Assembly: GCF_003334255.1 (NCBI RefSeq) | Contig: NZ_QOWU01000180.1 | Reading direction: 5' to 3' (one strand) | Source of the DNA: Escherichia coli | GTDB lineage: Bacteria; Pseudomonadota; Gammaproteobacteria; Enterobacterales; Enterobacteriaceae | Length of the DNA: 978 bases | Shown: positions 1-978 of the stretch, piece after piece | How the letters are laid out: every line of letters begins with the position of its first letter | Position numbering within the stretch: position 1 is the stretch's first letter | Program-made: the position numbers and the translations under genes | The notes under the pieces: generated by a model | The model's database searches: none | The model's input: the letters and a program-made list of their open reading frames with translations, nothing else | Told to the model about the DNA's origin: nothing

Positions 1-230
1 TCTGCGTTGCGCAGGCAGGATCTGGCCTCCACGGATTGTCCGGCCCACCATACAGCGGTGGCTGCATTGACGGTTCCACCGTTGCGTTCTGAATCCACCG
101 GGTCGATGAGTTTCTCAAACTGTTTGCCCAGCTTTCCGGTGAACGGGTCGAAAAACACCGCGCCAATCGCGAATATGACTGCGTCCGGTCCGGTACCCAA
201 TGTTTCGGTGTCGATCATGAGATGGTTCAC
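1..230 (-). CDS. Putative DEDD-family (DnaQ-like) 3'-5' exonuclease, N-terminal part; gene continues beyond window position 1
   Basis: Minus-strand frame is open from 230/218 to position 1 (72 codons from the ATG, no stop). Translation from ATG at 218-216: MIDTETLGTGPDAVIFAIGAVFFDPFTGKLGKQFEKLIDPVDSERNGGTVNAATAVWWAGQSVEARSCLRNA. Asp-Thr-Glu at residues 3-5 followed by a hydrophobic stretch matches the Exo I motif of DEDD exonucleases; this is motif recognition only, no search was run. In-frame GTG at 230-228 overlaps the upstream stop (GTGA) and sits 7 nt after GGAGT (plus 238-242); the ATG at 218 is 19 nt from that site, so GTG-230 is the better-supported start. The plus-strand ORF 7..264 on the same DNA has a low-complexity S/P/T/C-rich product and no ribosome-binding site. 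Confidence 0.55.
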   Translation of the reverse strand, partial: MNHLMIDTETLGTGPDAVIFAIGAVFFDPFTGKLGKQFEKLIDPVDSERNGGTVNAATAVWWAGQSVEARSCLRNA

Positions 231-460
231 TGTGTGCACTCCTTCTGTTCGGCGTTGTTCGTGAGCGTTGCAATCAGTCGTTCAATGGATGAGCAGGTTT
301 CCTCCGGGGAGGTGTGCTTCTCTCTCGCTGTGTCAACCAGGTCACGCAGCAATTCGCAGATATGCGCACGCTCGGCTTTTCTTGCGGCCATGCTGATATG
401 TGCATGATGGTTAGCTGGTCTGGCGGCTATTTCTCTGCCGGGTGATTCGGCTGTTCTCAT
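227..460 (-). CDS. Hypothetical small hydrophilic protein, 77 aa, function unknown
   Basis: ATG at 460-458 is preceded by AGGAG (plus 468-472, minus strand) with a 7-nt spacer; TGA stop at 229-227. Product: MRTAESPGREIAARPANHHAHISMAARKAERAHICELLRDLVDTAREKHTSPEETCSSIERLIATLTNNAEQKECTQ, charged and probably helical, with a His-rich N-terminus. The track's 85-aa version (227..484) needs a TTG start at 484 with no ribosome-binding site. I do not recognise the family. Confidence 0.7.
   Translation of the reverse strand: MRTAESPGREIAARPANHHAHISMAARKAERAHICELLRDLVDTAREKHTSPEETCSSIERLIATLTNNAEQKECTQ
238..242 (-). promoter_or_regulatory. Shine-Dalgarno-like GGAGT for the exonuclease-like gene, embedded in the 3' end of the upstream CDS
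   Basis: Minus-strand GAAGGAGT (plus 238-245) lies 7 nt upstream of the in-frame GTG at 230-228. Confidence 0.45.
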
Positions 461-467
461 TTGTTGA

Positions 468-472
468 CTCCT
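468..472 (-). promoter_or_regulatory. Shine-Dalgarno site (AGGAG) for the 77-aa gene
   Basis: Minus-strand AGGAG followed by 7 nt (TCAACAA) and then ATG at 460; an A/U-rich tract (UCUUUUUU) lies immediately upstream. Confidence 0.65.
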
Positions 473-496
473 GAAAAAAGACAAAGGGAACCCGAT

Positions 497-518
497 GGCA
501 TGAATGCCTTAATTAATT
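497..518. repeat. Inverted repeat GGCAT-GA-ATGCC (497-508) directly adjoining the palindrome TTAATTAA (509-516); candidate protein-binding site or RNA hairpin
   Basis: Read directly from the sequence: 5-bp arms GGCAT/ATGCC with a 2-bp spacer, next to the self-complementary TTAATTAA / AATTAATT (509-518), in the AT-rich spacer upstream of the 77-aa gene. Confidence 0.3.
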
Positions 519-565
519 GTTCGTATGTTTTCTGGTGTTATTGCGTTCTTATTTGAAGCTTAAGG

Positions 566-661
566 TTATTCCCAGATCTTCAGGGCTAACCAGATAAGCG
601 CACACACCTGAAATATCAGCCACACACTGGCAATGGTGAGTATTGCTTTTACATTCTTCAT
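566..661 (-). CDS. Putative small hydrophobic (single transmembrane) peptide, 31 aa
   Basis: Minus-strand ATG at 661-659, TAA at 568-566. Product: MKNVKAILTIASVWLIFQVCALIWLALKIWE, with Lys-flanked N-terminus and a roughly 20-residue hydrophobic core. It begins 12 nt after the stop of the 41-aa ORF and in the same frame. No strong Shine-Dalgarno site (upstream is AGCGAAAACGTT), so translation would depend on coupling or reinitiation. Below the ORF-track size cutoff. Confidence 0.35.
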   Translation of the reverse strand: MKNVKAILTIASVWLIFQVCALIWLALKIWE

Positions 662-673
662 AACGTTTTCGCT

Positions 674-799
674 TTATTTACGGCGTTTATCGCCGGTAAA
701 GAATAATTCGATATCCTTCAGTGTGTGGATAATTCGCATAATGCCGATTGCCATAAGTACGGAGATAATCAGAATTAGCCATGAAAGGAATATGATCAT
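674..799 (-). CDS. Putative small membrane protein, 41 aa (N-terminal transmembrane helix plus basic C-terminal tail)
   Basis: Minus-strand ATG at 799-797 overlaps the TGA stop (798-796) of the upstream gene as ATGA; AGGGG (plus 807-811) lies 7 nt upstream; TAA at 676-674. Product: MIIFLSWLILIISVLMAIGIMRIIHTLKDIELFFTGDKRRK. Below the ORF-track size cutoff; the plus-strand ORF 633..815 is antisense to it. Confidence 0.5.
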   Translation of the reverse strand: MIIFLSWLILIISVLMAIGIMRIIHTLKDIELFFTGDKRRK

Positions 800-978
800 G
801 CTGCCACCCCTGTGAAGTAAGGCTCAACAATTTCACCTTCAAACAGTTCTGTCATAATCGACTTTAATTCTTCCAGTGCTTCACGGTCATCGCTGCCCAG
901 CGCGCAGTTGTATAGCCCCATAATTGCGCCGCGCAGTGAGTTACGAAGGCTTTCATCCTTAGTTACGCCCCGGTTTGC
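796..978 (-). CDS. 3' end (C-terminal 60 aa) of a protein-coding gene of unknown function; start lies beyond window position 978
   Basis: Minus-strand frame is open from 978 to the TGA at 798-796 (60 sense codons). Product: ANRGVTKDESLRNSLRGAIMGLYNCALGSDDREALEELKSIMTELFEGEIVEPYFTGVAA, a plausible amphipathic helical sequence. The plus strand over 816-978 is broken by frequent stops. Family not recognised. Confidence 0.6.
   Translation of the reverse strand, partial: ANRGVTKDESLRNSLRGAIMGLYNCALGSDDREALEELKSIMTELFEGEIVEPYFTGVAA
807..811 (-). promoter_or_regulatory. Shine-Dalgarno-like AGGGG for the 41-aa ORF, inside the 3' end of the upstream CDS
   Basis: Minus-strand AGGGG followed by 7 nt (TGGCAGC) and then ATG at 799. 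Confidence 0.45.

Follow-up and report, generated by a model that had tools for sequence, protein, structure and literature searches.

Genes and features of the locus

The window analysed here is a stretch of 978 nucleotides from an Escherichia coli genome (NCBI RefSeq assembly GCF_003334255.1, contig NZ_QOWU01000180.1), and its positions 1-472 are taken up by a pair of neighbouring genes from a P2-like prophage (Peduoviridae) of the Enterobacteriaceae, in which they form part of the early lytic operon. Both genes are read from the minus strand, a small gene of 77 codons lying just 5' of a predicted exonuclease gene, and their features are the following:

Positions 468..472, minus strand: Shine-Dalgarno sequence AGGAG, 7 nt 5' of the ATG at 460 (read directly)
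Positions 227..460, minus strand: coding sequence of the 77-aa protein, with ATG at 460..458, 77 codons and TGA at 229..227 (open reading frame and translation)
Positions 227..230, minus strand: GTGA junction, in which the small-gene TGA (229..227) overlaps the exonuclease GTG (230..228)
Positions 1..230, minus strand: 5' part of the exonuclease gene, 76 codons (230..3), cut by the left edge of the window (translation)
Positions 216..218, minus strand: internal ATG at codon 5 of the exonuclease gene, which is the start of the published EcD construct (MIDTETL...) and probably not the native start
Positions 204..212, minus strand: Exo I motif D7-T8-E9 (GAC ACC GAA) of the exonuclease (translation and alignment columns)

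An earlier note on this DNA had described the small gene at 460..227, its AGGAG site and the overlap of its stop codon with a GTG at 227-230, and the sequence bears out this description in full. The segment CAGGAGTCAACAAATG around the AGGAG is identical in the related prophage locus L001, where RefSeq places a coding sequence at the position equivalent to that of the 77-aa gene, and RefSeq annotates both the small gene and the exonuclease gene in E. coli prophages with 92-95% identity to the window. In the better-sampled comparisons, which are those within Klebsiella, the dN/dS ratio of the small gene is 0.19-0.47, and its product matches PHROG 22206 (E = 4e-46). Because of this annotation, the dN/dS values, the PHROG match and the preservation of the junction between them, both open reading frames are taken to be real genes.

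The form of that junction varies among relatives, in which the exonuclease start codon is ATG instead of the GTG of the window and the overlap is TAATG (as in L001) or ATGA; in Klebsiella loci the stop and start codons overlap by 1 nt or 4 nt. Overlaps are common in the operon as a whole, at 8 of its 18 same-strand junctions in the coordinates of the L001-type prophage, and a second ATGA overlap lies inside the window at 796-799. Whatever gene comes next, the small-gene stop codon abuts or overlaps it; the overlap with the exonuclease gene is therefore ordinary operon packing and no sign of a partnership between the two proteins, although it may couple the translation of the downstream gene.

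Prophage context and the cassette led by the small gene

Among 5426 complete E. coli genomes, 30 contain P2-like prophages with 92-95% identity to the window, in which the gene order is int, C / Cox, ..., DUF4754, a 41-aa gene, the small gene, the exonuclease, ParE-like, Dam, ..., replication endonuclease A. To follow this neighbourhood more widely, we used IMG/VR loci together with exact-protein look-ups, from which 97 loci with the small gene in 24 non-redundant lineages were compared. The small gene is the first gene of a cassette in every lineage. The position after it is taken by a DexA-like exonuclease, active or dead, by an RNase_T-type exonuclease or by neither; next comes a ParE_like gene or none, and then a Dam methyltransferase, a PP-loop enzyme or none. 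In L007, L008 and L012, genes for Fil or Dhr are found one or two genes 5' of the small gene. A retron paper that mentions P2-like phages and Dam was considered and set aside, as it does not deal with the present cluster.

The contents of this cassette bring to mind partners for the small protein other than the exonuclease. It might act with the DNA-modification gene of the cassette, be it Dam or its replacement, and perhaps regulate the activity or expression of the methyltransferase, since Dam lies 0-2 genes 3' of the small gene in most loci and directly next to it, with an overlap of 4-8 nt, in three independent lineages (L010/L011, L093 and L097). We regard this as quite improbable: Dam is swapped for a PAPS-reductase-like gene of the PP-loop type (SGGKDS) in loci of the L028 type and is missing in L087, L098, L099 and L105 have the exonuclease paired with Dam but lack the small gene, and we know of no precedent for such a partnership and see no structural hint of one.

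Even less probable is that the small protein is an antitoxin-like partner of ParE_like, from which it would have become separated in most lineages by insertion of the exonuclease gene. Most loci have ParE_like (its L001 representative matches PF24732 with E = 1.2e-17), and L008 and L009 show the small gene directly 5' of it with a 4-nt overlap, in the classic antitoxin-toxin order. These two loci represent just 1 of the 24 lineages, however, and at least 12 loci, of the small-exo-dam and small-dam architectures and including L093-L097, have the small gene and no ParE_like. Pfam revealed no RHH, Phd or other antitoxin domain in the small protein, PADLOC gave no significant match for its family, and the toxicity of the 75-aa ParE_like protein is itself putative.

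The exonuclease and its orthology to EcD

The exonuclease frame is opened by the codon at 230, with the in-frame translation (M)NHLMIDTETLG.... Because proteins of different genera share the N-terminus MNH(L/V)M, we take the protein to begin with MNHLMIDTE and not with MIDTE, so that its native start is probably the codon at 230, four codons 5' of the start of the EcD construct. The reading of the N-terminus as MIDTETLG in the earlier note thus has to be extended, while the D-x-E motif of Exo I that it recognised there (D7, E9) stands.

The 76 residues encoded in the window are 100% identical to the first 76 of a 193-aa protein from locus L013, and the features of the full-length exonuclease are read from this orthologue and that of L001, which differ from each other by merely 4 nonsynonymous changes. 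The L001 protein matches Pfam PF16473 end to end (residues 2-183 on positions 1-177 of the 177 in the model, E = 2.9e-51) and PHROG 255, 'exonuclease', with E = 2e-60. Exo II, SFD(114)FP, and Exo III, AH(166)TALGD(171), both of which lie outside the window, are present in the two full-length proteins, and the intact catalytic pentad DEDHD with its H-x4-D spacing places them in the DEDDh subtype. The suggestion from the window that the downstream frame encodes a DEDD 3'-5' exonuclease was therefore correct, and by these motif and profile matches the protein is a DexA/Rv2179c-type DEDDh 3'-5' exonuclease of the PF16473 family.

By sequence, this exonuclease is also an orthologue of EcD, the DexA homologue from E. 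coli that belongs to the 'HREX' defence (Kang et al. 2025, Nucleic Acids Res 53:gkaf501, PMC12153337; GenBank HAK9828821.1). The L001 protein, WP_001537136.1, appears in Table S3 of that paper. The EcD_F primer, ATGATTGACACCGAAAC, aligns at window position 218 with 1 mismatch and is exact in L001 and in L016-L019, and the EcD reverse primer matches with a 1-nt indel; among 177 fetched loci, the two cloning primers match solely this E. coli clade, and their amplicon encodes a protein of 189 aa, MIDTETLG...TPFLNI. The nearest solved structures, found with phmmer at E = 6e-11, are 8KEN and 8KEL, which we recognised as DexA because the aligned chain carries the S87A/D90A substitutions. The phmmer alignment to 8KEN ends at DexA residue 159; in it, A82 of the present protein (A78 in EcD numbering) aligns with DexA D90, and the Trp of the YWNE motif aligns with DexA W152. 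D90 is needed for the DexA tetramer and W152 is the Trp that recognises 5hmC, with D169 of DexA as the second recognition residue (PMC12153337).

Purified EcD by itself digests the 5hmC-modified DNA of the T-even phage T4 and does not cut unmodified dsDNA, and plasmid-borne EcD, with no other gene, protects E. coli from T4, in experiments for which BL21(DE3) was the host strain (PMC12153337). These results show that EcD requires no cofactor and no immunity protein. Digestion of 5hmC-DNA and protection against T4 are thus published for EcD, and we infer them for the allele of the window. Any homologue of the small protein that BL21(DE3) might carry would leave the activity of purified EcD in vitro unaffected.

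The small protein

The earlier note had called the 77-aa protein charged and His-rich. Its 11 basic and 12 acidic residues give a net charge near zero, and the richness in His is not conserved among close relatives, in which H21 and H33 are invariant, H49 is nearly so and no other His is kept. The conserved core of the family consists of ARKxERxH..LLR and TPEE..IE..I. All members of the family are annotated as 'hypothetical', and HMMER, run exhaustively against 1.84 billion representatives, gave just 26 matches, of which the few long ones are repeat proteins that have a 'TPEEI' helix cap in common with the small protein. A tblastn search of 50,697 phage records located the small gene in Klebsiella Peduoviridae only, where it is unnamed everywhere, and a near-identity search of the phage collection gave no match. 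The family is confined to P2-like prophages of Enterobacteriaceae and is uncharacterised.

Comparison with described domains was equally sparse in results. NCBIfam gave zero matches for the 77-aa protein, and the only Pfam match of this protein and 12 family members was YtzH, with E = 0.013. The PADLOC matches of the family, AbiEi (E = 0.0032) and JetC (0.01), come from one member only and were treated as noise. A sequence profile search of the PDB with the 77-aa protein found nothing under E = 3.9, and Foldseek found nothing in the PDB under E = 4.7 for its predicted model.

AlphaFold2 predicts for the 77-aa protein alone (mean pLDDT 74) a disordered tail of residues 1-23 followed by a two-helix hairpin with helices at 24-48 and 52-75. 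At the start of helix 1, after a short strand-like 'xIS' segment, there is a conserved basic patch of R27, K28, R31 and H33. Such a patch, the Rop-like architecture of the hairpin and the place of the gene at the head of the cassette would suit a nucleic-acid-binding regulator of the downstream genes, built as a dimeric four-helix bundle of the kind that Rop forms or as an atypical ribbon-helix-helix protein. We consider a regulator of either kind improbable. The ribbon-helix-helix form was rejected, since helix 1 is about 9 residues longer than the canonical helix A and no RHH model of Pfam is matched, and the near-zero net charge and the empty Foldseek search also speak against a regulator. 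The DNA adjoining the gene also speaks against it, with no conserved RNA structure: the 214-nt gap 5' of the gene has no Rfam match, folds as RNA no better than shuffled sequence (z = 0.14), and contains no minus-strand promoter or terminator that we could find, with window-wide counts of such signals near chance.

Co-occurrence of the small gene and the exonuclease

If the two genes formed a dedicated pair, as the earlier note had proposed in casting the small protein as an accessory subunit, inhibitor or immunity factor, each might be expected to follow the other. Their co-occurrence was named there as a point on which the proposal could fail, and what was found is mixed: the two genes are frequently together inside one phage clade, and their association is obligatory in neither direction. 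By the non-redundant tally of 24 lineages, 19 have the PF16473 exonuclease, 1 has an RNase_T-type enzyme and 4 have no exonuclease, so that the small gene is found without the PF16473 exonuclease in 5 of the 24. With the RNase_T type counted, an exonuclease adjoins the small gene in 90 of 97 loci and 20 of 24 lineages. Elsewhere the small gene is followed directly by ParE_like (L008, L009), by Dam (L010, L011, L093, L097) or, in L094-L096, by the RNase_T-type exonuclease (PF00929), which is non-homologous to the PF16473 one. In the reverse direction, a small-family gene (HMM E < 0.01) was present in 0 of the 80 loci that hold the nearest relatives of the exonuclease, and phage 899 has the exonuclease at another place in its genome and lacks the small gene.

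The sequences of the two proteins also vary out of step. There are 162 pairs of loci in which the small proteins are at least 80% identical and the exonucleases at most 55% identical, and 0 pairs with the reverse pattern; near-identical small proteins adjoin exonucleases that are about 47% identical to each other, both active and dead. The catalytic pentad is kept in 18 of the 85 exonucleases that adjoin a small gene, and the dead homologues beside it show dN/dS values of 0.07-0.09, which denote strong purifying selection. The maintenance of dead exonucleases under such selection would fit a non-catalytic function performed jointly with the small protein. Likewise, the filling of the slot after the small gene by at least two unrelated families of DEDD exonuclease could reflect a functional link instead of chance.

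Theta (HolE), which binds epsilon (DnaQ), the DEDDh proofreading subunit of DNA polymerase III, and Hot of phage P1 are small helical proteins that bind and stabilise a DEDDh exonuclease. In the manner of theta and epsilon, the 77-aa protein might modulate the DexA-like protein or serve it as an adaptor, without being indispensable to it, and might stabilise active and dead versions alike or target them to DNA ends or to another machine. Its adjacency to the exonuclease with a stop/start overlap in 87 of 97 loci and 19 of 24 lineages, the non-homologous exonuclease in the same slot of L094-L096, the purifying selection on the dead homologues, and a size and helical make-up that recall theta are all in keeping with such a role. 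We nevertheless judge it unlikely, though less so than the other alternatives. EcD is active and protective alone, four lineages keep the small gene without an exonuclease, the 80 loci of the reverse search lack it, near-identical small proteins stand beside divergent exonucleases both active and dead, and Pfam gave no match to DNA_pol3_theta or to any other model. The co-folding that had been proposed as a check points the same way: a fused-chain AlphaFold2 model of the two proteins (pTM 0.60) shows no sign of docking, the pLDDT of the hairpin falls from about 88 to about 65 and the tail is still disordered, although this result, obtained with a single linker-joined chain, a shallow alignment of 20 rows and no PAE, is a weak negative only. 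An immunity function against the nuclease was rejected on other grounds, in that EcD spares unmodified DNA and the small gene also stands beside dead exonucleases or none.

A bolder possibility is that the hairpin protein and the DexA-like protein, active or dead, constitute a two-component device for competition between phages, in which the small protein would recruit or regulate a (pseudo)exonuclease that binds DNA ends. A device of this kind would explain why dead copies remain under selection, why unrelated DEDD exonucleases have been captured and why the small gene leads the cassette; we hold it to be improbable all the same.

Interpretation

The reading that we prefer, with a probability of roughly 0.6, is that the locus contains an EcD orthologue and an independent, uncharacterised prophage gene as its neighbour, with no partnership between them. 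The downstream gene would encode an exonuclease of the EcD type that digests the 5hmC-modified DNA of T-even phages and spares unmodified dsDNA. For the small protein, the most likely role would be that of an early accessory factor, independent and non-essential, whose target, a protein or a nucleic acid, might be bound by the conserved basic face with which helix 1 begins (R27, K28, E30, R31, H33). In this it may be comparable to fil and dhr, small genes that modulate the host and are located just 5' of it in related phages. The role of accessory factor is only weakly supported; that of a dedicated partner of the nuclease is unlikely.

The nuclease half of the locus is, accordingly, already known as EcD, a modification-dependent exonuclease against T-even phages, and the present analysis adds to its description in three respects. 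EcD is not a chromosomal 'bacterial' gene: it sits beside Dam in the early lytic operon of P2-like prophages, a location that makes one ask at what stage it is expressed and for whose benefit. The published construct probably begins four codons 3' of the native start. Finally, most relatives of EcD in the Klebsiella clade have lost the catalytic residues and are nevertheless subject to strong purifying selection. On present evidence, a dedicated partner of the nuclease is unlikely, and the 'module' is therefore not one to take further as a candidate defence or anti-defence pair.

Comparison with known systems

The likeness of the locus to epsilon-theta and to Hot is one of outline only, that of a helical protein of about 76 aa encoded beside a DEDDh exonuclease or acting with one. 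There is no sequence similarity to theta or Hot, and DNA_pol3_theta is unmatched at E <= 10 by the window protein and 12 family members; in addition, the 77-aa model has two helices and theta has three, co-occurrence with the exonuclease is not obligate and the fused-chain model shows no sign of docking. The fil and dhr genes of 186/P2-like phages occupy the same operon region as the small gene and encode non-structural proteins of similar size, but the 77-aa family has no homology to them.

T4 DexA (exonuclease A; PDB 8KEL/8KEN) and the other members of PF16473 share the DEDDh fold and motifs with the present exonuclease. DexA differs in its length (227 aa against 193 aa here), in the Asp at D90, which is absent here, and in its genomic context, which here is that of a temperate P2-like phage.

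The closest comparison is with EcD itself. The published construct starts at window position 218, four codons past the conserved native start, and the paper describes EcD as a gene of bacteria with no reference to a prophage, whereas the gene of the window belongs to an early lytic prophage operon; the window gives codons 1-76 of this allele. The two nevertheless belong to the same gene family and the same clade, and orthologues of the window gene have, like EcD, an intact DEDDh site, an Ala at the position of DexA D90 and a Trp at that of W152.

Gene layout and prophage origin

The minus strand is the sole coding strand of the window, and the earlier note described both of the ORFs considered here accurately: their coordinates, the AGGAG site and the GTGA overlap were all recovered on re-reading.

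Features of the small gene and the exonuclease gene in the window
472..468, minus: AGGAG, with a 7-nt spacer to the small-gene ATG
ATG 460, TGA 229..227, minus: small ORF of 77 codons (ORF reading)
230..227, minus: GTGA junction, where the small-gene TGA and exonuclease GTG share bases
GTG start at 230, minus: exonuclease ORF of 76 codons, (M)NHLMIDTETLGTGPDAVIFAIGAVFFDP..., open at the left edge (translation)
212..204, minus: Exo I D7-x-E9 of the exonuclease (translation)

The D-x-E signature stands as Exo I, but the MIDTETLG start once proposed for the exonuclease gives way to a conserved N-terminus, MNH(L/V)M, that begins earlier. This N-terminus and the overlapping start codon (GTG in the window, ATG in the relatives) indicate that the native start probably lies four codons before the internal ATG at 218.

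The remainder of the window holds the C-terminal half of a DUF4754 gene (796-978; PHROG 2549) and, at 674-799 on the minus strand, a gene for a 41-aa single-pass membrane protein (MIIFLSWLILIISVLMAIGIM...) that is hypothetical in RefSeq. A 31-aa hydrophobic ORF (MKNVKAILTIASVWLIFQVCALIWLALKIWE; 566-661, minus) starts 12 nt past the stop of the 41-aa gene, lacks a strong Shine-Dalgarno sequence and falls where the RefSeq relatives carry no annotation. It is retained, with conservative substitutions, in loci L001, L013, L014 and L016-L018, has a changed end in L015 and is missing from L019, and its standing as a gene is uncertain.

A search of the phage collection returned no near-identical record of the window. 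Among 5426 complete E. coli genomes, 30 carry a chromosomal region that matches its full length at 92-95% identity. At the best match (L001), the region is a P2-like prophage inserted beside chpSB and ppa, in which the order runs from the integrase and the C-type repressor, then Cox, through several small genes, DUF4761, DUF4754, the 41-aa gene, the small gene (76 aa), a "3'-5' exonuclease" (193 aa), ParE-like and Dam to the replication endonuclease A, and beyond it to portal, terminase and capsid scaffold genes. The full-length reference was L013, an IMG/VR contig whose 77-aa protein is identical to that of the window and whose exonuclease is identical over residues 1-76.

The exonuclease gene corresponds to EcD

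The call of a DEDD exonuclease held up in the full-length protein. The 193-aa orthologue matches the whole model of Pfam PF16473 (Rv2179c-like 3'-5' exoribonuclease domain; E = 2.9e-51) and PHROG 255, "exonuclease", and it retains Exo II, SFD(114)FP, and Exo III, H(166)-x4-D(171), which therefore assign it to the DEDDh subtype. By sequence, 8KEN and 8KEL ("Exodeoxyribonuclease", 227 aa) are its closest solved structures, and A87 and A90 of the aligned chain are those of the DexA S87A/D90A mutant of PMC12153337.

That study (Kang et al. 2025, PMC12153337) described EcD, an E. coli homologue without the tetramer-forming Asp, which leaves unmodified dsDNA uncut, digests 5hmC-modified and T4 DNA and, supplied alone on a plasmid in BL21(DE3), protects E. 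coli from T4 ("HREX"). Sequence comparison identifies EcD as the exonuclease gene of this prophage clade, the assignment, like Exo II and Exo III, resting on orthologues identical over the 76 residues encoded in the window. The L001 exonuclease (WP_001537136.1) is present in Table S3 of the paper. Primer EcD_F, in its gene-specific part (ATGATTGACACCGAAAC), fits L001 and L016-L019 exactly and the window with one mismatch, and EcD_R matches those genes at their 3' end apart from a 1-nt indel. Of 177 fetched loci, only those of this clade match both primers, and the amplicon encodes a 189-aa protein, MIDTETLG...TPFLNI. The published construct thus begins with the internal ATG at window position 218, the "A78" of the paper is native A82, aligned with DexA D90, and the Trp of YWNE aligns with DexA W152. 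The paper makes no mention of a prophage, yet EcD is part of the early lytic operon in P2-like prophages. In the literature, one half of the proposed module, the nuclease, is thus already characterised, as EcD/HREX.

The small-protein family

Two PHROGs of unknown function match the small protein, PHROG 22206 (E = 4e-46) and, less strongly, PHROG 12723; it has no significant match in Pfam, NCBIfam, PADLOC or the PDB. The family is limited in size, with 26 members among 1.84 billion representatives and, when clustered at 90% identity, 483 clusters. All are "hypothetical", and they come from Klebsiella, Raoultella, Escherichia, Citrobacter, Enterobacter, Pluralibacter and Salmonella. AlphaFold2 on the family alignment gave a disordered tail (1-23) and helices at 24-48 and 52-75 (mean pLDDT 74), and Foldseek found nothing with this model. 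The helix cores are ARKxERxH(L/I)xxLLR and (T/S)PEE(I/T)(Y/C)..(I/L)(E/D)x(W/L)I, and the tail is variable and sometimes missing. In those comparisons with better sampling its dN/dS is 0.19-0.47, which marks the small gene as a real coding gene. In L019 (3743-4231) its frame is open for ~85 more codons upstream, giving a 163-aa ORF, and P0021 is extended at the N-terminus in a similar way; both could represent a fusion to an upstream gene or just an open frame.

Association of the small gene with the exonuclease

The small gene does overlap the exonuclease start, but the partner module built on that overlap (accessory subunit, inhibitor or immunity factor) is not supported: EcD works alone and needs neither cofactor nor immunity protein. 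The evidence on co-occurrence is mixed. Within the Klebsiella P2-like phages (Reipivirus, Reginaelenavirus) and E. coli, every small gene directly precedes a DexA-like gene and overlaps it by 1 or 4 nt, but PF16473 is missing in 5 of 24 non-redundant lineages (19 with it, 1 with RNase_T, 4 without an exonuclease; counts drawn from IMG/VR loci and a few exact-protein look-ups). In the reverse direction, the exonucleases of 80 IMG/VR loci, mostly in lambdoid-type contexts, share 46-67% identity with a P2-type one, and none of these loci has a small-family gene (HMM, E < 0.01).

Divergent small-family genes keep the operon position and overlap whatever follows: ParE_like (L008, L009), Dam (L010/L011, L093, L097) or an unrelated 236-aa PF00929 exonuclease of the RNase_T type (L094 4187-4897, L095 3074-3784, L096 3001-3711), which has VDTET, NAKFDD and HRALYD motifs, an N-terminal extension of ~65 aa and Dam downstream of it, and is a non-orthologous replacement at a fixed position. 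Since 162 locus pairs combine small proteins at least 80% identical with exonucleases at most 55% identical, and the reverse pattern was never seen, the two genes do not co-diverge. Exonucleases of the active type and of the inactive type both occur beside each of two small-protein clusters (~90% identity within each). A single AlphaFold2 chain (small protein-(GGGGS)6-exonuclease, locus-paired alignment) gave a weak negative: pTM 0.60, with the hairpin less confident than in the lone model and the tail still disordered.

A joint function of another kind, non-catalytic, is a minority reading, whose main support is the state of the DexA-like genes beside the small gene. Only 18 of 85 keep the DEDHD pentad of catalytic residues; the remainder (DIKRD, DIKCD, DR-TD, DRSTD, DRDTD, DRVTD, DVKPK) lack the Exo I Glu and Exo III His and, except in DRDTD, the Exo II Asp, so that in Klebsiella-clade P2-like phages most have lost at least three of the five DEDDh residues.

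DexA-like genes with lost catalytic residues, outside the window
L002 5174-5731
L003 3119-3685
L005 4001-4567
L012 4177-4743
also L020, L027, L084 and others

Because their ORFs are intact and their dN/dS is 0.07-0.09 (strong purifying selection), they look like conserved pseudo-exonucleases and not decaying genes.

A variable early cassette

Overlaps of 1-10 nt occur at 8 of 18 same-strand junctions in the L001 operon, and the window has a second one, ATGA at 796-799, between the DUF4754 stop and the ATG of the 41-aa gene. The best reading of the small gene/exonuclease overlap is a compact operon layout, in which translation of the next gene may also be coupled to the small gene. The small gene stands at the head of a variable DNA-metabolism cassette that consists of an exonuclease, ParE_like and either Dam or a PP-loop enzyme, its stop abutting whichever gene follows. 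A PP-loop (SGGKDS) PAPS-reductase-like gene of ~340 aa replaces Dam in some Klebsiella-clade phages, L028, L050, L059, L061 and L065 (about 4972-6018), and L087 has neither. In the P2 relative Escherichia phage 899 (L006 4001-6205), the exonuclease follows replication gene A and precedes a 519-aa hypothetical gene, with no small gene before it; in P2 this position is that of the old/tin variable region, known for its defence genes.

A modulator of the exonuclease, a Dam-linked factor, an antitoxin of ParE_like and a Rop-like or RHH-like regulator are all conceivable roles for the small protein, although each has its own counter-evidence. We favour, with low confidence, an early accessory factor that acts independently and binds protein or nucleic acid, perhaps through the conserved basic start of helix 1 as its putative binding face. 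It would resemble fil and dhr, early accessory genes of the same kind that neighbour the small gene in related phages.

Follow-up and report, generated by a model that had tools for sequence, protein, structure and literature searches.

Both 4-base stop/start overlaps in the window (the whole 978-nt stretch of Escherichia coli DNA that was analysed) are real and conserved, yet they represent ordinary gene packing of a P2-like early operon. The genomic context was read from annotated relatives and from the exact source contigs, and the same gene order was observed in phage P88. The whole window was matched exactly in assemblies L006 and L007 (positions 9483-10460), where the prophage carrying it is integrated adjoining ppa and chpSB, and chromosomal segments 92-95% identical to the window were identified in 21 complete E. 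coli genomes. In gene order, the prophage has an integrase and a C-type repressor, followed rightward by Cox, DUF4761, DUF4754 and a 41-aa gene, then by a 77-aa gene, an Rv2179c-like 3'-5' exonuclease, a ParE-like gene, Dam and further small genes, and distally by a derepression protein, the gpA replication endonuclease, SSB and P2-type portal and terminase genes. This arrangement, with a divergent C-type repressor/Cox pair beside the integrase, co-directional genes extending to gpA, and portal, terminase and GPO genes nearby, is that of a P2-like (Peduoviridae, P88-like) early operon. The same 14 phage records contain both the DUF4754 gene and the gene for the small membrane protein; among them is that of Escherichia phage P88 (Xuanwuvirus, Peduoviridae), in which their counterparts gp06 and gp07 overlap by 4 nt. 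Given the prophage gene order and the gp06/gp07 pair of P88, the window was therefore assigned to a P88-like, P2-family E. coli prophage, within the early operon that runs rightward on the Cox side (Pe-type).

The early operon of P88 shares with the present one the integrase, C repressor, Cox, DUF4761, DUF4754, the overlapping membrane peptide, a hairpin-bearing spacer, variable genes, the derepression protein and gpA. However, the cargo following the peptide gene differs, consisting of gp08-gp12 in P88 and of a 31-aa ORF, the 77-aa gene, the Rv2179c-like exonuclease, the ParE-like gene and Dam here. The five co-directional minus-strand ORFs counted in an earlier, sequence-only reading of the window were all recovered (as the 3' end of DUF4754, the 41-aa, 31-aa and 77-aa ORFs, and the 5' end of the exonuclease), and the operon-like architecture that it had proposed corresponds to one co-directional block within this known phage early operon. 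A near-identity search of the phage collection using the window DNA returned no match, and the sole match in a distant DNA search of phages was a short exonuclease stretch in Klebsiella phages. NCBIfam and PADLOC searches with all window ORFs gave noise-level matches only, and no Rfam match to the window was obtained at E values up to 1.

The 3' part of the DUF4754 gene (PF15946, phrog_2549) occupies positions 796-978 on the minus strand; the gene continues beyond the window and encodes 80 aa in full. The part of the product encoded in the window matched phrog_2549 (E 1.9e-16), the full 80-aa product in L006/L007 matched the Pfam family PF15946, and RefSeq relatives are annotated as DUF4754 family proteins. 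A profile search for DUF4754 across the protein library identified only 33 clusters, a PDB sequence search returned helical-repeat designs only, and a literature search for DUF4754 found no paper. The stop codon of the gene (TGA, 798-796) overlaps the start codon of the 41-aa gene (ATG, 799-797), confirming an ATGA overlap at 796-799 on the minus strand. A Shine-Dalgarno (SD)-like sequence, AGGGGUGGC (803-811, minus strand), lies within the end of the DUF4754 gene, 3-4 nt before ATG799, with an anti-SD duplex energy of -6.8 kcal/mol, and GGAG, GGAGG or GGGG is found at this site in relatives. The junction reads GCATGA in all 82 junction-containing loci of the main set (27 distinct variants), in 10/10 further loci, and also in L012, L109-L114, further RefSeq loci and P88 gp06/gp07; the ATGA is invariant over about 100 related loci despite DUF4754 proteins that are only 25-56% identical. 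Contigs were additionally taken for nine divergent DUF4754 clusters, comprising six clear family members and the three most remote relatives. An ATGA-overlapping downstream ORF encoding a membrane protein was present in 6/6 of the clear members and was not found in the three most remote relatives. The ATGA also persists where homology of the downstream membrane ORF can no longer be recognised, as in L109 (49 aa), L112 (77 aa, with two helices) and L012 (34 aa, unannotated).

The 41-aa gene (674-799, minus strand; product MIIFLSWLILIISVLMAIGIMRIIHTLKDIELFFTGDKRRK) encodes a single-pass membrane peptide and is the counterpart of P88 gp07, which is annotated as 'membrane protein'. The peptide has a hydrophobic helix at its N terminus, and its C-terminal tail is basic and would face the cytoplasm. 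The exact protein was found on 104 contigs and its family comprises 144 clusters, every named one being from Escherichia or Shigella; a scan of the genome collection using the peptide profile added one locus only, in E. albertii. Comparison of 27 variants yielded a pN/pS of 0.27 in frame versus 1.25 and 2.87 off frame, indicative of purifying selection on the peptide. The conserved ATGA junction and the in-frame pN/pS together argue that the 41-aa ORF is a real gene and that the DUF4754/peptide pair has conserved its overlap.

The overlaps had also been taken, from the sequence alone, as support for the small ORFs being real genes. The small ORFs do look real, as judged by conservation and pN/pS, but the overlaps themselves contribute little to this conclusion. 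About 54% of TGA stops would be preceded by A or G, and at about 12% of shuffled-window positions at least 40 stop-free codons then follow, giving a chance of ~0.07 per TGA stop for a spurious overlapping 41-aa ORF. In the operon of the source contig, 6/16 same-strand junctions overlap by 4 nt, and in a RefSeq relative (L001) six of the 18 junctions do so, with one further 1-nt and one 10-nt overlap. An overlap by itself is therefore weak evidence for a gene, since one would arise by chance at ~7% of TGA stops and a third of the operon junctions overlap by 4 nt; conservation and pN/pS carry the argument. The comparison with relatives does exceed chance, in the retention of the ATGA junction and in that of the start position at the second junction. 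In prokaryotes, co-directional genes are most often spaced, by a wide margin, by overlaps of -4 and -1 nt (PMC10666635), and in most groups ~15% of the gene pairs are overlapping (PMC6728339).

Downstream of the peptide gene, a 31-aa hydrophobic ORF (566-661, minus strand; product MKNVKAILTIASVWLIFQVCALIWLALKIWE) starts 12 nt after the 41-aa stop codon. This ORF probably represents a genuine gene for a small membrane protein, as suggested by substitution patterns among the few sequences compared. The main alternative, that it is a chance open frame in an intergenic insert, draws on several features: the start has no SD (anti-SD duplex only -1.8 kcal/mol); the ORF has never been annotated or called, its product being absent from the protein collection and from the PGAP annotation of relatives; and it is restricted to one narrow lineage, with a viral contig scan finding it on seven contigs only, all of them already known loci. 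It is also missing from L011, L012 and P88, resembling a ~131-nt single-gene insert relative to L011, and among its carriers a 1-nt indel produces two C-terminal versions and an L8H change affects the hydrophobic core in 9 loci. However, the ORF is intact in 30/30 loci that possess it, and comparison of the window with the most divergent copy (L111) revealed 10 synonymous versus 6 nonsynonymous differences, corresponding to a pN/pS of 0.17 (range 0.17-0.37; Fisher p 1.3e-4) with off-frame values above 1. Twelve consecutive codons (FQVCALIWLALK) display synonymous changes only. A chance frame would have to account for this signature and we regard it as rather unlikely.

Like type I toxin-like peptides, the products of the 41-aa gene and the 31-aa ORF are short, hydrophobic and single-helix. 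However, they are embedded in an operon, without an own promoter, a long 5' UTR or a detectable antisense RNA gene, and neither has an Rfam, NCBIfam or PADLOC match. A promoter scan of both strands near the small ORFs identified none that was convincing. The type I toxin reading was rejected because neither an own promoter nor an antisense RNA was found.

The 77-aa gene (phrog_22206; 227-460, minus strand) extends from ATG460 to a TGA at 229-227, and its SD, AGGAG (468-472, minus strand), is located 7 nt before ATG460 (anti-SD duplex -6.9 kcal/mol). The protein matched phrog_22206 (E 4.3e-46), was found as an exact copy on 118 contigs and belongs to a family of 18 clusters with 69-97% identity, every named one being from E. 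coli; a tblastn search of phages and a PDB sequence search using this protein found nothing. With a pN/pS of 0.6-0.9 and with the length (76-77 aa) and the SD kept, the gene evolves fast around a conserved core (HISMAARKAERAHICELL and IERLIA). Together with the exonuclease gene, it is part of a swappable cargo block.

The 5' part of the exonuclease gene (1-230, minus strand) runs off the window. The full 193-aa product matched the Rv2179c-like family PF16473 (activity predicted). The translation in the window includes the N-terminal DxE motif, in MIDTET; a match to phrog_255 'exonuclease' was obtained (E 2.2e-27), and RefSeq annotates the gene as '3'-5' exonuclease'. At the second junction, the stop codon of the 77-aa gene (TGA, 229-227) and an in-frame GTG (230-228) overlap as GTGA at 227-230 on the minus strand, and the frame opened by this GTG translates as VNHLMIDTET... 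An SD inside the upstream coding sequence, which had been claimed for this junction, was located at 244-239 on the minus strand (AAGGAG), within the end of the 77-aa gene and 8 nt before the GTG. A start at ATG218, which would leave an 8-nt gap between the genes and deprive the GTGA of its role as a start/stop overlap, has been chosen in some annotations (by PGAP in L012 and L103 and by the gene caller in L007). However, ATG218 is not preceded by an SD, its anti-SD duplex energy being -0.5 kcal/mol versus -8.3 kcal/mol for GTG230, and the position of GTG230 is occupied by ATG in two other lineages. The junction adopts three forms in relatives, namely GTGA (as in the window), TAATG (1-nt overlap) and ATGA (-4, in L012), with the start codon at the same position in all variants and with the start position, SD and MNHL extension conserved. 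In a distant exonuclease homolog (L117), which lies behind a different upstream gene with a +8 gap, the protein begins MKHVMID in different codons, and the 4-residue extension (here MKHV) is therefore kept at the protein level. On these grounds the start at ATG218 is very improbable and GTG230 is the better start, with which the second overlap stands. This overlap is less constrained than that of the DUF4754/peptide pair; it is not essential, since its form changes between lineages (-4, -1, -4) and a +8 gap is found in L117.

The two gene pairs are separated by a spacer that includes the leader of the 77-aa gene (461-565, minus strand), in which the 5' part is variable and the 3' ~85 nt are 92-94% conserved, even in relatives without the 31-aa ORF. 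A terminator within this spacer had been put forward in the sequence-only reading as an observation that would refute a single transcript. The scan identified no terminator-like site on the sense strand of 461-565, where no G+C-rich stem-loop is followed by a U-run; the only hairpin of the spacer has a stem of 4-5 bp and is 9 nt from a T-run. No convincing promoter-like site was found in the spacer, and neither a sense terminator nor a promoter was predicted within either overlapping gene pair. A promoter-like TTGACA-16-TAGATT sequence is present just upstream of cox, and no convincing sense-strand terminator was predicted from this site through the window genes. These promoter and terminator scans, in which consensus matches occur at chance frequency, fit but do not prove one polycistronic message.

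The hairpin itself, AGGCA-TTCA-TGCC(A) (496-509, minus strand), is small and conserved, with a 5-bp stem and a tetraloop. It separates the conserved early block from the variable cargo, and in every lineage it precedes the first cargo gene by 40-50 nt. Its variants were anchored using a shared GGG(N)TTCCCTT 3' of the hairpin, MAFFT having misaligned two stem types. A total of 13 distinct variants were identified, with three complementary stem types (AGGCA/TGCCT, TCCGC/GCGGA and TCCGT/ACGGA, representing compensatory stem changes), 10 different tetraloops and ΔG values of -4.3 to -6.9 kcal/mol. On the sense strand no U-run adjoins the hairpin, and a T-rich tail is present on the antisense side; in P88 and L009 the scan marked the antisense strand of the hairpin as terminator-like. 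The hairpin does not speak for a sense terminator and, given the antisense position of the T-rich tail, would act on leftward transcription if it is a terminator at all. It may be an insulator of the early genes from leftward cargo transcripts or an RNA processing or stability element. As in phage morons and at mosaic module boundaries, variable genes have entered here at one fixed intergenic position, which a small hairpin marks, and the ~131-nt insert carrying the 31-aa ORF is similar to such insertions; unlike in morons, no own promoter was detected here, and typical moron terminators are much stronger than this hairpin, the T-rich tail of which is oppositely oriented. Two further candidates in this region were rejected. 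A structured RNA over the whole spacer was discarded because folding energies were no better than those of shuffled sequences on either strand (z +0.4), and no Rfam family matched the spacer. The leader also contains an upstream ORF of 14 codons (ATG 501-499, overlapping ATG460 as ATGA), which was attributed to chance because close relatives differ in the length of a T run (T6/T7) and its frame is not kept.

The preferred reading of expression is that of a P88-like early operon read as one message with termination-reinitiation at both overlaps; we consider this likely, and infer from it a single transcript, coupling and any physical complex of the products. The genes from 978 to 1 on the minus strand would be read as one polycistronic message in the order DUF4754, 41-aa membrane peptide, 31-aa hydrophobic ORF, leader, 77-aa protein and 3'-5' exonuclease. 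A ribosome terminating at the upstream TGA would already be positioned over the downstream start codon and could reinitiate there, aided by the SD within the upstream gene. Synthesis of the peptide would thereby be tied to that of DUF4754, and synthesis of the exonuclease to that of the 77-aa protein. Co-directional pairs with a 4-nt or 1-nt overlap, as found at both ATGA 796-799 and GTGA 227-230, are the classic coupled class, and 13 of 14 tested overlapping pairs were coupled, including 4/5 from E. coli (PMC6728339). The pairs described here resemble those coupled pairs in being co-directional, in their -4 nt overlaps (-1 nt in relatives) and in having an SD inside the upstream gene, and the strict conservation of the DUF4754/peptide pair is as expected for cooperating partners (PMC6728339, PMC10666635). 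They differ in that the first junction pairs a soluble protein of 80 aa with a membrane peptide of 37-49 aa rather than known complex subunits, and coupling is here proposed by analogy. Coupling at both overlaps is plausible on this comparison. The fixed stoichiometry that the sequence-only reading had derived for each pair does not follow, however, as downstream products can exceed upstream products at coupled pairs (PMC6728339); both downstream starts have their own SD (-6.8 and -8.3 kcal/mol), and independent de novo initiation can therefore add to coupling or could even dominate.

Those same SDs would also allow the downstream genes to be translated independently, with the overlaps as by-products of tight packing in a small phage genome. 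A 4-nt overlap is the default spacing in this operon (the 6/16 same-strand junctions described above), and the variable form of the second junction points in the same direction. Packing alone is nevertheless unlikely when set against the DUF4754/peptide ATGA, which is invariant in about 100 loci and persists when either partner diverges beyond recognition, and against the finding that E. coli pairs of the same class are nearly all coupled when tested (PMC6728339). A different objection concerns the message rather than its translation: the block may not be one transcript, with the hairpin/leader region (461-545) serving as an RNA processing site, internal start or terminator and the gene pairs being expressed separately. 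Conservation in the leader (92-94%) exceeds that in the adjoining coding DNA (85-88%), the hairpin combines compensatory stem changes with free loop variation, and it is always found where conserved genes change to variable cargo, all of which would suit such an element. However, the stem is just 4-5 bp and lacks a sense-strand U-run directly after it, the spacer is without a promoter-like site, and with the T-rich tail on the antisense side any termination would be of leftward transcription. Separate transcripts are thus also improbable, and one message with termination-reinitiation at both overlaps is retained.

A partnership between DUF4754 and the peptide is plausible on similar grounds, because genes for subunits of heteromeric complexes show an excess of short overlaps and coupling is distance-limited, being lost by about 20 nt spacing (PMC10666635). 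A more far-reaching proposal is offered only tentatively, namely that in P88-like phages DUF4754 would make up, with the peptide, an obligate, co-translated module of two parts associated with the membrane (acting, for example, in host takeover or superinfection exclusion), joined in this lineage by the 31-aa membrane protein, with the covarying hairpin as a dedicated insulator against leftward cargo transcripts.

This kind of feature is well known and the present instance is undescribed. As such, the overlaps matter little, being the commonest co-directional spacing and lying in genes that are already annotated with these overlaps. RefSeq records disagree on where the exonuclease starts, which can now be amended in favour of the upstream codon, and the protein-coding signature in the 31-aa ORF, which annotation pipelines skip, is a modest useful point. 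For the P88-like phages, DUF4754 and the membrane peptide are a conserved two-gene module that probably acts as a pair, and the description of this invariant pair may be of modest use.

The hydrophobic ORF of 31 amino acids (window 566-661, minus strand) was annotated by no pipeline and had no entry in the protein collection. Its reading frame is unbroken in all 30 of the 30 loci carrying it, and comparison with the divergent copy in locus L111 yielded a pN/pS of 0.17-0.37 (Fisher p = 1.3e-4). The ORF begins 12 nt downstream of the stop codon of the 41-aa membrane peptide gene, at a start without a Shine-Dalgarno (SD) sequence. Judged by sequence comparison with L011, a relative without the ORF, the region looks like an insert of ~131 nt carrying a single gene.

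An ATGA-overlapping membrane ORF was found to persist after DUF4754 genes even where homology to the 41-aa peptide is absent. Such nonhomologous ORFs, each in ATGA overlap with DUF4754, encode 34 residues in the RefSeq relative L012 (1379-1483), 49 residues in the divergent DUF4754 locus L109 (685-834) and a two-helix product of 77 residues in a second such locus, L112 (943-1176); the RefSeq record of L012 leaves its 34-aa ORF unannotated. One database cluster, protein P0167 (109 aa), is a DUF4754 product that reads through the peptide gene in a different frame, and is most simply explained as a frameshifted or miscalled DUF4754 copy.

The 77-aa protein (gene at window 227-460, minus strand), for which neither a family nor a structural match was found, evolves rapidly (pN/pS 0.6-0.9), with a conserved core and variable N- and C-terminal parts. 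In the lineage of the window its gene is always directly followed by that of the exonuclease, whose start (window 216-230; L012 1811-1823; L103, a further RefSeq relative, 800-812; source contig L007 10231-10243) is placed by PGAP or the gene caller at either the downstream ATG or the upstream overlapping codon, depending on the record. The upstream codon is favoured on the basis of the SD sequence and homolog evidence. In the cargo downstream of the window (source contig L006 10822-12025 and 12825-13292; RefSeq relative L001 13341-14545), the genes for a Dam methylase and a ParE-like protein overlap by 4 nt, and the rightward operon also contains a 155-aa gene that points leftward; L006 has a bidirectional terminator-like site at 13472-13494.

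The border between the conserved early genes and the variable cargo is occupied by a conserved hairpin with a 5-bp stem and a tetraloop (window 496-509, minus strand; counterparts at 3090-3103 in phage P88, L108, and 1685-1698 in the related locus L009). Its variants comprise three stem types, all complementary, and ten distinct loops; nothing in Rfam matched, and it is the antisense strand that carries the T-rich tail and on which a scan scored the element as terminator-like. An upstream ORF of 14 codons (MPSGSLCLFSGVNK; window 457-501, minus strand) starts within the hairpin, and its stop codon overlaps ATG460 as ATGA; it was rejected as a gene and is probably due to chance, because close relatives differ in the length of a T run (T6/T7), which puts the ORF out of frame. 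The final ~85 nt of the leader (window 461-545, minus strand) share 92-94% identity with L011 and L012, two relatives in which identity is only 85-88% in the neighbouring coding DNA and the upstream content differs. The leader moves together with the 77-aa/exonuclease cargo block.

Follow-up and report, generated by a model that had tools for sequence, protein, structure and literature searches.

Temperate phage genomes are mosaic, and their accessory parts are usually AT-richer than the core. The concept of module boundaries in these mosaics, and that of morons, is said to be owed to Hendrix and Juhala. P2-like phages have two recognized moron positions, A-Q and G-FI (PMC3573123). The described system closest to the locus studied here is the junction between B and orf80 of P2 (NC_001895, 26980-27007), which is annotated as a putative rho-independent terminator and separates Cox-proximal early genes from genes leading to replication gene A.

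Here we analyze a 978-nt stretch of Escherichia coli DNA (the window), in which an intergenic spacer occupies the same operon position and likewise lies between Cox-proximal early genes and genes leading to gene A. Both junctions read as a stop codon, an TAATTAACCAG-like box, a hairpin (5 bp in P2), a GGGCTTC box, a T-rich stretch, a ribosome-binding site (RBS) and an ATG. The left part of P2, like that of the prophage containing the window, has the lower GC content (0.453 for int to B versus 0.506 for orf80 to orf91). In contrast, the flanking genes differ: B and orf80 (DUF2732) in P2, and two small hydrophobic open reading frames (pep41 and pep31) and a 77-codon gene (orf77) here. BLASTP revealed no similarity between orf77 and orf80, and we therefore rejected homology of the genes that flank the two junctions. 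The window also differs from P2 in having a hairpin of only 4 pairs with a T-run beginning 10 nt after the stem, whereas the GC step of P2 is weaker and lies ~600 nt further on.

Results

The window lies in a P2-like prophage with two compositional arms

The window is 100% identical to three E. coli P2-like prophages (L007, L008 and L010). Phage genes flank this match, which bears out the prophage context proposed in a first-pass annotation of the window: an integrase, an HTH repressor, Phage_Cox (PF10743), PF05840, a portal protein (PF04860), a terminase and a GPO scaffolding protein were all identified around it. We took a P2-like early region to be defined by a divergent repressor/Cox switch and an operon with the rolling-circle replication endonuclease A (PF05840) at its end. 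The locus has a repressor/Cox switch beside a tyrosine integrase, an operon that runs to endonuclease A and structural genes of P2 type, as in the Peduoviridae. Every gene of the window is on the minus strand, and the gene order is int - C - Cox - DUF4761 - DUF4754 - pep41 - (pep31) - orf77 - exonuclease - ParE-like - Dam, followed further along the prophage by PF05840 Phage_GPA, SSB and portal. A megablast search of the phage collection with the window gave no match, and a search in distant mode matched Klebsiella phage 3LV2017 alone, over 111 nt of the exonuclease; no isolated phage in that collection is thus closely related to the window.

Positions 1-230 encode the N-terminal part of a 193-residue 3′-5′ exonuclease (DEDDh, PF16473 Rv2179c-like) that runs off the window at position 1. 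Its identity is supported by the RefSeq annotation of relatives, by PF16473 on the called gene and by phrog_255 exonuclease (E = 2.4e-60), and a scan of the genome collection with an exonuclease profile confirmed only three loci. The start is a GTG at 230-228, with an alternative ATG at 218-216, and the gene (GC 0.543, GC3 0.615) is the second of a GC-richer replication arm. The first gene of that arm is orf77 (227-460; GC 0.548, GC3 0.566), a 77-aa protein of unknown function that matches phrog_22206 (E = 4e-46) and no family in a Pfam search. The TGA stop of orf77 overlaps the GTG start of the exonuclease (GTGA), and its own start is preceded by a strong AGGAG RBS at 468-472. The exact protein is found on many E. 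coli contigs, with homologues in Klebsiella phage 3LV2017, K. michiganensis and Sodalis. At the opposite end of the window, positions 796-978 encode the C-terminal 60 codons of an 80-aa DUF4754 protein (PF15946, phrog_2549), the last larger gene of the AT-richer arm (GC 0.477, GC3 0.494). DUF4754 alleles of different prophages are only 25-44% identical, and the similarity of some relatives to the window ends inside this gene, at 805-808. A protein search with DUF4754 returned only near-identical E. coli clusters, and our literature search found no paper naming the domain.

The two arms differ strongly in composition. Pooled genes of the left arm (int to DUF4754) have a GC content of 0.464 and a GC3 of 0.432, compared to 0.555 and 0.630 for the right arm (orf77 to ssb) and 0.54 and 0.625 for host flank genes. 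By Mann-Whitney test, GC3 differs between left and right arms (p = 1.2e-4) and between left arm and host flank (p = 5.8e-4, 7 flank genes), and is indistinguishable between right arm and host (p = 0.64); the host baseline is not genome-wide, as codon usage and pooled GC3 come from 5 flanking genes and the per-gene test from 7. With respect to this baseline of 5-7 genes, the left arm has a synonymous-site composition unlike that of its host, as is expected of foreign DNA. A maximum-likelihood GC change-point for the whole prophage early region falls at position 453, coinciding with the start of orf77, and separates 0.451 GC on the int side from 0.549 on the replication side. Over 11.8 kb, its log-likelihood ratio (LLR) is 48.5, while none of 200 block shuffles exceeded 8.8. 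The compositional background therefore shifts beyond any effect of amino-acid content. The arms also differ in conservation, as left-arm genes vary widely among related prophages while the right arm, from orf77 to SSB, is well conserved.

Amino-acid sequence and intergenic DNA account for most of the local dip

The first-pass annotation had contrasted a GC-rich exonuclease end with AT-rich blocks of about 37-42% GC. Sliding 60-nt windows reproduced its counts, with 0.650 at 1-60, 0.533 at 61-120, and 0.383, 0.417, 0.417, 0.367 and 0.417 for the five consecutive blocks from 481-540 to 721-780. By feature, GC is 0.557 for 1-460, 0.371 for the spacer at 461-565, 0.427 for the pep31 ORF, 0.373 for the pep41 ORF and 0.508 for 800-978. 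A two-change-point model of the window alone placed breaks at 453 and 873 (GC 0.561, 0.393 and 0.571), so that the low-GC zone extends slightly past the limit first assigned to it and covers the last ~75 nt of DUF4754. The LLR of this model was 13.9 (13.3 on a coarser grid), a value reached by none of 300 base shuffles and none of 300 shuffles of 9-nt blocks; the low-GC zone is therefore real. Within the native 20-kb context (L008), an AT content as high as that of 461-800 is found in just 0.5% of 340-nt windows.

The note that Ile, Leu, Phe and Lys codons explain part of the dip was supported by an expected-GC calculation. Under host or right-arm codon usage, the protein sequences alone predict a GC content of 0.42-0.43 for pep41 and 0.465-0.475 for pep31, against observed values of 0.383 and 0.444 (slightly different from the ORF figures above, 0.373 and 0.427). 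GC2 is as low as 0.275 in pep41 and 0.333 in pep31. Most of the AT-richness of the peptides thus follows from their amino-acid sequences, with an expected GC of 0.42-0.47 even with host codons. The spacer is indeed as AT-rich as the peptides, as had been remarked, and its GC of 0.371 falls inside the range for other intergenic DNA of the locus (0.37-0.47). A reading of this zone as one module of foreign origin did not hold, as the AT-richness of the spacer is normal for intergenic DNA, that of the peptides is mostly driven by their sequences, and the layout is lineage-wide.

Two small hydrophobic reading frames with different linkage

The larger of the two reading frames, pep41 (674-799), encodes a single-pass membrane peptide of 41 aa with an N-terminal hydrophobic stretch, a basic C-terminal tail and a hydropathy of 2.87; relatives carry it as an annotated hypothetical protein. 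Its ATG overlaps the DUF4754 stop (ATGA, 796-799), and this start/stop overlap suggests that pep41 is probably translationally coupled to DUF4754. The pep41 cluster has 32 members, all from E. coli or Shigella, with 7, 3 and 15 variable sites at the first, second and third codon positions. More distant homologues of 37-41 aa, with 70-85% nucleotide identity, always adjoin DUF4754.

The second frame, pep31 (566-661; MKNVKAILTIASVWLIFQVCALIWLALKIWE), begins 12 nt after the pep41 stop and is an unannotated 31-aa hydrophobic ORF (hydropathy 2.30), a candidate single-pass membrane peptide. The frame is open in all ten loci that carry it, with conservative substitutions, and a +1 insertion in three of the loci (L004-L006) alters only the last 3 residues. 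Among three alleles, variable sites number 2, 2 and 2 by codon position, with no third-position excess; the RBS is weak, and the exact sequence is missing among ~15 billion called proteins. pep31 is a candidate, and likely, coding frame. Neither peptide belongs to a PHROG, NCBIfam or PADLOC family.

pep31 lies on a 132-nt insertion/deletion segment (543-674, minus strand) that has AATAA at both flanks and carries the ORF plus a 23-nt trailer (543-565), which is AT-rich in the window and GC-rich in other alleles. The segment is precisely absent in L011, absent in three further loci (L012, L013 and L015), and missing by the same deletion from the E. coli matches H42 and H43. It resembles a moron in this presence or absence between conserved flanks, a behavior not shared by the 480-800 block as a whole. 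In other respects it departs from that class: the scan found no minus-strand promoter or terminator within 543-674, the GC content of 0.417 is inside the left-arm range of 0.40-0.50 rather than distinct, and the site is neither of the moron positions recognized in P2-like phages (PMC3573123). The compositional contrast at this locus is likewise unlike that of a moron, since it sets two large arms against each other rather than an insert against its flanks.

A conserved hairpin-plus-box element in the spacer

Alignment and cross-lineage comparison delimited a conserved 82-nt intergenic unit at 461-542 (minus strand, GC 0.366), which travels with the downstream gene. It contains AATAACACCAG at 532-542, a predicted hairpin core GGCA-TTCA-TGCC at 497-508, a GGGTTCC box at 487-493, a T-run at 474-486 and the AGGAG RBS. 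A single substitution in the window (TGCCTT to TGCCAT) weakens the hairpin and leaves 4 perfect pairs. We tabulated the stem versions explicitly and tested them by shuffling, which gave P = 0.0006-0.017 per lineage; further stem versions were found, including the compensatory TCCGT/ACGGA. The tabulated stems show the predicted hairpin to be conserved and to covary across lineages. A second hairpin (GGGC...GCC) follows the box in P2, Sodalis and LSJC7 and is absent from the E. coli type.

The hairpin-plus-box pattern occurs once in the whole P2 genome, at 26980, where the site is terminator-like by our scan and so annotated in the P2 record. The same scan found no minus-strand terminator in 461-565 of the window, and over the window as a whole the promoter and terminator scans alike stayed at chance level. 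An intrinsic terminator requires a G+C-rich stem of at least 5 pairs directly before a U-tract; in the window, the 4-pair stem is followed by the T-run only after 10 nt, and relatives have 5-6-bp stems with GGGC always between the stem and the T-rich stretch. Folding of the window spacer gave no significant structure (z = -0.62) and no support for a larger structured RNA, and an Rfam search of the window had no match at E ≤ 10. Our literature search on the P2 early-operon terminator found nothing relevant, and no paper on the element.

The order of parts is also that of the algC RNA motif (RF02929), in which a 5-bp hairpin is followed by AGGGCC...UUGCCUGAAAAAGGG. The copy from LSJC7 (L018) scored 25.2 bits against the full RF02929 model (E = 0.0018 in a 151-nt search) and P2 scored 13.4 bits, all below the gathering score of 33.8; the versions from the window, other E. 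coli, Klebsiella (L019) and Sodalis had no match. With nothing beyond one sub-threshold match, we dropped identity with algC RNA.

The halves of the window assort independently

The first-pass annotation proposed that 1-460 and 480-800 might occur in separate contexts, and the two halves do occur apart in E. coli prophages. About 29 complete E. coli genomes have a match to pep41 and none to 1-460. In the three such prophages that were fetched (L044-L046), the genes after DUF4754 and pep41 are of quite another kind and include neither exonuclease nor Dam. Conversely, orf77 and the exonuclease are preceded by a different, 35-aa peptide in three genomes; in SCU-106, an alternative 35-aa peptide sits in the pep41 slot. 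Two genomes lack the pep31 segment. The proposal of a mosaic junction therefore stands as regards the background GC3 shift and the independent halves, and fails as regards 480-800 being one foreign module. The parts of that zone have three different linkages: on the AT-rich side pep41 stays with DUF4754, on the GC-rich side the spacer goes with the gene downstream of it, and pep31 occupies an indel of its own.

The GC step has a similar position in relatives. In L001 and in L002, which has a different integrase and immunity region, the change-point and the start of orf77 are 6-8 nt apart; the distance is at most 35 nt in 7 of 7 E. coli-type viral contigs. For L018, L019 and L020, it is 27-130 nt from the start of the orf77 homologue or exonuclease. 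In L044-L046, the change-point falls 200-500 nt past the spacer, after the first downstream gene, and in many Klebsiella-type 5-kb loci further right still; in P2 it is weak (LLR 18) and ~600 nt beyond the hairpin element. Outside the E. coli orf77 lineage, step and spacer thus coincide only approximately. A low-GC left and high-GC right arm are nonetheless found in prophages of Klebsiella, Sodalis and LSJC7, more weakly in P2, and in E. coli prophages with non-homologous left arms. Because it recurs in this way, the layout is an old, lineage-wide property and not a recent junction; the patchy occurrence expected of recently arrived foreign DNA was not seen.

Discussion

We consider it probable, at about three in four, that the window bridges two parts of the early (Pe) operon of an E. 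coli prophage of P2-like (Peduoviridae) type and that the boundary between these parts is a true module joint. The left arm comprises lysogeny and early-accessory genes (int, repressor, Cox, DUF4761, DUF4754 and tiny membrane peptides) at ~45% GC and GC3 ~0.43, and the right arm replication genes (orf77, exonuclease, ParE-like and Dam, through endonuclease A to SSB) at ~55% GC and GC3 ~0.63. A true joint is indicated because related prophages pair different left-arm with different right-arm genes across this boundary. As in mosaic phages generally, relatives share some segments and differ in neighboring ones, the joints fall at gene boundaries, accessory genes are AT-richer than the core, and the pep31 segment adds a short stretch between flanks that are conserved. 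The local dip has three sources: two very hydrophobic mini-proteins, whose residues impose a low GC content on the first two codon positions; a spacer of ordinary AT-rich non-coding DNA; and the lower background GC3 of the left arm. Composition, GC3 step, change-point and independent assortment are direct observations, as are the conservation and covariation of the hairpin. The low GC3 itself may be caused by a faster-exchanging, more AT-rich accessory gene pool, which the AT-rich arm would reflect.

Were there no difference in origin or background, the dip would consist of hydrophobic residues and an intergenic gap between flanks that fluctuate in the ordinary way. Such an account explains much of the local signal: the drop of the peptides from 0.55 to ~0.42-0.47 is mostly predicted by their sequences under host codons, the spacer (0.371) equals the host ytfQ-ppa intergenic region (0.374-0.375), and the 20-kb locus has other 340-nt dips of this kind. 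We regard it as improbable and largely refuted by the step in GC3, which is largely independent of protein sequence, together with a change-point far above any shuffle and the same step in relatives with non-homologous left arms. Import of 480-800 as a recent, moron-like AT-rich accessory cassette between two resident phage genes is no easier to sustain. The pep31 segment with its AATAA flanks is a clean presence/absence polymorphism, both peptides are orphans by the family searches above, pep41 is confined to E. coli and Shigella, and its slot holds an alternative peptide in SCU-106, as such a cassette would predict. However, the zone does not form a single unit: the ATGA overlap invariably attaches pep41 to DUF4754, diverged prophages have 37-41-aa homologues of pep41, and the spacer, which is matched by a counterpart in P2, goes with the gene that follows it. 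Without the indel, the GC content of the zone falls from 0.391 to 0.375; the composition of the zone matches the rest of the left arm, our scan found no promoter or terminator of its own, and the whole 480-800 block was absent outside its present slot in searches of the phage collection and E. coli genomes.

Selection of the AT-rich zone as a regulatory region, whether an internal promoter serving the replication arm, a silencer bound by H-NS in the lysogen or a type I toxin-antitoxin locus whose antisense RNA targets a toxic peptide, seems most unlikely of all. The conserved element in the spacer is what might be expected of such a region, and a promoter-like match (9 of 12 positions, plus strand, 748-775) would drive an antisense RNA across the start of pep41; the number of promoter-like matches is no more than chance predicts, though, with 2 found and 1.3 expected, and neither the Rfam search nor the fold of the spacer lent support. 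Small hydrophobic peptides are typical type I toxins, and Hok, TisB and Ldr are small prophage-encoded or type I toxin-like membrane peptides. pep41 and pep31 resemble these in length (31-41 aa) and in having one hydrophobic helix (hydropathy 2.3-2.9). Unlike them, they have no sequence similarity to known toxin, defence or other families and are embedded in line in a phage operon, with probable translational coupling, rather than in the stand-alone type I loci known so far. The Rfam search and promoter scan of the window detected no antisense RNA gene at pep41 or pep31.

The module-joint reading makes the GC drop a case of ordinary phage mosaicism, in which a variable AT-rich arm meets a conserved GC-richer arm. 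The dip seen in short windows is mostly amino-acid composition and intergenic DNA, and the real signal is a lineage-wide GC3 step that shows up only at the 10-kb scale, which cautions against calling foreign DNA by GC from short windows.

The spacer at the joint is an old conserved unit, present in P2 too between B and orf80. Its hairpin keeps its pairing through changes in the stem and is succeeded by a GGGCTTC-like box and by the RBS of the gene that comes next. The spacer may terminate transcription weakly, attenuate it or be a site of processing, and may serve as a homology patch where recombination joins modules. A broader proposal, which we advance tentatively and rate below even odds, is that the spacer is a functional cis-acting RNA or DNA element that predates the split of the P2 and exonuclease lineages, divides the early operon into two units and doubles as a patch for module exchange, and that tiny membrane peptides form a recurrent functional class. 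The operon could be divided, for example, through incomplete termination, through processing or through control over translation of the first gene in the replication arm, and pep41, pep31 and their non-homologous counterparts in Klebsiella, Sodalis and LSJC7 might constitute an early-operon class with roles such as exclusion or host manipulation. The hairpin-box element is specific to this junction and common to the long-annotated, apparently uncharacterized putative terminator of P2, and its covarying stems open it to direct test. Tiny, mostly unannotated membrane-peptide genes recur in the early operons of such prophages.

Genomic setting

Coding potential is confined to the minus strand across the whole window. 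The final 60 codons of a DUF4754 gene with an 80-aa product (978-796) are followed by two hydrophobic ORFs: pep41 (41 aa, 799-674), whose ATG overlaps the DUF4754 stop codon (ATGA), and pep31 (31 aa, 661-566), which starts 12 nt past the pep41 stop. A 105-nt non-coding stretch (565-461), with a strong AGGAG ribosome-binding site (RBS) at its end, leads into orf77 (460-227) and then the start of a 3'-5' exonuclease gene (230-1), whose GTG start shares bases with the orf77 stop (GTGA). Three public contigs located via the exact orf77 protein (L007, L008 and L010) are 100% identical to the window, which in them lies within a P2-like prophage integrated beside ppa/chpSB, bearing out the prophage setting proposed in the first-pass annotation. 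The prophage order is int, HTH repressor, Cox, DUF4761, DUF4754, pep41, orf77, exonuclease (PF16473), ParE-like and Dam, with a replication endonuclease (PF05840, Phage_GPA), SSB and portal further on. Near matches (91-95% identity) were found in 30 of 5,426 complete E. coli genomes, chromosomal in all.

The ParE-like toxin-like gene after the exonuclease (PF24732, 75 aa, L008 10822-11049) has no obvious antitoxin partner and is uncalled in several otherwise identical loci (L005, L007-L010). L008 and the related prophage locus L001 share 98.4% identity over 19 kb and only 94.7% across the window (L001 12001-12979), which marks it as a local divergence hot spot between close prophages.

Composition of the two arms

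The first-pass annotation had described a sharp shift between a GC-rich exonuclease end and an AT-rich small-peptide region. Its hand-counted GC values were exactly reproduced by computation, and the shift itself is confirmed: a two-break model, splitting the window at 453 and 873, gives GC of 0.561, 0.393 and 0.571, and its likelihood gain was matched by 0 of 600 shuffles. Across the native 20 kb, the AT-richness of 461-800 is reached by just 0.5% of windows of 340 nt; dips of like depth exist elsewhere there, a host intergenic stretch at 0.374 among them. The local depth of the dip is mostly amino-acid composition plus ordinary intergenic DNA. As had been suggested, hydrophobic codons account for part of it, since the Ile/Leu/Phe/Val/Lys content keeps GC1 and GC2 low in both pep41 (0.40 and 0.275) and pep31 (0.43 and 0.33; per-gene composition in L008). 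Their own amino acids with host-like codon usage would already give GC of only 0.42-0.43 and 0.465-0.475, compared with 0.383 and 0.444 observed. At 0.371, the 105-nt non-coding stretch matches the ytfQ-ppa intergenic DNA of the host (0.375) and is within the intergenic range of the locus (about 0.37-0.47; 0.40-0.47 for the other spacers in the prophage). The AT-rich zone is slightly more AT-rich without the pep31 insert (0.375) than with it (0.391), so the insert is not the cause of the dip.

The window shows only the edge of a compositional contrast that extends over the early region. In L008, int through DUF4754 (seven genes; the left, lysogeny/accessory arm) have a pooled GC of 0.464 and GC3 of 0.432, versus 0.555 and 0.630 for orf77 through ssb (fourteen genes; the right, replication arm). 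Per-gene GC3 values of the two arms hardly overlap (Mann-Whitney p = 1.2e-4). Left-arm GC3 also departs from that of the host flank (pooled GC3 0.625, five genes), and right-arm GC3 was not different from the flank (p = 0.64, seven flank genes). A single change-point fitted to the 11.8-kb int-ssb region falls at L008 10008, corresponding to window 453 and 7 nt off the orf77 start codon, with GC of 0.451 versus 0.549 across it and a log-likelihood ratio of 48.5 versus a maximum of 8.8 among 200 block shuffles. The boundary noticed in the first pass is thus where composition changes most in the early region as a whole.

The same step recurs in related phages. Change-points lie at 12452 in L001 (orf77 start 12460), at 8454 in L002 (orf77 start 8460), whose integrase, immunity region and attachment site are all different, at 6028 in Klebsiella michiganensis (L019; exo start 6001), at 6130 in Enterobacteriaceae LSJC7 (L018; exo start about 6001) and at 3751 in Sodalis (L020; orf77 homologue start 3801). 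The int side has 0.41-0.47 GC in all five, the replication side 0.545-0.57. The break is at most 35 nt from the orf77 start in 7/7 E. coli-type viral contigs; breaks are more scattered in Klebsiella-type 5-kb loci, with left below right in 14 of 16. P2 shows a weaker tendency (int..B 0.453, orf80..orf91 0.506), with the break about 600 nt past the spacer, the conserved 82-nt intergenic unit at 461-542 in the window. In prophages carrying a pep41 homologue without exonuclease or Dam (L044-L046), the break is 200-500 nt past it. The position of the step relative to the spacer therefore varies with lineage. This shared layout indicates that bipartite composition is an old property of these phages, independent of host GC, and it weakens the reading of a recent joining of two differently originated modules. 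The layout fits a left arm that is variable and AT-richer (lysogeny/accessory) beside a conserved replication arm. In P2-like phages the recognized AT-rich moron sites are not at this boundary; they lie in the A-Q and G-FI intervals (PMC3573123).

Assortment of the pieces

All complete E. coli genomes were searched with 461-800 and, independently, with 1-460, after which we fetched and aligned representatives. The window's own arrangement, DUF4754-pep41-pep31-spacer-orf77-exo, occurs in 21 genomes. KY176 and 2013C-3033 lack the 132-nt segment carrying pep31, cleanly deleted with AATAA at either side, and SCU-106 and two others have a different unannotated 35-aa hydrophobic ORF between DUF4754 and the same spacer, orf77 and exo. 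KY174 and TUM9803 have a pep41 homologue and a related spacer, followed by a 162-aa or 92-aa gene and exo. A fifth architecture (L044-L046) joins a 37-41-aa pep41 homologue and a related spacer to unrelated genes and then gene A; exonuclease and Dam are absent from 3/3 such prophages fetched. About 29 complete E. coli genomes match pep41 with no match to 1-460. The sixth architecture is an IS1-truncated copy.

From these architectures, pep41 is invariably linked to DUF4754, the spacer to whichever gene comes after, and pep31 is an optional insert at the spacer's 5' edge, making the AT-rich zone three differently linked pieces and not one cassette. Independent occurrence of 1-460 and 480-800 was accordingly seen in part: the pieces assort separately, but not as two blocks. 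Likewise, the proposed mosaic junction is a real module boundary, but its AT-rich zone is composite and the step is inherited in the lineage rather than recent. Features of this kind are well known, and the case adds one more; what modest interest it adds comes from the conserved hairpin-box element found at this junction and from recurrent tiny membrane-peptide genes.

Two loci are rearranged at the junction. In JNEC-KY203 (L014 1933-2630), an IS1 insertion truncates orf77 and the whole left arm is gone, leaving the exonuclease arm adjoining ycaD. The 162-aa ORF of JNEC-KY174 (L012 934-1422, minus) apparently combines an extra ~86-aa N-terminal part with an orf77-like C-terminal part, which suggests a fusion or recombinant at the junction.

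A hairpin-box element in the spacer

Cross-lineage comparison of sequence upstream of the first right-arm gene revealed a common plan. A stop codon is followed by a box reading AATAACACCAG or TAATTAACCAG and by a short hairpin; 0-1 nt past the hairpin comes a GGG(C/A)TT(C) box, then a T-rich or variable stretch and an RBS, with the ATG of the next gene 26-35 nt past the GGG(C/A)TT(C) box. The element lies at 461-542 in the window (minus; hairpin core 497-508, box 487-493), 26980-27007 in P2, 5732-5760 in L019, 3752-3772 in L020 and 5740-5760 in L018. Perfect pairing is kept in seven stem sequences that differ by lineage: AAGGCA/TGCCTT (E. coli orf77 type), CGGCA/TGCCG (Klebsiella), CGCAC/GTGCG (P2), GGCGC/GCGCC (Sodalis), TGCCA/TGGCA (LSJC7), TCCGC/GCGGA (L012, L015, L044, L046) and TCCGT/ACGGA (L045), with shuffle probabilities of 0.0006-0.017 per stem occurrence. 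The window's own copy carries one substitution (TGCCTT to TGCCAT) that reduces the stem to 4 bp; it was not called a terminator by the scan and gave no significant fold.

Scanning both strands for the box preceded by a perfectly paired stem of 5 bp or more gave a single match in the 33.6-kb P2 genome, at 26980-27007 between B and orf80, where the only annotation in the P2 record is a putative rho-independent terminator. The pattern occurs once at the expected junction per relative, with two stray matches elsewhere. The genes either side of the element in P2 are not homologous to those in this prophage. The element is conserved and junction-specific from P2 to exonuclease-carrying P2-like lineages. 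Given its position and form, it could be a weak terminator or attenuator, act in RNA processing or stability, or control translation of the next gene. Between the window and SCU-106 the spacer is 92.6% identical, versus 82.5% for orf77-exo; this better conservation fits functional constraint and would make the spacer a natural homology patch for exchange of arms.

The LSJC7 copy (L018 5733-5782) gave a full-model match to Rfam algC RNA (RF02929), whose consensus has its parts in the same order as the element. We did not assign the element to this family because that match scored 25.2 bits, below the gathering score of 33.8, the P2 copy scored 13.4 bits and the remaining versions had no match. 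The 23 nt past the pep31 stop (543-565) are AT-rich in the window and L009 (CCTTAAGCTTCAAATAAGAACGC) and GC-rich in L001-L004 (CCTGAAGCCGAAAGCAGGCGCGG), differing at about 10/20 positions within surrounding DNA that is ~94% identical.

Small hydrophobic peptides

Comparative evidence establishes pep41 as a genuine gene. Relatives carry it as an annotated gene, variation concentrates at third codon positions (7, 3 and 15 variable sites at positions one to three), and homologues of 37-41 aa keep MSIFxSWLxLIISV..AIGIMRII...K.IE..FTGE at only 70% nucleotide identity. The cluster is restricted to E. coli/Shigella and matched no library family. The coding status of pep31 is less certain and unproven. 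Unannotated on its presence/absence segment (543-674, AATAA at both ends), it is open in 10/10 carrier loci with conservative substitutions, and a +1 insertion in one allele group alters the last three residues only. Against this, there are only three alleles, no third-position excess and a weak RBS, and the exact protein has no record by any gene caller.

P2 orf78 is not hydrophobic. Small single-helix ORFs are present in the left arms of L019 (4793-4909, 38 aa), L018 (5284-5466, 60 aa) and L020 (3000-3191, 63 aa); they are non-homologous, have GC of 0.35-0.47 and hydropathy of 2.5-2.8, and differ in position relative to DUF4754. The SCU-106 ORF in the pep41 slot (L013 about 1599-1703, minus; MSSTLIIIASWVILLASFVVSYFVVKLLTQYLNL) has little sequence similarity to pep41 and the same ATGA overlap onto DUF4754.

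Follow-up and report, generated by a model that had tools for sequence, protein, structure and literature searches.

Translational coupling through an ATGA stop/start overlap is found in trpE-trpD, in trpB-trpA and in many phage operons. Leader peptides act in attenuation, as in trpL (a frame of 14 codons), hisL and pheL, and nascent-peptide sensors are represented by ermCL, tnaC and the cat leader. At the level of the RNA itself, polycistronic transcripts of phages and bacteria carry intercistronic stem-loops that mark sites of processing or stabilise the mRNA behind them, and RNA thermometers of the FourU type are present in the agsA, lcrF and toxT leaders.

We analysed a stretch of 978 nucleotides of Escherichia coli DNA (the window), in which a 14-codon open reading frame (ORF) on the minus strand (457-501) ends in an ATGA overlap with the start of a gene encoding 77 amino acids (the 77-aa gene). 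It had been proposed that this upstream ORF could be a leader peptide or a coupling element for the downstream pair of genes, or could simply have arisen by chance. As in the ATGA coupling systems, the UGA of the upstream ORF overlaps the downstream AUG. Unlike in those systems, the upstream partner is a 14-codon frame with a weak and structured start, the downstream gene has a strong Shine-Dalgarno (SD) sequence, and the overlap is not conserved among close relatives. The locus also resembles attenuation and nascent-peptide leaders, since a short ORF lies in a 5' leader with a stem-loop and partly overlaps a helix that could sequester the SD. However, neither a run of regulatory codons nor a terminator/antiterminator pair was seen here, the sequence, length and frame of the peptide are not conserved, and most homologous leaders lack the start codon. 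We consider it highly probable that the upstream ATG and its 14 codons are a by-product of a conserved leader stem-loop in a P2-like early operon, and not a conserved leader peptide or coupling device. A role for the upstream ORF as a leader peptide is very unlikely.

The early operon and the upstream reading frame

The window derives from an E. coli prophage of the P2-like kind (Peduoviridae) and covers part of its early operon, which is transcribed on the minus strand of the window. It matched 30 of 5426 complete E. coli genomes with 85-95% identity, and the match was chromosomal every time. The order of genes in JNEC-KY204 is integrase, C-type HTH repressor, Cox, DUF4761, DUF4754, a 41-aa ORF, a gap and the 77-aa gene, followed by a 3'-5' exonuclease, a ParE-like gene, a Dam methylase and further genes, the last of which encodes the replication endonuclease. 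The genes of this operon are tightly packed, with intergenic gaps of -10 to +34 nt. Larger gaps are few: the one ahead of the 77-aa gene, one of 68 nt and two that exceed 500 nt.

The product of the 77-aa gene (227-460, minus strand) matched phrog_22206 with E=4e-46. The match aligned residues 1-75 with positions 1-75 of the 76 in the profile, and the annotated start of the gene is therefore right. RefSeq relatives also annotate the gene from the ATG at 460. Only 25 clusters of homologues of this protein were found, and all clusters that carry a source name come from E. coli. Downstream lies the N-terminal part of the 3'-5' exonuclease (Rv2179c-like; 1-230, minus strand), whose GTG (230-228) overlaps the TGA of the 77-aa gene (229-227) and is preceded by GGAG at 242-239, 8 nt upstream. 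Relatives have TAATG at this junction where the window has GTGA (230-227), and the overlap in the window probably represents real stop/start coupling between these two genes. Stop/start overlaps are usual in this operon (gaps of -4 and -1 in locus L001), and the 41-aa hydrophobic ORF (799-674, minus strand) starts in an ATGA overlap with the DUF4754 stop at 799-796.

Megablast of the window against the phage collection returned nothing. A search of that collection in distant mode gave only a match of 111 nt, in the exonuclease of Klebsiella phages, and it was this match that led to the homologous Klebsiella leaders discussed below. A scan of genome contigs for peptide patterns, using the 77-aa alignment, gave no confirmed locus.

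The minus strand around the upstream ORF reads ...CAATTAATTAAGGCATTCATGCCATCGGGTTCCCTTTGTCTTTTTTCAGGAGTCAACAAATGAGAACA..., and all coordinates of the original prediction were borne out by it. The ORF runs from the ATG at 501-499 through the sense codons MPSGSLCLFSGVNK to the TGA at 459-457, which shares ATGA with the ATG (460-458) of the 77-aa ORF (227-460). The upstream ATG is preceded by AAGG at 510-507 and the 5-nt spacer CATTC (506-502), and it lies within an inverted repeat, in the 3' arm of GGCAT-TC-ATGCC (508-497).

We then asked how often such an arrangement is expected by chance, using 20,000 shuffled versions of the 105-nt intergenic leader that kept its dinucleotide composition and were placed before an unaltered main gene. 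Any ATG was found in 50% of the shuffled leaders and an ORF of at least 10 codons starting with ATG in 35%. An ORF ending in an ATGA overlap was present in 8.7%; this fell to 5.5% when at least 10 codons were required, and to 0.6% with an SD-like tetramer in range as well. The full combination is thus uncommon in shuffles, yet it was picked post hoc. Two independent facts explain it: the upstream ATG is present because it is the mirror image of the CAT in the palindrome, and the TGA is present only because codon 2 of the main gene starts with A. We judge the upstream ORF to be incidental, and its length, frame and ATG vary among homologues.

The two start sites differ in predicted quality. The SD of the 77-aa gene, AGGAG (468-472, minus strand), lies 7 nt before the ATG at 460, and its predicted duplex with the 3' end of 16S rRNA has an energy of -6.9 kcal/mol, compared to -3.7 kcal/mol for the upstream UAAGG. 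The mean predicted probability of being unpaired, from SD to AUG, was 0.57-0.71 for the main start and 0.35-0.38 for the upstream start, where both UAAGG and AUG are paired in the predicted hairpin. In addition, the 5-nt gap after UAAGG is reportedly too short to be optimal for this portion of the SD. Coupling would be indicated by a weak or occluded downstream ribosome-binding site, but the main start is predicted to have a strong and open SD of its own. These predictions suggest that ribosomes use AGGAG to start translation of the 77-aa gene, and that the upstream AUG would be little used, given its weak UAAGG, the close spacing and the pairing of both elements in the hairpin.

Variation of the upstream reading frame and constraint on the leader

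We collected 20 loci with the leader seen in the window (type A) from IMG/VR, from metagenome and genome assemblies and from RefSeq. In these homologues the upstream ORF has 10, 14, 17, 26 or 30 codons, or continues in frame into the main gene. A homopolymer inside the upstream ORF, with 6 T in the window (474-479, minus strand), is polymorphic in length. In the T6 allele the upstream ORF has 14 codons, in frame 2, with the ATGA overlap; one additional T (T7) brings the upstream ATG into frame, fused to the 77-aa gene; and two additional T (T8) give an ORF of 30 codons in frame 1 (the third frame) that runs into the gene. With 6, 7 and 8 T all occurring, each of the three possible frame relations between the upstream ATG and the main start is represented. 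Further changes are found outside the homopolymer. Codon 2 of the gene is CGA in L011, giving ATGC instead of ATGA and an upstream ORF of 26 codons, and the spacing to the main ATG is 1 nt shorter in L012, giving 17 codons. In L016, L024 and L025, CAGGAG is changed to CATGAG (GGA to TGA), and the upstream ORF stops after 10 codons. The offset from the upstream ATG to the main start is 40, 41, 42 or 43 nt. Codon 4 of the upstream ORF encodes Gly, Ala or Asp across type-A loci, and the substitutions within the ORF are mostly non-synonymous, nonsense or frameshifting. The change of the SD in L016 (1489-1515), L024 and L025 also makes a new in-frame ATG 12 nt upstream of the main start (MSQQMRTAESP..., P0008), and the 10-codon upstream ORF again ends in an ATGA overlap.

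The T6, T7 and T8 alleles were found in independent genomes and viral contigs. Among the 5426 complete E. coli genomes, 26 carry the leader, and the lengths of their matches (85, 86 and 87 nt in 14, 5 and 7 records, respectively) fall into lineage-consistent groups. These lengths are consistent with T6, T7 and T8, and T7 was directly confirmed in L001 and T8 in L023. E. coli strains SCU-172, JNEC-KY204 and EC2 carry T6, T7 and T8, respectively. Some of the homopolymer lengths could be sequencing errors, but the alleles recur in a lineage-consistent manner and in independent assemblies.

Conservation in homologous loci was the check named with the original proposal, and the idea of a leader peptide or coupling element did not survive it. 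The frame takes all three values, the ATGA overlap is lost in several lineages, and the ATG is missing from 83 of the 93 distinct homologous leaders described below. The fallback of chance came closest to the truth, with the correction that the ATG is not a matter of pure chance and is a by-product of the hairpin in a conserved leader. The upstream ATG was kept in all 20 type-A loci; all other bases of the stem are equally invariant, and the invariance of the ATG within type A does not therefore discriminate. The upstream ORF is an example of a short ORF that looks designed, with an SD-like motif and an ATGA overlap, and fails the comparative test.

A function restricted to the T6 lineage would require that ribosomes start at the AUG at 501, read through the main SD, stop at the UGA (459-457) and re-initiate at the AUG at 460, thereby coupling or tuning how the 77-aa gene and the exonuclease are expressed. 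The window shares the ATGA overlap with eight other loci, UAAGG lies 5 nt upstream of the AUG, the combination of overlap, length and SD is rare in shuffles (0.6%), and the weak CUUUU:AGGAG helix that is predicted inside the ORF could be melted by a translating ribosome. However, sister alleles with T7, T8, ATGC, the spacing shorter by 1 nt or the early TGA are evidently viable and occur commonly. A strong and independent SD precedes the main gene, the upstream start is weak and lies mostly within a helix, the ATG is lacking in 83 of 93 related leaders, and the substitutions are of the non-synonymous, nonsense and frameshifting kinds noted above. We regard such a lineage-specific function as very improbable.

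The T7 allele raises another reading, namely that the upstream ATG is an alternative start from which an extended isoform of 90-91 aa (MPSGSLCLFFRSQQM...) is made, the window being a frameshifted remnant. In L001, L002, L008 and L010 the upstream ATG is indeed in frame with no intervening stop. Nevertheless, the PHROG profile and all 25 protein clusters begin at or near MRTAESP and no form of 90-91 aa is found among the clusters, RefSeq annotates the downstream ATG even in T7 genomes, T6 and T8 break the frame, and the extension is missing from Klebsiella-type homologues. An extended isoform is thus extremely improbable.

The variation in frame stands in contrast to the near identity of the underlying nucleotides. 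The conserved non-coding leader of the 77-aa gene (461-542, minus strand) comprises AATAACACCAG..., an AU-rich TTAATTAA box, the hairpin, GGGTTCCCTTTGTC, the T-run and the SD. Type-A nucleotides from AATAACACCAG to the main ATG (∼80 nt) are nearly invariant, with a mean pairwise identity of 0.86-0.99 in bins of 15 columns, compared to 0.37-0.70 just upstream; the first codons of the 77-aa gene have a mean pairwise identity of 0.78-0.84. The 58-nt core of the leader is 93-97% identical in pairs of loci where identity at third codon positions of the 77-aa gene is 62-78%. For example, L011 and L012 share 54 of 58 core positions and 62% of third positions, and the first 11 codons of their upstream ORFs are identical, synonymous sites included. 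The mosaic breakpoints of H22-H26 begin exactly at 542/541. Synonymous sites are frozen while frameshifts are tolerated, and the strong constraint that emerges from these alignments therefore acts on the nucleotides of the leader and not on a peptide.

A hydrophobic ORF of 31 aa, MKNVKAILTIASVWLIFQVCALIWLALKIWE (566-661, minus strand), lies directly upstream of the leader and is open in all type-A loci that carry it. This ORF keeps its frame, with an in-frame +3 indel in L005 and also a variant of the C-terminal frame, unlike the upstream ORF with its frame-breaking indels. It lacks annotation in the RefSeq relatives that we inspected, and it is probably a real gene for a small membrane protein. 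In L012, a different transmembrane-like ORF of 34 aa is found where the 31-aa ORF otherwise sits.

The leader hairpin in type A and in more distant relatives

The stem-loop AAGGCA-UUCA-UGCC(A/U)U (495-510, minus strand) has a stem of 5-6 bp. Its 5' arm contains the 'AAGG' of the upstream start, and the ATG spans the junction between the loop and the 3' arm. The window has an A at 496 in place of the consensus T (CCATCGG compared to CCTTCGG), which gives one A.A mismatch in the stem and is unique to the window among the loci collected. The predicted energy of the hairpin is -4.8 kcal/mol in the window, -6.3 kcal/mol for the E. coli consensus and -7.1 to -10.3 kcal/mol for other types of leader.

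Hairpins were also found in more distant leaders. The type-B leader (L013, L019-L021), which precedes a long or an internal-deletion form of the 77-aa protein, has the hairpin UCCGC-AUCU-GCGGA at the same position with no ATG there. A more distant P2-like contig (L037), whose exonuclease is 49% identical, has UUGCCA-UUUC-UGGCAG, again without an ATG at this place. The group of Klebsiella phage 3LV2017 encodes homologues of the 77-aa protein with ∼47-49% identity over ∼56% of the query (tblastn), and its leader, AAUAACGGCA-UUCAUUU-UGCCGGGG(A/C)UUCGUUUUGCCUUUUUCAGGAGG, is clearly homologous and forms the hairpin without an ATG.

To extend this comparison, 93 distinct leaders, mostly from Klebsiella-type prophages, were collected in two pattern scans of IMG/VR, one of which fixed the stem and the SD and the other only the 3' part. 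RNAalifold on MAFFT alignments was uninformative, as differences in loop length were mis-gapped, and the arms were therefore parsed directly. Only 10 of the 93 leaders have an ATG at the hairpin, all of them E. coli type A. The loop ranges from 4 to 8 nt and takes at least 12 different sequences, and the stem GGCA/UGCC is kept. The next pair outward is usually C:G; E. coli has A:U, with a change on both sides, and a single leader has U:G. Wobble changes were G:C to G:U in three leaders and C:G to U:G in one, a broken stem pair was seen in two singletons, and changes in the stem were rare in the scan without a fixed stem. The helix is thus kept with compensatory and wobble changes across the 93 leaders while the loop varies, the pattern expected of a structured RNA, and the comparison shows that the hairpin has been maintained through changes in the length and sequence of its loop. 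An ATG results where a 4-nt loop ending in ...CA adjoins UGCC, and it arises only there.

We considered whether AAGGCAT-TC-ATGCCTT is a double-stranded DNA operator for a dimeric regulator of the phage or the host, which would explain the conservation of the leader in place of RNA structure. The E. coli consensus is a perfect palindrome of 7+7 bp, and the non-coding gap around it is unusually long for an operon so tightly packed. The distance between the half-sites, however, varies from 2 to 6 bp across homologues (arms AAGGCAT/ATGCCTT or CGGCAT/(A/T)TGCCG, with loops of 4-8 nt), and the arm sequences are wholly different in type B and in L037. The changes from G:C to G:U pair only in the sense-strand RNA and, together with the variable distance between the arms, argue for an RNA hairpin over an operator in duplex DNA. 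A promoter-like site was not found here either: a promoter scan gave no sigma-70-like site in the leader on either strand, and a search of the leader by eye gave no TGT-N12-ACA dyad of the late-promoter kind. An operator is therefore a distinctly unlikely explanation.

A hairpin followed by a U-rich tract could alternatively be a weak intrinsic terminator or attenuator that lowers read-through from the first early genes into the block of 77-aa gene, exonuclease and methylase. The hairpin is followed by CUUUGUCUUUUUU, an alternative AAGGCA/UGUCUU pairing in the window's own fold would put the stem directly before the U-run, and UUGCCA-UUUC-UGGCAG in L037 is followed by GGCUUUUUAUU. Against this, a terminator scan found nothing on the minus strand in 457-565, and the U-run begins 9-20 nt past the conserved stem in type-A and Klebsiella leaders. 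The type-B leader is without a U-run, and the stems are short and only moderately stable. Termination or attenuation at this hairpin is unlikely.

Possible roles of the leader RNA and variants of the neighbouring genes

The leaders share a common anatomy of an AU-rich tract, a stem-loop, GGG(G)-UUC, a U-tract and the SD. Folding predicts a weak helix between the U-tract (CUUUU; GCCUUU in Klebsiella-type leaders) and the SD (AGGAG or GGAGGU). The T6/T7/T8 indel lies within the loop of this helix, a location that would explain why it is tolerated. Folds of the whole leader were no more stable than those of shuffled sequences for type A and the Klebsiella type (z = -0.8 to +0.9, not significant), and we therefore claim no larger structure; the type-B leader reached z-scores of -1.1 and -2.1.

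The U run (CUUUU/GCCUUU), which can pair with the SD (AGGAG/GGAGGU) in a short hairpin upstream of the AUG, is reminiscent of FourU thermometers. Members of that class would be recognised by a match to the curated family or by a U4:AGGA helix supported by covariation. Unlike such thermometers, the leader matched no Rfam family at E<=1, FourU included, and its predicted helix is very weak and shows no covariation. U-rich tracts beside an SD are in any case good contexts for ribosome binding. The resemblance to FourU elements is only a lead.

The leader also resembles intercistronic stem-loops, as it presents a small conserved hairpin inside an operon, after an AU-rich single-stranded tract, with the stem kept and the loop free. 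By analogy, the hairpin may serve as a stem-loop for processing or stability of the transcript. We infer that the leader most likely works at the level of RNA. It would act through an AU-rich single-stranded tract, the stem-loop and then a U-rich tract that pairs weakly with the SD, and could set the processing or stability of the distal operon mRNA, the rate of translation of the 77-aa gene and exonuclease pair, or both. This strongly conserved leader with its hairpin lies before an uncharacterised small gene and a 3'-5' exonuclease in many P2-like prophages of E. coli and Klebsiella, and it is a candidate element for processing or translational control of the early operon.

We found nothing on this element in the literature on terminators or leaders of P2-like early operons. 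The conserved leader is a real cis element, apparently undescribed and of an unremarkable kind. A more far-reaching proposal is that early operons of Peduoviridae contain, in this ∼80-nt leader, a cis-regulatory RNA that has gone undescribed and governs processing or translation of phrog_22206 and the exonuclease, and that the incidental AUG adds a modulating small ORF in the T6 sub-lineage of E. coli. We put this forward tentatively and consider it rather doubtful.

Variant forms of the genes at this place were also observed. Among the loci L013 (1247-1735), L015 and L019-L021 (1501-1734), some prophages encode a long form of 162 aa, the C-terminal 77 aa of which correspond to the window protein. 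Met1 of the latter is an internal Met of the long form, and a Pfam search with the long form gave nothing significant. Other prophages encode a 77-aa form with an internal deletion (MSINTPTEINKLFTDPAHTNAH...). Both the long and the internal-deletion forms lie behind a different leader, with the CCGCATCTGCGG hairpin.

For the homologue of Klebsiella phage 3LV2017 (L041 2272-2517, NC_047817 gp07), the annotation starts at a TTG that lies 22 nt upstream (LPFSGGRMSIT...). Translation more likely starts at the ATG that follows AGGAGG, which is the start given in CP052639 and NC_049450. In L001 (10420-10489), a GC-rich intercistronic hairpin, GAAGCC-AUCCCGCACCCGUGCGCGGGA-GGCUUC, lies ahead of the gene that comes before the replication endonuclease, and stem-loops between genes may recur in this operon.

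Follow-up and report, generated by a model that had tools for sequence, protein, structure and literature searches.

The window, by which we mean the whole 978-nucleotide stretch of Escherichia coli DNA that was analysed, carries plausible genes on the minus strand only, and the annotated neighbourhoods of its relatives identify it as early-operon DNA of a P2-like prophage, transcribed along the minus strand. Approximately 30 complete E. coli genomes match the window at 80-95% identity, and the match is chromosomal every time. The gene order runs integrase, repressor, Cox, DUF4761, DUF4754, a 41-aa gene, a gap and a 77-aa hypothetical gene, followed by a 3'-5' exonuclease, a ParE-like gene, Dam and a replication endonuclease. 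The operon position of the gap was established by comparing the gene order in the window's relatives with the annotated maps of phages 186 and P2. A preliminary description of this DNA had presented the gap as an AT-rich, non-coding spacer of roughly 105 bp containing an inverted repeat next to a palindrome, and this outline was confirmed. The spacer extends from 461 to 565, bounded by the start of the 77-aa gene (CAT, 458-460) and by the stop of a 31-aa ORF (TAA, 566-568), and it is the sole sizeable gap among the minus-strand ORFs of the window. Its G+C content is 0.28-0.43, compared to 0.5-0.65 in the flanks. The inverted repeat, GGCATGAATGCC, lies at 497-508 and the palindrome, TTAATTAA, adjoins it at 509-516.

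The 77-aa protein belongs to phrog_22206, a family of unknown function that among the listed proteins is found in Enterobacteriaceae only, and it has no Pfam or NCBIfam assignment. Homologues with 33-48% identity are encoded in Klebsiella, Enterobacter and Yokenella prophages that display the same gene order. The 31-aa ORF at the upstream edge of the spacer lacks RefSeq annotation in relatives, where the annotated gap measures 214 bp; the ORF stays open in relatives, one of which has an in-frame 3-nt insertion. This ORF is itself an insertion just upstream of the 5' box AATAACACCAG, and in relatives without it the stop codon of the 41-aa gene adjoins the conserved block. The features of the spacer are as follows.

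461-545, minus strand: conserved non-coding cassette, consisting of AATAACACCAG ... TTAATTAA, hairpin, GGGTTCCCTTTGTC, T6, AGGAG and N7
532-542, minus strand: 5' box AATAACACCAG at the upstream edge of the block, invariant in alignment A2
509-516, minus strand: TTAATTAA, probably TAA-T-TAA, overlapping out-of-frame stops just upstream of the hairpin
495-510, minus strand: proximal hairpin AAGGCA-UUCA-UGCCAU, whose core GGCA/UGCC is the inverted repeat of the preliminary description
480-494, minus strand: tail box CGGGUUCCCUUUGUC, in the register given by covariance model R2
474-483, minus strand: UGUCUU (483-478) and the U-run (479-474), an alternative 3' partner of AAGGCA
458-472, minus strand: Shine-Dalgarno AGGAG (472-468), 7-nt spacer and ATG (460-458) of the 77-aa gene, invariant in A2

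Within the window, the repeat and TTAATTAA are at chance level, and they gain significance only through relatives. When 461-565 was shuffled 5000 times, 53% of the shuffled sequences contained an inverted repeat (5-bp arms, loop of 0-8 nt) and 37% an 8-bp palindrome. The preliminary description had also suggested folding the minus-strand RNA; for the spacer as a whole, both strands were near their shuffled counterparts (z-scores of 0.14 and 0.89) and no global fold was obtained. The short hairpin was the sole structure common to the three lineages folded. A long-range pairing of ACACCAGAAAA with the Shine-Dalgarno sequence appeared in the minimum-energy folds of the E. coli type only, was absent in the Klebsiella and third types and was rejected. 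Searches with the Rfam 15 covariance models gave no match to the window on either strand at E values up to 10.

Approximately 85 nt of the spacer (461-545) are nearly invariant in an alignment of E. coli and IMG/VR sequences, and the flanking genes diverge more. The cassette block is 88-94% identical to that of relatives, compared with 76-83% in nucleotides for the adjacent 77-aa coding sequence; in more distant loci the block retains 88-92% identity, and the coding sequence shows 76-83% at the nucleotide and 56-71% at the protein level. For five E. coli genomes the homology to the window covers the 5' end of the 77-aa gene and continues through the spacer as far as about 541-542. Relatives have a U-run of 6 or 7 nt. 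The inverted repeat is kept at homologous loci and is longer in nearly all relatives than in the window: they carry AAGGCAT-GA-ATGCCTT at the equivalent of 495-510, and among 10 distinct E. coli-type sequence contexts the window alone has a mismatch in this longer repeat (T496, plus strand).

Prophages of Klebsiella, Enterobacter and Yokenella have the same spacer layout in the same place. The Klebsiella-type spacer reads CTAATTAACCAG, an A-rich stretch, the hairpin CGGCA-UUCAUUU-UGCCG, GGGAUUCGUUUUGCC, U5, AGGAGG and ATG. A third lineage, found in E. coli (loci L153 and L224-226), encodes a counterpart of the 77-aa protein with about 64% identity, and its spacer reads AAUAAC...CAGAAAAC, the hairpin (CC)A-UCCGC-AUCU-GCGGA-(GG) and then GGGCUUCAC. 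This lineage has the hairpin and GGGCUUC and no U-tract or U-rich tail; it was aligned by eye, and neither of the covariance models described below, R1 and R2, finds its sequence.

The spacer also has counterparts in P2 and 186. DNA searches of the phage collection with megablast and blastn gave no direct match to the window, and the link to these two phages came from their annotated records and from covariance models. The GenBank record of 186 (U32222) annotates a terminator, tR1, at 24384-24412 between dhr and orf79, with a note that it is one of several regional terminators "anti-terminated during early lytic ...". In the record of P2 (AF063097), the gap between B and orf80 carries a "putative rho-independent terminator" (26980-27007). 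A search of the open-access literature on 186 tR1, P2 early-operon terminators and antitermination yielded no usable paper. The 186 cassette reads GTTAATTAATTAA..CUUGGCG-UAAACC-CGCCGGG-CAUUCUUUUGCC..AGGAGG and the P2 cassette reads TAAGTAATTAACCAG..CGCAC-UUAAUU-GUGCG-GGGCUUCUUUUUGCC..GGAG. Both share TAATTAA, the hairpin and GGGNUUC..UUUUGCC. The P2 and Klebsiella-type cassettes start with TAATTAACCAG, the counterpart of the 5' box AATAACACCAG of the window, and the tail box of the window, CGGGUUCCCUUUGUC, has its counterparts in GGGCUUCUUUUUGCC of P2, GGGCAUUCUUUUGCC of 186 and GGGAUUCGUUUUGCC of the Klebsiella type. The consensus of the tail across the window, the Klebsiella type, P2 and 186 is GGGNUUC..UUUUGYC.

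Two covariance models were used to relate these elements. Model R1, for which Klebsiella-type sequences alone were used, detects the P2 terminator with an E value of about 1e-4 and aligns the two differing stems arm on arm; it did not recover 186 tR1 at the right place. Model R2 was built from Klebsiella-type and P2-type sequences, with no E. coli-type or 186 sequence in its training, and was searched with filters off against both strands of 57 kb that held no training sequence. Its best match was 186 tR1 (22.9 bits, E 0.018). In each of eight E. coli-type sources the single match was the spacer, in the same register. The match in the window, at 475-518 on the minus strand, is weak (17.2 bits), with an E value of 0.27 for the 57 kb or about 0.005 when scaled to the window. 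Since the E. coli-type scores are weak, it is the positional agreement across loci that carries the argument. Two extra matches of 17 bits lay within the repressor gene at loci of the P2 type, where no hairpin is present, and are probably due to chance.

Across the lineages, the stem changes sequence while pairing is retained. The core stems are AGGCA/UGCCU, CGGCA/UGCCG, CGCAC/GUGCG, UGGCG/CGCCG and UCCGC/GCGGA, the last being a fifth stem type, read directly from the third lineage, which is fully different yet complementary. In the alignment of 18 sequences, which was fitted to the model and represents only four or five independent lineages, 100% of cells pair and four of the five pairs have changed on both sides. 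The covariation score was 0.774, compared to 0.184 for shuffled alignments; none of 500 shuffles reached it, and slid partners scored at most 0.24. Substitutions in the hairpin cluster in the loop, and the spacing between the arms is 4, 6, 7 or 2-4 nt depending on the lineage.

The variants within lineages also indicate a strand. Among all fetched loci, six single-base stem variants leave a G.U pair in the sense transcript and a mismatch in the antisense one (P2 type: CGCGC, CGTAC, TGCAC; Klebsiella type: TGGCA, and TGTCG twice), and none shows the opposite pattern. Three further stem variants, namely CGGAA, TTCCG and the A.A of the window, break the pair on both strands. If both kinds of transition were equally likely, a result of six out of six sense-only variants would have a probability of about 0.016. 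Because the wobble variants pair on the sense RNA only, the hairpin is selected in the early-operon transcript. The conclusion that the hairpin is under selection as an RNA on the early-operon strand is well supported by these sequence comparisons.

The palindrome adjoins the hairpin on its upstream side. Of the three minus-strand frames, 2 and 0 end in TAA at 515-513 and 511-509, respectively, and frame 1 in TAA at 540, all of them ahead of the hairpin. TAATTAA(TTAA) likewise follows the stop codon of the upstream gene in the Klebsiella type, in P2 and in 186, the 186 version being TAA-T-TAA-T-TAA and the P2 version TAA-G-TAA-T-TAA. On this comparison, TTAATTAA is best read as overlapping out-of-frame TAA stops and not as a binding site. 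The stops would keep ribosomes off the hairpin, a requirement of intrinsic terminators.

As a terminator, the copy in the window is predicted to be weak. Its proximal stem has 4 bp and an A.A mismatch (A at 496, minus strand), the outer pair is broken, and the calculated energy is -4.8 kcal/mol, compared to -5.8 kcal/mol for the consensus UGCCUU. The first 8 nt after the proximal stem, CGGGUUCC, contain two U only. An alternative fold pairs AAGGCA with UGUCUU (483-478), with UUUU directly after it; this is the minimum-energy fold of the window (-7.3 kcal/mol, pair probability 0.89), and in the consensus sequence the proximal and distal folds share the ensemble. The distal fold lies beyond the covariation test because its positions are invariant. 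A terminator scan of 461-565 detected no site, and none was detected in an E. coli-type relative either; with the same scan, the sense strand is flagged at the sites of P2 and 186, and only the antisense strand at the Klebsiella-type hairpin. By these predictions, the copy in the window is a weak, non-canonical terminator. The third lineage is without a U-tract, and the conserved function may be other than termination as such.

Based on our results, we conclude that the spacer is probably the form that the intercistronic terminator cassette of P2-family early operons takes in this prophage, its counterparts being tR1 in 186 and the element after B in P2. The homology of the cassette to the P2 and 186 elements is well supported, and its most likely role would be to limit transcription into the replication genes, as a leaky terminator or an attenuator. 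In this model, the early transcript would start at the Cox-side promoter and run along the minus strand of the window, and the TAA stops in three frames would release any ribosome. The short GC-rich hairpin, AAGGCA/UGCC(U)U or, in the variant found in the window, AAGGCA/UGUCUU, could then form, and at the U-rich stretch downstream a fraction of the RNA polymerases would let go of the transcript. The remainder, whether by plain read-through or by being termination-resistant in the sense of the 186 record, would express the 77-aa gene via its own strong ribosome-binding site and proceed to the exonuclease, methylase and replication genes. In short, the small early genes and the replication block would be separated by a leaky gate. 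An attenuator separating two halves of the operon was among the roles proposed in the preliminary description. The proposal holds in that the spacer is the counterpart of the 186 and P2 terminators in both position and sequence and that its hairpin displays compensatory changes; termination by the window's own copy is the part that stays putative, with chances we judge to be roughly even.

The main rival is that the element is an mRNA processing or stability hairpin combined with a translation leader, and not a terminator. Cleavage of the polycistronic early RNA would then take place in the A/U-rich AAUUAAUUAA immediately 5' to this structure, the hairpin would cap the 5' end of the downstream replication mRNA or protect the 3' end of the upstream one, and the U-rich tract with AGGAG would provide independent, efficient ribosome loading on the 77-aa gene. 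Selection on the hairpin in the sense RNA is consistent with such a role, as are the third lineage with its hairpin and GGGCUUC but no U-tract, the failure of the E. coli and Klebsiella types to satisfy canonical sense-strand terminator criteria, and the invariance of the Shine-Dalgarno sequence and of its spacing to the ATG. However, the terminator scan flags the homologous P2 and 186 sites, which also carry terminator annotations, the region has no known processing site, and a stem of 4-6 bp would offer weak protection. We consider this explanation rather unlikely, while recognizing that the two roles are not mutually exclusive.

One feature is left unexplained by a generic terminator, and this is the presence of conserved boxes around a changing stem. 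The boxes (U)AAUUAACCAG upstream and GGGNUUCNUUUUGCC downstream are kept near letter-for-letter on either side of a stem that changes freely, amid unrelated neighbour genes. The cassette may thus be sequence-specific, serving as a cis site for antitermination of the 186 type, as a site for an RNA-binding factor or nuclease from host or phage, or as a linker for module exchange, a set of possibilities to which we assign a small probability.

A terminator acting on the plus strand, or in both directions, would shield the immunity region from transcription that arises within the replication genes. Immediately 5' of the hairpin, the sense strand of all lineages is rich in A, so that the antisense RNA has a U-rich tail after the stem, and the scan flags the Klebsiella-type antisense sequence CGGCAAAATGAATGCCG with TTATTTTTAA. 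The wobble variants argue against this idea, since all six pair on the sense RNA and break on the antisense RNA. In addition, no plus-strand promoter-like site lies upstream of the spacer at 1-460 of the window, and the antisense tail of the window, AAUUAAUUG, is too U-poor to pass the scan. Together these points make an antisense terminator improbable.

The preliminary description had further considered an operator at the inverted repeat and an internal promoter, and neither suggestion was upheld. A DNA operator at the repeat or at TTAATTAA, or a promoter for the replication genes, would be in keeping with a palindromic repeat in a conserved sequence that fills the only intergenic gap. Nevertheless, the spacing of the half-sites varies between lineages (4, 6, 7 or 2-4 bp) and the half-sites themselves are swapped for unrelated complementary sequences, such that both the spacing and the sequence of the arms change. 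The asymmetry of the G.U variants points to RNA, and the immunity and Cox genes differ among loci that share an identical spacer. The possibility had been raised that the same inverted repeat occurs elsewhere, as a regulator's binding motif would; the covariance-model search found no second copy in 17 kb of prophage. With respect to a promoter, the preliminary description reported no convincing sigma70 -35/-10 pair by eye on the minus strand, and our scan of the spacer agrees: no sigma-70-like hexamer pair was present on either strand of the window or of the relatives L026 and L227, and no hexamer pair is conserved. The hexamer TTGACT at 466-471 (plus strand) was rejected as a -35 element, having no -10 partner and being absent from the Klebsiella type. 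An activator-dependent promoter is formally possible. Overall, we regard an operator or internal promoter as very improbable.

Equally doubtful is the proposal that the block has no function of its own, its similarity reflecting a recombination junction that shuffles P2-like modules and its repeat being due to chance: the repeat is at chance level within the window alone, homology breakpoints and the 31-aa ORF insertion fall exactly at the 5' edge of the block, and the P2 and Klebsiella-type cassettes are flanked by genes without detectable similarity, but recombination alone does not explain the compensatory stem changes, the clustering of substitutions in the loop, the absence of antisense-type wobbles or the annotated terminator function in 186, and a linker role could be the by-product of a conserved functional cassette.

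Several other candidates were considered and set aside. An ORF of 14 codons begins with ATG at 502-500, and its TGA stop overlaps the start codon of the 77-aa gene. It was rejected as a leader or coupled ORF, as its frame is not conserved: it is broken by 1-nt changes in T-run length (L001, L017 and L019) and by a deletion (L004), and the ORF is absent from the Klebsiella type. A sigma-54 promoter was examined by eye and rejected, the GG-N-GC spacing being suitable on the Klebsiella-type antisense strand only and 3 nt shorter in the window. Inspection of the spacer by eye for IHF, DnaA, Ogr-type TGT-N12-ACA and Cox-box motifs gave no convincing or conserved match. A type I toxin-antitoxin antisense RNA directed against the small hydrophobic peptides was also rejected, with no plus-strand promoter feeding the spacer.

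Our results provide a function-based label, that of a probable gate between the early and the replication genes, for a spacer that lacks annotation and recurs in many P2-like prophages of E. coli, Klebsiella, Enterobacter and related bacteria. They indicate that the terminator cassette of P2 and 186, with its covarying stem, has been retained even next to flanking genes that were exchanged. Those who annotate, engineer or induce such prophages should expect polarity at this position, with the exonuclease, methylase and replication genes probably depending on read-through. Our understanding of phage regulation is unchanged by these findings, unless the flanking boxes prove to be a specific antitermination or processing signal.

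The proposed arrangement resembles that of lambda, where the terminators tR1 and tL1 and the nut sites form a system in which a terminator within the early operon gates the replication genes and is overridden in lytic growth. Lambda tR1 is Rho-dependent, and no N-like protein is known from P2-family phages. In the spacer of the window there is no boxA-like sequence, and the hairpin loop is variable, at 4-7 nt, and is therefore not a boxB. The likeness to lambda is in logic only.

Similar to the spacer of the window, 186 tR1 lies in the gap that follows the small early genes; some 20 nt further on begins a 77-codon ORF, the first of the block toward replication gene A. The layouts match as well, with TAATTAATTAA providing stops in three frames, followed by a GC-rich hairpin, GGGCAUUCUUUUGCC, AGGAGG and ATG. 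In contrast to the window, the 186 stem has 7 bp (CUUGGCG/CGCCGGG, -8.7 kcal/mol) with CAUUCUUUU directly after it, and it passes the canonical scan, whereas the stem in the window has 4-6 bp and the U-run lies at least 9 nt away. The 186 Orf79 protein has no detectable similarity to the 77-aa protein of the window, and the upstream genes fil and dhr also differ.

The P2 element occupies the same operon position and consists of TAA-G-TAA-T-TAA, CCAG, the hairpin CGCAC-UUAAUU-GUGCG, GGGCUUCUUUUUGCC and a Shine-Dalgarno sequence. It is nearly box-for-box identical to the Klebsiella-type cassette that precedes a homologue of the 77-aa gene. P2 differs in the sequence of the stem, where the changes are compensatory, and in a U-tract that lies closer to the stem and allows it to pass the scan. 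P2 Orf80 and 186 Orf79 are related to each other; P2 B and orf80 have no detectable relation to the genes that flank the spacer in the window, and the P2 annotation reads "putative" only. Taken together, the element is of a kind already known from P2 and 186, and the spacer of the window is a diverged copy of it.

In the Klebsiella-type loci the terminator cassette carries a direct repeat, GGCATTCATTTTGCC / GGGATTCGTTTTGCC (2396-2432 in L026, and likewise in other Klebsiella-type loci), and therefore either UGCC is a possible partner for the hairpin's 5' arm, the second of them being followed by U5. The window has the same duality of pairing, the two partners being UGCC and UGUC. A cassette with two possible 3' partners could represent a two-state element. 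Because of a plus-strand T at window position 496, the 16-nt inverted repeat lacks its outer pair; in all other E. coli-type sequence contexts the repeat is intact (AAGGCATGAATGCCTT). This change is found in the window alone, one of 10 distinct E. coli-type contexts, and in the fold prediction it shifts the balance in favour of the distal pairing, AAGGCA/UGUCUU.

In a third lineage of E. coli (L153 and L224-L226, about 1421-1500), GGGCUUC is retained and the complementary stem is of wholly different sequence, UCCGC/GCGGA. The cassette of this lineage lacks the U-rich tail, indicating either that the terminator has decayed there or that the conserved function is other than termination. In P2-type prophages, the covariance model built from Klebsiella-type and P2-type cassettes gave weak second matches of 17 bits (L235 5686-5739 and L301 10598-10651, both minus strand). 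Both are antisense to the repressor gene, within its 3' end, and have TTAACCAG..GTTTCGTTTTGCC in common; since no hairpin is present at either site, they are probably chance matches.

Downstream, the 3'-5' exonuclease gene of the relative L001 (7649-8230), located 3' of the 77-aa gene, was compared with Orf81 of phage 186 (L232 3391-3975), which is annotated as of 'unknown function'. The two products have an N-terminal IDTET motif in common (E 0.001). Because of this motif, Orf81 is probably a DnaQ-like exonuclease, and the window-type and 186 operons are syntenic beyond the terminator. The early operon also contains the following gene, with no obvious antitoxin partner among the adjacent annotations:

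L001 7412-7639 (-), and relatives: gene for a 75-aa 'ParE family toxin-like protein', flanked by those for the exonuclease and Dam

Three features lie on the other side of the spacer:

566-661 (-): 31-aa hydrophobic ORF (MKNVKAILTIASVWLIFQVCALIWLALKIWE)
674-799 (-): 41-aa hydrophobic peptide gene, with a 4-nt overlap with the end of DUF4754
748-775 (+): promoter-like site TTGCCA-16-CAGAAT (9/12 matches), antisense within the 41-aa gene

The 31-aa ORF is not annotated in the RefSeq relatives and its distribution is patchy, some relatives having it and others not. As an insertion flanked by AATAAC repeats (GGGAATAACC / GCGGAATAACACC), it separates the 41-aa gene from the conserved block. As the frame is open in every relative having the ORF, and the 3-nt insertion found in one of them is in-frame, the ORF probably represents a genuine gene for a small membrane protein. 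The 41-aa peptide had no match in PHROG or NCBIfam. The promoter-like site, kept in one relative (L227 1345-1318), points towards DUF4754 and Cox, away from the spacer, and is at chance level by count.

Two successive tiny membrane peptides, of 41 and 31 aa, directly precede the terminator cassette. In phage 186 their place is taken by fil and dhr, which encode small host-directed proteins.

Follow-up and report, generated by a model that had tools for sequence, protein, structure and literature searches.

The early operon of phages P2 and 186 is silent in the lysogen and is turned on for lytic growth. In phage 186, the place in this operon equivalent to that of the locus analysed here, after the switch genes and ahead of the terminator tR1, is occupied by fil and dhr, which are small, non-essential, host-acting genes; they are followed by a structured element and then by variable accessory genes before the replication gene. 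Small membrane proteins in general are under-annotated, and many of them prove to be regulators of larger membrane machines. Such regulators of 30–50 aa, represented by AcrZ, MgrB and MgtS and, for exclusion, by gp15 of phage HK97, consist of a single helix that binds a larger membrane protein.

The closest described relative of the gene considered below is gp07 of Escherichia phage P88, annotated as "membrane protein" (tblastn; YP_009113050). Together with its RefSeq relatives (WP_016232595, WP_001537134, WP_000021661 and others), gp07 is a homolog of ORF41, the 41-codon open reading frame of our locus, at 61–100% identity, with the same position after a DUF4754 gene, the same ATGA overlap with it and a like arrangement of helix and tail. 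In P88 the protein has 37 aa, without the final DKRRK of ORF41, and its "membrane protein" label is a prediction only.

Prophage setting and the DUF4754–ORF41 pair

The whole stretch of E. coli DNA that was analysed (the window) is 978 nt long and recurs without a change in three E. coli contigs (L013, L020 and L022), and 21 complete E. coli chromosomes match it at 92–95% identity. According to the RefSeq annotation of the matching loci, their setting is a P2-family prophage, in which the integrase and a C-type repressor are followed divergently by Cox, DUF4761, DUF4754, a 41-aa hypothetical protein (ORF41) and a 77-aa protein; beyond the latter come a 3'-5' exonuclease, a ParE-like protein and a Dam methylase, on to the replication endonuclease gpA. 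Among named phages, Escherichia phage P88 and its fellow members of Xuanwuvirus (Peduoviridae) are the nearest. The window covers part of the Cox-side early operon of a P88-like prophage, on the minus strand, where the region of the small ORFs closes the conserved left-hand block, and the suggestion of a prophage early operon, made earlier in a reading of the letters without database searches (the sequence-only reading), was thereby borne out.

Four genes or candidate genes of the minus strand concern us here. The 3' part of the DUF4754 gene (796..978) belongs to an 80-aa protein whose start lies outside the window and was identified through the homologous RefSeq loci, PF15946 and phrog_2549. 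It is followed by ORF41 (674..799), by ORF31 (566..661), a candidate 31-aa membrane peptide within a 132-bp insertion, and by the next operon gene (227..460), coding for the 77-aa hypothetical protein (phrog_22206, RefSeq annotation). All of the sequence features described in the sequence-only reading (the two minus-strand ORFs, the ATGA overlap, the AGGGG, the 12-nt gap and a 60-aa ORF on the plus strand) were found where it had placed them. That both small ORFs had escaped its list of open reading frames, on which it had remarked, is merely the effect of a length cut-off.

ORF41 (799..674, minus) encodes the 41-aa product MIIFLSWLILIISVLMAIGIMRIIHTLKDIELFFTGDKRRK. Its ATG (799..797) overlaps the TGA stop of DUF4754 (798..796) to form ATGA, and a Shine-Dalgarno-like AGGGG (811..807, minus) stands exactly 7 nt ahead of the ATG, within the end of the DUF4754 coding sequence. 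A purine-rich motif persists at this position in diverged loci (GGAGG, AGAGG, AGAGAGGG and GAAGGGG), although the DUF4754 residues encoded there differ among them; the loci of the P88 type have a weaker CTGGG(A/G)AA.

The combination of ATGA and an ORF41 homolog was present in 80 of the 80 IMG/VR loci with a DUF4754 homolog, these being viral contigs recovered with a DUF4754 alignment and covering DUF4754 identities from 41% to 100%. Placement at an ATGA after DUF4754 was also seen in every annotated RefSeq locus examined. Among the E. coli loci, the DUF4754 alleles drop to about 25% identity, and the ORF41 products of loci that differ this much in DUF4754 are still 85–90% identical. The lengths of the ORF41 homologs ranged from 37 to 45 aa across the lineages examined. 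BLAST homology with other prophage lineages ends at the ORF41 stop codon (window 673..828); mosaicism at gene boundaries is usual in phages.

When the first 33 codons were compared across all fetched loci, 56 nucleotide haplotypes encoding 42 peptides were obtained, none of which contained a stop in the ORF41 frame. Synonymous changes made up 48 of the 114 variable events (P < 5e-5 versus random placement, in a test that assumes the variable sites to be independent), and deep pairwise pN/pS values were 0.2–0.45 at synonymous differences of 0.7–0.8, which is near saturation. Conserved to this degree, ORF41 is beyond chance. No variation was seen at M1, S6, W7 and I24, and very little at A17, G19, K28, E31 and F34. 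The conserved part of the tail comprises R22, K28, E31 and F34-T35-G36, followed by a basic end, and beyond residue 33 the tail is variable: besides forms of 37 and 41 aa, there are four whose tails are frameshifted to 45 aa and one cut short at 30 aa.

The first 20 residues of ORF41 are predicted to form a strongly hydrophobic helix, the best 19-residue stretch having a summed apparent insertion energy of -4.3 kcal/mol on a simple biological scale. Since no lysine or arginine precedes this helix and six follow it, the N-terminus is predicted to lie outside and the tail in the cytoplasm, which corresponds to a putative single-pass, N-out/C-in protein. The small membrane protein proposed in the sequence-only reading is therefore real as far as ORF41 is concerned, as the 80 of 80 loci, the stop-free haplotypes and the predicted helix indicate.

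The peptide encoded in the window is identical to P0001, and the gene is common within E. coli, with several variants each found on hundreds of contigs, up to at least 1,000. It forms a narrow family: when 1.84 billion representative proteins were searched with a profile, six clusters came up at E ≤ 1e-10, all of 37–45 aa. The organisms given for its members are Escherichia, Shigella, Salmonella and "Enterobacteriaceae", to which a Citrobacter phage can be added. ORF41 had no family match in Pfam, PHROGs, NCBIfam or PADLOC, and neither ORF41 nor ORF31 figures in the titles and abstracts found for Xuanwuvirus, P88 or P2-like early operons. RefSeq already annotates ORF41 as "hypothetical protein" (e.g., WP_016232595). 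The P88 gp07 group is defined here by homology, with three features: full-length similarity, an ATGA after DUF4754, and an N-terminal helix with a charged tail. All three were found in ORF41, which, judged by its sequence, belongs to this group. The idea of an undescribed family thus holds insofar as no curated family exists for ORF41, but not for the gene as such, which was already present in RefSeq and as P88 gp07. What is new about ORF41 is only its firm link to DUF4754.

The partner protein was modelled by AlphaFold2 as a three-helix bundle (pLDDT 89.5) with a flexible, conserved C-terminal tail ending in a conserved I-E-P-Y motif. A Foldseek comparison of the DUF4754 model with the PDB returned generic helical bundles only (E ≥ 0.39), and a literature search returned no papers on DUF4754. 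Overall, DUF4754 and ORF41 are an invariant two-gene module, and we are highly confident that ORF41 is a genuine gene for a membrane protein, with its translation coupled to that of DUF4754.

The 132-bp insertion and ORF31

ORF31 (661..566, minus) starts 12 nt past the ORF41 stop, in the same reading frame, with TAA and four codons between the two. Its 31-aa product is MKNVKAILTIASVWLIFQVCALIWLALKIWE, other haplotypes encode 33–34 aa, and its best helix has an insertion energy of -1.1 kcal/mol. The sequence-only reading had taken ORF41 and ORF31 for a tandem pair. The two are not conserved together: ORF31 is a lineage-specific addition carried by a 132-bp segment (542..673, minus), and the evidence that it is coding is moderate.

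The segment has a direct repeat of AATAA on either side (678..674 and 542..538), which leaves the junction of the insertion ambiguous within 5 nt. It is exactly absent from the sister loci L003 and L030–L035, which keep the same leader and the same 77-aa gene, and four further lineages likewise go straight from ORF41 to TAAATAAC. Because ORF41 is followed immediately by TAAATAAC where the segment is lacking, the insertion is the derived state. Among 5,426 complete E. coli genomes it was present in 21, in this context only. A search for its source among some 150 related loci gave merely chance short matches. The GC content of the segment is 0.42, compared with 0.37 in both ORF41 and the leader and 0.51–0.57 in the larger flanking genes, the segment being very short for a comparison of composition. 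As extra DNA between genes that are adjacent in related phages, it resembles a moron; unlike the moron definition, it showed no promoter or terminator within 542–673 in a simple consensus scan, which may miss weak signals.

RNA folding placed a small hairpin, GGCA-UUCA-UGCC (497..508, minus), in the leader that separates the small ORFs from the gene after them, with a U-run 18 nt beyond the hairpin. At the corresponding position, other lineages carry a covarying hairpin, UCCGC-N4-GCGGA; its alignment with the window hairpin is ambiguous and its homology uncertain.

An important question is whether ORF31 is a gene at all or whether its open frame is fortuitous, in a non-coding insert left by recombination or serving as a leader element, with ORF41 as the only real gene. 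The latter reading retains an appreciable probability. It is favoured by the distribution of the segment, which is missing from the sister lineages and from all other prophage types, and by the state of the annotation, ORF31 being annotated in none of the 21 RefSeq genomes bearing the segment; gene finders called it only where a contig began there. No clear Shine-Dalgarno sequence is present, AAAGCGAAAACGTT preceding the ATG. The C-terminus is variable through frameshift, a 1-nt indel rewriting KIWE versus KNLGII, and radical changes (L8H and A21D) occur inside the helix. When the closest ORF31 clade is tested by itself, the excess of synonymous changes falls short of significance (P = 0.09), and a stop-free result has a probability of 0.29 there under neutrality.

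ORF31 had no match in Pfam or NCBIfam and nothing useful in PHROGs or PADLOC. The search for relatives points in the same direction as the variation: tblastn against the phage collection gave no homolog. Degenerate ORF31 patterns, run against viral contigs, metagenomes and 100,044 species genomes, recovered the same sublineage and one chance match in an archaeal MAG only.

Against a non-coding insert stands the pattern of substitution. Over the first 28 codons, 16 of 31 events are synonymous in the frame of ORF31 itself (P = 0.0008, from a small sample whose events are not strictly independent), whereas the five other frames over it, including the wobble-matched antisense frame, gave P values of 0.38–0.96. 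All three plus-strand frames across ORF31 contain stops. The ATG and the open frame are kept in 12 of 12 haplotypes; in the most diverged ones (L050, L140 and L153, with about 85% identity) the replacements are conservative, and in L050 an ATA has been inserted in frame. The hydrophobic helix is also difficult to obtain by chance. In random trials with first-order Markov sequences of the composition of the ORF31 segment, an ATG-initiated ORF of at least 31 aa arose on this strand in 5.4% of cases, but one with an equally hydrophobic helix in just 0.01%.

Moreover, the segment together with the leader folds no better than shuffled sequences (z = -0.3), and Rfam gave no match anywhere in the window at E ≤ 10, Sok, Rdl, Sib and IstR included. 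A reading of the insertion as an RNA element was dropped on account of these two results, which also leave no alternative non-coding role visible for the segment. On balance, we lean towards ORF31 as a translated and selected gene, with considerable room for doubt; it is a plausible unannotated gene confined to one sublineage. The presence and absence of ORF31 among near-identical prophages amounts to a natural experiment, and a young ORF31, if true, would be a traceable gene birth in a phage operon.

Toxins, lysis proteins and the plus-strand frame

In size and hydrophobicity, ORF41 and ORF31 resemble the type I toxins (Hok/Gef, Ldr, Ibs, ShoB, TisB and DinQ), and the sequence-only reading had considered membrane toxins among other possibilities. 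One or both peptides would then be toxins in the style of Hok, TisB or Ldr, held in check by an antisense RNA. The likeness is one of general look (short, hydrophobic, with a basic end), to which a weak antisense promoter-like site at 748–775 on the plus strand may be added. However, neither peptide matched a toxin model in NCBIfam at E ≤ 1 or in Pfam at E ≤ 10, in agreement with the earlier impression that they do not resemble Hok, Ldr, Ibs, ShoB, TisB or GhoT, and the empty Rfam search extends to antitoxin RNAs. Promoter-like sites occur in the window at chance level, two being found against 1.3 expected. In contrast to type I loci, ORF41 has no leader or promoter of its own, its translation being coupled within a long operon in all of the 80 loci. 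Nothing points to a toxin-antitoxin arrangement, and we regard a type I toxin as very improbable.

Still less probable is a lysis protein of the holin, antiholin or spanin-like kind. A single predicted transmembrane helix with a charged C-terminal tail would suit such a function for ORF41, but the gene has its place in the early operon, with Cox on one side and the replication gene on the other, and not within a late lysis cassette; its product matched no holin or spanin family, and its constant companion is a protein predicted to be soluble and three-helical.

The 60-aa ORF of the plus strand (633..815) is the longest ORF over this DNA. In the close clade, its frame has a pN/pS of 0.25, compared with 0.27 in the ORF41 frame, and the event test gives it an apparent synonymous excess (P = 0.003). 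This excess is the expected artefact of wobble positions that the frame shares with ORF41. For the same reason, the check put forward in the sequence-only reading, which asked on which strand the substitutions are synonymous, could not separate ORF41 from its shadow. A general warning follows for such loci: a synonymous comparison of a gene with its wobble-matched antisense frame cannot distinguish the two.

At high divergence, the frames did part, with pN/pS at 0.32–0.42 for ORF41 versus 0.72–0.75 for the plus-strand frame. The decision came from in-frame stops in homologs: they interrupt the plus-strand frame in 24 of the 56 ORF41 haplotypes, versus 0 of 56 for ORF41, and P88 and Shae_phiSM are among the carriers of an internal stop. 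The ATG of the plus-strand ORF falls inside the 132-bp insertion, which many loci lack; the ORF has no membrane-grade hydrophobic segment, runs opposite to the operon and is never called in the RefSeq annotation. The fear that automated annotation might choose the wrong strand proved unfounded, as NCBI PGAP calls the minus-strand 41-aa ORF in every RefSeq match. On these comparisons, the plus-strand ORF is a shadow and not a gene, an incidental result of the hydrophobic codons opposite it, and the converse, a real plus-strand gene with the minus-strand ORFs as its shadows, has practically no probability left.

Proposed role and comparison with known systems

The explanation that we prefer as a whole, with moderate confidence, combines a coupled ORF41 gene, an ORF31 housed in a later insertion, a plus-strand frame arising as a by-product, and a membrane-modulating role. 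Ribosomes ending DUF4754 would restart at the ATGA, aided by the Shine-Dalgarno-like motif, and so produce ORF41. Positioned downstream of Cox, the module would be expressed only once the prophage repressor is lifted, i.e., during lytic growth. ORF41 would then enter the inner membrane and either bind a host inner-membrane protein or anchor the three-helix DUF4754 protein, by which it may contribute to early host takeover or to the exclusion of other phages.

A role of ORF41 as an early-lytic membrane modulator is put forward tentatively, and we think it rather more apt to fail than to hold: with no family match and no paper found, it is a guess by analogy. It rests on conservation, coupling architecture and hydrophobicity, while we infer the timing, the membrane location and the partner. 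ORF31, in turn, probably provides a second, fast-evolving single-helix membrane peptide. If it is translated, this would most likely happen by restart, through ribosomes that have just finished ORF41 at its stop 12 nt upstream. The most specific version of this scheme, in which ORF31 would be a very young gene that came in with the insertion or originated inside it, translated by restart and already under purifying selection, and the DUF4754–ORF41 module would act as a soluble protein plus membrane anchor on a host membrane target, is unlikely to be correct in all its parts.

These findings do not overturn current understanding. Throughout a whole genus of P2-family prophages that are frequent in E. 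coli, ORF41 invariably accompanies DUF4754, which offers a testable pairing for both proteins.

Compared with the systems described at the outset, the likeness to fil and dhr of phage 186 is positional only: when the sequences were inspected, neither Fil (75 aa) nor Dhr (66 aa) resembled DUF4754 or ORF41, and neither appears from its sequence to be a membrane protein. The type I toxins share the dimensions of the peptides, but ORF41 stands apart from them in profile, in antisense RNA and in its coupling to the gene upstream. The AcrZ/MgrB/MgtS-type regulators are not known to be homologous to ORF41 and use their own promoters, whereas ORF41 comes second, coupled to its neighbour, in a phage early module. 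What ORF41 would have in common with these binders is the layout expected of them, a conserved helix face (S6, W7, A17 and G19) together with a tail.

The ORF41–ORF31 junction and the C-terminal tail of ORF41

The 41-aa membrane-protein gene (ORF41, 799..674, minus strand) and the candidate 31-aa membrane peptide gene (ORF31, 661..566, minus strand) lie in the same reading frame and are separated solely by a TAA stop and four codons (S-E-N-V) at window positions 662-676. The 12-nt spacing was constant across all haplotypes seen. If the ORF41 stop were read through, the product would be a 77-aa protein with two helices. The tail of ORF41 is variable among related prophages. In several of them (L103, L113, L121 and L136; proteins P0019 and P0021), a 1-nt frameshift near codon 33 results in a 45-aa form ending in FSLxNNxxNKTxx in place of the conserved FFTGE tail, and at a single locus, L093, the homolog is cut to 30 aa. 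It seems that either the helix is more important than the tail or the frameshifted and truncated copies are decaying.

Hairpin downstream of ORF41

In lineages other than that of the window, a hairpin with a 5-bp stem, UCCGC-N4-GCGGA, followed by GG(U/G)AUUC, is located 30-60 nt past the ORF41 stop, between this gene and the variable downstream genes (for example, at about 3085-3100 in L007; also in the related loci L005, L008, L078, L004, L006, L041 and L070). Pairing was found in 75 of 75 cells, with compensatory double changes (C-G to U-A) at two positions and G-U wobble changes at three. No U-run follows the hairpin in these lineages, which rules out a classic terminator. In its place, the lineage of the window has GGCA-UUCA-UGCC followed by a U-run, and this element (497-508, minus strand) is possibly the equivalent of the hairpin of the other lineages.

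Variation among neighboring genes of the early operon

The DUF4754 alleles adjoining near-identical ORF41 copies (window 796-978; L002, L003, L030 and L037) share only about 25% identity (e.g., MIEAYKIL... vs MTRNYKEI...), a pattern suggesting that recombination breakpoints lie immediately upstream of ORF41 or that the parts of the DUF4754–ORF41 module have changed at very different rates. Towards their C-terminus, all these alleles retain the motif (I/V)-(E/K/T)-P-(Y/F). Downstream of the small ORFs, the 77-aa gene (phrog_22206; window 227-460) is shortened to a 74-aa form in several of the homologs examined (L014, L016, L019, L021, L025 and L036) by an in-frame loss of 9 nt close to the 5' end. 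Further downstream, beyond the window, the operon also includes a gene for a 75-aa "ParE family toxin-like protein" (L001, 7412-7639). This gene has the exonuclease gene on one side and the Dam methylase gene on the other, and the L001 annotation shows no evident antitoxin gene beside it; in several loci that are otherwise identical (L013, L015 and L016), it is missing or was left uncalled. In many loci, an ORF of 145 aa that matches no family is called between Cox and DUF4761, oriented against the early operon (L013, 1752-2189, on the minus strand of that locus), and other lineages have different genes in its place. This ORF could be an accessory gene that the prophage expresses.

Annotation of ORF41 homologs

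The records are inconsistent in annotating ORF41 homologs: an intact copy was left unannotated in OR565851 (Shae_phiSM, L009 2453-2566) and NC_049344 (phage 520873), whereas P88, vB_EcoM-705R2 and RefSeq E. coli genomes have the homolog annotated.
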